DNA of 64,000 nt from the sequence record NC_007623.1. One strand, 5' to 3'. Positions within the stretch are counted from its first letter, which is position 1; each line of letters starts with the position of its first letter. Shown piece by piece: positions 1-64,000 of the stretch. The notes under the pieces are model-generated. The model made no database searches, had not been told where the DNA came from, and was given only the letters and a program-made list of their open reading frames with translations. The position numbers were made by a program, and so were the translations under genes.

Positions 1-18
1 ATTTTAACTTGCATGTTC

Positions 19-35
19 TTTGAGGTCTATATCAC
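19..35 (+). promoter_or_regulatory. Putative phage early promoter motif (variant)
   Basis: TTTGAGGTCTATATCAC, upstream of ORF 88; variant of the TTTnARnYCTAnATTAY motif found at five other gene starts. Confidence 0.4.
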
Positions 36-87
36 TAGGGTGAATAAGGCATTGGTTTCCTTAGTCAATTAAAGGAGGATATGCTCT

Positions 88-609
88 ATGCTGGCGATAC
101 TAGACGAAAGTCTTGAGTTGGCTAAACGTTTCGAAAACGTGATGGCCCGCATAGATAATTCAATGGCTTTTGATCCCGAATGGAGGAGCTCAGGGAATAT
201 GTACGAGGGTGCTGTAGGACTTCAACTCCCAGTGGGTAAAGTCTTTAAAGCACTGGATCCTAAAACAGGTCGTCGTCTTATTTTGATCGGTACGGACTGT
301 GGTACCGTGGTGATCTTCGAACATAACGGTCGTGACAAGACCGGATCCAAGTTTGCCTTGGCGTATAACGCTGACCCTGCCTTAGACTTTATGTTGGGAG
401 GAAGTCGGCTCTCAATCGCCCAATTTAGTCTGGCGATTACGGATTATGATATCGAAGAGAACATCGGTATCAGTCTCCGTCGCTTGATTCAACAGGTGAA
501 CCGGAGCACGCAGGATAAGAACAAGGAAGAGAAGATCATAAAAACCCCAAAGGGAATACCCCCGTCTAAAGTACTGTCAGGGTTCTTTGGTTGGGGGGAG
601 TCTGCTTAA
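88..609 (+). CDS. Hypothetical phage protein (173 aa)
   Basis: AGGAGG RBS before ATG; natural-looking protein; no motif recognised. Confidence 0.75.
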   Translation: MLAILDESLELAKRFENVMARIDNSMAFDPEWRSSGNMYEGAVGLQLPVGKVFKALDPKTGRRLILIGTDCGTVVIFEHNGRDKTGSKFALAYNADPALDFMLGGSRLSIAQFSLAITDYDIEENIGISLRRLIQQVNRSTQDKNKEEKIIKTPKGIPPSKVLSGFFGWGESA

Positions 610-671
610 CACCTAAACGAATGAAACCCAACATCCACAAGGATGTACTTTCGCACACATGAGGATACTCC

Positions 672-1127
672 ATGAAAACGTTTTTCCTGTCTATTTCAAC
701 CGTCTTCACTTTCCTGTTCTTGCAACTGGCCAATGCGGCGGGTAATGAAGAAATCATGTTCAACTGCACCTTGAAGGACGGTGCTGAGGTCAAGCTGACC
801 CAGATTCCTCAAGGTGACCTGTGGACCCTGACCATCGGGTACCCGGAAAAAGTCCAAGTCAGTTTTACCAAGCCTGGGAATGACATGGGTCGGCAGTTCT
901 CCTACCATCGCGATAGCAATCTCGCTACCCGTGAAGTCTTCATAACCAACCCGACGGGTAACTGGTTCTATACCCTCGGGGTGGATGATAACGGTAAGGC
1001 TAAAAGCGGTTATATCCAAGTTATGAACAGCGGAACAGAAACAGCCTACGAACATTGTGTGACAGGAAGCCTTCGTGAGCAGTTCGAAAAAGAAGGTGCC
1101 TTTGTCAACATGACGGTTGTGGATTGA
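672..1127 (+). CDS. Exported protein with Sec signal peptide (151 aa)
   Basis: GAGGA RBS; MKTFFLSISTVFTFLFLQLANA-A signal peptide with AxA site; two Cys. Confidence 0.75.
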   Translation: MKTFFLSISTVFTFLFLQLANAAGNEEIMFNCTLKDGAEVKLTQIPQGDLWTLTIGYPEKVQVSFTKPGNDMGRQFSYHRDSNLATREVFITNPTGNWFYTLGVDDNGKAKSGYIQVMNSGTETAYEHCVTGSLREQFEKEGAFVNMTVVD

Positions 1128-1200
1128 ACCTGTTGGGGGAGTGAGCGTTTGCTCCCCCTGTTCCAATCTTTATTTTTTTTTTCTAGAAGGGATACCACCA

Positions 1201-1881
1201 ATGGAAGCCGATGCGAAAACCCTTGGAGAAATCAAATTACTGTCTGACATCAAACTTATCCTAAACGGCAGAATTCCCACGGATTTAGTACACAAGGTCT
1301 TTAACCACTTGAAGCATAATCATCAGGATGGGTATGACCACTACTACTTGCTGGATTCCCTCAACGTCGCTAAGCGTCTAATAGACCACCAGGATAATCT
1401 AACAGAACATGATGTTTTGCTTATCTACACTATTATCCTGTTACTTGAGACGGGTCGTCCTATTACGAAACGTCATCCCTATGAAGTCTCTCCAGGAGTA
1501 GGGTGGATGTTTCTTCGGTATTATGCGGACGGGATCTTTACACCTGAGGACGAACGTTTCATTTCACAATCCTGTCGGCCTATCAAAGCAGATACTATTC
1601 GAATGTCTTCCTACACCTTCGTTGAGTTGGTCATTCACACCACTAAGCGCTTAACGGATGTCGTCAATCAGAAGTATCAAAAGCTGTACGACGAGTTTGC
1701 TGTACTCACTGGATTACCCCCTTGTTCTAAGAAATTGAATAAGGCCTTTTTGGAGGAATATGGTCCTAAAGGTAATCTATGGGATGGGTTCACCACTTCA
1801 ACTAAGGACATTTTCGCTTTAGAAATATCCAACTTCAAGAAGAAAGTCGGTCCATTCGTGGACGAACTTAACGTTCGATGA
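1201..1881 (+). CDS. HD-domain-like protein with degenerate metal motif
   Basis: Start moved to ATG 1201 (GAAGGG RBS). YDHYYLLDSLNVAKRL...IILLLETGR...HPYEVS follows HD-fold spacing, but HD is replaced by LE. Confidence 0.45.
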   Translation: MEADAKTLGEIKLLSDIKLILNGRIPTDLVHKVFNHLKHNHQDGYDHYYLLDSLNVAKRLIDHQDNLTEHDVLLIYTIILLLETGRPITKRHPYEVSPGVGWMFLRYYADGIFTPEDERFISQSCRPIKADTIRMSSYTFVELVIHTTKRLTDVVNQKYQKLYDEFAVLTGLPPCSKKLNKAFLEEYGPKGNLWDGFTTSTKDIFALEISNFKKKVGPFVDELNVR

Positions 1882-1893
1882 GAGGATAAACCT

Positions 1894-2298
1894 ATGTACA
1901 ACGTTATCGCAAATGCGGTGCTTCTGACCACATATGCTGTAATCGTGCTGCTAGTTGTTCAGCGCTATCTAGAAGCTAAGGGTATGCGTTACTCCATTAA
2001 GCGAATAGAGAACGGCCGTATTTTTAGCTTCTCGTTAGGGGTATACGCAGGGAAGATACGGATCCTGCATTCTCCGGACTGTACAGACCCGATCTTCAAA
2101 CGCCGTTATGATGGATGGGAAGTGACCTTTCCTGAACACTTTACGGAAGAGCAGATGGACCATTACATCATGCACCACGAACCCTTTGGGGAACACAATG
2201 CGTCTCATTCGAAGGATTTTGTTGTCTTCAGAGAAGTCATGATTCGCAAGAACAATGAGGTTTCGTGCGTAGATGGGAATATCTTCTGCCAAGCGTAA
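1894..2298 (+). CDS. Hypothetical protein with N-terminal transmembrane helix
   Basis: GAGGA RBS; hydrophobic VIANAVLLTTYAVIVLLVV. Confidence 0.65.
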   Translation: MYNVIANAVLLTTYAVIVLLVVQRYLEAKGMRYSIKRIENGRIFSFSLGVYAGKIRILHSPDCTDPIFKRRYDGWEVTFPEHFTEEQMDHYIMHHEPFGEHNASHSKDFVVFREVMIRKNNEVSCVDGNIFCQA

Positions 2299-2311
2299 TG
2301 AACCCATACAG

Positions 2312-2345
2312 TACCCTCCCTACCCCGCAAAGGGTAGGGAGGGTA
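2312..2345. terminator. Hairpin between convergent genes (probable bidirectional terminator)
   Basis: 14-bp stem TACCCTCCCTACCC/GGGTAGGGAGGGTA, 6-nt loop; T-run shortly downstream. Confidence 0.7.
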
Positions 2346-2364
2346 TGCAGTACACCTTTTTTGT

Positions 2365-3273
2365 TTAACCCATGTACAACTGACCGGCAGTGCCGTCCAC
2401 TTGGGCTTTCTGATCGATCATCCGTTCGATGGTACCGGATGGCGACGAGGTGACAGCCGCAGAACGCTGTTTGAAGCCCGGAGGGGCAGCAATGGCATCC
2501 GGGTTGTACAGCGGAAGGAGTTTCAACATCTGACGAGCAATCTGTTTCACAGCCAGGGTGTCGAATTCCACCAAACCGGTGAACTCCATGGTGATCTGAC
2601 GGATTGCGCCTTCTTCGCTCTTGTTACGTTTGATTTCAATCGGAACAGAGGTACGGGGCATCATACCAACCACCAAGGCAGCGTGAGCAATGTCCTTCAT
2701 GGTGTGGGTGGGTTCGAAGTAGATGCACGAGACCGATACTTCATCGATCAGCATGTCACCCGGATTATCCAGGATGACAATCTTGGCGTTCAGGACTTCC
2801 GAATCCATGACCAGCCATTGTTGCCAGACCTTGAACATCTTGGTGAACACTTCACCGATGCAATCGTAACCAGTATGCGTGACTTGACCCATCGAACGGG
2901 TAGCGCCCGACGGAATGGAGAGTACGTGACCCGTCCATTCCATTTGGGCGAACTGAACTTCAGTCATGTCACGGAGACCTTCGAACGACTGAGAACGGTT
3001 TTCAAACCACGCCTTACACAGCGAATGCAACGCAGTGCCACCCGGCAGTCGGGAGAAGGCAGCAGGAGTCGAGAGGACAATACACCACCCCAGTTGACTG
3101 ACGTGAGGTTGTGCGCTGACATACTCGAAGACGTTACCAGCCCAACCGTACATACCCCCGAATTGGGCGTTAATAACCGGACGGTTTTGCAGGTCCAGAG
3201 CCCGTACGAAGGGATCGGACTTCGGGAGTAGGGTCGTACTGGACCGATGAGGGAAGTTCGTTTCATTAGCCAT
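2365..3273 (-). CDS. Tail tube protein (phiKZ gp30-like)
   Basis: About 300 aa, directly downstream of the sheath gene; phiKZ-type order sheath-tube. Confidence 0.75.
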   Translation of the reverse strand: MANETNFPHRSSTTLLPKSDPFVRALDLQNRPVINAQFGGMYGWAGNVFEYVSAQPHVSQLGWCIVLSTPAAFSRLPGGTALHSLCKAWFENRSQSFEGLRDMTEVQFAQMEWTGHVLSIPSGATRSMGQVTHTGYDCIGEVFTKMFKVWQQWLVMDSEVLNAKIVILDNPGDMLIDEVSVSCIYFEPTHTMKDIAHAALVVGMMPRTSVPIEIKRNKSEEGAIRQITMEFTGLVEFDTLAVKQIARQMLKLLPLYNPDAIAAPPGFKQRSAAVTSSPSGTIERMIDQKAQVDGTAGQLYMG

Positions 3274-3283
3274 CTTTCATTCC

Positions 3284-5452
3284 TCAGGCCGCAGTAGTGG
3301 CCAGATCCTGTTGGTTGTAAGCGTAGAGATCGAATTCCATCATGTACTTGGCTTTGTTAAACCAAGCGTGGAGAATCACACGCAGTTTCGCACGGGATCC
3401 GAGCGTTCCAGTTTCGTAGAACGTTTCTGCGACGATGTTGGAGACTTCACCCCCTACTGCGTTACGGCACGCGCTCTCGATCTCGTCTTTCATGATGGAG
3501 GCGTAGTTATCTGCGGTGATGGTACGGTCACCACAAACGATGCGCCATTGATCCGCGGAGATCTTCTCCATCGCCACGCACAGGAACGGGTTAGCCAGGT
3601 CCTTGAGGACCGAGTCGGGGTTCGGGTGAATGGTGGGGAGGCCCGGACGGTACGTTTGAACGTTCCAGTCCCAAGGCTTCAGGGAGATATGGCCGTTGCT
3701 GAAGTTCTCAGCCGCCACTTCATCTTCTTCGAAGACGATGTTGGGGGAGTGCATCAGACGGAGTTTACGGTTATCCGCATGATCCGGTGCGTTCGGAGTG
3801 ACGATCAAACCGTCGATGTTACCTGCCCACAGCGCAAAGGCATAGGCCAGGTCGATGTTACCCGAGAAGTACCAGCCGGTCGGTTCATCGGTGACTTTCG
3901 CTTCGATGAGGTTCACAGCTGCACGGCAGGCTGGGGTACCCCACTTCTCAGACTCGACCGTCATGCGCAGTCGATTGGTGATCATTGCAGCCCGAGAATA
4001 GATCTCTTCGAGACTGTTCTTCTCACCCGGTCTCCAGACACAGGCGTCTGCCACAACCAGAATGTCCTTACGGGCACCCAGGAACTGTTCGGCGATATCT
4101 TTTACTTCTTGGGAATAACCAATATCCCAGAAGATCGATTGACGGTTACGGGTGGTGTCTTTCATTTCCACACCATTCACGTAACTGGTCAGATCCGCCA
4201 CCATCAGTTTGTTGGTGATTTCCCACGCCTGAAGGTGAGTGAGAGGACGCTCGGTGTTAGTCAGCAGACCAAAGGGATCGTTGACTGTCGGCTTGGTAAC
4301 GTAATCAGGTACCTTACCGTCCTTATCCAGGAACGGCGAAATACCGCCCGAGGATTTAATAGCGCCGCTCAGGTCCCACTTGATAACACCCGAGGTGGTG
4401 ATGGCGTAGTAAGGCGCGCCGTTGTGGTTGGTGCAGGTGAACGGGTTCATCTGCTTGTAGTACTCACCGGGAACACCGACTTCTACCAGGGTATCATTTT
4501 CCGGCTGTTCCACCACATACATCATCTGACACAGGGTGTCGATGTTGTCCTGGTAAACGACCAGGTCGTTGAACGGAGCCGGAACCGGGTTACCCGGGGC
4601 GTTCTTGTTACGACCAGTAAAGGAGCCGAAACCCGTTTGCAGGCTGTACTGAACGCCGTTGAGGGACACCGGGAACAGGGTGAACTTGGCACTTTCCTGT
4701 TGGAGGGTGGTTTTCGAATACACACGAGTCCCATCGACTCCATCGGTGAACTGACGGAGGTCGTAAGGGAAAGTCCCCGTGGACCGAACGAATTCGGAAA
4801 TGGAACGCCAATTCAGCGCGTCCGCACGGACACCCAGGTTAAGGCCCGACTTGTTGTATTCGTCACCGACACCAGCCACCCCTTCGAACAGGGGGAGTAC
4901 CAGGGTTTCAGGGGTATCACCACTGGCGGCGATGGTGCGGACTTCGAGCGCGCCGGGTTCTTTACCCGCTGCGGCATCATCGATTTTGATTTCGATGTTC
5001 AGACCGTTCGGGTAGGTTTTACCCGGGATCGGAATACGCTCGCCGTTTTCGTTATACTTCCAACGGCCGTTGGCATCTCGTTCGTAGGCCTGAACTTCCA
5101 CTTTCTGAACAAACGCAGAGAGCGAGGCTTTCGAGACCACTTCGTTGACCGAGAGGCGGCGAATGCCGATGGTATTCTGGCGACCCAGGGCGAGCGCCTG
5201 GATCAGGACCGACGTTGGGCCGTAGTAGGGCGACTTCTCGTCGAAAATGTCACCAAAGATCTTTTTGACGTCTTGGGGGGCTACCCATTGGGTGCCTGCT
5301 TTAGACGCCAGTTTTCCTTTGGGGAAGATACCGTGGATAACAGGAAGGTGGAGCGGGGTGGTTGGCGGGGACGTGTCATATTCTGGAATAGAGTTGTCCC
5401 GAATCCCACTAATGTCCACCTTTCCAGGGACGATTCTGTTGAAAACAGTCAT
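3284..5452 (-). CDS. Contractile tail sheath protein (phiKZ gp29-like)
   Basis: Start moved to ATG 5452 (GAGG RBS; MTVFNRIVPG); about 722 aa; sheath-like C-terminus; divergent from the gp28-27-26-terminase block as in phiKZ-like phages. Confidence 0.85.
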   Translation of the reverse strand: MTVFNRIVPGKVDISGIRDNSIPEYDTSPPTTPLHLPVIHGIFPKGKLASKAGTQWVAPQDVKKIFGDIFDEKSPYYGPTSVLIQALALGRQNTIGIRRLSVNEVVSKASLSAFVQKVEVQAYERDANGRWKYNENGERIPIPGKTYPNGLNIEIKIDDAAAGKEPGALEVRTIAASGDTPETLVLPLFEGVAGVGDEYNKSGLNLGVRADALNWRSISEFVRSTGTFPYDLRQFTDGVDGTRVYSKTTLQQESAKFTLFPVSLNGVQYSLQTGFGSFTGRNKNAPGNPVPAPFNDLVVYQDNIDTLCQMMYVVEQPENDTLVEVGVPGEYYKQMNPFTCTNHNGAPYYAITTSGVIKWDLSGAIKSSGGISPFLDKDGKVPDYVTKPTVNDPFGLLTNTERPLTHLQAWEITNKLMVADLTSYVNGVEMKDTTRNRQSIFWDIGYSQEVKDIAEQFLGARKDILVVADACVWRPGEKNSLEEIYSRAAMITNRLRMTVESEKWGTPACRAAVNLIEAKVTDEPTGWYFSGNIDLAYAFALWAGNIDGLIVTPNAPDHADNRKLRLMHSPNIVFEEDEVAAENFSNGHISLKPWDWNVQTYRPGLPTIHPNPDSVLKDLANPFLCVAMEKISADQWRIVCGDRTITADNYASIMKDEIESACRNAVGGEVSNIVAETFYETGTLGSRAKLRVILHAWFNKAKYMMEFDLYAYNQQDLATTAA

Positions 5453-5561
5453 GGCAACCTCGTGGGGGAAAAGTTTGAAGCAATCGTATGAACCCATTTT
5501 CAGGGCCGTACAGTGTAATAAGGCACTGTCACATAACATGTTATTTTAAGGAATATCTACC

Positions 5562-6440
5562 ATGCTGATCAATGCCTATGACACCACGGTCGGTAAAGTG
5601 ATCCGGGCGTCTCACCACGTGGACGAAGTCATTAAAACCCTTCATCTGACCAATAATCTGTCTCCCACTAAGAAAGACAAGGTGTACGTTATTACGCACG
5701 CCACCAGCGTTCCATTTTCAACCATTGCTTTTCCGATTACCTTGCAGACCCATACCCGCCAAACCATTACGGTGTATGACGAACGTCCGTACCGGGATAA
5801 ACAGAACCGAGTCACGAACCAGAATGACCTGACCATTATGCGACTGGCGGCGTTTCTACAGCAGGATGTTGCCGAGTTGAACTTCAGCCCGGTTAAGCTG
5901 AGTCGCAATATGGTAACCAAAGCCTTTAGTGACGCGTTAACCCAACGGTTAACGATGCGGGGTGGTTTGGATATCGTAGAGTCTTCGACCCTGAAGGTGT
6001 TGATTGGGTATTATGTGGTTAGTCTTCAAGAGAACCCGAACAATGACCTGGTCTTTGTGGTTGAGAATGTCCTTCGTAATGTGTACGGGATGGAAAAAGA
6101 CTTTGTATTGGGGGTCATTGCTGATCTCCCCCATCTGAGTAAGCTGGAAGACCTCCTCAGTGAGATTCGTAAGAATCCTGTGTTGTATAAACTCAAAGGG
6201 ATGGGTCTTAAGGACTTCATTGCTGTGGTGGGTGGATTGGCCTTTACGGGGCTGGGGAAACAGGTCTTTGAAGCTGCGTCTGAAGCACCTTGCTTGTTGA
6301 CGGCCTTTGTCTATGGCGCAGCACGTTTCAGGGCGCTGAATAAAACACCGCTGGGTATGGCATTGGATCCTAAATACAACAAAGGGATCCTGGATACCTT
6401 CCTTAAGAACATCGATTACACGTATGATCTCAACGGGTAA
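5562..6440 (+). CDS. Virion structural protein (phiKZ gp28 position)
   Basis: AAGGA RBS; 292 aa; synteny. Confidence 0.6.
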   Translation: MLINAYDTTVGKVIRASHHVDEVIKTLHLTNNLSPTKKDKVYVITHATSVPFSTIAFPITLQTHTRQTITVYDERPYRDKQNRVTNQNDLTIMRLAAFLQQDVAELNFSPVKLSRNMVTKAFSDALTQRLTMRGGLDIVESSTLKVLIGYYVVSLQENPNNDLVFVVENVLRNVYGMEKDFVLGVIADLPHLSKLEDLLSEIRKNPVLYKLKGMGLKDFIAVVGGLAFTGLGKQVFEAASEAPCLLTAFVYGAARFRALNKTPLGMALDPKYNKGILDTFLKNIDYTYDLNG

Positions 6441-6445
6441 CAGTT

Positions 6446-9058
6446 ATGACCATGAAAGGGTTTGATACGGATAACCCATTGCTGGCCTACGCGACAGACC
6501 ACCTGTGGGGTAACCCGGAAGAGAATAACCAGTACCAGGTGCGTACAGTACGGCTCAGTGATTACTACGGAGATGTGGACAACTTCTCCTTTATGGGCAA
6601 ATGGCGGAGTTTGCCTAAGCGGGATACGTTCTATTACGTCTTTTCTGTAGGGGGGTTGGATGCAGGCTATTGGAACTTCCATACCAACTTACTGAAACGG
6701 AATCCCTTAGACCGGTGGATGAACCTGGCCGAGCTGTGTAAACGCCGGGGTGTTCAGCTGGATATCTACAACACCAAAGGGTACCAGTACAGCCGGAATA
6801 AAGCTTGGGTCATGATGACGTACGATAAGCTTACGTTTATTGCCCTGGAGAAGTATAATACCTACCCTATGCCAACGGGTCAGGAAATGTTCTTTCGATG
6901 CTACACCGCTTCCAGTGAGGTGGCGAAGAATGAACAAACCGCGAATGCTGCCAGTAACCCGTACGTCTATGAAACCATGGTGTACGAGAGTCAGGCTGAA
7001 CTGGCGGTCTTTAATAACCGGTACTTAGCCTGTAAAAGCAAACCTGGGTTTACCGGGGTGACGGTGAATGGGGTTTATTGGCACAGTAATCCAGGGTCGA
7101 TTCCTAACTTGGTCCTAGGGGATGTAGTGGAGTTCTTCCATGACCCCACTGTGATCCGTACGGAGCTGTACGCGTACAACACCCTGCAAGACTTCTATTC
7201 CACCTTGGATAAGAAACGGAAACTGATCCTGCATCCTCCTAAACGCCCAGGGGACTTTACCCTTCGGTATTTTGATGACAACGATTACTACCTGTTGGGT
7301 AAAGGGTCGACAGGTCTGTATTTCCATCGGAATGCGGTGAGTACGATTCGTCAGTTGACCCATGTGGATGTTGCCATTGCGGATGACCAGATCCAAGCCG
7401 CCAGTAATTACCACAAGGACCTCAGTGAGGTGAAGGATATTCGTATCCTGGTATTGGTTCGTAAAACGGATTGGGAATACCCTTGGCCGCATGATAATCA
7501 ACGGATCCGTTACCTCTACCGCATGACTGATGAAAACATCCTTAAAGCCATGACAGGTGATCGAGCAACGGTGCCGGAGTGGACCGCTCCTAATCTGGAA
7601 GCCGGGGTGGTGATGAGTTTTACCCGGAGTCAAATGAAAGCGCTGACCGTAGAGGGTGCTCGTAAAGCGGTGGGGTACAATGCGGCAACTCGGGTCCTCA
7701 GTGAAACCCCCCTTAAAGCGGTATACGAGGCGGGTGGTCGAGGGGTTGAGATCCCCATCAGTTACCGAGTCAGTTGTACCGCTTGGGAACATGATGAGAA
7801 CGGGTGCCTGTTGGAATACCACAATGTCAACAATATTCGGTACTACGCACCTCGGAATCCGAAGTGTCAACTCGTTGAGTTCACCTGTGGTCAATACGGG
7901 CGAACATTGGACTATGTGGTAACCAATACCGATCTACCCTTAGACCCCTTTAATGGGTTCAGGGTGTACACTGCTCACTTCAACGTGGATCGAGGTGAAA
8001 TCACCGGTGCGTTAACGGATGTCACTGGGGATAAGAAGATCTACGAGGTGGTTAATGAGGTCTTAGTCTGGAAAGGATTGGATCCCGTTAACCAACGTGG
8101 GGTGGTAGTCTTCAATACCCGGACCTTGACCTATGGGTTTGAACTGGATCACATTGATCACAGCTTGAGCTTTGCCATTACCCACATTTATGAACCGGGT
8201 GGATTGGCGGTGCCTCTGATTCCTGCTCAAATCGATATTTGGATGAACGGTCATCCATTGATTGATAATGTCGATTGGATCTTTGACAACGGGTACTGCT
8301 ACATCATCAACAAACAGTTCATCCGACCGGGTGCTCAACAGTTTGTGGTACGGTGCCATGACCTGTGGGAGGATAAGGAACGTCCTAAGGTAGAAACCGA
8401 ACTCGGGTTCGTGGACGGTGGGGTGATTGGACGGTTTAAACGGTATAACCTGAGGGAAGACCGGGTAACACGTACCGTCATTGGAGGTCGTTTGGTGGTA
8501 ACGGACGACGTGCCTACGGCCGAGCTGTCTTCTCCAGATAACCTCTGGAATCACCTCAATGGGTTACCGTACATGGTCAAACATGTCTTCCAACCCATTA
8601 AGTATGTCGTACCCTATGACAACTTCCCAGGGTATAAAGAGAGTCGGGAGATTGATCAACGGGTGAGTGACTACTTGACGGAATACTGTCCTAAGCCGTT
8701 GGTGGATCCGGTGATACCGACCCTTCAGGATAAGTACCGGTTGTTCAGCCCCTTCCTGAATGTGGTGGTGAATGCGATTAAGAACCGGTTGTTGGTGGTT
8801 CCGAATCGAGTAGACGGTGAAGAGACGTACAGTCCTCAGTTCATTGAGGAACAGGTCAGTCCGTACAAGTGGTGGTTGAAGTATGACCCGGTGATCCGGG
8901 ACTACGACCTCCGCTATTTTGCCGTTATGCCCTACGCGAATGATGAACTGCTCTCGGTAACACCCAACCAGTTTGTCTTCATTAAGCAAGTGAACGACCT
9001 TTACTTGAAGTCTGTCTGTGTCATTGAAGGCCACTTTGAAGTAAGTAACAGTGACTAA
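6446..9058 (+). CDS. Large virion/baseplate structural protein (phiKZ gp27 position)
   Basis: 870 aa, tightly coupled to neighbours; synteny and size. Confidence 0.6.
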   Translation: MTMKGFDTDNPLLAYATDHLWGNPEENNQYQVRTVRLSDYYGDVDNFSFMGKWRSLPKRDTFYYVFSVGGLDAGYWNFHTNLLKRNPLDRWMNLAELCKRRGVQLDIYNTKGYQYSRNKAWVMMTYDKLTFIALEKYNTYPMPTGQEMFFRCYTASSEVAKNEQTANAASNPYVYETMVYESQAELAVFNNRYLACKSKPGFTGVTVNGVYWHSNPGSIPNLVLGDVVEFFHDPTVIRTELYAYNTLQDFYSTLDKKRKLILHPPKRPGDFTLRYFDDNDYYLLGKGSTGLYFHRNAVSTIRQLTHVDVAIADDQIQAASNYHKDLSEVKDIRILVLVRKTDWEYPWPHDNQRIRYLYRMTDENILKAMTGDRATVPEWTAPNLEAGVVMSFTRSQMKALTVEGARKAVGYNAATRVLSETPLKAVYEAGGRGVEIPISYRVSCTAWEHDENGCLLEYHNVNNIRYYAPRNPKCQLVEFTCGQYGRTLDYVVTNTDLPLDPFNGFRVYTAHFNVDRGEITGALTDVTGDKKIYEVVNEVLVWKGLDPVNQRGVVVFNTRTLTYGFELDHIDHSLSFAITHIYEPGGLAVPLIPAQIDIWMNGHPLIDNVDWIFDNGYCYIINKQFIRPGAQQFVVRCHDLWEDKERPKVETELGFVDGGVIGRFKRYNLREDRVTRTVIGGRLVVTDDVPTAELSSPDNLWNHLNGLPYMVKHVFQPIKYVVPYDNFPGYKESREIDQRVSDYLTEYCPKPLVDPVIPTLQDKYRLFSPFLNVVVNAIKNRLLVVPNRVDGEETYSPQFIEEQVSPYKWWLKYDPVIRDYDLRYFAVMPYANDELLSVTPNQFVFIKQVNDLYLKSVCVIEGHFEVSNSD

Positions 9059-9069
9059 AGGGGATATTC

Positions 9070-10794
9070 ATGTTTGACAACAAACCCAGCACGAGTGCTG
9101 AGCGAGCGGTGGCGGGTACTGATTTGGCTCCTGAGAATGACGGCCAACGGTACAGGATCCATTATCTGCCTGACATCTATGATCCGGACAAGCATCCGCC
9201 GGAGGACATTGTTAAGTACGTGGTTCCCCGGGAACGGGAATTGGTGATCGATGTACCCAATAAACAGTTCCTGGAGGTGATTCATGTGGATTACCAGGGG
9301 AAGACCTTGAAGTCTACCTTGGTTCCGTGGGAACCTCGGACCAGTGAGGACGGTACCACAACTGAACAAGACTGGATCTTCGGTCTACGAGGAGGTCCTC
9401 TGTTGGGTGAAGCCTTGCTGAGTGTGGACTACAGCCAACGACCTAACGTAGCGCGTGTTGACAGCACCATCATGCGACCCGGCGCAGCGTACGCTAAACT
9501 CTACCTCGGTAACGACGCCAGTGACAACGGTCGGATCATCAGTGCCCAGTACGACAAGTCGGCGAATATGATCAGCAACAAGGTACCTACCAAGTTGGCT
9601 GAGATCGTAGACCGTACGAACCTGGAGATTATGACCACGGGTCCTTTCAGTGTCACGGAGAACGAGGAGGCCCTGAAAGACGGTACGCGTTGTACGTTGG
9701 TGTTCTATGACGAGGGGGGTAACTTCATTCCCCCGGTTCAACCTGTAATGGTCCAACATTGTGCATACATGCGGGATCACCAGATTGGTACCAAGTATGT
9801 CACGGAGATTGAACTGCTCACACCGTGGTTTACCAATACAGTCAATGCGGAGAAGATTATCATTCCGGTGAACGTATTGGTAACGGCTATTGAGTTCAGG
9901 GCGGTGATTCATTACTCGGATGGCAGTACCAGTGCGCCCATGCCGGTGAACGGTGAACGGTTCAACCTGTATGGGTTGAATGAATGGCGCCCCACCTGGC
10001 CGGGTCAAGAGGGTGAGATCGTTCTGACCCTTAAACTGGCAGCGAATGAACAGCATTACATTGCCAAACCCGGGAGTCCCGATCACATCAGTCGAACCTA
10101 TTCGGTAGAAGCCGGTCCTGTTAAAGGCGCGTACTCGCCGAAGATCTACACCTTCCCGCAATGGGATCCGAGTATTTCGGGGTATCGACTCCAACATTGG
10201 CTGTTGGATCTGGATCGGAAAACGGCCATTGATGTGACCGCTCAAGTGAAGTTCAATGAGAAGAGTGAAGTCTGGCGGCCTTCTGCCTACGGGGTTGCTC
10301 AATCGTTGATCTTTAACTTGAACCTGAGGGATGTATCGAGTCAGTACGAGAGTGTGATCTTCCGGCAGTACACCACCATTGTGTTGTATAAAGACATCAA
10401 TGGGCCGGGTAAACGCTTTGACGTGTCCTTCTCGCAGAATAAACCGTCGTACGAAGCGAAGTTCATTGTCGCTAAGAACGCCGGAGCTGCTACCACGGTC
10501 AATGTGGCCAACGGGTACGGTAATCAAACGGATTGGCTGAAAGCGTTGTATTGGGGGGTCGAACCTAGCTTCAATCGGTTCGATGAAGAGAAAGCTCCTT
10601 TACCCACTCATTTCTACCTGGTTCATGAAGACGGGCGTTCCTGGCGGTATCCGATCTCGGATTGGAATAAGAACAACGCCATCAACATTGAACTTCAGAA
10701 GGGTAAGACCTGGTTCCTTCGTTGGGTGGAACGCCAAACGTCTGGTGATGAGAAGCAACTGGCCGTTACTGGTGTAACGGTTGAATTTCCTTAA
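9070..10794 (+). CDS. Virion structural protein (phiKZ gp26 position)
   Basis: 574 aa, beta-rich; upstream of terminase. Confidence 0.6.
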   Translation: MFDNKPSTSAERAVAGTDLAPENDGQRYRIHYLPDIYDPDKHPPEDIVKYVVPRERELVIDVPNKQFLEVIHVDYQGKTLKSTLVPWEPRTSEDGTTTEQDWIFGLRGGPLLGEALLSVDYSQRPNVARVDSTIMRPGAAYAKLYLGNDASDNGRIISAQYDKSANMISNKVPTKLAEIVDRTNLEIMTTGPFSVTENEEALKDGTRCTLVFYDEGGNFIPPVQPVMVQHCAYMRDHQIGTKYVTEIELLTPWFTNTVNAEKIIIPVNVLVTAIEFRAVIHYSDGSTSAPMPVNGERFNLYGLNEWRPTWPGQEGEIVLTLKLAANEQHYIAKPGSPDHISRTYSVEAGPVKGAYSPKIYTFPQWDPSISGYRLQHWLLDLDRKTAIDVTAQVKFNEKSEVWRPSAYGVAQSLIFNLNLRDVSSQYESVIFRQYTTIVLYKDINGPGKRFDVSFSQNKPSYEAKFIVAKNAGAATTVNVANGYGNQTDWLKALYWGVEPSFNRFDEEKAPLPTHFYLVHEDGRSWRYPISDWNKNNAINIELQKGKTWFLRWVERQTSGDEKQLAVTGVTVEFP

Positions 10795-10806
10795 GGAGGA
10801 AACAAA

Positions 10807-10992
10807 ATGACCAGTACGGTTAACGTAACCGCTCATTGTACCGAAGATAAGGAAGTAGTGGTTCGGGTTCAGACGCCTGAAGATATCTCGCAAGAGGTTA
10901 TTCTTCAGAACGGTGAGAAGACGGAAGTGGTGGTGTTCGGCGCTAAGCACGTCATCATTCACGAACGGACTCGGTTGGAACCCGAAGGTTAA
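10807..10992 (+). CDS. Small hypothetical protein (61 aa)
   Basis: Strong AAGGAGG RBS; beta-rich sequence. Confidence 0.65.
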   Translation: MTSTVNVTAHCTEDKEVVVRVQTPEDISQEVILQNGEKTEVVVFGAKHVIIHERTRLEPEG

Positions 10993-11016
10993 CGGCGGTT
11001 GATCCTATAGTTAAAG

Positions 11017-11045
11017 AGTAACCCTGGGCGGCGCCCAGGGTTACT
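11017..11045. terminator. GC-rich hairpin upstream of terminase
   Basis: 13-bp stem AGTAACCCTGGGC/GCCCAGGGTTACT, 3-nt loop; weak U tract. Confidence 0.45.
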
Positions 11046-11077
11046 TGATTGTTATAGGGTTTTCGTGGAGTTGATGT

Positions 11078-14000
11078 ATGACAGACGAACAAGACACATC
11101 CCTTTCCTATGCTAAATGGTTGGTTAAGTACCTGAGATGCAACAACCTGCCCAAAGAACTGATCGATGATAAACGCCTCCGTATTGATTGGGAGGCTCGA
11201 ACAGACGATGAAACCCTTTTAGCTCACTTCAATGAAGACAGCTTAAGTGGTATTAAGACTGTTCGTTTTCTCAAGGACTTTTTCAACTACCAAGCGGGTT
11301 ATGATCGGGAGACCCGGAATACCAGTTTCCTCAGAACCACCGAAGTGTTCAGGCAACAGGGGATCAATAACTTTTACTTCATCCTCCAATTGAACAATCC
11401 CCTGTTGAAAGGGGTGGATCCCTTTGATCCTAACCTCACTCCTGAGCAACAGGTGTGGGTCCTGGAGGAGTGTCGGAGTAACTTTTGGTACTTCCTACGG
11501 GAAGTTTGCCGGTTAAAGCCGAATCAGCCCTTCTTAGCGAACCGGGGGAATATCAGCTTTATTTGGTCGTATTTGAATCACATTACCACCTACATGATCA
11601 TGCCGCGGCAACAGGGTAAGCAGCAGCGGAACAGTGCTAAGGTTCGTATTGTGCCTAAGGATACCCTGAAGACTATTACCCCTCAGGATACTTGGAAACG
11701 GATTGAACACCTACGGGTGGGGGATCAAGTCCTGGACCGTTCCGGGAAGCCGTGTCAGGTGATTGGCATTCATCCCCAGGGTAAACGCCGGTTGTATCGC
11801 GTCATTACCAGTGACGGACGAGCCACGGATGTAGGGACTGAACATCTGTGGACCTTGAAGGATTATTCCAACTGCCTCAATGGACGTGCACTCTGGAATG
11901 ACTATTCGACCGTTGATGTCATTAACCTGTTGAAGAAGAAGGTTAAACTTCAATTGCCGTTACCGGCTCCGGTACCCGGGAGTGAACAGGACCTACCTAT
12001 TGACCCGTACGTTCTCGGGTTGATCTATTGCGGACAAGATCAAGACGGTAAGGTTATTATCCCCACGCGTACGGATGCGGTTAAACAGTACGTAGTTGAT
12101 CATCTCCCTCGGGGGGTAACAGTTATTCAGGGAGTGGCTAACAGTTGCTTAGAACGGACTGATAACCAACCTTATTTATTCAACAGGGAACACGGTTTAC
12201 CGGATCAATACCTAGAAGCCCCTTTAAACGCCCGGAGAGACCTCTTACAGGCGTTTTTAGACGTTAGGGGTAAGGTTGGTAGGGGTAAGGTCTTTATAGC
12301 CTTAAATCGCGTCCTAGGAGGTCAACTGGCGTATTTAGCCCGTAGTCTAGGTGGAACCGGTAAAGTCACCAAGAACGGAGTAGAGATTACCCTACCGGAA
12401 GAGGTGCCTCCGTTCAAGTTCAGGGAAGAGAATGTCGTCTTTGATAATCGGTTGCTGATCGAGCGGGTGACTTTCGTAGGGGATGACGATTGTACCTGTA
12501 TTGAAGTCGATAACAGTGAACAGTTGTATTTGACCGATGACTTCATTGTGACCCACAACACGGTATCGGTTCAGGTGATTGACTTCTGGTTAACGTACAT
12601 CATGGGCCGGGGGTATACGAGCCACTTGATTACCTTGAAGTCGGATAACCGAGCTCAGTTCATTGCGGCTATTAAGCAGATACGGAGTTCCATTCCCTCG
12701 TATTTGATTAACTCGACCTACAAGGACAAGGATGCTGGTACCAGTCTGACCTACAAGGCCTTTGGGGAAGATAACGTTAATACGCTGTACATTAACGTCC
12801 CTCAGATCAGTCAGGATGCAGCAGGGGATCTCGGTCGGGGGTTACGGGTAGGGACTACCAACTACGATGAGTCCGGGTATATTCGGTTCATCGACACCAT
12901 CATTGACGGGTGTTCCCCGTCCTCGCTAACGGAAATGGCGTTGTGCAGAGAGCAGGGGTTGCCGTATGGGATTACGCACATTACGACCCCCAATACCACG
13001 CTCCATCCCAGCGGGGAGTTTATGTTCAATAAACTCATGAGTGCAACGGAGTGGCGGGAGAAGTTCTTTGATTGCTTCAGTGAGAGTCACTTGAGGCAGA
13101 TGTTACTCAGGGCTTCCCCTACGAAGACAACCTCTCCGTCAGTCTCCATGGTGTACAATTACCTTCAACTGGGTAAGGACAAAGCCTGGGTGCGGGAAAC
13201 CATTGACCTGCTAGGATTGAGTTTGGCGAAAGCCAAGATCGACTTATTGCTCATGTGGGTGGAAGATGGGGAGAATCGGTTGTTTGACGATGTGACCCGG
13301 GAAGCCATTAACAACATGAAGCGGGACGTGGTGTGGAGTAAGGAGTATCGGGACTGTAACCTGTACGTGGACTTCTTTGTGACCCAACAGGAATTGTTGG
13401 AGATGGCAAAGAAGGAGTACAATGACCATTTCCTGATTGGTGTGGATACGTCCTCAGCCATTAACAAGGATGCCTGCACCATTGTGATTCGCAGTATGAA
13501 GACGGGTAAGGTCATTGGGGTGGGACGATATCCCTTAACCTTCTTGGATGATGTCACAGCCATTGTTGTGGATTTGCTGGACGTGATTCAGAACAGCACC
13601 TTGATCATAGAGCGTAACTACGCACATCACATGATCGACAGTCTGTTGATTATGCTGCCGGCTAAGGGTATGGATCCCTTTAAACGGGTCTTTAACCAAA
13701 TCTACCAAGACACCGTCAATAACGCCAAGGAGTTTGAGGAAGTCCAGAACACCAAATTTGCTTACCGGAATAAAGCGTTCTACCTGAAGTATAAACAATA
13801 CTTCGGGTTCGTGACGACCAAGACCACTCGGGACGTCCTGTACGGCCTCATCCAAGAGGCGGTTGGGAATACCGGGTACGGCCTCTGTTATGCGAAGCTC
13901 GCGGATGAATTGATCAACCTGAAACTCAAGGGGGATCGAATCGACCACGATGCGAAGCAGCACGATGACTTGGTCATTGCGTGGCTACTGAGCTACTGGT

Positions 14001-14344
14001 TCATTAAGCTCGGGGAGAACAAGTCCTTGTACGGGATCCCTCCGGGGATTGCCTTAACGGACACCCGTAACCTACTGAACTCTGCTCAGAACCAAGGACG
14101 AACCGAGTATGAGCCGTACGTGGTTCAACTCATCGATAAAGTCCGGAGTAAGGTTCACAGCCTAACTGAAGAACTGATGAGCACCCAGGACAATATCTTA
14201 GCACTTCGTCTAGAGGTGGAGATTCGGAAGTTAGCCAAGATGTTGCCTCCGGAACAGAATCGCATGATGACCATTGACGTGCTGTTGGAGAACGCTAAAG
14301 TGGAACGCAACAAACGCCTACTGCAACAACGCAGAACAGCATAA
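11078..14344 (+). CDS. terL: Terminase large subunit with intein
   Basis: Walker A PRQQGK|T after intein removal; Walker B NYDE; nuclease motifs IGVDTS, IIERN, HDDLVIAW; phiKZ gp25 position. Confidence 0.92.
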   Translation: MTDEQDTSLSYAKWLVKYLRCNNLPKELIDDKRLRIDWEARTDDETLLAHFNEDSLSGIKTVRFLKDFFNYQAGYDRETRNTSFLRTTEVFRQQGINNFYFILQLNNPLLKGVDPFDPNLTPEQQVWVLEECRSNFWYFLREVCRLKPNQPFLANRGNISFIWSYLNHITTYMIMPRQQGKQQRNSAKVRIVPKDTLKTITPQDTWKRIEHLRVGDQVLDRSGKPCQVIGIHPQGKRRLYRVITSDGRATDVGTEHLWTLKDYSNCLNGRALWNDYSTVDVINLLKKKVKLQLPLPAPVPGSEQDLPIDPYVLGLIYCGQDQDGKVIIPTRTDAVKQYVVDHLPRGVTVIQGVANSCLERTDNQPYLFNREHGLPDQYLEAPLNARRDLLQAFLDVRGKVGRGKVFIALNRVLGGQLAYLARSLGGTGKVTKNGVEITLPEEVPPFKFREENVVFDNRLLIERVTFVGDDDCTCIEVDNSEQLYLTDDFIVTHNTVSVQVIDFWLTYIMGRGYTSHLITLKSDNRAQFIAAIKQIRSSIPSYLINSTYKDKDAGTSLTYKAFGEDNVNTLYINVPQISQDAAGDLGRGLRVGTTNYDESGYIRFIDTIIDGCSPSSLTEMALCREQGLPYGITHITTPNTTLHPSGEFMFNKLMSATEWREKFFDCFSESHLRQMLLRASPTKTTSPSVSMVYNYLQLGKDKAWVRETIDLLGLSLAKAKIDLLLMWVEDGENRLFDDVTREAINNMKRDVVWSKEYRDCNLYVDFFVTQQELLEMAKKEYNDHFLIGVDTSSAINKDACTIVIRSMKTGKVIGVGRYPLTFLDDVTAIVVDLLDVIQNSTLIIERNYAHHMIDSLLIMLPAKGMDPFKRVFNQIYQDTVNNAKEFEEVQNTKFAYRNKAFYLKYKQYFGFVTTKTTRDVLYGLIQEAVGNTGYGLCYAKLADELINLKLKGDRIDHDAKQHDDLVIAWLLSYWFIKLGENKSLYGIPPGIALTDTRNLLNSAQNQGRTEYEPYVVQLIDKVRSKVHSLTEELMSTQDNILALRLEVEIRKLAKMLPPEQNRMMTIDVLLENAKVERNKRLLQQRRTA
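11621..12559 (+). mobile_element. Intein (313 aa, class-3-type, Gln1) with degenerate LAGLIDADG domain
   Basis: Interrupts GK|T; block B TEHLW, block F CTCIEV, block G DFIVTHN followed by Thr; endonuclease motifs decayed (YVLGLIYCGQD, LLQAFLDVRG). Confidence 0.9.
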
Positions 14345-14352
14345 GACCTGAC

Positions 14353-14382
14353 CCTCCTGGAGCCCGTGTGGGGCTCCAGGAG
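14353..14382. terminator. Hairpin between convergent genes
   Basis: 13-bp stem CCTCCTGGAGCCC/GGGCTCCAGGAGG, 4-nt loop. Confidence 0.65.
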
Positions 14383-14437
14383 GTATCGGGTTATTTCTGC
14401 TTCAGAAAGGGCGGTATAACCCACTTAGTTACAAGGG

Positions 14438-14734
14438 TTACGCTACAGCAAGCAGTGCATGTTCCAGTTCTTGCAGAGTGTGACCTTTAGCCGGCTTGCC
14501 GTTGGCCAATAGGTTGAAGGCTTCAGAGGCGGTGGTATGATCCAGATACCAACGGTAGTTCGGCGAGTTTTCGTCGAACATCGGCGAGCGGGAGGGTTCA
14601 CCTGGTGGTGTAGGGATCCAAGGGAAGATCATGAACACCCGGATTGACGCTGAACCACTTTCCACCATCACACTAACCATGGTGTGCGTATGGCACGAAC
14701 AGAGAAGCTTTTGGGTCAAGGGGAGTGCGTGCAT
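14438..14734 (-). CDS. Small hypothetical protein (about 98 aa)
   Basis: Start moved to ATG 14734 with AGGAG RBS at 8-nt spacing. Confidence 0.45.
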   Translation of the reverse strand: MHALPLTQKLLCSCHTHTMVSVMVESGSASIRVFMIFPWIPTPPGEPSRSPMFDENSPNYRWYLDHTTASEAFNLLANGKPAKGHTLQELEHALLAVA

Positions 14735-14781
14735 AGTGTCTGCTCCTACGCAGTCTGCATGAATAAATTCCTTGTAACTGG

Positions 14782-16143
14782 TTATTCGAAATAATCCTTG
14801 GACAGTACGCGCAGTACAATGAACAAGCACAACGCCGTACGAGTGGTTAATACCCACTGAGGGGTTTTACGTCCGGTAATGGCAATCACAATCTGATCAC
14901 CTAATTCCCGAATCGTCTTAACCATGTCATTCCGACTCCGACTCGCCCCGTAAGCACCGCGCATCTTGATCAACACGTTGTAGACTTTACTGCGTTTGAT
15001 GTTGTTGGCGTGCAGGTAATCAAACAGGTGCAATACGACCGTTTCAGCAAACTGTTTGTACTCAGGGGTTTTGGGGTTGTTGTACCGCTTAGGGAACTCT
15101 TGCAGGGTATACGTCAGCATGTTCATCCGAACATCCTCCAGTACACTGGCTGCATAGTTCATTAACTCTTCCTTGTAGAACGAGGTTTCCTCTGTCAGGA
15201 TACGGTCCAGGTACTGAACGTGTTGATTCACGTCTTTCGCTACCGACTTAATGGTCAGTTCATCTCCGAGGTTAACCTTAGAGTTCTCCAGTTTAACGAT
15301 GTTGGTCTTGTTCTTGACATCGTGGAAGACTTTGTTAATGTCGTTAATCGCCCTTCTAAGCCTGTTCTGAATATCTCCTACCATGTAAACGATTTTCTTA
15401 TCATCGTTCATCTGGGTAAAGGCTTCGTAGTGGATACCGGTCTTAGGGTTCAGGATAAACTCCGCCCGAGCCTCAATCAACGCCCTCCAGCTTCCATACC
15501 GTTTAATGTCATACTTCAAGCTCAACCGGTTATAGGTCTCCAAGACCACCTCTTTACGGGCGGTAAAGGGGTAGTCGTTGTGAATGATCGAAGTGAGGCA
15601 TTTGTAGTGGTACATGCACACCACATCTTTCATGGCTTGATGTTTAACTTTCTCCGGTAACTTCGAATGATGAATCCGGTACAGCAAGTAAGGAATGGTC
15701 ATATTGAACGCATCCCCTACGACCGCCCACTCTTTCTTGATGGCTGCCGCGTTGTGGAGGTTCTCTTTGAGTTCCTCTTCATCCAGGTCAATGATGTCAT
15801 TGAACCATTGGTTACGGTCTGCGGTGGTAAAGGTGATCTTCTGCAACCCTAGGTACGGGCTCCCAAAGAACTCCATGTGGTCCACCACACCCATACGGCG
15901 GGTAATGAACGCATACACGTACTTCTGAAGATCACTCGCCCACCGAGGGGTAATCTCCAAGTACGTCGCCAGTCGGGTAAAGATCTCCAGAATGGCATGG
16001 TTACTCTGGAATTCCACCCCTGACAGTAAAGCTTCATTCCCTTCCACGCCTAAGAGGTCACTATCAGGAGTCTTTGCCTCTTCAAAGAGACTAAAGATAT
16101 CCTGGTCCCCTACGAGGTCTTCCGTTCCGTCTAATACTAACAT
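14782..16143 (-). CDS. Conserved phiKZ-like hypothetical protein (about 453 aa)
   Basis: Start moved to ATG 16143 (GAGG RBS); helical protein; long ORF. Confidence 0.75.
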   Translation of the reverse strand: MLVLDGTEDLVGDQDIFSLFEEAKTPDSDLLGVEGNEALLSGVEFQSNHAILEIFTRLATYLEITPRWASDLQKYVYAFITRRMGVVDHMEFFGSPYLGLQKITFTTADRNQWFNDIIDLDEEELKENLHNAAAIKKEWAVVGDAFNMTIPYLLYRIHHSKLPEKVKHQAMKDVVCMYHYKCLTSIIHNDYPFTARKEVVLETYNRLSLKYDIKRYGSWRALIEARAEFILNPKTGIHYEAFTQMNDDKKIVYMVGDIQNRLRRAINDINKVFHDVKNKTNIVKLENSKVNLGDELTIKSVAKDVNQHVQYLDRILTEETSFYKEELMNYAASVLEDVRMNMLTYTLQEFPKRYNNPKTPEYKQFAETVVLHLFDYLHANNIKRSKVYNVLIKMRGAYGASRSRNDMVKTIRELGDQIVIAITGRKTPQWVLTTRTALCLFIVLRVLSKDYFE

Positions 16144-16159
16144 TGAAAACCCCTCTTGG

Positions 16160-17008
16160 TTAATTCCGACGTGGTGTTGCCATCCGTATTGCTTCAATAC
16201 GGGCTTGTTTATCCGACCACGTCATGCAGTTGATCCATGTGTTCTTGAAATACTCTTTGTATTGGGTCCACGCGTCACTGTAGGCCTGTATATCGTCCCG
16301 TATGGCGTCTAGGGGAACGCCTGAGCGATAAACCGCCTCTTGGGTAGGTCGCCTACAGGTTTTGTAAATATACGCCTTAACGGCCAATTCAACGAGCTCT
16401 GCGAACTGCCGGTAATGACGAGGGTGAATACTGCTCATCCCTTCATCGTATTCCAAGATTACTTTAGCACTCATGGAATACGTTCCCGCATTTAACCCAA
16501 AGATCACAAAGCAGTTATTACCGGTCATATGGACATTGGTGAACGTGACTGGCATACTGCGGTTAGAACTCAATCCCCCCAGTAAGCCATCCATCATGTC
16601 ATTCAGTACTCCGGACCCACACATCGTGTTCTCATTCACCCCGGCTCCTAACTGACCAACTGCGGAACTCATACTCCCCAGGTAGACTTCTGTCACACTG
16701 ATGATTTTAGCACCCCGAGTCGTCGCTTCCGGTACGTTCACCTCTACACACCCATTCCCCCGATCACGAATCATGGATCCTCCCAGATCCAACAACTCCG
16801 TCTTCCCACCCCCTACGTTACATTCCGGTAGAACAATACGGTGAATCACTTTCTCCCGTATACCCTGTTCCACGGTTGTCTGGTTAACCAGGTTATACCA
16901 ATTCCCCGCATAGTTCGCATTGGGGGTTTCAAAAGCGAGCTTCAACAAGTACTCATCGATATCACTGCCACTTACGACACGATTGATAGCATGGTCTACT
17001 GGATTCAT
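16160..17008 (-). CDS. Hypothetical, probably structural protein (282 aa)
   Basis: GAGGT RBS; ATGTTATG late-type motif 67 nt upstream, shared with the sheath gene. Confidence 0.7.
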   Translation of the reverse strand: MNPVDHAINRVVSGSDIDEYLLKLAFETPNANYAGNWYNLVNQTTVEQGIREKVIHRIVLPECNVGGGKTELLDLGGSMIRDRGNGCVEVNVPEATTRGAKIISVTEVYLGSMSSAVGQLGAGVNENTMCGSGVLNDMMDGLLGGLSSNRSMPVTFTNVHMTGNNCFVIFGLNAGTYSMSAKVILEYDEGMSSIHPRHYRQFAELVELAVKAYIYKTCRRPTQEAVYRSGVPLDAIRDDIQAYSDAWTQYKEYFKNTWINCMTWSDKQARIEAIRMATPRRN

Positions 17009-17569
17009 TTAAGGTGACCTCGTCTAACAAACCTTAACGGGTTTATATAAACCCGTTAACTAGGATTAGGGAATCATAACATCTTCCAGTAATTCATTAT
17101 TCGGTTTCCATTATATGTTCCACTTACCCAATTCTCATTTTGGAGGAGGGGGTAAGATTCTTTAGGACTGAGCGACATGAGCCTACGGCGAGTGGAGTGA
17201 AGGAGTAAAGAATCTTGGGGGAGGAGGCCCTACCGAAGGTAGAGTCCAGAGAAGAGAAAAGAGAAAATCCGAAGGAAAAACCTATTACTCCGTAATAGCT
17301 TTTGCTCTTTATATAAGCCCCGGAGGGGCTTATAAGGCAATAAAATTTAACTTTAGTATTTATTATTATTATAGGAAATTGCTTTTTTATTTAAAAAAGG
17401 AAAAATGAAGAGGAAATGAAAATGGGAAAAATACCTTTTAAATATTCCCTAAATTTCATTTGCTATTAAAGAAGTACCCCTTTCAAAGTCAATTACCCCG
17501 ACCGGCATTCCCGAACAGGGAAGCCGGCGTATAGGGTTTATAATGCAATACTGAAATAGGGTTAATGGA

Positions 17570-17586
17570 TTTCAGTTCTACATTAT
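17570..17586 (+). promoter_or_regulatory. Putative phage early promoter motif
   Basis: TTTCAGTTCTACATTAT upstream of the HslV-like gene. Confidence 0.5.
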
Positions 17587-17658
17587 CATTGGGTAATGAA
17601 AGAATACAGTTATTCGTATTGATATGTTTTGTTAAACCCAGAAGAGGAAGAGTGTGTA

Positions 17659-18207
17659 ATGACAACGATTGCTTATCGTGACGGTGTAATGGCGGCGGAT
17701 ACTCGTGTGGTCAACGGGGCCGATATGATCAACCTCGGAGAGCAACGTAAGATCCACGAACCGGGGGAAGGAGAGTACTGGAGTGTCAATGGTGACCGTA
17801 TTATCTGTTTTGGTTTGTCGGGGAGTCTGTCGGATCTGTTGGCCTTTAAAGAACTGTTGAGTGAAGGGATTACCTTTAAGACCAAAGCACCTGACCACCT
17901 CGTTGGGGACTCGAATATGCTCTGCGTGGGTGAACAGGGTAATGTTTGGCTGGTTTCAGCATTTAAACAACGAGACGGGAGTATGGTGTTTACGGTGTCA
18001 TGCGTACAACCCCCGTTTGCAATTGGATCGGGGGGTATTTACGCCAGTTCGGTGATGGCGGTGGGTAAAAGTGCGGTGGATGCAGTTAAAGTGGCGTGTA
18101 AGTTGGATATCTTTTCTGGCGGTCGTATTGATACCTGGGAACTCCCCCCTATTCCAGAAACCCCCAGTAAGCGCCCTGAACCGGCCGCCGATAAGACGGC
18201 AAAATAA
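17659..18207 (+). CDS. hslV: HslV-like (Ntn-hydrolase) threonine protease
   Basis: Start moved to ATG 17659, giving MTTIAY...MAAD with N-terminal Thr; AIGSGG and LDIFSGG motifs. Confidence 0.8.
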   Translation: MTTIAYRDGVMAADTRVVNGADMINLGEQRKIHEPGEGEYWSVNGDRIICFGLSGSLSDLLAFKELLSEGITFKTKAPDHLVGDSNMLCVGEQGNVWLVSAFKQRDGSMVFTVSCVQPPFAIGSGGIYASSVMAVGKSAVDAVKVACKLDIFSGGRIDTWELPPIPETPSKRPEPAADKTAK

Positions 18208-18398
18208 TCCCTAGGGGGTAAGACCCTCAGAATGTAGGCGATGGAAACTAGAGTGTGTAGGTATTTTATGCCGATGACCTGCATTCACTCCATCGCCGGT
18301 CCTGGTGGGAAGGTTAGGAGTGTTAGACACCCACCACCCCTCAACTGCCCAAGCCTATTCTGTCAGGCTTGAGAGGGTTGCCTACAAAACGCTCCGCC

Positions 18399-18435
18399 CC
18401 TCCAGCTCTATGTCACTATGATGTAGAGCTGGAGG
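18399..18435 (+). terminator. Rho-independent terminator
   Basis: 12-bp stem CCTCCAGCTCTA/TAGAGCTGGAGG followed by a T-rich tract. Confidence 0.7.
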
Positions 18436-18631
18436 TCTTACTTCTTTTGTTTTTTATTTACCCAGGAGGGAATATCTTATACCGTTAAAGTGACCTGTTT
18501 CCACGCCATGGTTCTCTAGGTCACTGTAAGGGTACAACGTTATTGATCCTCTTGGATGCGCTAACGGGTGGTGTTATGGTCATATCGGCGGTTGCCCACC
18601 CGTTAGTCTTTTTTTTGATTACGCTAGATAA

Positions 18632-18648
18632 TTTGAAACCTAAATTAT
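18632..18648 (+). promoter_or_regulatory. Putative phage early promoter motif
   Basis: TTTGAAACCTAAATTAT, 65 nt upstream of the phuZ ATG. Confidence 0.55.
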
Positions 18649-18713
18649 TAGCAGGCTATTGGAGAATAGTCCTTTTTAATGACTTCCCTGTAAACCAAAG
18701 AGAGCGATTCGAT

Positions 18714-19676
18714 ATGTCTCAGATTCAATACTACCTCATGGGCGGCGCGGGTATCAACATTGGTGCGGGTTTGAAAGAATATTCCCGTACGCGTGTGAAC
18801 AGTGATGCGGGGATGGTAGGTTTCGATACCAGTGATAAGAACTTCACGGCCGCGTTCCCCATTGAGCAACTCGAAGGGGTGAACGGGAGTGGTAAGGATT
18901 CCACCAAGCACTATGACAAACTCCTCCCCTTCGTAGCGGCTAACCTGAAGAAACACCGTCCCGGTGTTCACAACATCATCGTAGCCAGTACCGCTGGTGG
19001 TACTGGGCGTGTTATGGCGATGATTGCGTTGCGCCTGCTGGTCGAGTCGGGTAAAAACGTCATTCTCTGCCTGATCTCGGAACACACTTCCCTGGTGGAT
19101 AAAGAAAACGCAGTCAATGCCCTCCGTTCCTTTGCTAACCAGTGCCAACCCAATCAGCTGAACCGTCCGGTGTGCTACATGGAGTTCCTCAATACGCCGA
19201 ACCTGACCCGTAAGGAAGTCAACCTTCAGGCGATTGATTCACTGAATCTCCTGAGTCTCCTCTTTGATCCCGGTAATACGGAAATCGATGAGGAAGACAT
19301 TAAACGCTTCTTCAATTACTCGGCGGGGGGTAAAACCAGGCCGGCGTTGAGTCGTATTCATTTCTACGACCAGGATGGTGCAGCGGACTATACCGGTAAG
19401 GTACCGGTCTCGGTCGCCAGCCTGTACCCGAACAACGATGACGTGGTTCCTCGGTTTATGGGATCGGTTTACCGGACGACGGGTATTTTCTCCCCCAACA
19501 GTGATCGTCCGGAGGACATCAAAGAGCTGCACGTGACCCTCGATCACGGTGAAGCCCTGGAAGAACTGGAGAAAGAGATCGAAGGGCTGGAAACGGTTCA
19601 AGCTCAAGCTGCCGTTGACTTCTCTCAACAGAAGGACATTTCGGAAGGATCGAACGATCTGGGCTTCATGCTGTAA
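18714..19676 (+). CDS. phuZ: Phage tubulin PhuZ
   Basis: Start moved to ATG 18714 (320 aa); GGAGINIG glycine loop, tubulin signature AGGTG, acidic C-terminal tail ending DLGFML. Confidence 0.92.
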   Translation: MSQIQYYLMGGAGINIGAGLKEYSRTRVNSDAGMVGFDTSDKNFTAAFPIEQLEGVNGSGKDSTKHYDKLLPFVAANLKKHRPGVHNIIVASTAGGTGRVMAMIALRLLVESGKNVILCLISEHTSLVDKENAVNALRSFANQCQPNQLNRPVCYMEFLNTPNLTRKEVNLQAIDSLNLLSLLFDPGNTEIDEEDIKRFFNYSAGGKTRPALSRIHFYDQDGAADYTGKVPVSVASLYPNNDDVVPRFMGSVYRTTGIFSPNSDRPEDIKELHVTLDHGEALEELEKEIEGLETVQAQAAVDFSQQKDISEGSNDLGFML

Positions 19677-19691
19677 GACAGACAGTGAATC

Positions 19692-19725
19692 GCTAAGGTA
19701 GGGAGCTCACGCTCCCTACCTTAGC
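19692..19725 (+). terminator. Terminator after phuZ
   Basis: 15-bp stem GCTAAGGTAGGGAGC/GCTCCCTACCTTAGC, followed by CTTTATT. Confidence 0.7.
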
Positions 19726-19814
19726 CTTTATTACGCTTTGGGGTATTTTTTATAATGAGTTTTTACTAAAATGGGCATTATTATACAGGCTTAATTAAAT
19801 ATAGGGGTTAGAAG

Positions 19815-20108
19815 GTGTCTATAAGCTTCTCTGTTGATTTATCAAGGGGTTACCTATACCGACCTACCGGTTCAGGTAAAAACGTCGTGTTAAGGAAAAT
19901 AGACCGGTTTGACGTGGTACACTGTTTACAGGCATTAGGGTACCACAACCTGAACGAACGCAGTCTGAATCGTCGAGCTATGGTCTTTATTCCGTCTCTG
20001 GAGGAGGACATCACGAAATTCACGATCGGTGTACCGAGTGATGCACAGGTTCGTATTCGTGGGATTGGGAAGTGCTCCCAACGGTTATTGATTACATTTG
20101 TTTATTAA
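19815..20108 (+). CDS. Hypothetical protein (97 aa)
   Basis: GTG start with GGGG RBS; first gene of a tightly packed cluster. Confidence 0.55.
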   Translation: MSISFSVDLSRGYLYRPTGSGKNVVLRKIDRFDVVHCLQALGYHNLNERSLNRRAMVFIPSLEEDITKFTIGVPSDAQVRIRGIGKCSQRLLITFVY

Positions 20109-20122
20109 GGAGACCTTGTCCC

Positions 20123-20689
20123 ATGTTACTGTTCAATGTGAAGGAGATGGCGAATGGTATCCTCATGCCATCTGAATTGTCTCGGGTAGAACGGGAGACC
20201 ATTATTAAGGACTTGATTGAAACGGCCTTGAGTATCTTCAATAACCCTTCTTTGTGCGACGGGATCCTGGATGACCTGTTGGAGCATTATGAGTTTAACG
20301 TAGGGATACTGAATACCGACCGTATCGTTCTGGATCTCGTAAAGGTCATTAAACACACCGCCCGTAAGCTGGGGTGGGACAGTCGTTTGAAGGCGAAGGT
20401 GGAGTTCAAGCAGGTCGGGAGTGGGTATCATAAAGCCCGTATTGTAATGGATTTGGATGAAACCCTCCAAGCGTTGTCTTCGAATGTAACAGAACCGGTT
20501 CGCCTCAACGACGTTATTAGTGACCATCCAGAAGTCGAGATGCTCAATGAAATCATTTCACTACGATCTAGCAAAGCCCCAAGGAGAGTTCCGGTACTAC
20601 CAGATCGACGTCCAGTGGTTGTTAAAGGAAATCAGGAGTCAGGTTGGGTACCTGGTTACCGGGAGCATTACCGGAAAATCGGTTACTGA
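20123..20689 (+). CDS. Hypothetical protein
   Basis: Start moved to ATG 20123 (AAGGAG RBS); C-terminus overlaps the next ORF. Confidence 0.7.
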   Translation: MLLFNVKEMANGILMPSELSRVERETIIKDLIETALSIFNNPSLCDGILDDLLEHYEFNVGILNTDRIVLDLVKVIKHTARKLGWDSRLKAKVEFKQVGSGYHKARIVMDLDETLQALSSNVTEPVRLNDVISDHPEVEMLNEIISLRSSKAPRRVPVLPDRRPVVVKGNQESGWVPGYREHYRKIGY

Positions 20690-20978
20690 ACATTACGACG
20701 AAGTAGCCTTAGGGGTCCTACAGAAAGCCATTGATGAGTGTTTAGTCTTTAACCGCGGCTTTGAGTTGGAAGAGTCTCCTAACGTCTTTCCTCGTAGGCA
20801 AGCGGATAAGTATCTACTACCGGACGATCGAAATGAGTTGGTGATTGATGCAGTAGCTCATTTAAGCCGTTTAATAACCCTCCCCAGCCCCTATACTGCG
20901 TTTAGTCACCCGGTGGTGTACCGGGTGCTGCCGAATGGCAATCTCTTAGTTGGGATCGATAAGAGGGATTTATTATGA
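20547..20978 (+). CDS. Hypothetical protein
   Basis: Probable ATG 20547; stop overlaps next start (ATGA). Confidence 0.6.
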   Translation: MKSFHYDLAKPQGEFRYYQIDVQWLLKEIRSQVGYLVTGSITGKSVTEHYDEVALGVLQKAIDECLVFNRGFELEESPNVFPRRQADKYLLPDDRNELVIDAVAHLSRLITLPSPYTAFSHPVVYRVLPNGNLLVGIDKRDLL

Positions 20979-21334
20979 TTACGAAAACCATTCCCCTCGC
21001 GTTGGTGAACCGTTGTTTTACGAACGCTGGCTTAAAGCCTGAGCAGACCTATTCGGTGATAGCGACCCTGGTACATATCTGGCGAATGAATGATCATAAC
21101 GAGGGAATGACCCGGGAGTTGATTTTCAATGAATTGGAATTGGATGAACTGACCGCTCAAACCCTGTGGAACACTCTTCAACAGCCATTACTGGCGATTA
21201 GTCAGCAAATTCGTGAGTTAGCACTGGCTGGGCGATTGGTTAGCTGGAAAGTTCTCCCCCTCACCATTATCTTGGAGATAGAAGATGAAAACCTTGTCCC
21301 ACTCAGTACCTATACCCCCGTTGACCGATCATAA
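20975..21334 (+). CDS. Hypothetical protein (119 aa)
   Basis: GAGGG RBS; ATGA coupling. Confidence 0.7.
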   Translation: MITKTIPLALVNRCFTNAGLKPEQTYSVIATLVHIWRMNDHNEGMTRELIFNELELDELTAQTLWNTLQQPLLAISQQIRELALAGRLVSWKVLPLTIILEIEDENLVPLSTYTPVDRS

Positions 21335-21608
21335 GGAATTCCTGGGGGCGTATAAAGCGTTGTTGAACGCTTTACAGATCCAAGAGAACATTCCTTTCCC
21401 GTTGTCTGCTGGCTTTACGCATCCGGTTGAAAAAGAGAACCAGGCGCTCACCACCCGCTTCTTTCACGATAAGAGCTTGTTCCAACAACTCAAGTTGAAC
21501 CATCCTTTACTTCGGTTACTGGAAGTGAGGGTCCACAACCACATGGCCACCTTTATTTTCGGTTACCCAGAGATCGGTCAAGATGAAAAAGCGTTTCCTC
21601 CGAGTTGA
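21285..21608 (+). CDS. Hypothetical protein (107 aa)
   Basis: GGAG RBS; overlaps both neighbours. Confidence 0.6.
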   Translation: MKTLSHSVPIPPLTDHKEFLGAYKALLNALQIQENIPFPLSAGFTHPVEKENQALTTRFFHDKSLFQQLKLNHPLLRLLEVRVHNHMATFIFGYPEIGQDEKAFPPS

Positions 21609-21963
21609 TTATGAGCGGATAGCTGAATACGTGTTAGACCGTTCGTTGAAAACTGACGACCTGCTGGTGGATACACCATCGAATGTCATTGACCTGTACC
21701 TCACCCACGCCTTACTTGCTCGTCATTTAAAGCACTTGGAAGCCGCCCTCCAACCATTCAATAGGAACGGTGAATGGGGGTCTTCCCTGGAGATTGAGGG
21801 TGAAGACGAGGATCCCCAATTGACCGAAGTGTTGTTTTCCGATCAAGGGGAAGACATCGTCCACACCTTCCAGGTGAGCTTACGACCGCGTGCGGTGGTT
21901 CACCTTCAGGGTAGAGTCGTGGTGTTACCCCTGATCAAAATAGAAGTGCTTACACGAGGTTAA
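21583..21963 (+). CDS. Hypothetical protein (126 aa)
   Basis: In-operon ORF ending next to the following start. Confidence 0.6.
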   Translation: MKKRFLRVDYERIAEYVLDRSLKTDDLLVDTPSNVIDLYLTHALLARHLKHLEAALQPFNRNGEWGSSLEIEGEDEDPQLTEVLFSDQGEDIVHTFQVSLRPRAVVHLQGRVVVLPLIKIEVLTRG

Positions 21964-21964
21964 T

Positions 21965-22387
21965 ATGGCAGTTACTCCCAGACTCAATGACATTGTGGAT
22001 TTCCAATTGGTACGTAATGGCATCCTTGGGGATGAACGGGTGGGGGTGTTGGTCATCTCAGCCTCTATGACGTATCAAGCGGCTAAGGCCATGGATCCTC
22101 AGATCAATGTAAAACACAGTAACCTGTTTCAATACTTCCAGAATAAAGTGGGTGGGGTAGACGATCCTTCCAAGTATCCGTACTTCGCGGTACAACTCAC
22201 CAATGGGCAATTTGAGGTCATTGGTGTCCCCTGGGTGAACGATGCGACCTTTAAGACTATCGAAGGGCGTATTCGCACCTACACGATCACCAATTACCAG
22301 GAATCCATGGCAGGCCCTATTGCCAACATGCTGCGTAACCTGGGTGCGAGTTATACCGTGCATGATACCACCACGACCAAGAATTAA
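21965..22387 (+). CDS. Conserved hypothetical protein (140 aa)
   Basis: GAGGT RBS; followed by a terminator. Confidence 0.7.
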   Translation: MAVTPRLNDIVDFQLVRNGILGDERVGVLVISASMTYQAAKAMDPQINVKHSNLFQYFQNKVGGVDDPSKYPYFAVQLTNGQFEVIGVPWVNDATFKTIEGRIRTYTITNYQESMAGPIANMLRNLGASYTVHDTTTTKN

Positions 22388-22391
22388 TTCA

Positions 22392-22427
22392 CTACCACAT
22401 CCTCTATTTAAACGGGGGATGTGGTAG
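22392..22427 (+). terminator. Rho-independent terminator
   Basis: 13-bp stem CTACCACATCCTC/GGGGATGTGGTAG, then T-rich tract. Confidence 0.7.
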
Positions 22428-22488
22428 AACCTTTATTTTTTCGTCCCGTGTCTTTTTTAATAGACGTTTTGAACAGAGAGAAAGTCGT

Positions 22489-24591
22489 ATGAATGTTCCA
22501 GCGACTCAAGAGACTGAACCTTATCAGTCACCCTTTATAGAGAAAACGTATGTAAGTAATCGTAATTTCCTGAAAGCGTACCACTACTTAGCGGCCCGTT
22601 ACCTCTCCATTGTGTACGGGTGGGACTATGAGAACCTGCTAGAGATTTGTGAGAAGGTCTTCGTACCGAATGAGAATGGGTTCAAAGAAGCCAAGTTCGG
22701 GGTCTTTAAGAAAGACAAGTACGGAGACCGTGTCCCGACGGTAATGGGAACCCGGGAGTTCTTTAACGCAGTCCAAGAGAACAACTGGCACCTCTCCCCA
22801 TCCTTGGTCGCGTATACCAATACAGAGGAAGAACAATCTGTTAACGCGGCGGGCACCGAAGAGTTTATTGAGTTCCGTCGGTTGTACAAAGGTAAGAAAC
22901 AAGCCGCTAAAGACGTTGGGGACGAGGAAGCGGAGAAGGCGTTCCATGAAATTCAGAATGCCTTAAAGATCTTTAATAATTCTCAATCCGGCGGGATGTC
23001 GTCATCCGGTACCCCTTTGTTCAATAAGTCCGGTCATACGACACTCACCAGCACCTGCCGAGCCCTCACCAGTACGGCTAACCTGATCAATGAACGGTTA
23101 ATTACCGGTAACCGCTTGTTGTTAACTTACAACAAGACGATGGAACTGTTCGTCAGTCAGCTCCAGTTCGCCGACCGTGATTTAATCCAATCGGTGATTG
23201 ATGAGTACGGGATGACGTACGCCACGGTCGACCAGGTCATGGACATGGTGAGACGGTGTACCGCGTACTACTGGGATAACCCTGTTAAACTCAGGGCTAT
23301 TGAACAGTTCTTGAGGGATCTCACCCCCTTAGAACTGACCATTATCCTCTGTACCCAGGATTTGAGAGGGCTGTATACCACCAACCCAGATCTGATTAAA
23401 CGGTTCTTTAAGGAATGGTGTGATATCCCGGAGTTTCCGGAAGGGGTTAAGGAAGAGGATTATCCTAAACCCTTGAATGGGGATTATTACATCCTGTGTT
23501 TAACCAAGCTTGGGGAAAAGTCCAGTAAAGCCCAAATCAACTTCTTGAATGGTTATCACATGGAGGTTGAGAAACGCTGGGGGAACTTCATTAGTGCGTT
23601 CCTCAAATCTTCTATCCCTCCCACCGACATTTACAGCGTCAAAGAGTTGGTTCGTGAAAACGTAATGACCTCTGATACAGACGCCTGTATTTACAGCGTG
23701 GATCAACTGATTCAAGAGTTCTCGACTGACCCTACGGTTTCGTTGAGGTTCAATGGCGTTCTAACCTTCTTCATTCGCAACATTGCGATCGACCAGCACG
23801 CTAAACTTAGTCGCAACATGAATGTGGCTAAGAAGTACGAGCGTCGGTTGAACATGAAGAATGAGTACTTGTATGCGTCGTATGTCACGACCTCCATGTC
23901 GAAACACTACTTCGCGTTGCAACTCATGGTGGAAGGGGTCTTGAATAAGAAACCGAAGTTGGATTTGAAGGGTGTTCACTTACGAGGGGTTAAGATTGCG
24001 GAATTGGTGAGGAAGTTCACCGGGAAACTCATGCGGAAAATCTTGAATGCACTGTACAGCCGTGAGAAGCTGGATGCGCCTAAGATTTTGAGGGAAGTGG
24101 CTGACATCGAGCGTCAGCTGTTTGCCAACCTGGAAGAAGGGGGTTGGGCGTGGTTAACGATTGAAGGGGTTAAGGACCCATCAGCCTATACAGACCCAGA
24201 GAGTAACGAACGGTACATCAACCATTTGTTCTGGGACGAGGTATTGGCTCCTAAGTATGGAGATACCCCCCCATTCCCATATAAAGCCTACAAGATCAAC
24301 CTGACCTTAACCGGTAAGAAGAAACTGGAGGGTTTCTTTAACAGCATCGAGGACCCGAATTATAAAGCCCTGTTGATGGATCACCTTAAAGGACGAGATA
24401 AGCTGAGTTCCATCTATATCCCTACCGATCAGATTGATCAAATGGGTGGAATCCCTAAAGAGTTTATTCCGTTTATTGACAAACGCCAAATCGTTAGTCA
24501 TAACCTAAAATCCATTTATGCGATTCTAGAAGCGTTAGGACTCTTTATCTTAAATGCTAAGGTAACGAGGCTGGTTTCTGATGAACATTGA
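22489..24591 (+). CDS. Family B DNA polymerase, C-terminal (motif B/C) half (phiKZ gp50-like)
   Basis: Motif B KIFNNSQSG, motif C SDTDAC, SKHYF, LDLKGV; lacks exonuclease and motif A. Confidence 0.85.
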   Translation: MNVPATQETEPYQSPFIEKTYVSNRNFLKAYHYLAARYLSIVYGWDYENLLEICEKVFVPNENGFKEAKFGVFKKDKYGDRVPTVMGTREFFNAVQENNWHLSPSLVAYTNTEEEQSVNAAGTEEFIEFRRLYKGKKQAAKDVGDEEAEKAFHEIQNALKIFNNSQSGGMSSSGTPLFNKSGHTTLTSTCRALTSTANLINERLITGNRLLLTYNKTMELFVSQLQFADRDLIQSVIDEYGMTYATVDQVMDMVRRCTAYYWDNPVKLRAIEQFLRDLTPLELTIILCTQDLRGLYTTNPDLIKRFFKEWCDIPEFPEGVKEEDYPKPLNGDYYILCLTKLGEKSSKAQINFLNGYHMEVEKRWGNFISAFLKSSIPPTDIYSVKELVRENVMTSDTDACIYSVDQLIQEFSTDPTVSLRFNGVLTFFIRNIAIDQHAKLSRNMNVAKKYERRLNMKNEYLYASYVTTSMSKHYFALQLMVEGVLNKKPKLDLKGVHLRGVKIAELVRKFTGKLMRKILNALYSREKLDAPKILREVADIERQLFANLEEGGWAWLTIEGVKDPSAYTDPESNERYINHLFWDEVLAPKYGDTPPFPYKAYKINLTLTGKKKLEGFFNSIEDPNYKALLMDHLKGRDKLSSIYIPTDQIDQMGGIPKEFIPFIDKRQIVSHNLKSIYAILEALGLFILNAKVTRLVSDEH

Positions 24592-24636
24592 GGGTGGGTT
24601 TACGCTCAGAAACGAGGCGAATCAATAACACTGACA

Positions 24637-24674
24637 TACCGAGAGAGGAGGCCCTAAGCCTGCCTCTCTCGGTA
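24637..24674. terminator. Hairpin between convergent genes
   Basis: 12-bp stem TACCGAGAGAGG/CCTCTCTCGGTA plus inner AGGC/GCCT; T tract follows. Confidence 0.7.
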
Positions 24675-24746
24675 GTTTTTATTTAACTTTTTCAATAAGC
24701 TTATTGGGTAAGTCAATTTCTTGACCTCCCACAAGATGGCAGCGTG

Positions 24747-25847
24747 CTATTTCTTGAGGTTAATACGGTTTAGCGTATTCAACTCGTCTGCCAGTTCCAA
24801 GAACCATCCTTTGAAGTACGATTCAGGGATACGTTGGTAGTTATTCACCCGTTTCAAATGACTTCGTTCCACCACACTGTTAATGTCAGCCGCGGGGTAA
24901 TTCCCGTGGTTGCAAATACTCAAGTAGATGGAATACAGCTTCATTAAAGCCGGTTCCCAAACCCAACTGGTTTGCGTAAACAACGCGTTCTTACCCGCCG
25001 GAACGTAGTTGAAGTAGGGTTGTTTATAAATCGACTCAAGGGTAACGAGGAGGTGTTCCAGGTTAAAGAGTCTGCGTCCTGTTAAGGCCTCTCCCAGGAA
25101 AGCCAGGTAGAGGTCCATTAACCGTTGTTCACTGACCGTATTAAACACCACCTTATCCGAGTTCATCACACTCTTCAGTGGTTGTTGGTGAACGAAGTGA
25201 TCGTAGAGGGTGTTAATGACCGTAAGTTGGTTATGAATCAACTGGGCGTTGGCTAAGGGGATCTGGGCGACAAAGGCTCGTATACCCGTATCCCGCTCGT
25301 AGTCCATTTGCTGGTACGCCCACCACGCAACAGCCAACTCCACCAGGTCCACGCCTATAATGGCCAAGTCATTGATCTGTCCGTTAACCGTCTTATCCCG
25401 GTTGAGTGGGTGGGAATAACTTCGTTCGGTAACCGTAGAACACAACGGTACCACAGGACACATGGATACAAAGTCAATAGGAGCACTGTATTGCTTGGTA
25501 TTCTCAATCAGACACCAGTGTTCCCGTACACTATTCCGGTAGAACCCATTGGTGATTGCTTTACCCACATGACCCAACGAGGTAATATTAAACAACGTAC
25601 ATAATGAATACGCCCGGAACCTCGTATAACTGACCACGTAGGAGAGATCCCAATCCTTATTGATGCTTAACTGTTGAAGTAATCCTACCAGGACGTGTTC
25701 GTTCTCGGTATGGAACGGCTGTGCCCTGACGTAGTGGAAAAAGGCTTTACGGTTAAACGCTGTTTGCCGTTGCAGGTTACCCAAGTCACCGAACCGTAAC
25801 CGGGGATAAACCGTGTTAGACGGTTTAGGGAATGACAAGGTTAGCAT
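24747..25847 (-). CDS. Conserved hypothetical/virion protein (phiKZ gp52 position)
   Basis: Start moved to ATG 25847; lies between polymerase and chimallin on the opposite strand. Confidence 0.65.
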   Translation of the reverse strand: MLTLSFPKPSNTVYPRLRFGDLGNLQRQTAFNRKAFFHYVRAQPFHTENEHVLVGLLQQLSINKDWDLSYVVSYTRFRAYSLCTLFNITSLGHVGKAITNGFYRNSVREHWCLIENTKQYSAPIDFVSMCPVVPLCSTVTERSYSHPLNRDKTVNGQINDLAIIGVDLVELAVAWWAYQQMDYERDTGIRAFVAQIPLANAQLIHNQLTVINTLYDHFVHQQPLKSVMNSDKVVFNTVSEQRLMDLYLAFLGEALTGRRLFNLEHLLVTLESIYKQPYFNYVPAGKNALFTQTSWVWEPALMKLYSIYLSICNHGNYPAADINSVVERSHLKRVNNYQRIPESYFKGWFLELADELNTLNRINLKK

Positions 25848-26005
25848 GTGAGTATTTTTCCAGTGATGAACTATTATATAGCACACCACGGTCTCCCGGT
25901 TCGTCCGGGAGTCGTTGGAGTGCAATTTCGAAAATGGTATGAGTTTGAACAAGTACCTATAGCATTTCAGCCTAAAAAGCCGGAATGTGACCAAGTGCTA
26001 GAATT

Positions 26006-26022
26006 TTTCAAACCCATATTAC
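26006..26022 (+). promoter_or_regulatory. Putative phage early promoter motif
   Basis: TTTCAAACCCATATTAC upstream of chimallin; ends in ATATTAC like the phiKZ early consensus TATATTAC. Confidence 0.55.
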
Positions 26023-26125
26023 CAGTGTGAATCGCCACAAGGATATTTGTGTGTGTAGGCAAACACTACGCGATTCCGCTATAGCGAAGCAAACCCTTTC
26101 TTAAGAAAACGATGGAGTTTACCCC

Positions 26126-28138
26126 ATGGCTGTGAATAAAGGTCGTTCGTCCGAATCCACCACTCCGAACTCTTCCTGGACCGATGAAGAAGCCGGCGAT
26201 AACGGTTTGAGCGCCAGCGTACGTCAAGACACCACCGGTCTGTCGGGCCTCTTCAGCCTGACCTCGATGACTTCGGACAACCGCAATATGGTGGAAGTCT
26301 CCGAAGTCGCCAAGATCCTCAAGGAACGTTTCACCCGTATCGCGGAGGCTACCACTCCGGAAGCTCAGCGCAACATCGTTCCGAACGTGGATGAAATGAC
26401 CGCCGGCATCTCCAGCATCCTCCCGGGCCTGGTACTGCACAAAGTCATCAACAACAAACTCTGGGTAATGGGTGTCCTGTTCTCCAACAAGGACCTGACC
26501 ATTTCCTCGGAGCCGATCCGTATCAACACCCTCAACGGTATCCAACAGCAAATCTCGGTGCCGCTGACCCCGACCAACTACGCCAACGAAGCGGTCATGA
26601 AGAACTTGGTGTCTTATTACACCCGTGTGGCGGAACAGCAAGGTGCGAAAGGGGTTGAAGTCATCAACATGGTCGTGGTTGACCTGGAGATGCTGAACCA
26701 CCCGGAAGCCGGCGATCCCAAGGACCGTCCGGCCAAGCTGGCGGGTTACCTCACCAACCAGTGGGAAACCGGTGTTCTGGTCCGTGCGACCATCGAGATC
26801 GCCAGCGCTGGCGTTCCGCTGCCGTCCCCGTTCGCGGATCCGAAGCATCCCTTCGGTAAAGACGGTTGTGCGGAAGCGCGGGTTACCGCTATCCAAGAAC
26901 GTGTTACCAAGGCGTTCACCCTGAGCGCTGCGAACATGGAAGTGGTGGCGGCTACCATCAGCGACCTCAACCGTAGTGGTGGTGTCTCTTCCCAGAACAA
27001 CAGCAAGGAGATCGCACGCGCTACGGCTATCGTCAGCCTGGCAGGTATCACCATGCAGGCTCACCAAGCCAACCTGGCTGCCAGCCGCGGTGCCGCTCAG
27101 CACAATGACCTGATCAATCAGTTCCTGAACCTGACCGGTGGTGTTTACCCGCACGGCTACCGTCCGCTGCACCCGGTGATCACCATGGAAACCGCGTACG
27201 CCGGTGAAATGATGAACTTCAACCAGGGTCTGTTCCCGTTCTTCTTCGGGCTGTACCTGCTGATGACCACCAACACCGACTACGTCTTCTCTGAAGCACT
27301 GCGTAAGGTGAGCGTGGGTCAACGGGGTAACCTGAGTGCACTGGAACCGCGTATCGACAGTCTGCTGGGTGGTGTGAACCCGCCGAACCGTCTGAAACTG
27401 AATGACAAAAACATCACGGATATCGATGTTGTTAACCAATGGATTCGTCAGAACGTTTCGCAACACGCGATCTTCCGTTCGAACATCGTCCTGAATGGTC
27501 CGGATTCCGCGATCAACAACTTCCTCAGCCGGCTGAGCCAGCAAAACCGTTCTAAGGAAGTGGGGATTGTGGTATCGGTGATCGATGCGATGACCAAGAA
27601 CAAGTTCTCTCAGATCATCGAGCAGAACCGTTCGGCGCGCACCGGTTGGACTCCGGAAAAACCGGTCCTGCACCGCACCCCGATCCTGGTGGTCAACGGC
27701 TTGGCTGAAGCGCCCAATGGTAAGAAACTGAATACCTTGGAAGTGGATGAAATGCTGCTGGGCCACTACAAAGGTGCGAACGGTGCCCAGGCGATGATGA
27801 ACTACCTGGCGGTCATGTACGGTGTTACCAACGAAGACCCCAAAGCCCGTTGCCAGAAGCTCAACCTGGAGCTGAACCAATCGCTGTTCAACGGCGCGGT
27901 TCACATCAACAGCTACTCGCAAGCGGCGGTCTGGGATCCGAACTTCATGGCAGCCCTGGCGCAAGCTATGGAAAGCCTGGGTAGCATGAACGCAGCGAAC
28001 TCCGCGGCCAGCTTCCGTCCGAATCAGGCTGTTTATGTGCCGGGTGCAGGTCTGGCTACTACTGCCTTTGCAGGTGGTAGTTCCCTGTCCAACCCGAACC
28101 TCATGAACGCCTTCCTGGGCGGTTTTGCGTTCGGCTGA
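26126..28138 (+). CDS. chmA: Chimallin, phage nuclear shell protein
   Basis: 670 aa directly upstream of the nvRNAP beta' N-terminal gene (conserved position); disordered N- and C-terminal segments; strongly C-ending codon usage typical of high expression. Confidence 0.8.
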   Translation: MAVNKGRSSESTTPNSSWTDEEAGDNGLSASVRQDTTGLSGLFSLTSMTSDNRNMVEVSEVAKILKERFTRIAEATTPEAQRNIVPNVDEMTAGISSILPGLVLHKVINNKLWVMGVLFSNKDLTISSEPIRINTLNGIQQQISVPLTPTNYANEAVMKNLVSYYTRVAEQQGAKGVEVINMVVVDLEMLNHPEAGDPKDRPAKLAGYLTNQWETGVLVRATIEIASAGVPLPSPFADPKHPFGKDGCAEARVTAIQERVTKAFTLSAANMEVVAATISDLNRSGGVSSQNNSKEIARATAIVSLAGITMQAHQANLAASRGAAQHNDLINQFLNLTGGVYPHGYRPLHPVITMETAYAGEMMNFNQGLFPFFFGLYLLMTTNTDYVFSEALRKVSVGQRGNLSALEPRIDSLLGGVNPPNRLKLNDKNITDIDVVNQWIRQNVSQHAIFRSNIVLNGPDSAINNFLSRLSQQNRSKEVGIVVSVIDAMTKNKFSQIIEQNRSARTGWTPEKPVLHRTPILVVNGLAEAPNGKKLNTLEVDEMLLGHYKGANGAQAMMNYLAVMYGVTNEDPKARCQKLNLELNQSLFNGAVHINSYSQAAVWDPNFMAALAQAMESLGSMNAANSAASFRPNQAVYVPGAGLATTAFAGGSSLSNPNLMNAFLGGFAFG

Positions 28139-28161
28139 TACGAGAGTGTGCTGAAAGAGTG

Positions 28162-28193
28162 AAGGTTAGGGGGCTTTCGGGCTCCCTAACCTT
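28162..28193 (+). terminator. Terminator after chmA
   Basis: 13-bp stem AAGGTTAGGGGGC/GCTCCCTAACCTT, then TATT...TTTT. Confidence 0.7.
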
Positions 28194-28225
28194 TATTCCG
28201 CTTTTGTCTTTTTGGAGTTTATTCG

Positions 28226-29665
28226 ATGGAACTACCTGAACTGACTCCGAGTCTTTCGTTGGCCATTAAACGGTTAACGGAATACAGTGAAGAAGTGCTG
28301 GATCCCCTTAAGGACTTTGTCGGCTACGCCAGTAAGCTGGATTTTTCCTTGGAGGATGATCCTCGGTTCTCGATGCCGGCCTATCCCGATTTTGAAGACT
28401 ACGACTACCTGCACGATACCAGCCGTCTTAAGCAAGTCTACCTGAATGACTTCGATTTCAATCTGGAAGAAGACCGAGAAGCCCTCAGTCGTTTAACCCG
28501 GATGGAGTTTGAGGGTAATTCGTTTGATACCGTTGCGCGGTGTTTGTGTAAGGACGGCAAGGGACTCCGGGGTAACTACCTCCTGGGTACCGAACGGGTG
28601 TGTCCACGGTGTGGGAGTAAAGCAGAACTCTTCTTGGATCAAGGGGAAGACACCCGGATCTGGCTCAAATGCCCCGAAGGGGTGAAGAAGTTCGTTAATA
28701 TCGGGTTCTTTACGACCTTCTTTAACAATATCAGCATAGGAAACCCGTCCCCCAAGATCAATGTACCGCGTTACTTCATTGATCCTCTGTATCGAACCAA
28801 GGTTAAGAAGCAACGGAATGGAACCCTCATTGCCATTAACCAGATGCTCGGTGACTTGGAGATCCACCATGTCGACCTGAACACGTTCTATGATCACTGT
28901 GATCGGATCATGGAATACATTCTGGTAGGTCCAGGTGAGCGCTGGTCGAAGTACCGGGGAGGGGAAGGTGCTGAGATCCTGGAACTGTATCATCGGTATA
29001 AACACATCGCGTTCTGTAATTACATGAAGGTACCCAGTCGGTACTGCATGGTGCTGGAACGGGTGGGTAAAGAAGTCCGGAGTTATGAGCATCAGCCTGA
29101 AACAGCGAAGCTCTATAACGCCATTGCGGATACCATGAAGTCCAGCAATTGTTATCAGCTCACTGAAAAGGACTTGCAACGCAATGTGGACATTGTGGGT
29201 AAGAACCTGGTGGCGTTAGCTGATCAATTCAGGAGTGTCAATAACCCCAAAGCCGTGTTTAATAAACACGGGATCAACCGTAAGCATGTGTGCGCAGGTC
29301 CGGTGCCATTAACGGGACGGTCGGTGATTACCTCTCAAACGGGTATTATTAATCACTCTGAAGTGATTATGCCGTGGAAGATGGTCGTTACCATCCTGGA
29401 ACAACCCATTACGAACCACCTCTATCGGTTAGGGCATACCCCCCGGAGTGCCCGTAAGCTGATCTATAACGCGGCCTATCGGATCGTTCCAGAAATCGAT
29501 GCGTTCTTACGGCGTGCGGAGGAGAGTCGTAAAGTCCTGGTTCAAATGGGGCGTAACCCCTCGATTGAGTACCTCAGTCGGCGCACCAATTACCTGAGGG
29601 TGAACCGGGATCTGGAAGATGAGAGTATTAAGATCCCCATTACTTCAGTCGGTCCTTACAATGCT
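28226..29665 (+). CDS. rpoC: Non-virion RNAP beta' N-terminal subunit, exon 1 (phiKZ gp55-like)
   Basis: Zn-binding CLC...CPRC, GRSVI, RNPS motifs; ends in PYNA just before the missing DFDGD. Confidence 0.88.
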
Positions 29666-31082
29666 TAACAATGATTACCCTATTCCTCTACCAGGAGGAA
29701 TTCGTGCAGATAGAAAGGATATACACAACTCCTATTGAACATCCAGAGGAAGTTGGGTTTTATAAACATCCAACATTGCCGATTTGGTTGTCTAAAGACG
29801 ACGATCGGATCCTCACAGAAACAGGTTTCGTGGAACCAAGCATAGGCGGCGAATACAAGTACTACATTCGTCAGCACCTCCATGTGTTGAAACTAGAGAC
29901 ATTTCTTGAGAAGCCCAGCTCAACTATCAAGTTGTGGGGGAATCACAGGGATGGCGACAAGCGCAATAATCACCTGGAAAACTTGGAGTGGTGTACTCCG
30001 TCAATGAATTTGATCCATGCGTTTAAGACCGGTCTTAGGTCGGATAACCTTCCCGGTTTACTCACCGATCTAGAAACAGGTGAGGTCAAATCATTTACGA
30101 GTTTAAGGGAATGCGCTACCTACTTAGGTATCAATCCTGGTACACTCACTGTTTACATGAAATCTGATAGAAAGTATCCGCTCAAGTTTAAGTACTCTGT
30201 GCGTCTAATATCGGAAGAGCCTAGCAAACTGACTGCTGACGACATTGGTAAAGTAAGGAAGGGTGGACCCAAACCTTGCAAGATCGTCAATAAACTCACT
30301 GGCGAAATAAAGCATCTGGCCTTTGAGAAAAGCATTCAGGAACTGTTCGGTTTATCTGAGAGACGTTATCAGCGTGCTTTGAAAGAACGTGGATACGAAG
30401 ACTGGATTTTCGAAGAAGTGAAGACGTATGAAGAATACGTCGAGTGTTTAAAGGATGATAAGGCGAAGACTGTAAAGTCTAACCGACATCTTTCTTTAGT
30501 CAAGGAAAAACAGTTGGCTACAGCTAAGAAGATTGTGGTTACTAACAATCTGACAGGCGAAATAACTGAATTCGACAATCTTAGTGACTTCTCAATGGAG
30601 AATGGTTTCATGATAAGCGAGATCAACCGCGCTTTGAAAACCAAAGATTCATGGAGAGAATTCACATTTAAATATCTGGAATAGGGTAATTGTTAAAGGC
30701 TCACCAGGCACGAAAGTCCTGGATGAGAATCTCTTTAATTGCTGGAACACCCACAAAAGTGAACCACCTTACGTAACCGTAAGGGGACGAAAGTCAGAAA
30801 CAACGGTTCACCTGTCCTACGCTAACCAATAACGCTAAGGGATACTGACAAGGGGCAACCAGCAGCGAAGCCTGTTGTTATTCAACAGGAACGTTCAACG
30901 GCCATTCGATGACCCGTAATCTGATTACGGCGAGAAGTAGGGTAGCAAGCTAATGGCACCCGAAACAGGAGACACCTAATCCCTAACCGGGAATGGTGAT
31001 GATATGGTCTGACCACGGTTTAATAGACCGTGCAGGTGTCTGTGCACACCGGGTAATGAGTAGCGTCATTACTGGACAAGTG
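29666..31082 (+). mobile_element. Group I intron splitting NA|DFDGD
   Basis: 5' exon ends in U, intron ends in G; P AATTGCTGGAAC, Q AACCAGCAGC, R GTTCAACGGCCA, S ATGATATGGTC (P7 GGCCA/TGGTC); candidate IGS GGT(A)ATTGT at 30685-30693; P9 hairpins before the 3' site. Confidence 0.9.
29704..30684 (+). CDS. Intron-encoded HNH homing endonuclease with NUMOD-like DNA-binding repeats
   Basis: NHRDGDKRNNHLENLEWCTPSMNLIHA HNH motif; SLRECATYLG and NLSDFSMENG helix-turn-helix repeats; GTG 29704 preferred (AGGAGG RBS), track start 29671. Confidence 0.9.
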   Translation: MQIERIYTTPIEHPEEVGFYKHPTLPIWLSKDDDRILTETGFVEPSIGGEYKYYIRQHLHVLKLETFLEKPSSTIKLWGNHRDGDKRNNHLENLEWCTPSMNLIHAFKTGLRSDNLPGLLTDLETGEVKSFTSLRECATYLGINPGTLTVYMKSDRKYPLKFKYSVRLISEEPSKLTADDIGKVRKGGPKPCKIVNKLTGEIKHLAFEKSIQELFGLSERRYQRALKERGYEDWIFEEVKTYEEYVECLKDDKAKTVKSNRHLSLVKEKQLATAKKIVVTNNLTGEITEFDNLSDFSMENGFMISEINRALKTKDSWREFTFKYLE

Positions 31083-31274
31083 GATTTTGATGGTGATTCC
31101 ATGTATGCCATCTTCTTGATTGACTTGGAGTCTAAAGCGAAAGCCTACGGGGGATTAGGTCATCATCAGGTATTGGATAACAACGTTCCCTTCAAGATCA
31201 GCAAGTATGCGGGACAAACCGCTACCAACCTGATGAACTTCAATACCCTCATGCTACAGAAACCGATTGAGTAA
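31083..31274 (+). CDS. rpoC: nvRNAP beta' exon 2 (phiKZ gp56.1-like)
   Basis: Begins GAT TTT GAT GGT GAT (DFDGD), completing the catalytic NADFDGD motif in frame with exon 1. Confidence 0.88.
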   Translation, partial: DFDGDSMYAIFLIDLESKAKAYGGLGHHQVLDNNVPFKISKYAGQTATNLMNFNTLMLQKPIE

Positions 31275-31289
31275 GGAGGTGAAGTGTCG

Positions 31290-31931
31290 ATGCGAAGTGC
31301 TAATGCCTTCAGTCACGCGATCTCAGGCAGTTTTACCGAAGAGTCCATAGCCAAGTACGCCGACTACGTAAACAACTCTACAGCGCTCCTACAGAACGCT
31401 GGAGGCTGGTTGGGGGAACAAGCCAAGAAGACCCTGGATTGTTTTACCAGCTTCGTAAACTCCCGCGCGTGGGAAATGGGTAAACGCCTGTTGAATAAGA
31501 ACGACGGGGAGTACGTCGGTCGGTATTCCATTGGCTACCTGGGGAGTATTGAAGCCCTCCAAGGTGCTGAGGGATATATGCGGGACTACATCATGGCCAA
31601 TCCCACCATGATGCAGCTGTACCTGGACGGTGAAATTGAAGGGTATGGTGGGGAGTTCAGTAAGTTCTGTTCAGGTGTTGGGGAGGAGAACCTCTTCTAT
31701 CGCCGCAGTATGAATGGGTTGCTGAATTTGACCACTGTGGATGATAAACCGCATCTACGCCATACCCATTACCACGACAGCCTAGGTGGTAAGATCTCCT
31801 TCAGGGAACGGTGTGATGTCCAGAAAACCTGGGCGGCCATCGATCACCATCGGGCTAAATCCCTGTTCGACCTCACCAGTCCTGCCGGGAATAAGCTGAA
31901 GAGCGCTGAAGAAGAAACCACCGAGGAGTAA
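31290..31931 (+). CDS. Conserved hypothetical protein
   Basis: AAGGAGGT RBS 9 nt before ATG 31290. Confidence 0.75.
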   Translation: MRSANAFSHAISGSFTEESIAKYADYVNNSTALLQNAGGWLGEQAKKTLDCFTSFVNSRAWEMGKRLLNKNDGEYVGRYSIGYLGSIEALQGAEGYMRDYIMANPTMMQLYLDGEIEGYGGEFSKFCSGVGEENLFYRRSMNGLLNLTTVDDKPHLRHTHYHDSLGGKISFRERCDVQKTWAAIDHHRAKSLFDLTSPAGNKLKSAEEETTEE

Positions 31932-31937
31932 GGTGTC

Positions 31938-31971
31938 TAAACCAAGCAGGGGTGGTTCCCTGCTTGGTTTA
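31938..31971 (+). terminator. Hairpin/terminator
   Basis: 14-bp stem TAAACCAAGCAGGG/CCCTGCTTGGTTTA. Confidence 0.65.
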
Positions 31972-32030
31972 TTATGACCTTTTATTTTGTCTTTCTATAG
32001 AGAGCCTTCTTTCTTTAGGGAGTTAACAGT

Positions 32031-32438
32031 ATGGCGCGGTTTTGCGTAGGGACAATGGACAGTAAGTTAGGGTGGGAGACTCAGTCTCCTGATACCGCTA
32101 TTTCACGTCATGTGACCTATTGGTTTACCAGTCGAGAGAACCAAGGTAAACTGATTGGAGGTGTGCCTAGTTTCTACATGATCTTTAAAGACTTCGCTCA
32201 ATACCCCGATCAAATGGTGGAACAAGTCCAGGACAAATTCAAGGCGTACCTGGAGGAATTGTTCGACGAAGTCATGGTGGGTGTAAGTCGACAAAATGTT
32301 ACTGGGAGTGTCAATAATTACAGGCTCATACTGACCGCTCGTGTCGTAGTGGACAATATGAAGTATGACTTGGCGCAAACCATTCTGATCACCGGTGAAC
32401 TGTACAAAGTTCTGGACTTAGAGAGACTTAAACGATGA
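32031..32438 (+). CDS. Conserved hypothetical protein, possibly T4 gp25-like fold
   Basis: GGGAG RBS; 135 aa helix-then-strands pattern; TTATG motif upstream. Confidence 0.55.
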   Translation: MARFCVGTMDSKLGWETQSPDTAISRHVTYWFTSRENQGKLIGGVPSFYMIFKDFAQYPDQMVEQVQDKFKAYLEELFDEVMVGVSRQNVTGSVNNYRLILTARVVVDNMKYDLAQTILITGELYKVLDLERLKR

Positions 32439-33268
32439 CTGACAAACACAACGAAGACTTCCGGGGTAAAGTTCCTGATCATATCCAAGAGATGCACCTG
32501 GAGAATGACCTTGGTTGGTTGAAGGACTTGAAAGTCCACGAACTGGATGGTAAACTCCTGCTGGGTGAGCCGGGGGAAGAACTCCCCTTTAACGTGAGTC
32601 ATGTGATTGAAGAGAAGGAATTCGTTCAGAAATGGTTGATTCCCTTTGCGCTGGGGAATTCCACCGGAGTGAACTACTTCCCCTTCCAGGAATGGTGCTC
32701 CTTTACCTTTAACGGAACCCGGTCTGTATTGGTGGTTGCCCGGGATGCTGAAACCGGTAAATACGAACCGACTCTCTTGGTTCCGCCGATTATTTCCAAC
32801 TCCCTGACTGCGGATGACCGGTACAAGCTCCGGATGGCCTCGCTGGCTATTTACAATATCAGTGAAGACAACCGCCAGAAAGAGAATCTGAACGCCAGCT
32901 TGAAGGTTGCGAATGCCTTGGCGGATAGCAAAATAGGTCTGGAAGCTAAACCCACGACCTTGACGGATTTGATTACTCCGGCCTTCTTTGAGAAGTTCTC
33001 GGTCGTTCCGGAAGTGGAGCGTAAGGTTTACTGGATCCGGGATGTTATCCGGAAAGGAACTGAAACCAATCCCGACGACCTGACTCGTGCCCGGGAGTTG
33101 TTCTTTAAAGAACACAAAGGTGAAACCCTGACTCAGGAAGAGTTGAAATTCCTAAACCAACTGAGTTTAGGGGATTATGAGATTGAAGACCGTCTGGCTG
33201 ACGCACCGAGTGAACAGGCGGATAGCGAATCGCCAGACGATCCCAACTTCGATCCGTTGGCGTGTTAA
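32435..33268 (+). CDS. Conserved hypothetical protein (277 aa)
   Basis: ATGA coupling; GAGA RBS; acidic C-terminus. Confidence 0.75.
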   Translation: MTDKHNEDFRGKVPDHIQEMHLENDLGWLKDLKVHELDGKLLLGEPGEELPFNVSHVIEEKEFVQKWLIPFALGNSTGVNYFPFQEWCSFTFNGTRSVLVVARDAETGKYEPTLLVPPIISNSLTADDRYKLRMASLAIYNISEDNRQKENLNASLKVANALADSKIGLEAKPTTLTDLITPAFFEKFSVVPEVERKVYWIRDVIRKGTETNPDDLTRARELFFKEHKGETLTQEELKFLNQLSLGDYEIEDRLADAPSEQADSESPDDPNFDPLAC

Positions 33269-33290
33269 GGTAGTAAGGGGTAGATTATTC

Positions 33291-34406
33291 ATGCGGATTC
33301 TTTGGACTTCCGACCACCATACGCTGCACCAGACAACCCCCACTACTCATGTACTGGGGAATATGTCGACGTTTTACTTTAAAGATCACGATCTGAACAA
33401 TATTGATCTGTCGATCTTTGGTGGGGACCTCACAGAACGCATGGTAGAGGCCCCTAATCCTGATTTCATTAAACTCAAGGAATGGGCCAAGGTTTACCTG
33501 AACGCGTGTGACAAGGCCCATACAGCCGTTCTAGTACTGGAAGGAACCCACTCCCACGACAGGGGTCAGCCTAAACACTTGGAGACGCTGGCTCCCGAGG
33601 GAATGGATTTCCGGTATGTGGATGCCTTGTCCATTCAGTATTACCCCCAATTCAACAATCTCAGTATTCTCTGTGTTCCTGACAACATGGGAACCCTGAC
33701 ACCTGATGAGATTTGGGACAAGACTGTCGCATTGCTCAATGAACACAAACTGAAGCAAGTGGACTTGATTGTGTTTCATGGTGCGTGGGAGCATCAATTG
33801 CCGGTGCAAGTACGACACAAGGCTCACCAGTTAGCCCGATGGGAAACCATTGTTAAGTACTTCATTCTGTCGGGTCATATCCACGTCCCCTCTGAAGTGG
33901 GTAAGATGCGGTGTTCGGGTTCCTTTGACCGTACAGCCCACGGGGAAGAACACCCGAAAGGGGGGTATTTGGTTGAGCTTGACCTGGAGAAGGAAACCGC
34001 CACTTCAACCTTCCAGGAAAATAAGAACGCCCTTCCGTATTTAACTCTGAAAGTCAAGGAAGACATTACGACCGAACAATTGGTCTTGGACCTCCAGCAG
34101 TTCATCCGCCGGAAGAAACTCCCGTACCACAGCCAAATCCGGGTCATGGGTGGTGCAGCGGATATCGTTAAACCGGTTATACGTATCTTTGAGAAAGAAT
34201 TCCCCTACTTTGGCTTTAAAGCGGAGAATGCGAAAGCCAAAGAACAGCATGTCCAAGACGACCTGTTCAATAACCAAACGTACGACTACCCTCAGTTAAC
34301 GAAAAAGAACTTGGCATCAGCCCTGTTACCTGAATGTCAAGGTGTCTTCGAGAAGGAAGGGATCTCTGATGAAGAAGCCTTGAAAGTCCTGGAGGAATTC
34401 CTATGA
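33291..34406 (+). CDS. sbcD: SbcD/Mre11-like metallophosphoesterase nuclease
   Basis: Start moved to ATG 33291; motifs SDHH, GGDL, EGTHSHD, FHG, GHIH. Confidence 0.88.
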   Translation: MRILWTSDHHTLHQTTPTTHVLGNMSTFYFKDHDLNNIDLSIFGGDLTERMVEAPNPDFIKLKEWAKVYLNACDKAHTAVLVLEGTHSHDRGQPKHLETLAPEGMDFRYVDALSIQYYPQFNNLSILCVPDNMGTLTPDEIWDKTVALLNEHKLKQVDLIVFHGAWEHQLPVQVRHKAHQLARWETIVKYFILSGHIHVPSEVGKMRCSGSFDRTAHGEEHPKGGYLVELDLEKETATSTFQENKNALPYLTLKVKEDITTEQLVLDLQQFIRRKKLPYHSQIRVMGGAADIVKPVIRIFEKEFPYFGFKAENAKAKEQHVQDDLFNNQTYDYPQLTKKNLASALLPECQGVFEKEGISDEEALKVLEEFL

Positions 34407-35200
34407 GAAGTACAGGTGCTTTGGGAATGTCCGTAGGGACATCGTTGGCGTTTGAGAGTGATGCGGCTTCTCTAATACGTAATTCGGATACCATCCTGCT
34501 GAACCTTATGACGCTAATACGGAATGCGTATGACGCGTATGAGACCAAAGAGGAAAAGGATCAACTGACATCAGATCAACTGGTAGAGGCGGTTACCAGT
34601 GATCTGAAGATCCTGGCAAAATGGATGGAAGAGACGCGTAAAAGTAAACCGGTTGAACTGGTGGTGTATTATCCCACCTATACGGGTCTTAAGACCCGTT
34701 TCCGTCATGCGGATCTCAAACTCCCTACGACGAAGAATCAAATCCGGTACGATACCCTCTCGAAAGAGGCAGCAAAGAAGCTGTATACGAAATACGAGAA
34801 ACTGTTGTCTAAGACAGACATCGGTATGCCTGAATTCAAAGGGCGGGGTATTGTATTGACGCACCACGTGGTGGACCTCGCGGTATCGAACAGTGTTGGA
34901 CGTTTAATACTGTTGGAGTCGTATACGGGTAAAACCAAACCCTTTACCCAGTGGTACACTAAACTGACGGGAGGGGAGGATCTGTTTTACATGCCGTTTA
35001 ACCGGTTCACCATCCAGATCTTTGGTGACCGTTCAACCAATTTCATGTCGTCCTCAACAGGGATTAAGGAGCTGGTGAAGAAACTGGCGCTGGATAATAA
35101 GTGGACATCTGCCACAACACTGGGACGAATCAGAAGTCATATCAACAACCTGCCACAAGGGGTAGATCGAGCCGGTCTACAACTGATGCTGAACGGTTAG
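34403..35200 (+). CDS. Conserved hypothetical protein, possible degenerate PIN/5'-nuclease-like fold
   Basis: ATGA coupling, GGAGG RBS; TILLNLMTLIRNAY resembles a PIN N-terminal strand-helix without the first Asp. ORF secure, fold weak. Confidence 0.55.
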   Translation: MRSTGALGMSVGTSLAFESDAASLIRNSDTILLNLMTLIRNAYDAYETKEEKDQLTSDQLVEAVTSDLKILAKWMEETRKSKPVELVVYYPTYTGLKTRFRHADLKLPTTKNQIRYDTLSKEAAKKLYTKYEKLLSKTDIGMPEFKGRGIVLTHHVVDLAVSNSVGRLILLESYTGKTKPFTQWYTKLTGGEDLFYMPFNRFTIQIFGDRSTNFMSSSTGIKELVKKLALDNKWTSATTLGRIRSHINNLPQGVDRAGLQLMLNG

Positions 35201-35269
35201 TCTCCCATCTATTCTCACTGAAAATTCTATCTTTATTGGTTAGGAATTTCGAATTTAAGGTAACCTCTC

Positions 35270-35968
35270 ATGAGTGACAATCAACATCGCAAGTTTACCC
35301 CCCGTAAGAAAACCCTCCTGAATGACTGGAAACAGCCTCATCCAACGACCTTGGAACCTTTGCCGGGAGCAAAGTACCCGGCGCAGGGGATGTTCGAGTG
35401 CAAGAACAGTGGGGCGTTTCCCATTGTCTTCAAGATCAACGACGGCATCTTTGAGAAAGGTTCCAACAGTAACCACAAAGAAGTCGAACTGAACTATTCG
35501 GATCGGGGCGCGCTCTTCGAAGCGATTATTGAGGCCTCGAATGATGCGAACTTTGGGTTCCGTCAGATCCCGATTTCGAAGAAGCAGATGATCTTCTCGG
35601 GTGGGAGCGCGCGTCAATCGGAGAACCCGATTGTTCAAGCGACCTTTACCATCATCCGGGATAAGAACGGTGTTATCCACCTGGGGTACACCAAAGGGGA
35701 TTACAAAGTCCCGCTGGTTTTCCGTGGTTCCAACTTCACGACGGTATACGTCAAGAATGAAGCCGGTGAACGCGTTGAAGACCAGGGTCTGATGTCCCGT
35801 TGGGTAGCTCGGGCCTGGGTGCGTTTCCACCAGGATCTCCTGAATGAGATCGAGCAGGCGGCTTGGGAACCCCCGAAACCGCGTGACGGTGGGGTAAATA
35901 ACAACCGGCAGCCTTCCAATGACTCCAGTTCTGCCACCCACGATGACTTCGATGACGTGGAATTCTAA
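35270..35968 (+). CDS. Probable single-stranded nucleic-acid-binding protein (ChmC / phiKZ gp67 position)
   Basis: Immediately upstream of the sigma-like subunit; beta-rich core; SSB-like acidic tip HDDFDDVEF. Confidence 0.55.
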   Translation: MSDNQHRKFTPRKKTLLNDWKQPHPTTLEPLPGAKYPAQGMFECKNSGAFPIVFKINDGIFEKGSNSNHKEVELNYSDRGALFEAIIEASNDANFGFRQIPISKKQMIFSGGSARQSENPIVQATFTIIRDKNGVIHLGYTKGDYKVPLVFRGSNFTTVYVKNEAGERVEDQGLMSRWVARAWVRFHQDLLNEIEQAAWEPPKPRDGGVNNNRQPSNDSSSATHDDFDDVEF

Positions 35969-35980
35969 TTAGACCAAAAA

Positions 35981-36007
35981 GGGTAGGAGGGGTTGCCCCT
36001 CCTACCC
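35981..36007. terminator. Hairpin/terminator
   Basis: 12-bp stem GGGTAGGAGGGG/CCCCTCCTACCC. Confidence 0.6.
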
Positions 36008-36030
36008 GGTCTATTCGTTTGGTTAGAATA

Positions 36031-36047
36031 TTTTAAACCTACATTAT
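36031..36047 (+). promoter_or_regulatory. Putative phage early promoter motif
   Basis: TTTTAAACCTACATTAT, 38 nt upstream of ATG 36086. Confidence 0.6.
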
Positions 36048-36085
36048 CTTCCCGTAATCCTGGACTATTCTGTTTGGAGTGAACC

Positions 36086-37639
36086 ATGTTTAACATCGAG
36101 GTTAAGCGGAAATCCAAGAAGACGATTAAAGCCATCATTGTTTCGTTGAATGAGAAGAGCCTCCGCTTTAACGGTGATGCAACAATCAAACTTGAACGGG
36201 TGATTAAAGAAAAGGATGCGAGTGATCCTAATCTCTTCAGTTGTTTCAACGAGTATGTGGAGAACATCTTCGATACGGATAAGAAGATTGAACTCTTTAA
36301 GTTGTATGAAAAGGCGTATCAGATTGCCGAAAGTCCTACGTATAAGGACTACCGGGTTGAAATCGCTGAAATTAAACCGATTATCAATGCTATTCTAAAC
36401 CTCATTGATGTTCCCAAGTACTGTAGCTTCATCCAGTATTCCGAACACATGGTCGTTCCTCCTGACCTGAGCGTTGCCTCCAGTAAGGGGGATTACCCGG
36501 AACAAACAACCATTACGGATTACGATTATAAAGAGTTGGTTAAGCTGACCTTTGTGATCCGTTCGGTTTATCCGATCATCTTCTCGTTAATTGCTCGCTT
36601 CGATGCGGCAATGGGAACAGGGTACAGTGAGCAGGTGTGTGGGAGTCTGATTAAAGATAACGCCCACATCGTTAACCTGTATGGGTGGAAGAAGCTTCAG
36701 ACCTATGTGAACTTTGCCTTTGGTAAACGAGGTATACCCCAGCAAGCAGACAGCATTGGGAGTGTAGAGTATTTCGTGGAGCGGGTGCTGTATGATACCC
36801 TCTTCTCCCGGCTGTGCTGTGCGGTCATCCCCGAAACCGAAGAAGGGAAGCACCTGGCCACCGCCATTAACGCTTCGGTACGCCATCATGGATCGATTGG
36901 GGGTGGGTTTAAAGCCAAGGATGCCCGGGAAGGTGAGGATGATAAGCGGTCCCTGTTGGAACGGTATCATATCAACGAAGAGATCAAGGCGGCAAATGAA
37001 ACCGTAGACGCTGAGTATTTCAGTTTAGGGTTGTTTGACGAGAATGACAATGAACGGTACGTGGATCGGTTCAAGATCCCGTGTCTGGGCCTAGGTATAA
37101 AGAATCCCCAGCTGGTGGAACAGGTCTACGACAACATGCCCCCGAACTGGGACATCACGTTGGACAATCATGTCATTACGTTGCTTCAACTGACGTTCGT
37201 CGATGCGATCTCTCCTATGATCTTCTGGAGTTGTGACGGGCATCAACTGCGGGCAGCCATTGCCTTGGCTCAGGTCCGTTTGAGCGAACAAGGGTATCAT
37301 TACCTTCCGTCGGTACTGGGAGCGAGTAATAATCCCGGAGGCATGCGATCCCTTTCGGATGGTTTGCGGTTGAACACCGAAGATAAAGAATTCCTGGTCA
37401 GTATTTGTGACATCCAAAGTCGTAATGACGAAGGACGGTCCTTTAATGAAGCCGTGGAGGTCGCAACGGAGTTCTTGGAAACCTTTGGGAATGGGCAATG
37501 GAAATCGAACCTGGAATATGGGGTATTGGATGATCCTGAAGTCTATCAACGGGTAGAACGCGCTGCGTTGTTCGACCTGGAGATTGATTTGGAAATCAAG
37601 AATGAGTTCATGCGGTTAGTTAGACAAGTCAATACCTGA
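36086..37639 (+). CDS. nvRNAP promoter-specificity (sigma-like) subunit, phiKZ gp68 position
   Basis: 517 aa; size and synteny within the nvRNAP block. Confidence 0.65.
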   Translation: MFNIEVKRKSKKTIKAIIVSLNEKSLRFNGDATIKLERVIKEKDASDPNLFSCFNEYVENIFDTDKKIELFKLYEKAYQIAESPTYKDYRVEIAEIKPIINAILNLIDVPKYCSFIQYSEHMVVPPDLSVASSKGDYPEQTTITDYDYKELVKLTFVIRSVYPIIFSLIARFDAAMGTGYSEQVCGSLIKDNAHIVNLYGWKKLQTYVNFAFGKRGIPQQADSIGSVEYFVERVLYDTLFSRLCCAVIPETEEGKHLATAINASVRHHGSIGGGFKAKDAREGEDDKRSLLERYHINEEIKAANETVDAEYFSLGLFDENDNERYVDRFKIPCLGLGIKNPQLVEQVYDNMPPNWDITLDNHVITLLQLTFVDAISPMIFWSCDGHQLRAAIALAQVRLSEQGYHYLPSVLGASNNPGGMRSLSDGLRLNTEDKEFLVSICDIQSRNDEGRSFNEAVEVATEFLETFGNGQWKSNLEYGVLDDPEVYQRVERAALFDLEIDLEIKNEFMRLVRQVNT

Positions 37640-37673
37640 AAGTATCATCCGTAACTAGACAGAGGAAACAAAC

Positions 37674-39110
37674 ATGTCCGAAATGTTGGTGACATTGACC
37701 CGAGCCATTTTTGGTATGGGGAATAGCAACCACGATCACGTTCATCGTCATAACCAACTCAACCTGGACAGCACTGAGGTGGATGACCTCATCATGGAAC
37801 AGGTCAATGGAGGTGTTACCGCGGGTACCCTGAACCGCATTGCTGCCTCCAGCGGTAACCTGTCCCAGCGTCCTCAAGGCTACGTCTCCGTCGAAGAAGG
37901 CTTCGGCGTACGGCGTGGAATTGGACAACTCACGTTCGTTATTGAAAGCAATTCAAACTTCCATTCGGAAATGTGTGTGGTGGGGTACCTCTTTGGAGGC
38001 ACTGCGTCGGAACAAGGTATCTCGGATGACACCATGTTCGTTCCGGTACGGACTTGGTCAACCTTGACGACCAATACCCATGACAGTCAAGGCTTCCCGA
38101 TGACCAAGCGGATGATCGACAGTTCCCATCAGTTCCTCATGGGATCGGTGGATCAGAACAAAGACCTGAAAGCCGTACGTCCGTTGGATGTCGGGAATGA
38201 AGCCTTGGGGTTTGCCGCCAGTGAAGAAGATGGTTCTGAGATGATGTATGCCGGGACGGTGGGGAGCGACCTCAAGAACAACACCTTGATGTCGAAGACC
38301 CTCAACCTCAACCCCACGCATTATTCCCGGGAGTTGCTCAAACTGGCCACCAATGCAGGGTTCCACTCCTCCAATGGCAGTTCGTTGGAAGTGGAACTGT
38401 CCAACGGATTGATCGGCGAATCGATTGGAGAACTCTCCCCGCTCGAAAACCCTTTCATGCGGGCAATGATGCAATCCACCGGTCAGTACATGTTGGGTGG
38501 GTTCCAGGGGTTCAGTATTGGGGAAATCTATCAGGTCTTCGATAACCTGTTGGATGTCATGAACCTCAACCTGTTGAATCCCAGTTCCTTTGCGGAAGAC
38601 AACACCCTGCTCACCAGCAGTGAATATGGGTCTGCGGGTAACCATGAGGTGATTGCTACGGAACTGGCGATGATGTCGGTTCACCTGATGTTGCAGTGTG
38701 GTCTCTCCAGCCTACGGTTCTCCGCCACCAATAACCTCATGGAATATAGCACGATCATGGATGATGGTGTGGGTGTCGCTTTCGTCATCGGTGAAGCCAT
38801 GTCCATGTTGGACAATGACATGTTCGTGGAAAACCGGGTGGAGGACTTCAAGCGTCTGATTGCCCAACACTTCTTCTCGAAATACTCGGGACCTCATGTT
38901 CATTTGAGAACCTTGATGAATATTGAAGTGGAGTGTTACATGTTTGGTGAGATCGTTATTACGATTTCGTTCAATGGGGAAGCCAACGAGAAAACCTTCA
39001 CCAACGCTACCTACTACATTAATCATACCAGCAGCAGCATTGCCGGTAATGAAAACGGCCTGTTGGAAGCCAAGAACTTCCTGACCGGTATTCGTGAATA
39101 CTTCAGCTAA
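37674..39110 (+). CDS. Nuclear-import protein PicA/Imp1 candidate (phiKZ gp69 position)
   Basis: 478 aa; GAGGA RBS; synteny after the gp68-like gene. Confidence 0.6.
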   Translation: MSEMLVTLTRAIFGMGNSNHDHVHRHNQLNLDSTEVDDLIMEQVNGGVTAGTLNRIAASSGNLSQRPQGYVSVEEGFGVRRGIGQLTFVIESNSNFHSEMCVVGYLFGGTASEQGISDDTMFVPVRTWSTLTTNTHDSQGFPMTKRMIDSSHQFLMGSVDQNKDLKAVRPLDVGNEALGFAASEEDGSEMMYAGTVGSDLKNNTLMSKTLNLNPTHYSRELLKLATNAGFHSSNGSSLEVELSNGLIGESIGELSPLENPFMRAMMQSTGQYMLGGFQGFSIGEIYQVFDNLLDVMNLNLLNPSSFAEDNTLLTSSEYGSAGNHEVIATELAMMSVHLMLQCGLSSLRFSATNNLMEYSTIMDDGVGVAFVIGEAMSMLDNDMFVENRVEDFKRLIAQHFFSKYSGPHVHLRTLMNIEVECYMFGEIVITISFNGEANEKTFTNATYYINHTSSSIAGNENGLLEAKNFLTGIREYFS

Positions 39111-39124
39111 GAGGATAACCGCTC

Positions 39125-40561
39125 ATGCACGAAACCAATGAACTGAACAAACTGTACGAAGCGATGTGTTTGTCGTGGGGCGCGCAGGTTAAAGAACAGG
39201 GACGACTCGTCTTTATGATCGATGGGGAAGAATTCCCACTCCGTATTGATGGGATGACCCTCCACCTTCCGCTGAGCGAAGTCCTGGATGGGAACTGCGT
39301 GGATAAGGTCTTCTTCCACCCGGCCTGTGAAAACATCGTGTCGAAAGAAACGGAAGTGTTCAAGATCATCCGGCGGATGACCTGTATGAAACTGCTGGAT
39401 ACCTTCCGTCGTATTCCGATGGTGTTATTCACCGTTGCAGGCCATAAGCCCAAGAGTACCTGGAACCAACGTATCCACGACATGCTGGAGCCCCTTAAAG
39501 GTGCCAAGCGTGCGGTACGGGATGAACTCAACGCATTGTTCAGCCGTATGCATGTGGAAGTGGAAGAGAATGGGTTGGATAACCGTTTCATTCACTTCAA
39601 GGTATCTAAGGGCGGTGGTACCAGTAAGACCACGGGTCAACGGATCTATTACAAGACCCGTCCGGAGTTTCCGTTCTATACGGAAATCGTTCGTCGTCTG
39701 GCACGTTCGGATGGTCAATCGGATAACCAGACCATTGAAATCAATAACCACACGGTCTCCCGAGCGGCACTTCGTCTGGCCGCCCATATCTTCCAGAACG
39801 TCCTTCCGGCGGTAAACAGTCCCAGTGACTATGAGTTTGAATCGACTTCCCCGGTGGCGTCTCGTCTAGTGTCCTACATGGGGTGCTATGCGGAAATCGC
39901 AGATCAATTGAATAAGATCCAGAATACCTTCCGATCTGATTTCGATAAAGCCGGGTTGTACCCGATTGATCTGAGCTGGACGGAACGCCTGGAAGAACTA
40001 CCGGATATTTATCGCCAAGTCCCAGTACTGGATTACAACAGCCACAACACCCATGATGAAGTCCAGCATCAAGCAGTGAGTCGGAATGACATGGGTGGTC
40101 TGCTGTCGGTTACCAGTACCAACCAACAGGGTGTTTCTCAACATCAATCCCAACCGCAGCACGTTGCAGGAATGAGCGGGGACTATGACGTATCACCTCC
40201 GCAGATGCAAGCGGGAGACCGGTATGTCCGTACTGAGATCGATTACGTCGGTCAACGCGTTCTCCACCATGCGGTTAACCAAACCACCAATAACCCGGTC
40301 GTCTACATCTGTAGCCGTAAAGGGAACTTCCTGCAACGCTCTGAAACCAACATGATGCTCCAGCAAATGGGTATGTTGGGTGGGATGGGTGGTATGATGG
40401 GTGGAACGATGCTGGCCAACGGGATGGTTCAACTGCCGAACGGTATGATCGTGAATCCGCAGATGATGGGGGGTGTTTCGATGCCCACACCTACCGCCGC
40501 ACCGAGTGTATACCCGGACGCCGGTATGGGGTTTGACCTGGGAGCCCCAGGTATCTTCTAA
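39125..40561 (+). CDS. Conserved hypothetical protein with Met/Gly/Gln-rich tail (phiKZ gp70 position)
   Basis: GAGGA RBS; 478 aa; low-complexity C-terminus. Confidence 0.75.
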   Translation: MHETNELNKLYEAMCLSWGAQVKEQGRLVFMIDGEEFPLRIDGMTLHLPLSEVLDGNCVDKVFFHPACENIVSKETEVFKIIRRMTCMKLLDTFRRIPMVLFTVAGHKPKSTWNQRIHDMLEPLKGAKRAVRDELNALFSRMHVEVEENGLDNRFIHFKVSKGGGTSKTTGQRIYYKTRPEFPFYTEIVRRLARSDGQSDNQTIEINNHTVSRAALRLAAHIFQNVLPAVNSPSDYEFESTSPVASRLVSYMGCYAEIADQLNKIQNTFRSDFDKAGLYPIDLSWTERLEELPDIYRQVPVLDYNSHNTHDEVQHQAVSRNDMGGLLSVTSTNQQGVSQHQSQPQHVAGMSGDYDVSPPQMQAGDRYVRTEIDYVGQRVLHHAVNQTTNNPVVYICSRKGNFLQRSETNMMLQQMGMLGGMGGMMGGTMLANGMVQLPNGMIVNPQMMGGVSMPTPTAAPSVYPDAGMGFDLGAPGIF

Positions 40562-40577
40562 GCAACAATAACCTTAC

Positions 40578-40609
40578 CAGTACCTAGCGGGATATCCCGC
40601 TAGGTACTG
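40578..40609. terminator. 32-bp perfect palindrome between convergent genes
   Basis: CAGTACCTAGCGGGAT ATCCCGCTAGGTACTG. Confidence 0.65.
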
Positions 40610-40636
40610 TGTTTTCTCTATTTTATTCCAGTATTT

Positions 40637-40966
40637 TTACGCTTGGGTCGTATTACTACGTGCAACGGCCTGGGTCAAATGGGCCTCGTCAATTATCTTG
40701 TAACTTTGCATGCCCGCACAATCCATAAAGGGATCTTCAATCCCATTCAGATAGGCGGTGACCCACAGCATATGGTTTTCAACCCCTTGAACCCTCAGGA
40801 ACCGATAGAAGTCATACCGATAGGCATACAGTTGTGCGTGAGAGACGATTGGAATCTCCTGGGTTTGACGGAGGAGTATTTCCCGTTCGGACCGCACCAA
40901 GACTTTGAACCGTTCAGTAAAGAAGAAATCACGTCCTTCACTGAAGTTAACAATAGACAGTGGCAT
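40637..40966 (-). CDS. Small protein with LysM-like/T4 gp53-like motif
   Basis: AAGGA RBS; LWVTAYLNGIEDP resembles the W..A..N.I.DP LysM pattern. Confidence 0.55.
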   Translation of the reverse strand: MPLSIVNFSEGRDFFFTERFKVLVRSEREILLRQTQEIPIVSHAQLYAYRYDFYRFLRVQGVENHMLWVTAYLNGIEDPFMDCAGMQSYKIIDEAHLTQAVARSNTTQA

Positions 40967-40997
40967 GGAGAAGATCCTTATCGATGCAGCTAACCAT

Positions 40998-41014
40998 TTT
41001 TGAACCTATATTAT
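40998..41014 (+). promoter_or_regulatory. Putative phage early promoter motif upstream of tnpB
   Basis: TTTTGAACCTATATTAT; 15/17 identical to the motif at 36031. Confidence 0.6.
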
Positions 41015-41044
41015 TTCTGTGACCCGACATAAGGAATTATCCCA

Positions 41045-42187
41045 ATGGAATACTTAACGACCCAACGAAGTCGATTGTATCCCAACCTGGATACTCGTCT
41101 GGTATTAAACAAAACCATAGGGTGTTCACGTTTCATATGGAACGCTCTACTGGGTAATCATAAGGAAGAATACGGTCTTTGGGTAGAGGATCCAGAAACT
41201 CATCCTAAACCGAGTTGTTCTTTAAGTTCCTTTAATCAAAAGCTGAACGAACTTAAAGTTGAATACCCCTGGTTAAATGAGGTCAGTTCTGTTGCTTTAC
41301 AACAAACAGTTCTTCATTTAACCAAGGCTTTTAGTGAGTTCTTCCAGGGTATTCATGGTTATCCAAAATTTAAATCTAAACGAGATCCCGGTGGATTTAA
41401 CCTCAGTAGTGCAGCGGGAACTTTAGCCAAGGACGGCAAGATTCGAATCCCCAAGATAAAGGGATACACCACCTGTCGACCTAAGCTCCCGTTGGATCAG
41501 GAAATTAGGAACTACAGCATTGTCAAAGACCGGGTTGGGAATTACTTTGTCAATTGCTTAGTAACTAAACCTTGTCTACCGAATACGGCTAAAGGTCAAG
41601 GACTGGTGGGGGTTGATCTGGGGATTAAATCCTTAGCGGTGGCGAAGCGGTCTACAGGTGAAATCTTTACCTTGGAGAATCCTCGAACCTACATGAAGTA
41701 CCACCGTAGACGTGTACGACTTCAACGGCGATTAGCCAAGAAACAGAAAGGGAGTCAAAACCGTAATAAAGCTAGAATTAAACTGGCCAAACTAGAACGT
41801 AAGGTCGGCAATATTCGCAAGAACACCCTGGATACCTTCACCTCTAAACTGATTAGCGAAAACCAAGTAATCAGTATTGAGGATTTGAATGTTAAAGGGA
41901 TGCTGAAAAACAGCCGGTTGGCTAAGCATATCCAAGACTGTGGATTTAGCACCCTCCGGAGGATGTTGGAACACAAGGCTAAACGGTATGAATCACCGGT
42001 TATTATTAGCCTGGTCCATCGATTTTACCCCAGCACCCAGTGTTGTTCAGCGTGTGGTATTAAACGTGAGATCAAACTGACCCTTAATGACCGGGAATGG
42101 ACCTGCGCTGAATGCGGGACCTCTCACGACAGAGACATCAATGCTGCAACGAATATCCTGTATGAAGGACTTCGGTTAGTGGTCTGA
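41045..42187 (+). CDS. tnpB: TnpB RNA-guided endonuclease (IS200/IS605 family), no tnpA
   Basis: N-terminal RLYP...GCSRFIWN; RuvC-I GVDLG, RuvC-II IEDL, Zn finger CSACG...CAECG, RuvC-III DRDINAA, all intact. Confidence 0.93.
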   Translation: MEYLTTQRSRLYPNLDTRLVLNKTIGCSRFIWNALLGNHKEEYGLWVEDPETHPKPSCSLSSFNQKLNELKVEYPWLNEVSSVALQQTVLHLTKAFSEFFQGIHGYPKFKSKRDPGGFNLSSAAGTLAKDGKIRIPKIKGYTTCRPKLPLDQEIRNYSIVKDRVGNYFVNCLVTKPCLPNTAKGQGLVGVDLGIKSLAVAKRSTGEIFTLENPRTYMKYHRRRVRLQRRLAKKQKGSQNRNKARIKLAKLERKVGNIRKNTLDTFTSKLISENQVISIEDLNVKGMLKNSRLAKHIQDCGFSTLRRMLEHKAKRYESPVIISLVHRFYPSTQCCSACGIKREIKLTLNDREWTCAECGTSHDRDINAATNILYEGLRLVV

Positions 42188-42189
42188 TA

Positions 42190-42344
42190 GAAAATTTACT
42201 CTTTGGAGTAACTACCGAAGCCTACTCGGGATGTTAAGCCTGTGGAGCATCAGTGCGGTTAAGCTGAGCAATGAAGCAGGAAGTTTGAGGTTAAAACATT
42301 GGGATAAAGACAGTCTTAACTCATTATTGAAAAGACTGCTGTTG
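42190..42344 (+). ncRNA. Putative TnpB omega-RNA scaffold plus guide
   Basis: AAGCCTGTGGAG (42236-42247) and ATGAAGCAGGAA (42271-42282), typical of IS605-family right ends; candidate end TCAT at 42321-42324; boundaries uncertain. Confidence 0.6.
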
Positions 42345-42361
42345 ACTGTAATGGAGCCGTT

Positions 42362-44668
42362 ATGAGTAAAGAAAAATTGAATCAGGACCTGAAAGGTGTA
42401 AGTAGTGAGATCCGTGCCGCACTGGGTGCAGAGGATACGGATCTTACCCCTGACAGTGCAGCGGGTCAATTCCTCCAGGAAGTCCGTTACAAGTATCCCT
42501 GCGGGGAGAATCAAATCCATCCTGCTTTAGTGGGTGTCAGCAGTAACCTGATTCTCTTCCCGCACGAAGCCTCCGCGGGTCGTCTCTATATGGCGGGTAA
42601 CATGATCCCTAAATCCGTGCCGACCGAAGGAGCGGGTGAACGGATGATGGTAACCGGGTACGAATTTGAGGAACATTACGGTGGAACGGCTCGTAAGGTC
42701 GAAGCCCCTGCGAATATGCTGGTGGAAGAGATCTTCTTCGTTCAGAGTCTGGTTCCGGGTAAGGATACGGATGACTGGAATTCGATTTACGTGGTCTTTA
42801 AGAACGACGAACAGAACGCCTACGACCTTCTGGAGCTACCTCGGTATAACACCCATAACCACTACGTTGGGTTCGAATATAAATACGATAAAGAGAAACT
42901 CCGTAAGCTCCGTAAAGGTGCCACTTTCGCTAAAGGGACCGTCTTCGCTAAGAGTCCCCGTATCAGTGAGAATGGGGAATGGTGTTTTGCAATGCCGACC
43001 TTGGTAGCCGCCTATTCGGACCAAAGGACTGAGGAGGATGGCGTGCTTATCACCCGTTCCTATGCGGAACGTTCGGCTTGTATGTTCAAGCACGAGTTCA
43101 GCTATGAATGGAATGAGGATGAATGGATTCCTCTGATGCTGTACGGAACGGACGAGAACCCCCAACCGCTCCCTGAGTCGGGTGATAACATCCGTGAGGA
43201 TGGGATCGTCATGGGCTTCCGTCGCCGCATCAAAGAGAACGCGCTGGTTTCCCTGACCAAGAAGTCCCTACGAGAACCGGATCTGGTGTACGACAAGTTG
43301 TTCTATGCGCCGGTGGATGCGGTTGTGATGTCAGTCACTGTTCGGTCGGATCGGATGAAGAACCGGTCCAATAACCGGGGAACGGATTACATCGAACAAC
43401 ACCACAATGCCATGCTGGACCGCTATGAGAAACGCCAGAATGAAATGTGGAACAATGTGATCCGGTGGTACGAAGGGAAGATCGCTGCCAACCGCGGGGA
43501 AGACATTCCCATTACCTTTGACCTCGATACCTTCATTCGGAACGCGTATGGTAACTATACCCGCAATGGGTTGGGTCGTATTAACCCGTTGGCCCGAGTG
43601 GAACGGTGGGATAAACTGAAAGATTGGAACGTGACCATCGAACTGAAGGAACGGGTCAAAGGTCGTGTTAAATTCAAGTACGCGGGTTTGAACGGTGACA
43701 AAGGGGTGTGTGTACGGGTCATTGAAGACGACGAAGCTCCCACCTATCCGGATGGGACTCGGGCGGAGTTCATTAAAGATAACGTACCGGCGTTCCGTCG
43801 CCAGATCTTTTCGTTGCTCATGGAACTGAGTATCAACTATGTGAACATGAACGTTCAACGGGAAGTCAGACACCTACGGCTACAAGGGGATTATGAAGGC
43901 GCTTTCCAGGCGTTGATGACGTTCTATGAAACCGGTTTCCCTGAATTCAGTGAATTGGTTGCTCATGCGTTGGTTACGGAGGAGGAGAAACGTGAGCACG
44001 TCGACGATGTCTGTCGCCGGAAGATTTCCGTGCATGTGGTCAGTAACACGAAGTTGTATGGCGTGAACCTGATCAACGCCCTGCGTCGTCAATACCCGTA
44101 TAAGCCGCAGAAAGCCATTATCGTGAACGCACTGGGAGAACGGGTGGAAACCGAGAACCCTATCCTTATCAGCTGTCAGGACATTATGCTCCTGGATAAG
44201 TTTGGTACGGACATGAGTGCGCAGAGTATGCCGAAGGCTAACCTCTTTGGTATGCCAGCGAAGATGAACGAAGGCAGTAAATACGCCACCCCCATGAAAG
44301 ACAGTAATAACAAGAATACCGGTGAAACCGAAGGCCGGTTGCAAGTCAGTCACGCGGGCGGGCAGGAAATGATCAAGCAACTGGCTCTGGCGTATTCCCC
44401 CGAGAACCAGAAAAAAGCCTCCCAACGGGTTATTCGTGCGGATGATCCGTTTGAGATTCCTCGGTTGATTAAACCGGAGGAGTATTTGGGGAATCGGGCG
44501 TTGAAAATGGCGGTGGGAATGTTGTCGGATTCGGGTTATCGGCTGCGAGCTGAACTACCCAGTGATCGTCGGGAATATCCAACCTTTAACATGGATGAAA
44601 TCCCAGGGTTAGATGACGAGACCTTGAAGCAGCTTCAGTCATCCGAGAAACCCACTCAAGAACCTTAA
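42362..44668 (+). CDS. rpoB: nvRNAP beta subunit C-terminal part (phiKZ gp71-73-like)
   Basis: KYAGLNGDKGV (beta GxHGxKG motif), TEEDG, KNTGETE; uninterrupted here. Confidence 0.87.
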   Translation: MSKEKLNQDLKGVSSEIRAALGAEDTDLTPDSAAGQFLQEVRYKYPCGENQIHPALVGVSSNLILFPHEASAGRLYMAGNMIPKSVPTEGAGERMMVTGYEFEEHYGGTARKVEAPANMLVEEIFFVQSLVPGKDTDDWNSIYVVFKNDEQNAYDLLELPRYNTHNHYVGFEYKYDKEKLRKLRKGATFAKGTVFAKSPRISENGEWCFAMPTLVAAYSDQRTEEDGVLITRSYAERSACMFKHEFSYEWNEDEWIPLMLYGTDENPQPLPESGDNIREDGIVMGFRRRIKENALVSLTKKSLREPDLVYDKLFYAPVDAVVMSVTVRSDRMKNRSNNRGTDYIEQHHNAMLDRYEKRQNEMWNNVIRWYEGKIAANRGEDIPITFDLDTFIRNAYGNYTRNGLGRINPLARVERWDKLKDWNVTIELKERVKGRVKFKYAGLNGDKGVCVRVIEDDEAPTYPDGTRAEFIKDNVPAFRRQIFSLLMELSINYVNMNVQREVRHLRLQGDYEGAFQALMTFYETGFPEFSELVAHALVTEEEKREHVDDVCRRKISVHVVSNTKLYGVNLINALRRQYPYKPQKAIIVNALGERVETENPILISCQDIMLLDKFGTDMSAQSMPKANLFGMPAKMNEGSKYATPMKDSNNKNTGETEGRLQVSHAGGQEMIKQLALAYSPENQKKASQRVIRADDPFEIPRLIKPEEYLGNRALKMAVGMLSDSGYRLRAELPSDRREYPTFNMDEIPGLDDETLKQLQSSEKPTQEP

Positions 44669-44707
44669 CCCCATGATAGACTCACGGTATGGAGAGGAAT
44701 GTAACTC

Positions 44708-47700
44708 ATGGTAATGAAGATCAAACTCCGTGAATGGGCTAATTTACCAGAAGAAACTGTTCTCCGTTGGTTAAACACCCGCCGGTGGGTGGAGGTCACG
44801 GATGACCTGGACCAAGTCGCTCTAACGGATACCTACGCTCTGATCATTACCTGGCATGGAATGATCATCCACCGGCATTATAACGATGTCCCCTATTCCA
44901 TTAAGGAGATGGTACCCAGTAACAAGGTGGAAGGGGGTGAAGACACCGTCTATAACGATGGAACCAACGCGACGCCTATTAACCAGTTCTTAAAGGTCAT
45001 TCTTCCTACGATTATTGACCCGGTGGAAGTGGACGGGATTAAACGGCTTATTCATATCTGGCAGAATAAGCTGAATAACCTGCTGGTGGTGATGAGTGAA
45101 CGTTACGTTATTTCAGCCACCGCTGAATCCGTAGCGGAGTTCATGGAAGATGAAGGGATCTCTGGAATACGGGACCGTGTCCTGAGCAAGGAGATTTCAA
45201 TTGATGAGGGTGAGCGGGAGTTTGCGGATTATGTCCGGACCGCTCATTCCATTGCCAACAACACCCTCACCCTGCTGTCGCGTACGGGCGGGGTGGCCAT
45301 TAACCAGGCGTATCAGAAGACGATCATCCGGGGTAAAGTCTTTGACCTGAACAACTCGATCATGCCGAATGCGATTACGGTTCCGTATGCGCATGGGATT
45401 ACCAACCTGGCTGATATGCTGGGTGAACGGAATGCAGCAGGTAAAGCCGGGGTTTTGTCTTCAAAGATAAAAATCCCTGGTGGATGGAAGACCATGGGTA
45501 ACATCCGGGTGGGTGATGAAGTCGTTACACCCGATGGAGGTACCGCTAAGGTGCTGGCAGTTCACCCACAAGGTGTAACCAAGGTTGTACGGGTGCACTT
45601 CAAAGACGGTCGATATACTGACGTTAGTCCAGATCACCTGTGGAAGGTTAGACGTCATCATTGGTGCAACGATAAAGCCATGGCTAAACTCACTCGGGAG
45701 GAAGTGGAAGAACGTGTATGGCGAGTCATCACCACCAATGAGTTGAAAGACTATATTGGTCTGTCAACTAAGGTATACGTCCAACTGATTGAACCTGAAA
45801 GAAATGCCGATAAACCCTTCAAAATTCACCCGTATGTGCTCGGTGTCTTGTTGGGGGATGGATGCATTAGTCAAAAGGCTGTGGATATCACCAAACCTTA
45901 TCAACAGCTATTCGATAAGGTCCAATCGCTATTGCCAGAACATTTGGAATGTGTTTGGCGACCCAACCGTAAAGGTGATGGAGAACCTAAAACGTTTGGG
46001 ATCCGTTTTAAAGATCGTCGGTCCGAACAGCACATCAACTGGCATATCCGTGATGGCCTGAAGGAACTGGGCTTGTATGGAATGCGGTCGTGGGGAAAAG
46101 TCATTCCCGAAGAATATCTTCACGGATCGGCTAAACAACGTTTGGAGCTCCTCCAAGGACTGTTGGACACAGACGGAACTGTGGACAAACACAAATCGGT
46201 TAGCTTTAGCTCTTCGTCTAAGTTACTCTCCCTCGGAGTGCAATACTTGGTCAGAAGCCTAGGGGGGATGGCACGTCTCCAAGAACGTACTCCCCACTAC
46301 ACCCACAATGGAGAAAAAAGGGAAGGTCGTACGGACTATCGGGTTTATATCCGATACCCTCGACCAGAAGAACTCTTCACCCTAGACCACAAACGGGAAC
46401 GTGCGGTCTCGCACCAGCATACGGAAACCCTGAGACTGCAAGTAACTCATATTGAAGAACGTCCTGATGAGGAGACACAATGCATTACGATCGATCATCC
46501 TGATCATCTGTACATTACAGACGACTTCATTGTCACCCACAACAGCCTAACCAATAACGGCAAGGCCCTGAAATCATCGGAATGGTTCCACCGGAAGGTA
46601 CACATCCTGTCCGCTGTGGTGGCGGATATCGATCATTTCATGGACTGTGGAACGACCACTACAGTGCCGATCCGAATTCCCAATATGCAAGCGGCAATGG
46701 CACTGTTGGGTAAATTCAGGGTAACCGATACAGGAGAATTAGAACTCATTGATCAAACCACGGTGTGGTCAATTAAGCCAGGGGAGTGGGTTAATATTCG
46801 TAGTGTGGCCTTCTGTAATCACTACAATAGTGCTTCACCCTGCCGGGTATGCTACGGGATGATGGCGAGCTCTATCCCGTATAACGTGATGATGAAGAAA
46901 GGGGCTGATGTCGGGATGTGGTGTACCACCTCGATCTGTAACCCCATCGGCCAGGGAATGCTCTCCACCAAGCATTTCATTAGGAATGCAACGACCCGTA
47001 AGTTCGTTCCTGCGACTAAGGATAAGAACGTTATCTATTCCAATGGTGACGATATTTTCCTGACTAAGGAACTCTGTGCACCGGGCACTGAATTGGTGCT
47101 CAAAGCCGATATTGTAAACATCCTCTCGGATATCCGTTCCTTGGATGTTCTGGACAACTTGAGCCTGGATAAACTCCCGTACTTCTCTGAAGTCACATTC
47201 CGCTATGAAGTCGAAGACATCATGATGGGGGGTAAAACCCTCCAGCAGCATGCGGCTTGTACCTCGGTGTCGTCTCGGAATGCCCGGTTCTCGTTGGAGT
47301 TCCTGAACTATCTCCTGAGTAAAGGTTGGGCGAACGAAGGTAAGAAACATATTACCGTTGATTTGAGTGAATGGAATACGCTCAGTCCTATCTTCACACT
47401 GCCGTATGTTCGTGAAGACTTGGACATGCACCGGGCTCGGGTAGAGAACTTCATCACGTTCAATAAACGCAATAACGCCTGGAGACAGCAGATCGTTACA
47501 CCCCGTCTCTTTGGTGAGGTCTTAGCGGAATACTGGGGATTGATCAACCAGGAAACGAAAGGGATTAACATCATCCATCCTGAGGTCTTGCTCTATTCCA
47601 CGTTGTGTCGGGATCCCATGCGCGGGGATTATTCCCTGGCGAATGGTAAAGGACCTAAGTATTTCGTGAACTTCCAGGAGTGTATCAAAGGCAGGGGGGC

Positions 47701-47818
47701 GGGTATGCTCATGATCTACGAGAACCAGCAAAATGTGCTAAGTGATCCTAAGACATTCCGTGTGGTAAACCGTCAGGGGAGTCCGCTGGAGTGCTTCTTT
47801 AGCTTAGCGGTGAGTTGA
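44708..47818 (+). CDS. rpoC: nvRNAP beta' C-terminal subunit (phiKZ gp74-like) with intein
   Basis: After intein removal: AAGK|SLTNNGKALKSSEWFHRK (bridge-helix region), DCGT, CRVCYG, QGMLSTKH (trigger loop). Confidence 0.88.
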   Translation: MVMKIKLREWANLPEETVLRWLNTRRWVEVTDDLDQVALTDTYALIITWHGMIIHRHYNDVPYSIKEMVPSNKVEGGEDTVYNDGTNATPINQFLKVILPTIIDPVEVDGIKRLIHIWQNKLNNLLVVMSERYVISATAESVAEFMEDEGISGIRDRVLSKEISIDEGEREFADYVRTAHSIANNTLTLLSRTGGVAINQAYQKTIIRGKVFDLNNSIMPNAITVPYAHGITNLADMLGERNAAGKAGVLSSKIKIPGGWKTMGNIRVGDEVVTPDGGTAKVLAVHPQGVTKVVRVHFKDGRYTDVSPDHLWKVRRHHWCNDKAMAKLTREEVEERVWRVITTNELKDYIGLSTKVYVQLIEPERNADKPFKIHPYVLGVLLGDGCISQKAVDITKPYQQLFDKVQSLLPEHLECVWRPNRKGDGEPKTFGIRFKDRRSEQHINWHIRDGLKELGLYGMRSWGKVIPEEYLHGSAKQRLELLQGLLDTDGTVDKHKSVSFSSSSKLLSLGVQYLVRSLGGMARLQERTPHYTHNGEKREGRTDYRVYIRYPRPEELFTLDHKRERAVSHQHTETLRLQVTHIEERPDEETQCITIDHPDHLYITDDFIVTHNSLTNNGKALKSSEWFHRKVHILSAVVADIDHFMDCGTTTTVPIRIPNMQAAMALLGKFRVTDTGELELIDQTTVWSIKPGEWVNIRSVAFCNHYNSASPCRVCYGMMASSIPYNVMMKKGADVGMWCTTSICNPIGQGMLSTKHFIRNATTRKFVPATKDKNVIYSNGDDIFLTKELCAPGTELVLKADIVNILSDIRSLDVLDNLSLDKLPYFSEVTFRYEVEDIMMGGKTLQQHAACTSVSSRNARFSLEFLNYLLSKGWANEGKKHITVDLSEWNTLSPIFTLPYVREDLDMHRARVENFITFNKRNNAWRQQIVTPRLFGEVLAEYWGLINQETKGINIIHPEVLLYSTLCRDPMRGDYSLANGKGPKYFVNFQECIKGRGAGMLMIYENQQNVLSDPKTFRVVNRQGSPLECFFSLAVS
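45446..46543 (+). mobile_element. Intein (366 aa, class-3-type, Ala1) with intact LAGLIDADG endonuclease
   Basis: Block B PDHLW, block C YVLGVLLGDG, block E LLQGLLDTDG, block F TQCITI, block G DFIVTHN then Ser. Confidence 0.92.
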
Positions 47819-47844
47819 GTGGGTGACCCCGTTCGTTAGTGTGG

Positions 47845-47882
47845 ACCTCTTAAGGGGGTCCTCGGAATCCCCCTTAAGAGGT
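47845..47882 (+). promoter_or_regulatory. 14-bp hairpin containing the helicase RBS
   Basis: ACCTCTTAAGGGGG/CCCCCTTAAGAGGT; the 3' arm contains AAGAGGT 5 nt before ATG 47888; no U tract. Confidence 0.5.
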
Positions 47883-47887
47883 TGATT

Positions 47888-50170
47888 ATGCGAGCAACAG
47901 CAACTATCAGCAAAGCGAATCATTACTTCAGAATCAACGGGTTCTATGAGGAATTCGCGGTTCGGGTAATCCTACCGTTTTGTAAACTGAATCTCTGCAA
48001 GATGGCTAAGAAGCCAATACCGGGTACCCGGAAGCAGGCGTGGTTTGTTCAACACGTCTTTGCTCGGTCGAATTATGACAAGAGTGAATACCGGCTACCC
48101 ATTGAAACCCTTAAAGAGTTTGTGGAATTTGCGGGCTACCGGGGGTATAAAGAATCCCGCTTGAAGATTCAGGATGAACCGGAGATCGAAGGCAAGGATG
48201 TTGTATTCGAATTCAATCCAGGGTTTGATCAGTTCAGGGAAGGTCAAGGTGAATGGATTGAGTACATGCTGAGCGATGGGCACCTGAAGGTCAATAACGC
48301 CTCCACAGGCTTTGGGAAGATGCAACCGCTGTACGCGAAGATCAAAGTCCCGGGTGGTTGGAAGACAATGAGGGAGATGACCGTCGGTACCGAGGTCATT
48401 GCAGCGGATGGTACGGTCACTCAGGTGACTGGTGTTTACCCACACGGTAAACAACCCATTTACCGTTTGCACTTCGAAGACGGGCGTTATACCGATGCAG
48501 GACTGGATCACCTGTGGAAAGTGTTCACAGAGGAGACTCAGGCATGGACAGTCGTTAATACCCGTTCCGTACAGACCCTGTTGGCGAAAGAGCCGGATGG
48601 GGTATTTATCCCTCTGTGTGAGCCTGAAGACGGTCCGGAGAAGCCCTTTGTAACGGACCAATTGGAAGGTTCCCGCCAACAACGGTTGGAACACCTACGA
48701 CGACTCATGGATGAGAAAGGGTATGTGCGTGATGACGGTAGTCTGTCCTTTTCCAGTGAGGATGAGGTGGAAAGCACTACGGTTCAATACCTGGTTAGGA
48801 GTCTAGGGGGTATTGCCCGAAAGGTACCGTCTACAGGACTGTACCGCCGCAGGCAATACCGGGTGTACATCAAGCACCCTCGTCCTGAGGAACTCTTTAC
48901 CCTGACGAATAAGGGTGGCTACCTGACATCAAAGTCGGGTAACCAGTCCCTTAAGCTCCGGGTGAACCGCATTGAATTCATTGGGGAACATGAAGCCCAG
49001 TGCATCTCTGTAGCACACCCGGATCGTCTGTACATCACGGATGACTTCATCGTCACCCACAACACCTATATGGCCATCCACAGCATGGTGAAGATTGGTA
49101 AACGGACCTTAATCACCATGCAACCCCGTTACCAGATCAATTGGGTACGGGAACTCAACAAGATCGTTAAACTCATTCCAGGGGATCTCTTAATCTGGGA
49201 GAATACCCTGGAATCGTTGTATGAGTGTTTAGAAGACGGGAAGTTTGATCCTAAGATCATTATTATTCCGATGTCTCGTATTGAGGTCTTCCTCCGTAAA
49301 GGGAAAGAGACCCGAGACGGGTTACACATGGATGATTTGATCAAACGGATCAATCCGGGATTAAGGATCATTGATGAAGGGCATGAAGCGATTCATCAGA
49401 TCTTCTTGTCCTTAATGTTTGGGAATATCAAGAAACTCTTCCTGCTCTCAGCCACCTTGAAAGCAGACGATCCCTTTACGAACAAGATGTACCAGTACTT
49501 GTTCCCTAAACGGTTACGGTTAAAGGAGGCGGAACCCGAGCATTACATCGATGTAGTGGCGTACCTGTATCGCCTCAACACCCGTCGTTATCATCTCAAG
49601 ACGGAGCAGTTTGGAGCGTATAACGATAAGACGTTTGAAAAGAGCATCTTAAAGTCGGGTGTACTCCTGGCATTCTACTTTAAATTGGTCAATAAGGCCT
49701 TTAAGGAGTATTACCTCAATGTGAGGCGTGAAGGAACGAAGTGTTTGTTCTTCTTCTCCAGGGTCAGTATGTGCGATGCCATGTTGGAACTGTTCAGGAA
49801 AGAATATCCCGGCTGGGATTTCGAAACCTTTACTGGGGACGATTCCAAGCTGAAAGATAAGAAGGACAAGTACTTAAAGCACGAGATCATCATTACAACT
49901 CCGAACAGTTGTGGAACAGGTAAGGATATCGGGGGGTTGGTGACGGTGATCTGCGCCCACACGGTTGCGTCGACTCAGGCTAATAAGCAGATCATTGGAC
50001 GACTCAGGGCGTTGTCGGGTAAGTTCAATAATGAGATCGACCCTGCCTTTGTGTTCCTGGTGTGTTTGGACTTAGCGAAGCACGTGGAATATTTAGCCAA
50101 ACGGGAACAGGTGTTCTTTGAGAAACAGAAGACCTTCAAGCGTATCAATTCGGAATGCTCCCTGGACTGA
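47888..50170 (+). CDS. SF2 helicase (phiKZ gp75-like) with intein
   Basis: Walker A STGFGK|T, Walker B IIDEGH, LSAT, QIIGRLR. Confidence 0.9.
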   Translation: MRATATISKANHYFRINGFYEEFAVRVILPFCKLNLCKMAKKPIPGTRKQAWFVQHVFARSNYDKSEYRLPIETLKEFVEFAGYRGYKESRLKIQDEPEIEGKDVVFEFNPGFDQFREGQGEWIEYMLSDGHLKVNNASTGFGKMQPLYAKIKVPGGWKTMREMTVGTEVIAADGTVTQVTGVYPHGKQPIYRLHFEDGRYTDAGLDHLWKVFTEETQAWTVVNTRSVQTLLAKEPDGVFIPLCEPEDGPEKPFVTDQLEGSRQQRLEHLRRLMDEKGYVRDDGSLSFSSEDEVESTTVQYLVRSLGGIARKVPSTGLYRRRQYRVYIKHPRPEELFTLTNKGGYLTSKSGNQSLKLRVNRIEFIGEHEAQCISVAHPDRLYITDDFIVTHNTYMAIHSMVKIGKRTLITMQPRYQINWVRELNKIVKLIPGDLLIWENTLESLYECLEDGKFDPKIIIIPMSRIEVFLRKGKETRDGLHMDDLIKRINPGLRIIDEGHEAIHQIFLSLMFGNIKKLFLLSATLKADDPFTNKMYQYLFPKRLRLKEAEPEHYIDVVAYLYRLNTRRYHLKTEQFGAYNDKTFEKSILKSGVLLAFYFKLVNKAFKEYYLNVRREGTKCLFFFSRVSMCDAMLELFRKEYPGWDFETFTGDDSKLKDKKDKYLKHEIIITTPNSCGTGKDIGGLVTVICAHTVASTQANKQIIGRLRALSGKFNNEIDPAFVFLVCLDLAKHVEYLAKREQVFFEKQKTFKRINSECSLD
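48320..49063 (+). mobile_element. Intein (248 aa, class-3-type, Met1) with partly deleted endonuclease
   Basis: Block B LDHLW, block F AQCISV, block G DFIVTHN then Thr; block C absent, block E decayed (LRRLMDEKG). Confidence 0.9.
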
Positions 50171-50210
50171 GGTCCCAGGGGGTTTCCCTTTATGTCGGGG
50201 TACCGCTACT

Positions 50211-50636
50211 ATGCCGCTATTCAAACGTCAGCCCATGCTGATCATTTCATGCCCTAACATCGGACAGATCAGCTGGGTAGCCACCCAGTTGGTCGAGGAC
50301 TCCCTTTACCACATCTTTGCGGATGGTTCACTCGTTGAAGATGATATTCTGGAAGAATGGTTAGAAACCGAAACCGAAAACATCCTTTTTGATGAAGAGG
50401 GACAGGTTAAAATGTCCCCCCTACTGCACGAGCAGGAATATTGGAACCTGGTTAAGGATCCTCACGCCATGACCGAGTTTTACATGGACGAAGCCCTCGG
50501 TATTCTGGATCACCTTTTCCAGTTAAATAAGGACAAGCTCGCAGAGGTGTCAAATACGCTCTCTGTTGAACGTTACTGGGTAATCCGACATCTCCCTAAC
50601 CATTGGCTCATAAAACTCTATGGTGACCCTAAATGA
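50211..50636 (+). CDS. Hypothetical protein
   Basis: Start moved to ATG 50211; ATGA coupling to the next gene. Confidence 0.65.
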   Translation: MPLFKRQPMLIISCPNIGQISWVATQLVEDSLYHIFADGSLVEDDILEEWLETETENILFDEEGQVKMSPLLHEQEYWNLVKDPHAMTEFYMDEALGILDHLFQLNKDKLAEVSNTLSVERYWVIRHLPNHWLIKLYGDPK

Positions 50637-51013
50637 CCTATTCCTGCAACCCTCACAGCCGTACTGTTAAGTCCCAGAACATCAGAACCCCCGGAATGGA
50701 GTTTTTGCGTCAGAAATTCATCCTGAAGATTCTGGTAACCGAACGGGTTCGATGCTTCATGGATGAAGTGAACTTTGATATGTCGGGTGAATTTATCCGT
50801 AAGTTCATTACAGTGCCTCCGGAGTATACGGAACCTGAAACCATCGAACAGTACATCCAAACCGAAGTCCTGGACATCATGGAAGCGTTTAAGCAGTATG
50901 AGGAGAACGCAGTGTACCAGGAGGATTTAAAAGCCCTGTTGCCGTATAAAGGCCATCGGTGGCATCTGGTGTCTTCAACAGACTCCGGAGTCCTGATTAC
51001 AGTCGAGGCGTAG
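50633..51013 (+). CDS. Hypothetical protein (126 aa)
   Basis: Operon-coupled ORF. Confidence 0.65.
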   Translation: MTYSCNPHSRTVKSQNIRTPGMEFLRQKFILKILVTERVRCFMDEVNFDMSGEFIRKFITVPPEYTEPETIEQYIQTEVLDIMEAFKQYEENAVYQEDLKALLPYKGHRWHLVSSTDSGVLITVEA

Positions 51014-51018
51014 GGTGT

Positions 51019-51498
51019 ATGAAGTCTGTTATCATTAACCTCGATCCTGATACCCGAGCGGAGCTGTATGCGGATGTTTCCAATACACTCATGGATTTCA
51101 TCCTGATAGAAGCCTTAACGATCGCTTTAAAGGACTATTCGTCATCCGTAGAAACGCTCCAAGACGCAATAGCGGATCCTGAATACTACAAAAATGATCC
51201 GGATACGAACATTGAACAGTCAATTGAATTACTGCTCGATGTACTGAAAGAGCTAGACCGACAGGACGGAGAAGATGTTGAGTCTCCCTTCTACGACGTG
51301 TCCAGTTATTCGGATTGGCTCAGGGATAAACTGTGTTTAGCCATTAGCTCCATAACAGATGCTAATAGCCCCTTGGATTTCATGATGTTGAATGATGTCC
51401 TCACTCTTCCTGAACTCAGTAAACAGTTCAACTTCCAAGGGAAACACCTGAATAACCGTGTTGTCATGTTGCTAACCGGAGTCGATGACCATCTCTAG
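51019..51498 (+). CDS. Hypothetical acidic protein
   Basis: Start moved to ATG 51019 (GAGG/AGGG upstream). Confidence 0.65.
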   Translation: MKSVIINLDPDTRAELYADVSNTLMDFILIEALTIALKDYSSSVETLQDAIADPEYYKNDPDTNIEQSIELLLDVLKELDRQDGEDVESPFYDVSSYSDWLRDKLCLAISSITDANSPLDFMMLNDVLTLPELSKQFNFQGKHLNNRVVMLLTGVDDHL

Positions 51499-51510
51499 AC
51501 AGTACACATA

Positions 51511-51544
51511 TACTACCTCCCTTCCGCAAGGAAGGGAGGTAGTA
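51511..51544. terminator. Hairpin between convergent genes
   Basis: 15-bp stem TACTACCTCCCTTCC/GGAAGGGAGGTAGTA with GCAA tetraloop. Confidence 0.75.
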
Positions 51545-51557
51545 GTCGTTTATTTAT

Positions 51558-52859
51558 TTATTTCAATGCCATCTCCAAGTCTAAGAGGTTCGTACGGCTG
51601 CCCGCTGTGTGGTGTGCCTTCATGCGCTGCAATAAAAATGCAGTAGGAATCAAGACCACCTCAGAGCTGAGACGATGCCCTAAAGCCCCTAGACCTTCCC
51701 CACAACAGGTCTTACAATAGTAACCGTCCTTTAGGGTACAGAACTGAGGGACTCTGGCTTGTACGGGTTTATTAACGTAACGATCCAGGTTTTCAGCGGT
51801 GAGCTGTATCAGGACTTTCCCATCCTGGATCCACGTTCCTACCCAGTATCCTTTATTGGTTGGTAGGATCGTAACGGTTTCGGTCACCGGGGTACCGCAA
51901 TCCACGACATCCTCGCTAACGGCCGTACGGCCTATTAGACGCAACGTTTCCTTAACCCTAGCCCCACCTTCACCGGTGGACATAGAACGGCTGTAAGAGC
52001 CCTCTACGGCCGTGTTAATGTAGTCTGCCAAGAAGTTCGGATCCCAACCCTCCGCCAGGGAGTTAGGGAGCAGTACCCAACCGTCTCCTGAGGCATTGGG
52101 TTCAATACCGAAGGAAATGAACATCCGTTTACGCGAGTTGTCAATAAACTTCTTTGCAATAAAGAACTTACGGCTAGGACCAGACATTACGATCTTCATG
52201 TCCAGCGCCACACACTGATCAATAATCGAGGTAGCAACAACCGGATCATTGAGTTCGTCTTTATGCTCTTTAAAGAGACGATCCCTGAGTTTAATGACTT
52301 CAGGACTCACCGTTAGGGCATCTACTCCACCCGGTTTAATGAAGTGAGACCCTAACCCTTCCAGGAACTGGCAGTTATGGGAGAACTTCAAACACTGGTC
52401 TACACTGGCCTTCCCTTCAGGTACCGCTTCCCCCGGTGGGGGATTATCCACCATGAGAGTTTCCAAGATCTTCAAGATAACCGGTTTGGTGAACTCCTGG
52501 TTAAGGTAGGGTTGGGTCTTCCCGAAGCATTCCCAGAAGAGGATAACGTTGAAGAGTAAGAGTCCAAAGGTAGTCGTGACCGCTTTACCTTGCAACACGG
52601 GATGGAAGTCTCCCGGGAGTTCCAGGATTTCATCCATGTAGAACAGGGGTTCATTCACCTCCCCATTTACGGTATGGGTAGAACCCTCTACCACGACATT
52701 GAACCGATTATCCTCCACAAAGACAGCATAGGGGTATTTCTTGAACTGTCCAGAGGAATCTTCGTCTTCAAACTGGATAGTAATAATCGATTGAATAGCC
52801 GCCTTTTCGTTATAGGCTCGGTTATTCAGAAAGAGTTTAAGGTAGTCGAGTTTAGTCAT
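51558..52859 (-). CDS. rpoC: Virion RNAP beta' C-terminal fragment (phiKZ gp80-like)
   Basis: TGEGG...LR, DCGT, CKTCCG, QRMKAHHTAG trigger-loop motif; second beta'-C copy implies the virion enzyme. Confidence 0.82.
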   Translation of the reverse strand: MTKLDYLKLFLNNRAYNEKAAIQSIITIQFEDEDSSGQFKKYPYAVFVEDNRFNVVVEGSTHTVNGEVNEPLFYMDEILELPGDFHPVLQGKAVTTTFGLLLFNVILFWECFGKTQPYLNQEFTKPVILKILETLMVDNPPPGEAVPEGKASVDQCLKFSHNCQFLEGLGSHFIKPGGVDALTVSPEVIKLRDRLFKEHKDELNDPVVATSIIDQCVALDMKIVMSGPSRKFFIAKKFIDNSRKRMFISFGIEPNASGDGWVLLPNSLAEGWDPNFLADYINTAVEGSYSRSMSTGEGGARVKETLRLIGRTAVSEDVVDCGTPVTETVTILPTNKGYWVGTWIQDGKVLIQLTAENLDRYVNKPVQARVPQFCTLKDGYYCKTCCGEGLGALGHRLSSEVVLIPTAFLLQRMKAHHTAGSRTNLLDLEMALK

Positions 52860-53755
52860 GGGAGTTCCACTCGCTGAATAAGGTCTTCAATACGGGTCAA
52901 CGTCAGAGGGTCTTCAATGACCGAATAGAGGTATTGGGTCATCTTATCCTTAAGCCATTCGTTATTGATTTCAGACACCAGGAAGAACCCAATAACCTCC
53001 TTGGCATACTGAAGGGTACTGTCTTCCGTTTGTTGAGCCAGGAGAACTTCCAAGTTACGACTGTAGAAACTCAGGAAGCTCTTTACACTCCCTCCCAGTT
53101 GTCCGTTCTTCTTAACGTGTTCAAAGGCCAGAGTTCCTTCAATAAGGGTTGCATTCGCCCGAATACGCTGTTCAATAGGGGTGGGAACGTTCTCAATCTC
53201 CTCGGGGTTAAAGAGAGCGTCCTTAATGGCTTTAAGGGTGACTTCTGAAACATCCTCAATAAAGGTTTCGTACTCTGACAGATCGAGGTCTTCACCCAGG
53301 TAGAGTTGCATCACCAGGAACAGTCGGTTCACAGGGGGGATGTCATACGCCTCCAAGACGTGTTTAAGACCAATCAGGTCTTCGTACTCCTGCAACTCCA
53401 TAAAGAACGACAACAACCGAGTTAAAGCAGGGAGGTTGTCTTCACCCAGGAAATCGTGATTGAAAACGAACCCTAGCTGTTCCAGCACATCGATTATATT
53501 GGTCGTTAGGATCAAATACACCTGATGCTTCTTAGCCGGGATTTCCAAAGCTTCATTAATCAACAGATCAGTCAGTTGACTGGGCATCAAGGACTCAGGT
53601 TGACTGAGCATAATTAAATTAAACGATTCATCCAATTCTTTAGCCTGATTGGCGGGTATGGCGTTCCGGAGTTCTGACCAGAGACCCCCTACCAGGGTGT
53701 CAGCCAGGTACGCTCCCTCTTCCAGGGTAACAGATTCTTCATGCTCAATAATCAT
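52856..53755 (-). CDS. Conserved hypothetical acidic protein (phiKZ gp79 position)
   Basis: Probable ATG 53755; ATGA coupling to the vRNAP gene. Confidence 0.7.
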   Translation of the reverse strand: MIIEHEESVTLEEGAYLADTLVGGLWSELRNAIPANQAKELDESFNLIMLSQPESLMPSQLTDLLINEALEIPAKKHQVYLILTTNIIDVLEQLGFVFNHDFLGEDNLPALTRLLSFFMELQEYEDLIGLKHVLEAYDIPPVNRLFLVMQLYLGEDLDLSEYETFIEDVSEVTLKAIKDALFNPEEIENVPTPIEQRIRANATLIEGTLAFEHVKKNGQLGGSVKSFLSFYSRNLEVLLAQQTEDSTLQYAKEVIGFFLVSEINNEWLKDKMTQYLYSVIEDPLTLTRIEDLIQRVELP

Positions 53756-53800
53756 TGGGTTAACTCTCGTAAAGTGCGTTTCCAAAGGGAATCATAGCAT

Positions 53801-54670
53801 ATGTCGACTAAACAGCAACAGCGTCGGGTTAAGAAACTCAATAAACGCAAGCAAGTGAGTAAGCAAAAACAACGGGCTAAGAACATCCAGGACGCTTACC
53901 TCCGACAGGACTTTGGTAAAGGCTACCAGGGGGAGGCCCTGAGTAAGGATGCCTTGTACGATAAGGTCAGGGGTGAAAACAAAGCCTTCTCGGTACGCGA
54001 CCTTATTAATAACCGTCAACGTCTGGCTGAGCTGGCTGAACAGATGAAGCTGACGGGTGATGAGGACATCCCTCAGCTCTTCAGTGGGGAAGAACTCCTC
54101 AACGCTATCAACGACATGATTACCGTCACCATTAAGCTCCACAGTGGGGTGATCGTGTACAACCGTCTGGTTGAAGAACGCCGCTTTGATATCAGTGAGG
54201 ATGACCGTGCCTTACTGGAGAACTACGAACGCAAAGTGGTGGAGTTTGCGGAAGATGTCTCAGTCGTCACGACCCTGCATGAAGCAGGTCAACAACCCGA
54301 GGATTACTTTGAAGTCGTCCTTAACCTGGCCGATGTCATGGCAGCCCTCAGTGAGGAGTTTGGGGAACCGGTTCTGGATCTCATTACCCAACAGGGTGAT
54401 CTGATCGAAGCCTATGCCGTTGAACACAAACCTGAAGGACTGTCTGTCTACGATTACATGTGTCAACTTCATAGTGAACGTATTACGGTTATCCAACAGT
54501 TGTACGGTGAGAGCCGGCTGAATGACGTCTTTAACGAATTGCACACCCTGGAGCAGGAACTCCCAGATTCCCCTGAAGAGATCCCAGGTGATAACCTCCC
54601 CTTCCCTGAGAAGGAAGAGGTTGGCGAATTCATCGCTATTTCCAACGATCCTGTCATTAACCCCCAGTAA
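53801..54670 (+). CDS. Hypothetical protein with basic N-terminus and helical acidic body
   Basis: AAGGGA RBS; 289 aa. Confidence 0.75.
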   Translation: MSTKQQQRRVKKLNKRKQVSKQKQRAKNIQDAYLRQDFGKGYQGEALSKDALYDKVRGENKAFSVRDLINNRQRLAELAEQMKLTGDEDIPQLFSGEELLNAINDMITVTIKLHSGVIVYNRLVEERRFDISEDDRALLENYERKVVEFAEDVSVVTTLHEAGQQPEDYFEVVLNLADVMAALSEEFGEPVLDLITQQGDLIEAYAVEHKPEGLSVYDYMCQLHSERITVIQQLYGESRLNDVFNELHTLEQELPDSPEEIPGDNLPFPEKEEVGEFIAISNDPVINPQ

Positions 54671-54682
54671 GGGACTGTTTGT

Positions 54683-56407
54683 ATGTCTGAGAATGTAACC
54701 CCGAACGAAAACCCTGAACTGACTCCCCCTTCGGAGTTGAGCAAAGCTGTTGAACAAACGATTCCCAAAACGGAGCCTTCCAGCCACTTTGGCTTCATGG
54801 ATACCCACACGCCTCAGAATACACCCATGAAGGAGGTGGTGGAACCGCTCAACCCCATTACCAAAGAACTGGTTGAAGACGATCGAGCTAAGGGGTTCAC
54901 CAGTATCTTCCTGGGGGTTGGTAAAGAAGAGAATGAGAAAGCGGCTGAACTGATTACCAACTGGAGTGCGTGGAACACGTTCAAAGAATTGAATAAGGTA
55001 GGGGAGGTTTCCCCAACAGTCTTTGCATCAGCTAAGCAAGACTGGGATGCCTTTGTTCAAGAGAACTACCCGGATGTGAATCCCAATGAGTTGGAGAAGA
55101 CCGCTAGTGATCTGTTCAAGTTCATGAACAGTCTTCAGGAGAACCTCCAACTTCGTACCCGCATGGTGCGGGAAGAGAATATTACCAACGCCTCGCGCCG
55201 GTGTGATAAACTCACCACGACCGATATCGTTGGTAAAACCCCGTCGGTGAATAAGAAAGGGTTGAGTATTGCAGATCGCATGATTCGCTCGACCATTCGT
55301 TCGTCGGGGGGTGTATACCAGTATAACCAACTGCTGCGTAATTCGTTCCTGAGTATTACGTGGGAACGTCCTCAGAAGCTGGAAGTCGCCGATCTCATCA
55401 ACAACATTAACCGCCGTATTCGGGGGTATGTACGACGGGTCGGTGGGAACGCCATGGCGTTGTCTTACATCGCGGGATATATTGAGATCTGGGATTGGTT
55501 GAAGCCCCGCTTGGTCAGCAGCAGTGTCAAAGGCCTGGCGGATTTCGATGACCTCAGCAAGGTGATCCGTATTACGGACATGCCGGTGATCTGTGCAGGT
55601 CTCTTGGCGTCGATCACGGATGACGGCGTCCAAATGGACCTCCGCTGCATGAACCCCAGCTGTGACTGGTATCAGTTCGATCTCATTGATCCGACTAAGT
55701 TGGTGCAGCGTCGTCCGTCGATTGAAACCGATGAAGAAGCCGCCTTCTTTGGTAATATCTTCAGTGGGCGTGAACAACACACCGTCGATGAAATCCTCAA
55801 GATGATCGAACAGTCCACCTACGGGATGGACAATCGGTACGTGTACAACGAGGATCAATCCATTCGTCTGAAAGTAGGACCTCCCAGTCTGTCGGATGCC
55901 TTCGCTACCTTCGACTATTTCGTAGGGCGTGTAGATAAGCAGTTGGCGGATATTAGCAACAAAGTCAACACGGAACAAGACCTGGAAGAGCAACGTCTCC
56001 TTCTGCTTAACAGCTTGAGTGGGGCGGAGTACATGCACTGGGTGGAAGAGTTCGCTATTATGCCACCTCCGGGTGAGGACAGTGAACCCCAGGTCATTAA
56101 GCGGGCCAAGGAAGACCCTAACGAGTTCAATAAAGGTCTTATGGACTCCCTGCTGACCGATGAGGTGATGAATAAGAACTTGGTGTTGTTCGTCTACAAT
56201 AAAGCGCCTTATCTGACCCGGACCTTTATTGGTGTCCGTAACTTCGTGTGTCCGAAGTGCGGTACGGAGTCGGATGCTCACCAAGAGGATCGTAAACTCG
56301 GGTATACCCCGATCGATGCCTTTATGAGTTTTTTTATCCATTCCCAGCTGATGTTGATGAATCTGGCGATGGAGCGTCAAAAGGTAAACAACGAAGCCCT
56401 CTCCTGA
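54683..56407 (+). CDS. Putative tail/baseplate assembly chaperone, T4 gp26/gp51-like Cys motifs
   Basis: ITDMPVICAGLLASITDDGVQMDLRCMNPSC and CPKCG...DAFMSFF; T7 slippery run at the FF codons. Confidence 0.55.
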   Translation: MSENVTPNENPELTPPSELSKAVEQTIPKTEPSSHFGFMDTHTPQNTPMKEVVEPLNPITKELVEDDRAKGFTSIFLGVGKEENEKAAELITNWSAWNTFKELNKVGEVSPTVFASAKQDWDAFVQENYPDVNPNELEKTASDLFKFMNSLQENLQLRTRMVREENITNASRRCDKLTTTDIVGKTPSVNKKGLSIADRMIRSTIRSSGGVYQYNQLLRNSFLSITWERPQKLEVADLINNINRRIRGYVRRVGGNAMALSYIAGYIEIWDWLKPRLVSSSVKGLADFDDLSKVIRITDMPVICAGLLASITDDGVQMDLRCMNPSCDWYQFDLIDPTKLVQRRPSIETDEEAAFFGNIFSGREQHTVDEILKMIEQSTYGMDNRYVYNEDQSIRLKVGPPSLSDAFATFDYFVGRVDKQLADISNKVNTEQDLEEQRLLLLNSLSGAEYMHWVEEFAIMPPPGEDSEPQVIKRAKEDPNEFNKGLMDSLLTDEVMNKNLVLFVYNKAPYLTRTFIGVRNFVCPKCGTESDAHQEDRKLGYTPIDAFMSFFIHSQLMLMNLAMERQKVNNEALS

Positions 56408-56502
56408 TTGGCGGTAAAGCGATTCACAATCCGGAGTTCTCGGCGGTTTACTTAAACCTCCAGAAGCAAGATCTCAGTGGTCTCAAGGAAGAGACTATCC
56501 TG

Positions 56503-56877
56503 TTGAACAACCAAGCGTTGCATGACATCAACATGGGATATGTCTCACCCCGTAATCTCCCCCCTCACCAATCGATTAAGTTCTTTCCGTCTGAAGTCAG
56601 GTATTACCACCCCTTCTCGTATGAGAGTATAGGGGAGTATTACGGGACTTTTCGGCTGGATGAATACCTGCCCTTAAGGGATTACTTGGAATTGCCCGCT
56701 AACTGTGCAGACACGTTGGTTAAGGCCGTTCAAAAGGGACGGGAAAAACGGTTGGTAATGGAGAAAGAGCATCTGAAGGAAGAGGAAGAGAAACAGGCGA
56801 AGAATGGGGGTAAACGAACCGCCTCGGAGTCGGTTTCTATGGATGCATTACTGGATCAATTGTCTAAACTTCGTTAA
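56503..56877 (+). CDS. Small ORF, probable -1 frameshift extension of the upstream gene (T-like domain)
   Basis: Its frame is open back to 56296, covering the slippery site; LPLRDYLELP pattern like chaperone T domains; only TTG/CTG starts with a distant AAGGA. Confidence 0.6.
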   Translation: MNNQALHDINMGYVSPRNLPPHQSIKFFPSEVRYYHPFSYESIGEYYGTFRLDEYLPLRDYLELPANCADTLVKAVQKGREKRLVMEKEHLKEEEEKQAKNGGKRTASESVSMDALLDQLSKLR

Positions 56878-56884
56878 GAGAATG

Positions 56885-56917
56885 GGTAACCTGGGGGCCT
56901 AGAGCCCCCAGGTTATC
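56885..56917. terminator. Hairpin/terminator
   Basis: 14-bp stem GGTAACCTGGGGGC/GCCCCCAGGTTATC. Confidence 0.6.
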
Positions 56918-56979
56918 TTATGACATACATGGTGACACCTCGTCTCTATACCGCTGTCTAACTGAAAAGGGCCCTCCTA

Positions 56980-57588
56980 ATGTCCAACGATTACAAAGCA
57001 CCTGAGGTTACTGACCTCGGTAAGAAAGAAGAAAGTCCGAAGACCCAACCTACGCCTTCCATCCCCAATACGGTGGCTAAGGCTCAGGGTGCTAAATTCG
57101 AACCCGTACCTCTCCGTATTGGCATTGGCCAAATGGTCAATGGCAAAGGTAATGCGGTCACGGATATCATGAAAGAACGGATTGACCGTCACCTGACCTA
57201 CCTGGCCGGTAAGAAAGGCTTCACCAGTGATAGTGAACGGGAGGATGAACAAACCTCCTTTATCGAGATCATTGGTTCTACACTGACCCTTCCGTTTCCC
57301 CAGTACGTCATCGTTACTGACTACCTGTTGGCGGTTATCCGGGAGAACCGGGAAATCTTTGCCAACGGTACGGCATTCCGCTTTACCTACAAGCTCCGTA
57401 AGGAGTACCCGATAGAGAACGTTAAACTCTATCACACCTACATGACCTTCCTGACGTTCATCGCGGGTAACTGGGAAGCTCGTCATCGCCTTAACCGCAT
57501 CATTGATCTGGGAACGGCTATCCGCGATCTTCCTCGTAAGGGCAAAGAGAACGCCACCCAGTACTTCAATAAGCTGCAAAACGTTTGA
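56980..57588 (+). CDS. Conserved hypothetical, probably structural protein (202 aa)
   Basis: AAGGG RBS; TTATG motif upstream. Confidence 0.7.
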   Translation: MSNDYKAPEVTDLGKKEESPKTQPTPSIPNTVAKAQGAKFEPVPLRIGIGQMVNGKGNAVTDIMKERIDRHLTYLAGKKGFTSDSEREDEQTSFIEIIGSTLTLPFPQYVIVTDYLLAVIRENREIFANGTAFRFTYKLRKEYPIENVKLYHTYMTFLTFIAGNWEARHRLNRIIDLGTAIRDLPRKGKENATQYFNKLQNV

Positions 57589-57624
57589 TTTCCCTTTAGA
57601 CTCTTTATCCAAGGAACGCTTCCA

Positions 57625-58701
57625 ATGGACAGTGTTGTACTTACCGAAGAAGACGGTAATGGTTATGAAATCCCGGATCTCCCTCATATCGGGATTGTGT
57701 ATGATGCGCTTAACGATACCCTGGATCAAGTGGATCGGGGTGTTGCAGGTACGGAAAGCCTGACCGCCTCCCAACAGTACCTGGTGGGTGCACTCGCTGC
57801 GAACCGACCTGGTTACTCGGTGACCGGTAACGAAGGCTTTATGGCCAATATCGGTGCAGGTCTTAAAGCCGCGTATGACTACGTGGTGAAGATGTTCAAG
57901 AGCCTCTGGGACTTCTTCTTCAAGCGTGATGTCTCTCAGAAGACCTCGGATGCTAAGAAGGAGATTGATGACCTCCAGACAAAACTGGAGGTGGTTCAGA
58001 CCGGGGGTAAGACGGAAGCGGAAACCCAGGAAGCCCTGCACTCCATGAAGGTCCAGGTTAAGGAACAGGCACAATCTGGCTTTAACATCGACGGGGTAGA
58101 CGCAGAAGAATGGGTGGAGAAAGAGACGAAGGCCTCCGCTACCCATGAGGAGAAGAAAGTCGCGGTTAAGACCCTGGCCAGAGAGCTTCCTAAGGTCAAC
58201 ACCCGGGGCAAGAAACGCCTCCAAGGTGTCATTGAGCGGATGATCAAAACTCAGCAATATTTGGTCAGTGTGATTGATATCGCCGATAAAGAAGCTCGGG
58301 AAACCCTGAATGAAAACCTCATGCGGGTAACGGACTCTATGAAACTCCTCCGCACCAATGTTCATCAGTCTACTGAGCAACTGAGTCGAGTGAAAGACGT
58401 CAAAGACCTGACGGCTGTACACAACGTCATGAACGGTGTTATTAAAGAGATCGATACCTTTAAGAATGCTGCTCAGGCCGTGCAGAGTGTTCGCGGCAAA
58501 ATGGCTGACAAGATTAAGATCGTTGAACAGCAATTGGCCGAGGTGGCTAAAGGTGGAGGTGACACCAAAGCGACTCAAGCAGCGCTGGATGAACTCCGCA
58601 AGATCATGAACTTCCTGGTTAAATGCGGTAAATGTATTACTAACATCATTGAAGACAGTGTGAAGCTCCAGAAAGCCTTTAATGGTGTCTTCGGGCTGTA
58701 A
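57625..58701 (+). CDS. Putative internal head protein
   Basis: AAGGA RBS; GNE|GF followed by an amphipathic helix (YDYVVKMFKSLWDFF); coiled-coil body. Confidence 0.6.
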   Translation: MDSVVLTEEDGNGYEIPDLPHIGIVYDALNDTLDQVDRGVAGTESLTASQQYLVGALAANRPGYSVTGNEGFMANIGAGLKAAYDYVVKMFKSLWDFFFKRDVSQKTSDAKKEIDDLQTKLEVVQTGGKTEAETQEALHSMKVQVKEQAQSGFNIDGVDAEEWVEKETKASATHEEKKVAVKTLARELPKVNTRGKKRLQGVIERMIKTQQYLVSVIDIADKEARETLNENLMRVTDSMKLLRTNVHQSTEQLSRVKDVKDLTAVHNVMNGVIKEIDTFKNAAQAVQSVRGKMADKIKIVEQQLAEVAKGGGDTKATQAALDELRKIMNFLVKCGKCITNIIEDSVKLQKAFNGVFGL

Positions 58702-58711
58702 CCCTGGTAAC

Positions 58712-58753
58712 CCTTACTACCCCTCTCCCCGTGAAGGGAGAGGGGTAGTAAGG
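58712..58753. terminator. Hairpin between convergent genes
   Basis: 18-bp stem CCTTACTACCCCTCTCCC/GGGAGAGGGGTAGTAAGG. Confidence 0.75.
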
Positions 58754-58757
58754 TCTA

Positions 58758-60563
58758 TTATGCGGTGTCTTGCACGGGTTCTTCCGTATCGATGTTAATA
58801 CGGGATTTACGGTTACGAGCGTTCGCTTGCATCTCCTTAAGCAGTTCCTCTCGACCTGTTTCCACCATTAACCGTTCAAACTCATCCTTCAATTGATCTA
58901 ATTGAGGGAATCTAAACAAATCATGGCATAATCCAATGGCGTTCGCTTCTGCACTGCTCGCAAAGTTCACCCCAATCTGCCTGAACTTATTGCCGTCAGC
59001 GCCTTGAATCCGAAACACTTCCATTTGTGTGGTACGATTCCCGACGTTCAATGCCAAGGTCGCGTGAGGGTACGCACCTTCAACATCGATATCGGACGAA
59101 TCTGTACGCCCAGTGCTGTATACATCAGCGAGTCCATGGAAGAGCTGAGCGCCGACATCCGCATTCTTCTCGGTATCGAGTAACGCAATCCAGTTTGACA
59201 ACGGAGGCAGTTTATCAATAATGGATTGATCGCGTTTACGAGGGGTACTCCCCCACACAAACCCATACCGGCGTGCAAAGAAACTCAAGGTATCACTGAC
59301 CAACTTGGGTTGAGAGACGTAGTTAAAATACTCCGAATACTTCAACAACATAGGAAGTGACAATGACAAGTCATTGGTCTTCTCATTGATCTCTTCAATA
59401 ACGAAGTCATCCCCAATGTTGTACATGCAATACAGATACGGCCATTTCCGTTGCATGTAACGGTGCCACTGAGGCGTACCCGGTCGGATATGAGCACCTT
59501 CTTCGGTATACAGTTTACCCGGTACGTTCACATGCTTCGCTGCTCCTTCTAACGAAACATCAGGAAGTTTACCTTCAGACGGTTGACGCTTAATGCAGAA
59601 GAACGACATCGCGTCTAACCATTGCCAGGTGGCCATGGTTCGAACAGTGGGCCATTTCTCTTGAGGTTCCAAGGGCATTTTAGAACCGTCTTCCTTGACT
59701 TTGTGGGTTCTCCCTAAGTTCAGCTCGTAATACCGAAATTCCTTAGGAATACTGGGATCGCAATACACATCCTCCAATCGATACCCTTCATTCCTAAGGG
59801 CTTCCTCATTCTTGGTCATGTCGTATTCAGCATTCCAACTGGCGACCCAGTCCGGTTGCCATTCGTGCATCTTGTTGATACACGCCACCACCACTTGACC
59901 TGGGGTATCAAAGAGTTCGTATTGAACCACACACTGACGCCGTTTAAGGTGTTCACTCAACCACTTGCCTTCAGCGTCTTTAAGGTGCTTAAGAATCGTG
60001 GCGTCATCCGGTTCTTTAAACCAACTCCGTACGGCTGCAAAATACGCCTTACGCTTCATGGTAACCGAGGCCATCATAATGGGGTTACCGGGAGCATCCA
60101 TGTCGGTTTCAACGTCGTACGCTGCTACGGTAAAGGGTTCCTTCTCCTGATGTTCTCCATATTTCTTAAAGAACTGGTGTTTAATGTGCACCGGAGGGGT
60201 TTGGTCTAAGCCGAAGACGTAAGGACTTTCTTTAGCTTCCGCTAGACTGGCTTTATAATCTGCTCGTCCATAGAGCTGTTTAATCACATTAAAGGCAATC
60301 TGTGCCCGGGGAGCCTTGTACTCCCGACACCAGGATTCTTCAATGTAATCTTTATGCTGTTTGTACTTCCGTTTGTTCTCTTTAACAATGTAGTACGGTT
60401 GCTTATAATCCTTAATCGAAATAAACGATTGACTTCGACCACCATCTTCATGAATATTGGTGATCTTTACACACGTTAAATCACTGCCCCTGTTGAACCT
60501 GCTGACCGAGTAATTACTGTGTTTGCAGACTTTAGCGACAATGGGTGAAGTATTCTCGACCAT
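58758..60563 (-). CDS. Family B DNA polymerase N-terminal half: 3'-5' exonuclease plus motif A (phiKZ gp82-like)
   Basis: ExoI YDVETD, ExoII WNAEYD, ExoIII YNIGD, motif A DIDVEGAYP. Confidence 0.85.
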   Translation of the reverse strand: MVENTSPIVAKVCKHSNYSVSRFNRGSDLTCVKITNIHEDGGRSQSFISIKDYKQPYYIVKENKRKYKQHKDYIEESWCREYKAPRAQIAFNVIKQLYGRADYKASLAEAKESPYVFGLDQTPPVHIKHQFFKKYGEHQEKEPFTVAAYDVETDMDAPGNPIMMASVTMKRKAYFAAVRSWFKEPDDATILKHLKDAEGKWLSEHLKRRQCVVQYELFDTPGQVVVACINKMHEWQPDWVASWNAEYDMTKNEEALRNEGYRLEDVYCDPSIPKEFRYYELNLGRTHKVKEDGSKMPLEPQEKWPTVRTMATWQWLDAMSFFCIKRQPSEGKLPDVSLEGAAKHVNVPGKLYTEEGAHIRPGTPQWHRYMQRKWPYLYCMYNIGDDFVIEEINEKTNDLSLSLPMLLKYSEYFNYVSQPKLVSDTLSFFARRYGFVWGSTPRKRDQSIIDKLPPLSNWIALLDTEKNADVGAQLFHGLADVYSTGRTDSSDIDVEGAYPHATLALNVGNRTTQMEVFRIQGADGNKFRQIGVNFASSAEANAIGLCHDLFRFPQLDQLKDEFERLMVETGREELLKEMQANARNRKSRINIDTEEPVQDTA

Positions 60564-60647
60564 TCCTTAACCCTGCATTTTATGATTGCTTTGGAGACTA
60601 TACCAATAGGGGTATAGGTCGGTATTTACAGTAGGAGTAACCCGTTA

Positions 60648-62009
60648 ATGTTGGACATGAGTTTTATTACCCGAAAGGTAGCGGGTACGGAGTTCATTGA
60701 GTTCCAGAATGCCACCTTTAAAGACGAATTAACCGCTTGTTTGGATCAGTACATTACGATTACTGATAAGCGTGTGGTATTATCCCCTGATTGCCAAGTG
60801 GACGTACTGGGACTCATTAAGAAACACACCGGCTTTAGCAACATAAAGCTGGAGTTGAACGACAGTGGTAACCTGTACATCGACGCGGGGTATTTCTCCC
60901 CGAACCATGTTCTGAACAACACGGGTACTGATGTGTTGATTCCAGCCTCTAAGACTACCCTGTATCGGTGGTTTGTGGAGAACAAGAACAAGATCTTTAA
61001 AGGAGGTGTTGATTACCGCTCCGGTAAAGTGACTGGTTCGTTCCAAGACGTCCCCTTGACTATTGGGATCAATGTCAACCTGCATCAGTTCTTCCCGTTG
61101 GATAAGATCACCAAATGGAAAGTCTCCATGGGGGGCGCGCTAGCGGGTGGTATTGCTCACGAACTGGGACATGCCTTTGGGGGGTGTGCGCTCCTGCTGA
61201 CTCACCTGGAAGACAACCTGGTAGCCCGAGCTGGCTTGGATCAGTACCGTAAAGCCACCAAAGCAGAAGAACGGGTGATTATCCTGAAAGACACCGCTGC
61301 TATTCTGGATGTCCCAGAAGCCAAGTTGGAGGAACTGAAGAGCTTTGCCGCCCAAGAAGATGGAGAGAACTACCTCCTCTACTACACCAAACTGCTCTCT
61401 CAACGGAATAACCGTCGTGCCCTGTCAGTTGGGGTTCCTGAGATGACCAGTGAAGTGATTGCGGATATGTACGCCATTCGTATGGGCTTCAGTAAGGAAG
61501 TGATTGCTGGGATCAGCGCTTTGGTGGACCGTGGTGTTTTTACCATCGCGACGGAGACCTTCCTGTTCGGTGCCGTTGCAACACTCTTCTTGTTTTGGCC
61601 TACAGCCGCTGTCACTATCATTGTTACCGGGGGAACGACGGCGCTGGGGGGTATGTTGTGGGGGGTCTTTGCCCTCAGTTCGGCCTTCGCGTATTTCCAA
61701 GCCGGGTATTCCGGGGTCTACAATTCCGACCACCGCCGTATGGAAGATGCTCTGCGTCAATTGATTGCTAAACTGAAAGCCAGTAAAACTGTTTCCAGTG
61801 AGGAACGGGTACGGTTGATTGACGACATCACCAAAGCCCTGGAAGCGGTTAAGAAACTTAAACCCTGGTACGACAACACTGTCCTCTACCGCTTTATTGG
61901 TTGGGTTTTCTCAGGCAGCGATTTCCGTAAGCAAGAAATCGAACACTTTACTCAATCCCTTAATAACCATGAACTGGCAGTCTTGTCCAGTCAACTGAAA
62001 ACGCTCTAA
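60648..62009 (+). CDS. Putative virion protein with zincin motif and hydrophobic segment
   Basis: AGGAG RBS; HELGH and EVIADMYA; long hydrophobic stretch near aa 300-350. Confidence 0.6.
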   Translation: MLDMSFITRKVAGTEFIEFQNATFKDELTACLDQYITITDKRVVLSPDCQVDVLGLIKKHTGFSNIKLELNDSGNLYIDAGYFSPNHVLNNTGTDVLIPASKTTLYRWFVENKNKIFKGGVDYRSGKVTGSFQDVPLTIGINVNLHQFFPLDKITKWKVSMGGALAGGIAHELGHAFGGCALLLTHLEDNLVARAGLDQYRKATKAEERVIILKDTAAILDVPEAKLEELKSFAAQEDGENYLLYYTKLLSQRNNRRALSVGVPEMTSEVIADMYAIRMGFSKEVIAGISALVDRGVFTIATETFLFGAVATLFLFWPTAAVTIIVTGGTTALGGMLWGVFALSSAFAYFQAGYSGVYNSDHRRMEDALRQLIAKLKASKTVSSEERVRLIDDITKALEAVKKLKPWYDNTVLYRFIGWVFSGSDFRKQEIEHFTQSLNNHELAVLSSQLKTL

Positions 62010-62019
62010 GGAGTTTATA

Positions 62020-62466
62020 ATGTCTCACCTCGCCCATGTAAACGATTACCGGGGTTACCTGACCAGTCAAGGGGTTACGTGCCCGTATGCGTTGACCACG
62101 GCCTGCCAGGAAGCCTACATCCGCGCCATTCTCAAACGCCATGCTCGTTCCCAGGACAGTTTCACCCTGGCAGAAGACGAAGAGAATAGCATCTGGGTGC
62201 AGCTCGATAAGTGGAATTCGGTGTATCCGATCAATGCTTCCTTCATCGTGGAATCGGTTAAACTCCGTCTGACCCGTATTCGCGGCTGTCTGATGAAAGA
62301 AGGTAAAACACCCGGTAATGCGGAATTCGATGTGTATCTGGATGTGAAGCGAACCTGTCCCGAGTCGGGTGACACCACGGTGGATAAACTCGATGCCACG
62401 GACAATGATCTGTTCTGTGAGCTGGTTCATTTCCTCTACAATGAATTGGTGAAAGGCAATGAGTAA
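62020..62466 (+). CDS. Hypothetical protein (148 aa)
   Basis: AAGGAG RBS; coupled to neighbours. Confidence 0.7.
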   Translation: MSHLAHVNDYRGYLTSQGVTCPYALTTACQEAYIRAILKRHARSQDSFTLAEDEENSIWVQLDKWNSVYPINASFIVESVKLRLTRIRGCLMKEGKTPGNAEFDVYLDVKRTCPESGDTTVDKLDATDNDLFCELVHFLYNELVKGNE

Positions 62467-63976
62467 TCCAGTGAGTTCGTATTTCCAATTGAGTGATCCG
62501 GTTGACGGCGTGCTCCCAGGTGATGATAAACAACTCATTGACCTGGATGAGTACTACGAAGAAACCGGTCAACCCGTGGTGGATGCGATGGTCCAAGGGA
62601 GTGAGAGCCTCGCGCTCAATCGCTTCTCTCGGGACATTGCTATCCAACTCAAACTGAAGAATGCGTATGAAATGGATCCTTTCCCAACGGAACGTAATGC
62701 CGTGATGGGAGCGGAAGGGTTTATCTCTACCATTACGGAAGGGTTCAAGAAGTTCATTGAAGGGATCATCAAGTACATCAAGATGGCCTTTAAATGGGTT
62801 ATGGAACACATTAAAGGTCTCCTGGGCTTCCGTAAGAGCGCGCGTATTAACCAGGCGATTAATGACTCCTTTGAGAACCTCCGGGAGGAGTTCCGTCAGA
62901 CCTTGAACGGTCTGGGCTTCCCAAGTGCGAATTACAACCTGGAGAAGTTCATTGGGGAGTTCCCTAATGCCACCGACCGCATTGGTCAACTGACGATCCT
63001 CCGTACAAAGTTCGAAACCGATGAAGAGAGTATCGAGGCTCTTCGTAAAGTCTTCCCACTCTTCGAACAAATCATTGGTAAACTAACGGAGGCTTCTGAC
63101 AAGGCAATACGTGCGTCTGAAAACCTTAAAAGGACCATCCGTAACGAATACAACGCTACCCGGGGTCGGGCTCACCTCCGAGAGTACGTAGACGGTGCGA
63201 ACTCCCCTGAGGTTAACCGAGTCCAGAAAGCGGTGTTGGAAACCCTGACCTTCGTTAAACCGGATGGTTTAGTGGAACAGATCGGTCAGCTCCTGGAAAC
63301 CCTCTACAAGGTGAAGTTCGAAAACGAGGCGTTGAATGAAGGGTTCCATACCGTCCGAGAGACCCTTAAAGAGAACATTCAGGCTCAACGGGTGAAGTTG
63401 ACTCGGGTGAACACTCCGGTGATCATGGATCTCGTTCAGCAGCTCAACGCAGCGTATCTGACGATCTCGGATAAGGCGATCGACATGTCTCGGATTCGTC
63501 TGAGTGAGTTGGGTAATCTGGTGGATGTAACCGATGCTGAGAAGGTCAAGAGCATTGCGGGATACTACCAAGTCCCTGGACTCCTCAGTGATTACCAGGG
63601 CGTGGCGGTTGCCATGCGTAACTTCAGCCAATATTGCCAATCTGTAACCAGTCAGCTGTTGGCGGTTGAAAACCAAGTAGCAGCGTTGGTGGGTTGGTAT
63701 CACCGTTCTCACATGTGGTATTACCATGGTCTGCTGGATGACATTGAAAAGCTTCGTGAAATCAATATCCAAGCTCGCGAGGCGGGGCACTCTCCTGTGG
63801 CGAATGCGGAGGGTTATCCGACATTGACGTTGGATTTTATTCCGGAAGCGGATGCAAAGACCTTCCTGGAGAAGATGAGTGGGACGATGAAAATCGTGAT
63901 TGAAAACGACATTGGTGAGCTTCGTTCCAAGTACAATGCCTTGGCACGACAAACTGGATGGGGGAGACCCGTATGA
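62459..63976 (+). CDS. Putative internal head protein (505 aa)
   Basis: Acidic propeptide-like N-terminus, GAE|GF then amphipathic helix FKKFIEGIIKYIKMAFKW. Confidence 0.65.
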   Translation: MSNPVSSYFQLSDPVDGVLPGDDKQLIDLDEYYEETGQPVVDAMVQGSESLALNRFSRDIAIQLKLKNAYEMDPFPTERNAVMGAEGFISTITEGFKKFIEGIIKYIKMAFKWVMEHIKGLLGFRKSARINQAINDSFENLREEFRQTLNGLGFPSANYNLEKFIGEFPNATDRIGQLTILRTKFETDEESIEALRKVFPLFEQIIGKLTEASDKAIRASENLKRTIRNEYNATRGRAHLREYVDGANSPEVNRVQKAVLETLTFVKPDGLVEQIGQLLETLYKVKFENEALNEGFHTVRETLKENIQAQRVKLTRVNTPVIMDLVQQLNAAYLTISDKAIDMSRIRLSELGNLVDVTDAEKVKSIAGYYQVPGLLSDYQGVAVAMRNFSQYCQSVTSQLLAVENQVAALVGWYHRSHMWYYHGLLDDIEKLREINIQAREAGHSPVANAEGYPTLTLDFIPEADAKTFLEKMSGTMKIVIENDIGELRSKYNALARQTGWGRPV

Positions 63977-64000
63977 ATCGTGAAGTGTGTGAACTGGGTA
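63973..64000 (+). CDS. 5' fragment of the next gene (runs off the window)
   Basis: GGGGAG RBS and ATGA overlap with the previous stop. Confidence 0.5.

Follow-up and report, generated by a model that had tools for sequence, protein, structure and literature searches.

The 5-kb stretch around tnpB is that of Pseudomonas phage EL (AJ697969 / NC_007623), with 100% identity and the same coordinates. All positions are those of the window, by which we mean the whole 64,000-nucleotide stretch of DNA that was analysed, and the features of the locus are collected in Table 1. The open reading frame gp037, labelled 'transposase' in the EL record, has been annotated since publication of the EL genome, and TnpB biology was already known. 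Its product matched the Pfam families HTH_OrfB_IS605 (E-value 5e-8), OrfB_IS605 (the RuvC domain, 1e-22) and Cas12f1-like_TNB (the zinc ribbon, 1.5e-20), all past the curated cut-offs and together giving the domain architecture of TnpB. An end-to-end alignment was obtained with the ISDra2 TnpB structures 8EXA and 8H1J (E-value 6e-51). The RuvC triad is kept as D191 (GVDLGIK), E279 (SIEDL) and D364 (HDRD), which align with ISDra2 D191, E278 and D361 and are invariant across a seven-member clade alignment. A Y1 (HUH) tnpA was found neither in the flanks nor among the neighbouring ORFs. Judged by these comparisons, the EL element is a full-length solo TnpB with intact catalytic residues and a conserved omega-RNA scaffold. 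This is what an earlier sequence-only reading of the locus had proposed, and the Pfam matches, the ISDra2 alignment and the clade alignment bear it out. We infer nuclease activity, and likewise a TAM and a guide, for the EL TnpB.

Table 1. Features of the tnpB locus of phage EL, with positions in the window.
Feature	Position	Strand	Remarks
Conserved 109-aa gene	40637-40966	-	Diverges from the promoter region
Early-type promoter motif ATTTTTGAACCTATATTAT	40996-41017	+	Core 41003-41014, then TTC; native to the RNAP operon, outside the element
Left end and leader TGTGACCCGACATAAGGAATTATCCCA	41018-41044	+	Shine-Dalgarno AAGGAA; first bases missing from tnpB-less alleles
tnpB (gp037)	41045-42187	+	380 aa; putative RNA-guided RuvC nuclease, IS200/IS605 family
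Omega-RNA scaffold	42057-42285	+	Overlaps the final ~130 nt of tnpB; ends ...GAAGCAGGAAGTT
Right-end tail TGAGGTTAAAAC ATTGGG ATAAAGACA	42286-42312	+	Stands in place of the canonical terminal hairpin
Flank that would encode the guide	42304-42332	+	Candidate start 42304 or 42313
Non-virion RNAP beta-type subunit (gp038)	42362-44668	+	First gene of the operon behind the element

The core promoter motif, AACCTATATTAT, ends in TTAT at 41014, 30 nt 5' of the tnpB ATG. The same motif family is represented by AACCTACATTAT at 36036-36047, which has a 38-nt leader, and by a third site at 18637; the EL record annotates a 'putative phage promoter' at 36030-36048 and at 18631-18649, enclosing both. The distances of 30, 37 and 38 nt counted in the sequence-only reading were all exact (the 37 nt separate its TCAT, whose last base is 42324, from the rpoB ATG at 42362). 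The promoter motif is identical in tnpB-less relatives; six close relatives lack tnpB and join the promoter to rpoB, and AACCTATATTATCC is kept upstream of the rpoB homologue in an outgroup contig. By these comparisons the promoter preceding tnpB is native to the RNAP operon and not borne by the element, which thus lies, as first proposed, between a native promoter-type motif and the RNAP beta gene. Early promoters in these phages have a motif of about 10 nt, AT-rich and centred near -10 (PMC7598289), so that transcription would start about where the element begins. Going by the motif, transcription would start from this promoter and would include early expression by the virion RNAP.

The minus-strand 109-aa product aligned with an outgroup phage ORF over its full length, gap-free, at 44% identity (E-value 2e-34); the RefSeq call of gp036 on the plus strand (40679-40993) was rejected, that frame having four stops in the outgroup. 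A strong hairpin terminator at 40578-40609 ends the upstream operon. With this terminator and an upstream gene on the minus strand, the RNAP operon needs its own promoter within 40967-41044. Downstream, gp038 and gp039 are annotated as RNA polymerase beta subunits and are followed by a helicase. The gp038 homologue in Erwinia phage RAY, one of 166 matching jumbo-phage records, is labelled 'nvRNAP beta subunit 2', from which we take the EL operon to encode the non-virion polymerase. No intrinsic terminator was found between tnpB and rpoB. The element sits in the leader of a polymerase operon needed for the middle and late genes of a nucleus-forming phage, a position that raises the question of how the operon is expressed through a guide-RNA gene.

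Past the tnpB stop codon, the motifs GTTAAGCCTGTGGAG (42233-42247) and GAAGCAGGAA (42273-42282) recur at the same position in some 100 TnpB loci, of bacterial or uncultivated-virus origin. Over this region seven related phage elements are about 80% identical as far as ...GAAGCAGGAAGTT and diverge afterwards. The scaffold is conserved in 13 clade members, with compensatory changes in two helices; in one such change, from CCTG/CAGG to CTTG/CAAG, positions 42239-42242 pair with 42277-42280. As CAGG is a helix arm supported by covariation, CAGGAA can be assigned to the omega-RNA scaffold. An Rfam search (E-value up to 1) over 40000-43500 returned no match.

In canonical relatives the scaffold runs on into a hairpin of 25-30 nt (GCCCATTGG...CAATGGGTA) and ends in GTTCAC before the flank. 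The phage clade replaces this terminal hairpin by a tail of 18-27 nt, and the 27-nt left end of the EL element contains no subterminal hairpin either, so that the subterminal hairpins of IS200/IS605 elements are found at neither end. The junctions of three Miami-type elements with clean empty sister alleles (ZK_P1b, Kp32_2 and BUCTxx100) lie right after AAGAC(A), while the elements of the two closest TnpB relatives (L307/L308, 61% and 59% identity) end in ...AACCGGG, 20-22 nt past CAAGAA. The EL equivalents are ...ATTGGG (42303, 21 nt past CAGGAA) and ...AAGACA (42312). By analogy, the right end in EL would be 42303, as in L307/L308, or 42312, as in the Miami-type elements. The right end at 42324 advanced by the sequence-only reading is not supported; the CAGTCTT/AAGACTG stem that it described is present.

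Under homing, close relatives should differ in whether the element is there at the same locus. It is present in three Elvirus genomes (EL, phiRU and IR-QUMS-PaBa1), and six are without tnpB (MIZ-Pa99, GXNNE2, GXNNA8, HHBS8_1, HHBS47_1 and vB_PQ1); tnpB was found nowhere else in Elvirus genomes. Filled and tnpB-less alleles share sequence through CTATATTAT(C)TTC. The tnpB-less alleles then continue (A/G)GGAATGAG(G)TT...AGAC(Y)/AAAAC...GTCTTTATTGAAAAG... and rejoin EL at about 42321. Their leader from TTAT to the rpoB ATG measures 63-64 nt and not the 37 nt that had been expected of an empty site, the extra bases being a fragment of the omega-RNA scaffold: between TTAT and the downstream leader these alleles keep TTC, followed by some 20 nt that belong to the 3' tail of the omega-RNA (CAGGAA-TGAGGTTAAAAC). 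In MIZ-Pa99 this segment is identical to EL 42277-42297 at 18 of 18 positions but for a 3-nt gap, a score reached by none of 2000 shuffles, and the GXNNE2 and HHBS alleles retain AAGACNGTCTT. Because the tnpB-less alleles hold the scaffold helix arm CAGG, we read them as internal deletions and not as never-occupied sites, that is, as deletion scars that retain the first 3-4 nt of the element and, from its omega-RNA/right-end tail, some 20 nt. The outgroup leader, too diverged for alignment, gave no polarity. An empty IS200/IS605 site would consist of TAM and right flank; the Elvirus alleles carry extra scaffold-derived bases. Alignment with tnpB-less relatives had been put forward with the sequence-only reading as a test able to refute it, and since the alleles do not equal promoter plus guide, the end, TAM and guide that it proposed are refuted.

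Three candidate guide starts were compared: after CAGGAAGTT (42286), after ATTGGG/AAGACA (42304 or 42313), and at 42325, the start chosen in the sequence-only reading. None of these guides has a TAM-adjacent match in the tnpB-less alleles of MIZ-Pa99, HHBS8_1, HHBS47_1 and GXNNE2, or a second match inside the window. Each candidate guide agrees with the sampled tnpB-less Elvirus alleles for no more than 4-12 nt, and the EL flank holds 7 nt (AACTCAT, 42318-42324) that are missing from them. The guide originally suggested, TATTGAAAAGACTGCTGTTG, does not hold up against the empty alleles, with their extra scaffold bases. A TTAT-type motif immediately precedes TGAAAAG in filled and empty alleles alike, so that a guide beginning there (TATTGAAAAG...) could not separate self from target. 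Homing also predicts that an element-free allele carries the target; no such allele was found among those sampled, which include no clean one. As no sampled allele has a TAM-adjacent guide match, the sequences give no ground for arguing that cleavage takes place at present.

A comparison of nine junctions yielded no consistent TAM. In empty alleles, the match to the right flank is preceded on its 5' side by GGACT, GTTCT, TCGAT, CAAAT and TTATG, which have no consensus. In about seven of the nine cases the left end follows directly on TTAT, TCAT, TTAC or GCAT; these bases were rejected as a TAM, since L308 shows that insertion need not adjoin the promoter. The search against phage genomes suggested with the sequence-only reading returned nothing outside Elvirus: the tail and flank together (42278-42350, 73 nt, covering all guide starts) had no match elsewhere in 50,697 phage records at E-values up to 10. 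A 14-mer scan of IMG/VR for further clade members or Elvirus alleles gave chance matches only, and a search with the flank pattern recovered EL itself alone from IMG/VR and nothing from JGI metagenomes.

The element has diverged far less than the genomes that carry it. Over 50 kb, EL and phiRU show 943 differences, with a mean spacing of 52 bp; the genome-wide rate is thus 1 per 52 bases, and the element has 1 difference in 1396 bases. Between 40827 and 42421 there is a single difference. The stretch 41026-42422, which coincides with the element, ranks third in length among the difference-free runs of the 50 kb; the two longer identical runs adjoin each other and span the tail sheath gene. The tnpB ORF has no nucleotide differences from that of phiRU and three, all synonymous, from that of IR-QUMS, and the flanks differ by 1.4-3%. 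At 40802-40826 and 42437-42441 the EL flanks are alleles of the MIZ/GXNN type, and those of phiRU and IR-QUMS are of the HHBS type. All four element/flank combinations therefore exist. An element younger than its flanks and placed on different flank haplotypes is a mark of homing, and these comparisons, which cover three filled genomes, fit an element recently copied between backgrounds, as homing would do. The low divergence could also stem from ordinary recombination in a mosaic phage population. Taken together, divergence and haplotypes indicate recent horizontal spread of some form and to that extent support the sequence-only reading.

By sequence comparison, gp037 falls in a TnpB clade that has so far turned up in RNAP-encoding (phiKZ-like) jumbo phages and nowhere else. 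Miami-type jumbo phages of Klebsiella, Raoultella and Stenotrophomonas carry TnpBs 51-54% identical to that of EL, and their RNAP beta gene is related to that of EL at 46% identity. Among Miami-like phages, six insertions occupy six sites, each unique to one genome; the phages are 95-98% identical and the elements 69-83% identical to one another, and on these figures the elements look like old, site-bound lineages, not fresh copies. In a Logan contig from a relative of EL (RNAP beta 63% identical), a 61%-identical TnpB occupies the leader and the first codons of the gp33 homologue; in EL, the sister promoter at 36036 serves gp33. The contig's own RNAP site is empty, with the promoter kept. In L308, the downstream gene obtains a Shine-Dalgarno sequence from the right end of the element, which also restores that gene's start codon. 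Early-gene leaders house 8 of the 13 clade members, a TAYATTAY motif lies 75 nt or less upstream of tnpB in 8 of the 13 elements, and the promoter motif is duplicated on both sides of the element in ZK_P1b and Kp32_2.

In clade relatives, the right end marks the exact start of a direct repeat of 7-12 nt, a further copy of which lies upstream of tnpB. Three Miami-type insertions are bracketed by such repeats (7, 7-9 and 12 nt), of which the empty alleles contain a single copy; at EL's own copy no direct repeat was found. Peel-and-paste transposition of IS200/IS605 elements makes no direct repeats, and it is here that the clade departs furthest from convention. The repeats in the clade and the absence of a right-end hairpin are at odds with the textbook IS605 mechanism, and together with the placement in early-gene leaders they suggest a way of moving unlike the textbook one. 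Two further candidates were set aside. A scar in the Miami-site empty allele, for which the similarity comprised CAGG and AT-rich sequence alone, was dropped as unproven, and a direct repeat in P0012 (GAGGAAAT) more probably reflects a pair of similar ribosome-binding sites.

In bacterial chromosomes, TnpB secures the persistence of its transposon by cutting the site that the transposon has left. The segment from 41018 to about 42303/42312 is best read as an IS200/IS605-type element without TnpA, and we put at roughly one in two the probability that it is selfish and homes without a transposase. In such a cycle, a single transcript would span tnpB, the omega-RNA and the RNAP genes. When phages co-infect a cell, TnpB with its omega-RNA would cut those copies of the site that are free of the element, which would then be copied in by recombination with filled genomes, without a transposase. 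The scar remnant would keep the promoter's TTAT apart from the downstream leader, and because it does so the scar alleles would escape cutting. We hold it an even bet that the TnpB/omega-RNA element is still active and persists by recombination within Elvirus, the known tnpB-less alleles being such escaping scars. Homing itself is plausible and unproven. One extension of this model, improbable as it stands, is that RNAP-encoding jumbo phages host a TnpB lineage of their own, which may move without a transposase by RNA-guided cutting in early-gene leaders and by repair that would copy in a unit whose end is set by the omega-RNA and leave direct repeats of 7-12 bp. Promoters and ribosome-binding sites would be either brought along or borrowed by the element, to keep essential early operons working, and EL gp037 would be caught in a cycle of homing and escape with scar alleles.

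The main rival to homing is an inactive passenger, in which one old insertion and a later deletion gave two alleles that ordinary homologous recombination then distributed. The missing tnpA, the lack of end hairpins and of a direct repeat at the EL copy, the failure to find a cleavable target among known alleles and the generally mosaic flank haplotypes would all be expected of it. It would, however, leave unexplained an intact ORF with its catalytic triad kept, differences that are synonymous only, a scaffold maintained by compensatory changes across the clade, and an identical tract that coincides with the element. On balance we consider a passenger unlikely, though the most serious competitor.

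A co-opted function is improbable. The element could process the tnpB-rpoB transcript, tune the RNAP operon or cut a host sequence early in infection. In favour of such a role are the placement of the element, which lies within the leader of an essential early operon and is separated from rpoB by no terminator, the ribosome-binding site and start codon that the L308 right end provides, and the 8 of 13 clade members in early-gene leaders. Yet six of the nine Elvirus genomes do without the element, and each Miami-like insertion is unique to one genome. Last, the inter-phage weapon proposed in the sequence-only reading, with a guide aimed at competing nucleus-forming phages besides or instead of the empty site, is very improbable: an analogy with the PhiPA3 intron endonuclease (cited in PMC13282480) and the early-promoter placement are all that speak for it, whereas 42278-42350 finds no match outside Elvirus in the phage records, and the sampled tnpB-less Elvirus alleles leave the candidate guides within 4-12 nt, with no TAM adjacent.

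Homing by a phage-borne TnpB, the reading we prefer, can be set beside several known systems. ISDra2 TnpB (8EXA, 8H1J, 8BF8) has the same domain order, length, RuvC D-E-D triad and zinc ribbon as EL, and the ISDra2-type omega/reRNA likewise straddles the 3' end of its gene; the motifs GTTAAGCCTGTGGAG and GAAGCAGGAA are shared. In contrast to ISDra2, the EL element is without TnpA, has the terminal hairpin and the GTTCAC/GGTTCAA end swapped for the 18-27-nt tail, and resides in a lytic jumbo phage and not in a bacterial chromosome. IS1341-type elements, which are TnpB-only, resemble EL in combining a solo tnpB with an omega-RNA. They keep ends that TnpA can recognise and are thought to be mobilised in trans; unlike them, EL has a 27-nt left end with no hairpin, and its clade relatives have direct repeats of 7-12 bp.

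Two phage systems invite comparison on other grounds. The promoter-early stem-loop (PeSL) cassettes of T4-type phages are gene cassettes bounded by early-promoter motifs, but the right boundary of EL-type elements is fixed to the end of the omega-RNA, which a model of recombination between promoters does not predict. TldR proteins are phage-encoded, nuclease-dead relatives of TnpB that act as RNA-guided repressors. They are, like gp037, phage-borne proteins of the TnpB family with a guide RNA; as the RuvC residues of EL are intact, gp037 is not a TldR.

A parallel in behaviour is with the free-standing and intron homing endonucleases of phages (T4 SegF/Mob and the PhiPA3 gp210 intron endonuclease), which share with the EL element its presence or absence at one locus, its divergence below that of the flanks and its adjacency to RNAP genes. 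They differ in that recognition by EL would be by an RNA guide and not by protein, and in that no cleavable allele was found for EL. The concept of 'non-restorative transposon homing' into co-infecting phages has been set out (PMC13565253), and in the papers searched, RNA-guided homing as a means of spread between co-infecting lytic phages is raised only as a possibility. What is new here, relative to these systems, is a set of phage-specific variant features and a putative homing system open to test: EL and its tnpB-less relatives infect the same laboratory host and differ at the locus, so that biased inheritance of the element can be tested directly.

The RNAP operon whose leader harbours the EL TnpB element may hold further mobile DNA. 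The product of gp039, a beta'-type RNAP protein, probably contains an intein, since a LAGLIDADG homing-endonuclease domain was detected at residues about 466-539. The gp039 homologue of the outgroup, a related phage compared at this operon, is 671 aa long and lacks this domain, and some Elvirus records either split this gene's annotation into pieces or label it "intein-containing". The putative intein, if real, would be a second selfish element of the TnpB-bearing operon. Elsewhere, the RNAP beta homologue of phage phiKp_32 (LC768500.1, 27401-28687) aligned with EL gp038 along just 57% of its length and in two separate places, a two-part match suggesting that this gene is interrupted or split.

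Upstream of the RNAP promoter, the RefSeq call gp036 is overlapped by a minus-strand ORF, which aligned with its outgroup counterpart at 44% identity with zero gaps, while the plus frame of gp036 contains stop codons in the outgroup. On this comparison, the gp036 call in the region 40637-40993 is probably an error.

Features of the RNAP region (window coordinates) and of the L308 contig, with location, strand and remarks
gp039	44708-47818	+	RNAP beta'-type, 1036 aa
RefSeq gp036	40679-40993	+	annotation
ORF overlapping gp036	40637-40966	-	conserved with outgroup
TnpB element	L308 2640-4060 (Logan SRR11814489_4828)		within first codons of gp33 homologue; EL-related phage

The longest near-identical tract between EL and phiRU (window 2103-6044, one difference in 3.9 kb) spans the genes for the tail sheath and for a virion protein. 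The Elvirus-like record vB_PQ1 (PQ516283.1) lists 488 CDS in 184 kb, its genes being fragmented into many small ORFs, and carries "CRISPR" repeat annotations within RNAP genes; the record appears to be an error-rich assembly.

The TnpB element of L308, a contig from an EL relative, is flanked on either side by the 8-nt repeat TGTTAACG. Its right end provides a ribosome-binding site, AAGGAG, and adds a G that restores a GTG start to the interrupted gene. In L309 (1100-1200), a promoter-type motif, ATCTATATTATCTT, upstream of the P0012 tnpB is preceded by AATAAGACAG. This preceding sequence is similar to another element's AAGACA end and may represent a second scar.

Direct repeats of 12, 7-9 and 7 nt surround the TnpB insertions of the Miami-type jumbo phages L012, L013 and L016, and are single-copy in the sister phages compared with them (L184, L015 and L183). 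Two of these three insertions have the promoter motif itself as their repeat, which leaves tnpB and the downstream gene with a promoter copy each.

Follow-up and report, generated by a model that had tools for sequence, protein, structure and literature searches.

Comparison with related phages indicates that gp47 and gp48 of Pseudomonas phage EL are probably a single recoded gene, whose one mRNA would yield two proteins through a −1 shift of the reading frame. A programmed shift of this kind at the gp47/gp48 junction is very likely: the slippery signal is conserved, the −1 frame behaves as coding sequence and fused homologues are lacking. The earlier note on this DNA had proposed that slippage on a run of T's joins the first 551 residues of gp47 to an extension of ∼180 residues that contains gp48, and this core claim is strongly supported by the comparison.

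In the model that we propose, the majority of ribosomes would reach the gp47 stop codon and make a protein of 574 residues (65 kDa), in which a core with four conserved cysteines is followed by ∼23 residues that form a conserved helix at the C-terminus. While carrying two Phe-tRNAs on TTT TTT, a constant share of the ribosomes would slip back by one base at 56329-56335 and read the −1 frame to 56877, giving a protein of ∼731 residues (83 kDa) in which the C-terminal helix is swapped for a proline-rich disordered linker and then the helical gp48 domain. The ratio between the two isoforms would be set by the heptamer alone, with no conserved RNA stimulator, and the arrangement would date back to the ancestor of the phiKZ-like giant phages (Chimalliviridae and relatives).

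The gp47/gp48 junction in phage EL

The window, i.e., the whole stretch of 64,000 nucleotides that was analyzed, is identical at the same coordinates to bases 1-64000 of Pseudomonas phage EL (NC_007623/AJ697969), and all features named here lie on its + strand. The 0-frame ORF of gp47 (54683-56407; phrog_4585) encodes 574 aa (65.3 kDa), while gp48 is annotated from a TTG start (56503-56877; phrog_19747) as a protein of 124 aa (14.4 kDa). The gp48 frame is −1 relative to gp47, and the TTG at 56503 is the first ATG, GTG or TTG that it contains. Near the 3' end of gp47, the 0-frame reads AGT TTT TTT ATC, where seven T's form a heptamer of the X_XXY_YYZ type in the correct phase (T_TTT_TTT, 56329-56335), with its P-site codon at 56330-56332 and its A-site codon at 56333-56335. 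Reading of the sequence thus confirmed the position and phase claimed before, as well as the 23 sense codons that separate the heptamer from the gp47 stop. The heptamer is the sole run of at least six T's in gp47, where TTT is the minority codon for phenylalanine (6 of 24).

The −1 frame proved to be free of stops from 56296 to 56874 (194 codons) and to run into gp48, also as the earlier note had it. Its part located 5' of the heptamer (56296-56334) is not expected to be translated. After a shift, ribosomes would read 56335-56877 in the −1 frame, i.e., 180 codons and a stop (20.4 kDa). The beginning of this segment would be dual-coding (56335-56407), since these bases hold, in the 0-frame, the last 23 codons of gp47 and its stop and, in the −1 frame, codons 1-24 of the extension. 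The stretch between the two genes, which is "intergenic" by annotation (56408-56502), is open in the −1 frame and would belong to the linker of the long isoform. The predicted slippage product amounts to 551 + 180 residues, the two parts being kept separate in the mass calculation, and agrees with the proposed size (∼731 residues and 83.1 kDa, the 0-frame product having 574 residues and 65.3 kDa). The AF2 model of gp47 reaches a pLDDT of 79 and a pTM of 0.76; that of the −1 piece (pLDDT 64) is largely helical, with residues 1-25 disordered. Finally, a 12-bp GC-rich hairpin lies ten nucleotides 3' of the gp48 stop (56887-56915). It possibly marks the end of the transcription unit and was not flagged in the terminator scan because it has no T tract.

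Regarding stimulators, the imperfect 11-bp stem that had been noticed after the heptamer (56337-56347/56363-56373, 1-nt spacer) is indeed part of the minimum free energy fold. Its stability does not exceed that of shuffled sequence, however (z = +0.37 for a 90-nt fold and +0.34 for a 70-nt fold), nor is it conserved: RNAalifold returned no conserved pairs downstream of the heptamer in 19 loci, and the mean z of post-heptamer folds over 37 loci is +0.1. The hairpin at 56337-56373 is thus probably not a stimulator. A search of the 24 nt located 5' of the heptamer found no SD-like motif either. Since there is neither a conserved structure downstream nor an SD-like stimulator upstream, the efficiency of frameshifting may be low.

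Conservation across related phages and competing explanations

The comparison set consists of 41 related loci (24-57% identity or less), among which are phiKZ gp77/76.4, 201phi2-1 gp136/135, SPN3US gp39/40 and Goslar 81/82; as these loci are phylogenetically related, counts taken over them overstate their independence. The downstream ORF is in the −1 frame at all 41 loci, and an in-phase T_TTT_TTN heptamer is present at 39 of them. At the other two (PhiPA3 and an IMG/VR contig), the first T is missing and the site is N_TTT_TTT. The slippery heptamer at the FF codons and the open −1 frame that the earlier note expected in orthologues were therefore found at 39/41 and 41/41 loci, respectively, and its frameshift prediction, for which it had named a loss of site and frame relation as the refuting outcome, stands. 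Given that gp47 has a single T run, that TTT is its minority Phe codon and that the arrangement recurs at 41/41 loci, the combination of heptamer and open −1 frame is, as we judge it, far beyond chance.

We infer that the shift is made by the ribosome, and the identity of the heptamers bears on this point. They are distributed between TTTTTTT (23 loci), TTTTTTC (15), TTTTTTA (1) and N_TTTTTT (2). In E. coli, few motif classes promote −1 shifting as efficiently as H_HH.U_UU.Y, and the A-site tetramer U_UU.C ranks above U_UU.U (PMC4066793). The same protein would nevertheless result from transcriptional slippage, if the RNA polymerase of the phage or of the host sometimes added an extra U so that the long form could be read in a single frame. 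Such slippage would be in line with the conserved element being a homopolymer of six to seven T's, with the lack of an RNA stimulator for ribosomal shifting, and with the unusual multisubunit RNA polymerases of these phages; besides, UUUUUUU is prone to transcriptional slippage (PMC4066793). Selection for slippage should however favor longer runs than the six T's of the 15/41 loci that end with C, and this terminal C makes a better A-site tetramer for ribosomal shifting. The X_XXY_YYZ phase is also retained at 39/41 loci. In addition, efficient transcriptional slippage usually needs runs of at least eight. Altogether, we regard transcriptional slippage as unlikely, although it is the strongest competitor of a ribosomal shift.

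A second alternative is that gp47 and gp48 are two ordinary genes, gp48 being initiated with its own ribosome-binding site at the TTG 56503 or at an ATG at 56543, while the T run would be there merely for the conserved Phe-Phe that it encodes and the lack of stops in the −1 frame before gp48 would be fortuitous. The two CDSs are indeed separate in 28 of the 29 GenBank records inspected, the short protein constitutes its own PHROGs family, and an SD-like AAGGAAGAG (56485-56493) is present in EL 8-13 nt 5' of the TTG. The pattern of stops points in the other direction: in the 149 codons that follow the site, the 41 loci together have none in the −1 frame versus 344 in the 0-frame and 566 in the +1 frame. 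The −1 pieces measure 149-190 aa at all 41 loci and can be aligned from their first residue, with conserved motifs ahead of all annotated starts and even within gp47. Even the pieces of the EL and phiKZ groups are related (hhalign probability 63%, E 7e-5). By contrast, the annotated downstream starts are ATG, GTG, TTG or CTG at non-homologous positions that fall, in the homologues, anywhere between residues 27 and 77 once the −1 pieces are aligned, and gp48 was not called at all in the remaining GenBank record, which is EL-like.

The codons at the site and in the overlap argue similarly. Phe-Phe is itself, from the family alignment, a conserved protein motif that explains part of the nucleotide conservation (FF at the site in 105 of 120 family representatives, followed by 7-44 residues, median 16). 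However, all of the 19 GenBank loci tested use TTT for the first of the two phenylalanines and have a T as the last base of the codon before it, against codon usage, as the share of TTT among Phe codons in the genes of these loci ranges from 9 to 73%. In Kc263, the motif is retained as TTT TTA although the amino acid differs. Moreover, the overlap (56335-56407) displays amino acid conservation in both frames, and its fraction of identical codons is 0.60 versus 0.46 upstream, a value reached in 1 of 108 control windows, from which we conclude that synonymous change is suppressed there. On the basis of the fixed TTT and preceding T, the motif kept in Kc263 and the synonymous suppression, the conservation of the heptamer and of the frame relation is considered to go beyond the need of the protein sequence. 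Two ordinary genes are accordingly a very improbable explanation, although gp48 of EL may, given the SD-like AAGGAAGAG before its TTG, also be made separately, by independent initiation alongside the shift.

Finally, it can be rejected that one EL gene was split by a sequencing error in the homopolymer or by a frameshift mutation of recent date. Indels are a common error in homopolymer runs, and the EL-like record HHBS8_1 differs in length by one base at another place in the region. But 41 independently sequenced loci are split at the same position and with the same frame relation, which effectively refutes this explanation; moreover, the 0-frame C-terminal tail is itself conserved in the gp47 family to its last residues, and no family representative is unsplit. 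Returning to the ribosomal shift, no in-frame fusion to the downstream domain occurs among the 120 family representatives. That no lineage has adopted the simple fusion implies that both isoforms would be required, in a set proportion.

Function of the gp47/gp48 family

The earlier note went further and considered the two products as a tail-chaperone pair of the G/GT type. The resemblance with the −1 shift of lambda G/GT and P2 E/E+E', which is conserved across long-tailed phages, is extensive at the level of the mechanism. As in these systems, the shift at gp47/gp48 would take place on a simple heptamer near the 3' end of the upstream ORF, in the absence of a strong RNA stimulator, and is predicted to give two products with a common N-terminal part, the long form being proposed to be made in a fixed minor proportion. 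In both cases, the downstream ORF has no good start of its own and the shift has been retained over long evolutionary distances instead of being replaced by a fusion. As a family assignment, however, the proposal is not supported, since location, size and family matches all speak against it. With 574 and ∼731 aa versus roughly 100-150 and 250-300 aa for G/GT and E/E', the EL proteins exceed the expected size by a factor of four to five, and gp47 differs furthermore by its four-Cys site. The genes do not lie between the tail-tube (major tail) and tape-measure genes; their EL neighbors encode RNA polymerase beta subunits, a helicase, a DNA polymerase, hypothetical proteins and head-type virion proteins, and phiKZ, 201phi2-1 and other phages share this gene block. 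No annotated family was returned by Pfam, PHROG or NCBIfam for gp47, gp48, 89 family members and seven neighboring genes, and no cluster name for ten distant family members. Sequence searches of the PDB with gp47 and the −1 piece, as single sequences and as profiles, gave only zinc-finger-like noise. At the level of the fold, a Foldseek search of the PDB with the gp47 model yielded no match with E <2, and the best tail-chaperone match of this model in BFVD has an E of 2.1. The −1-piece model (pLDDT 64) retrieved only its own homologues from BFVD.

The location among replication and transcription genes recalls another recoded gene, dnaX of E. coli (tau/gamma), which likewise combines a −1 shift on a homopolymeric heptamer with a common N-terminal core, different C-termini and a set ratio of products. 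Shifting in dnaX yields the shorter of the two products, and strong stimulators are present on both sides of the site. In gp47/gp48, by contrast, the shifted product would be longer and no stimulator is conserved. A dnaX-like clamp loader was rejected, as no similarity to AAA+ or clamp-loader proteins was found. The annotation "ZipA-like cell division protein" was likewise rejected since it has no Pfam support.

A link with the hub-assembly proteins gp26 and gp51 of T4, which had also been suggested, comes down to remote fold resemblances. With the gp47 model, Foldseek retrieved from BFVD a "Baseplate hub assembly protein, T4-like" (E 9.9e-4, TM 0.28/0.47), the "hub assembly chaperone" of ACP17 (E 0.07) and the "hub subunit" of SP-15 (E 0.5). 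The corresponding Pfam family (PF12322, T4_baseplate; PMC3004832) has no match in EL gp47 and is matched by 1 of 89 family members, below the cut-off (E 0.018). A profile of these 89 sequences was compared by hhalign with the gp26-like protein of DLP6, a true member of PF12322 (E 3e-55), and the outcome was negative (probability 0.2%), the comparator being a single sequence and the sensitivity therefore low. The gp47 protein is also more than twice the size of T4 gp26/gp51, and we know of no frameshift in T4 genes 26 or 51. The CxxC motifs that gp47 was thought to have in common with T4-like gp26/gp51 did not hold up in a comparison that covered DLP6 and left out T4 itself: EL gp47 has two C-x(2-4)-C motifs, while neither the DLP6 gp26-like protein nor two gp51-like ORFs have any. 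Some GenBank and metagenome annotators have named homologues "baseplate (hub assembly) protein".

Within gp47, the two motifs would provide a probable four-Cys zinc site, made of C322 and C327 (55646-55663) on the one hand and of C523-P-K-C526 (56249-56260) on the other. In sets of 120 and 89 family representatives, C327 never varies and the conservation of C322 is at least 90%; hardly any variation, or none, is seen at C523 and C526. Since the four cysteines are conserved to this extent, zinc binding by gp47 is plausible.

As to the virion, the note "identified by mass spectrometry" is absent from 201phi2-1 gp135/136 and present on the neighboring gp138, Goslar 81/82 are not mentioned in the paper on the Goslar virion structure and mass spectrometry, and SPN3US gp39/40 do not appear in the text on virion mass spectrometry. 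In this respect, the family resembles gp51, being likewise not found in the virion structures and proteome texts that were checked. These elements are compatible with a morphogenetic factor related to the baseplate hub or the tail that is not itself part of the virion, a suggestion that we put forward tentatively. In this case, the logic of lambda G/GT and P2 E/E' would apply without kinship, the shared core binding one partner and the extension recruiting a second one. More specifically, and with still greater reserve, gp47/gp48 could be the long-missing tail or baseplate-hub assembly chaperone of phiKZ-like phages, distantly related to gp26/gp51 and using the frameshift logic of G/GT.

Consequences for the phiKZ-like giant phages

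In agreement with the view that this shift had not been described in Chimalliviridae, no description of it was found in the literature searched, where matches to "gp77" stem from the numbering of other phages, and none of the 29 GenBank records joins both ORFs. As we read the comparison, gp47/gp48 is a genuine new case of a recoding mechanism that is itself known, and concerns a gene that is widely conserved in Chimalliviridae. It would add a well-conserved, stimulator-free U_UUU_UUY site to the few phage recoding events that are placed outside of the classical tail-chaperone genes.

The phages concerned include phiKZ, PhiPA3, 201phi2-1, Goslar and SPN3US, which are model systems among the nucleus-forming giant phages, several of them being candidates for phage therapy. 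If the shift takes place as proposed, a gene found in every genome of the group that was examined is mis-annotated in all of them, and a protein of ∼83 kDa is missing from the proteomes of these phages. The "intergenic" stretch would be coding and the small downstream "gene" would for the most part be one domain of a longer protein. Proteomics databases and structural searches for unassigned densities would be affected, as well as essentiality screens, in which the long isoform would be struck by insertions in "gp48". Besides, the shift would offer a testable handle on the function of a probable zinc-binding protein family. Should the chaperone reading be true, gp47/gp48 would provide a first link between the hub chaperones of T4 type and the frameshifted tail chaperones of long-tailed phages, and the ratio of two isoforms would be an ancient and universal requirement in the assembly of long tails.

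Frame relation at the gp47-gp48 junction

The window covers bases 1-64000, in record coordinates, of the 211-kb Pseudomonas phage EL (genus Elvirus). Here the 574-aa ORF gp47 (54683-56407, + strand) and the ORF gp48 (56503-56877, + strand) are each annotated as a hypothetical protein. Near its end gp47 reads AGT TTT TTT ATC, and this phase makes the seven T's at 56329-56335 (+ strand) an in-phase X_XXY_YYZ heptamer, which is followed by 23 sense codons and the gp47 stop. The -1 frame, which is also that of gp48, is stop-free from 56296 to 56874, and the first canonical start in the gp48 frame is the TTG at 56503. An earlier note, made from the sequence alone, had reported the heptamer 23 codons before the gp47 stop and the -1 frame running open into gp48, and both hold on re-reading. 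The heptamer is the only run of at least six T's in gp47, where TTT is the minority Phe codon (6/24). Next to the 65.3-kDa protein of the 0 frame, a shift is predicted to yield a product of 83.1 kDa, made up of a shared part of 551 residues (62.7 kDa) and a -1 piece of 180 residues (20.4 kDa).

The neighbouring genes of EL encode RNA polymerase beta subunits, a helicase, a DNA polymerase, two head-type virion proteins and several unknowns. Across nearly all giant phages examined, the same order is found: a minus-strand head/virion protein (phiKZ gp79-like), a gp46-like gene, gp47, gp48 and a ~180-aa gene, the syntenic flanks being 52856-54670 and 56980-58701 in the window with matching blocks in the fetched comparison loci L002-L028. 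Ten nucleotides past the gp48 stop lies a GC-rich hairpin (56887-56915) with a perfect stem of 12 bp, a 5-nt loop and no T tract, which possibly closes the gp46-gp48 unit as a terminator or a processing site; a simple terminator scan did not flag it.

Conservation beyond a Phe-Phe motif

A tblastn search with the EL -1 piece returned matches in Erwinia, Shewanella and Klebsiella phages that start at its residue 1 and lie partly within the end of the gp47 homologue. In a first set of 19 loci (EL and 18 from GenBank, in which the gp47 homologue shares only 24-36% identity with that of EL), every locus has the downstream ORF in the -1 frame, a single in-phase T_TTT_TTN heptamer 22-25 codons ahead of the stop, and a -1 frame open from 5' of the heptamer through the end of the downstream ORF. 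A profile search against 1.8 billion representatives gave 155 gp47-family clusters and reached a distant branch (phiKZ gp77, PhiPA3 gp074, 201phi2-1 gp136, SPN3US gp39, Goslar 81, RSL2, LucasX, Ea35-70 and Halocynthia phage JM-2012), in which the -1 relation is present in all nine members and the in-phase heptamer in eight; the PhiPA3 site reads G_TTT_TTT. Thirteen further IMG/VR loci behave likewise, one of them with C_TTT_TTT. The orthologue comparison that the earlier note had proposed thus covers 41 loci and strongly supports its predicted frameshift, with T_TTT_TTN in 39 (TTTTTTT in 23, TTTTTTC in 15, TTTTTTA in one) and N_TTTTTT in the two others. Over the 149 codons past the site, these loci hold no stop in the -1 frame versus 344 in the 0 frame and 566 in the +1 frame. 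In phiKZ, the annotated 80-aa PHIKZ076.4 (71442-71684) corresponds to the last part of an open -1 frame of 165 codons, which begins at a T_TTT_TTT inside gp77, 12 codons ahead of its stop.

Several results indicate that this conservation exceeds that of a mere Phe-Phe protein motif. At all 19 loci of the first set, TTT serves as the first Phe codon and follows a codon with a final T, although TTT makes up only 9-73% of Phe codons in these genes; the product of probabilities would be near 1e-19 if the loci were independent, an overstated figure, though synonymous sites have reached saturation between clades. Kc263 has TTA (Leu) as its second codon, so that the nucleotide motif is retained while the amino acid is changed. 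Among 120 gp47-family representatives, the site encodes FF in 105 and FL in six, with 7-44 residues following it (median 16). The 0-frame tail is conserved to its last residues, and the overlap is therefore dual-coding; codon identity among same-residue pairs is raised there accordingly (0.60 versus 0.46 upstream, a value as high in 1 of 108 control windows). A purine-rich AAGAGGA-like motif ~57-63 nt past the heptamer, in the overlap, is conserved in the Aeromonas/OBP/Serratia group (L007-L018) and codes conserved residues in both frames; it may also serve as an internal Shine-Dalgarno-like element.

The -1 pieces are uniform in length (149-190 aa) and alignable from residue 1, and those of the EL and phiKZ groups are probably homologous, as judged from their in-register profile alignment (hhalign probability 63%, E 7e-5). 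Their motifs [Y/R/H]-P-x-P and R-[G/S]-x-[S/P]-[F/P]-L both lie 5' of every annotated downstream start (ATG, GTG, TTG or CTG), and these starts are spread across alignment residues 27-77. In EL, gp48 may also be initiated independently alongside the shift, given the Shine-Dalgarno-like AAGGAAGAG at 56485-56493, but such initiation leaves the conservation 5' of the annotated starts unexplained.

None of 29 GenBank records joins gp47 and gp48 into one CDS, 28 listing two separate CDSs and one omitting gp48, and no description of the shift was found in the literature searched, although publications beyond that scope may hold one; this agrees with the earlier note, to which no such case was known in Chimalliviridae. 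The record without gp48 is that of the EL-like phage OP599913 (L044). In HHBS8_1 (PQ287644), the gp47-gp48 region has lost one base in length and gp47 aligns in two pieces, which amounts to one frame change. In the 184-kb record of vB_PQ1 (PQ516283), the region is scattered over three places, and the record is therefore probably an incomplete or rearranged assembly.

Mechanism of the predicted shift

In E. coli, motifs of the form H_HH.U_UU.Y belong to the most efficient group for -1 shifting, with A-site tetramers ranked A_AA.G >> U_UU.C > U_UU.U, and both U_UU.U_UU.C and U_UU.U_UU.U exceed 0.1% shifting even where no stimulator is present (Sharma et al. 2014, PMC4066793). The last heptamer base is C or T at 40 of the 41 loci, which fits this class. 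Transcriptional slippage on the T run, whose long product would be identical so that sequence cannot separate it from a ribosomal shift, is improbable, as 15 loci keep a C after six T's.

For the ribosomal shift, RNAalifold predicted no conserved pair in the 80 nt past the site, fold stability there is ordinary (mean z +0.1, 70-nt folds, 37 loci), and no Shine-Dalgarno-like motif was seen 5' of it. The imperfect 11-bp stem proposed earlier (56337-56347/56363-56373) is present in EL, but it is no better than shuffles, starts 1 nt past the heptamer and is not shared by relatives. In view of this lack of a conserved stimulator, the shift would most likely be constitutive, low to moderate, and set by the heptamer alone, as at classical phage tail-chaperone sites.

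Possible roles of the two predicted isoforms

The AlphaFold model of gp47 is fairly confident (pLDDT 79, pTM 0.76) and shows a helical bundle and an alpha/beta body following a disordered N-terminus; Cys 322, 327, 523 and 526 are invariant or nearly so family-wide. The modelled C-terminal helix 546-573 begins exactly at the shift site and would be replaced in the long isoform by the -1 piece, of which the first 25 residues are predicted to be disordered and the remainder helical (pLDDT 64, low confidence). No annotated family was found for either protein in Pfam, PHROG or NCBIfam, and the PDB gave no relative at the level of sequence or of fold. The GenBank label 'putative ZipA-like cell division protein' carried by the gp47 homologues of RisingSun (gp53), ZPAH34, LAh10 and Joad looks unfounded, because neither EL gp47 nor 89 family members match Pfam ZipA.

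Foldseek against BFVD ranked giant-phage homologues of the gp47 model first and then, with falling significance, other myovirus proteins as well as entries named 'baseplate hub assembly protein, T4-like' at E 1e-3, 'baseplate hub assembly chaperone' at E 0.07 and 'baseplate hub subunit' at E 0.5; a few annotators have also labelled gp47 homologues as 'baseplate' or 'baseplate hub assembly' proteins. T4 gp26 and gp51 act as chaperones of hub assembly (PMC3004832). Only one of 89 family members matched PF12322, and this below the cut-off (E 0.018), and hhalign of the gp47 family against a genuine PF12322 protein (gp26-like, from phage DLP6; accession from PMC5349666) was negative. This one protein lacks a CxxC motif of the kind that the earlier note had ascribed to T4-like gp26/gp51 proteins. 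Kinship with these hub assembly proteins is thus weakly indicated. The gp51-like 'baseplate hub assembly catalyst' of DLP6, a T4-like Stenotrophomonas phage (L043:10050-10665), is split by one frame change into two overlapping ORFs (AAY80_235, 60 aa; AAY80_234, 148 aa), reflecting either a sequencing error or recoding, which is curious given this possible kinship.

Indirect signs suggest that the gp47 and gp48 proteins are absent from the virion: 201phi2-1 gp135/136 carry no mass-spectrometry note, their neighbour gene having one, and the virion papers checked do not mention Goslar 81/82 or SPN3US gp39/40. A morphogenetic role in hub or tail assembly is the best, albeit weak, guess.

The earlier note had assigned gp47/gp48 to the G/GT-type tail-chaperone pairs. 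The likeness to lambda G/GT and P2 E/E+E' in mechanism and logic stands, but gene position, size and the lack of a chaperone-family match all argue against membership; the likeness to dnaX is limited to the two isoforms. On these grounds, we class gp47/gp48 as a probable new case of a recoding event of known type, in a protein family with no assigned function. In none of the 120 gp47-family representatives is the downstream domain fused in frame, and this retention of the shift over evolution, instead of a fusion, argues that both isoforms are needed.
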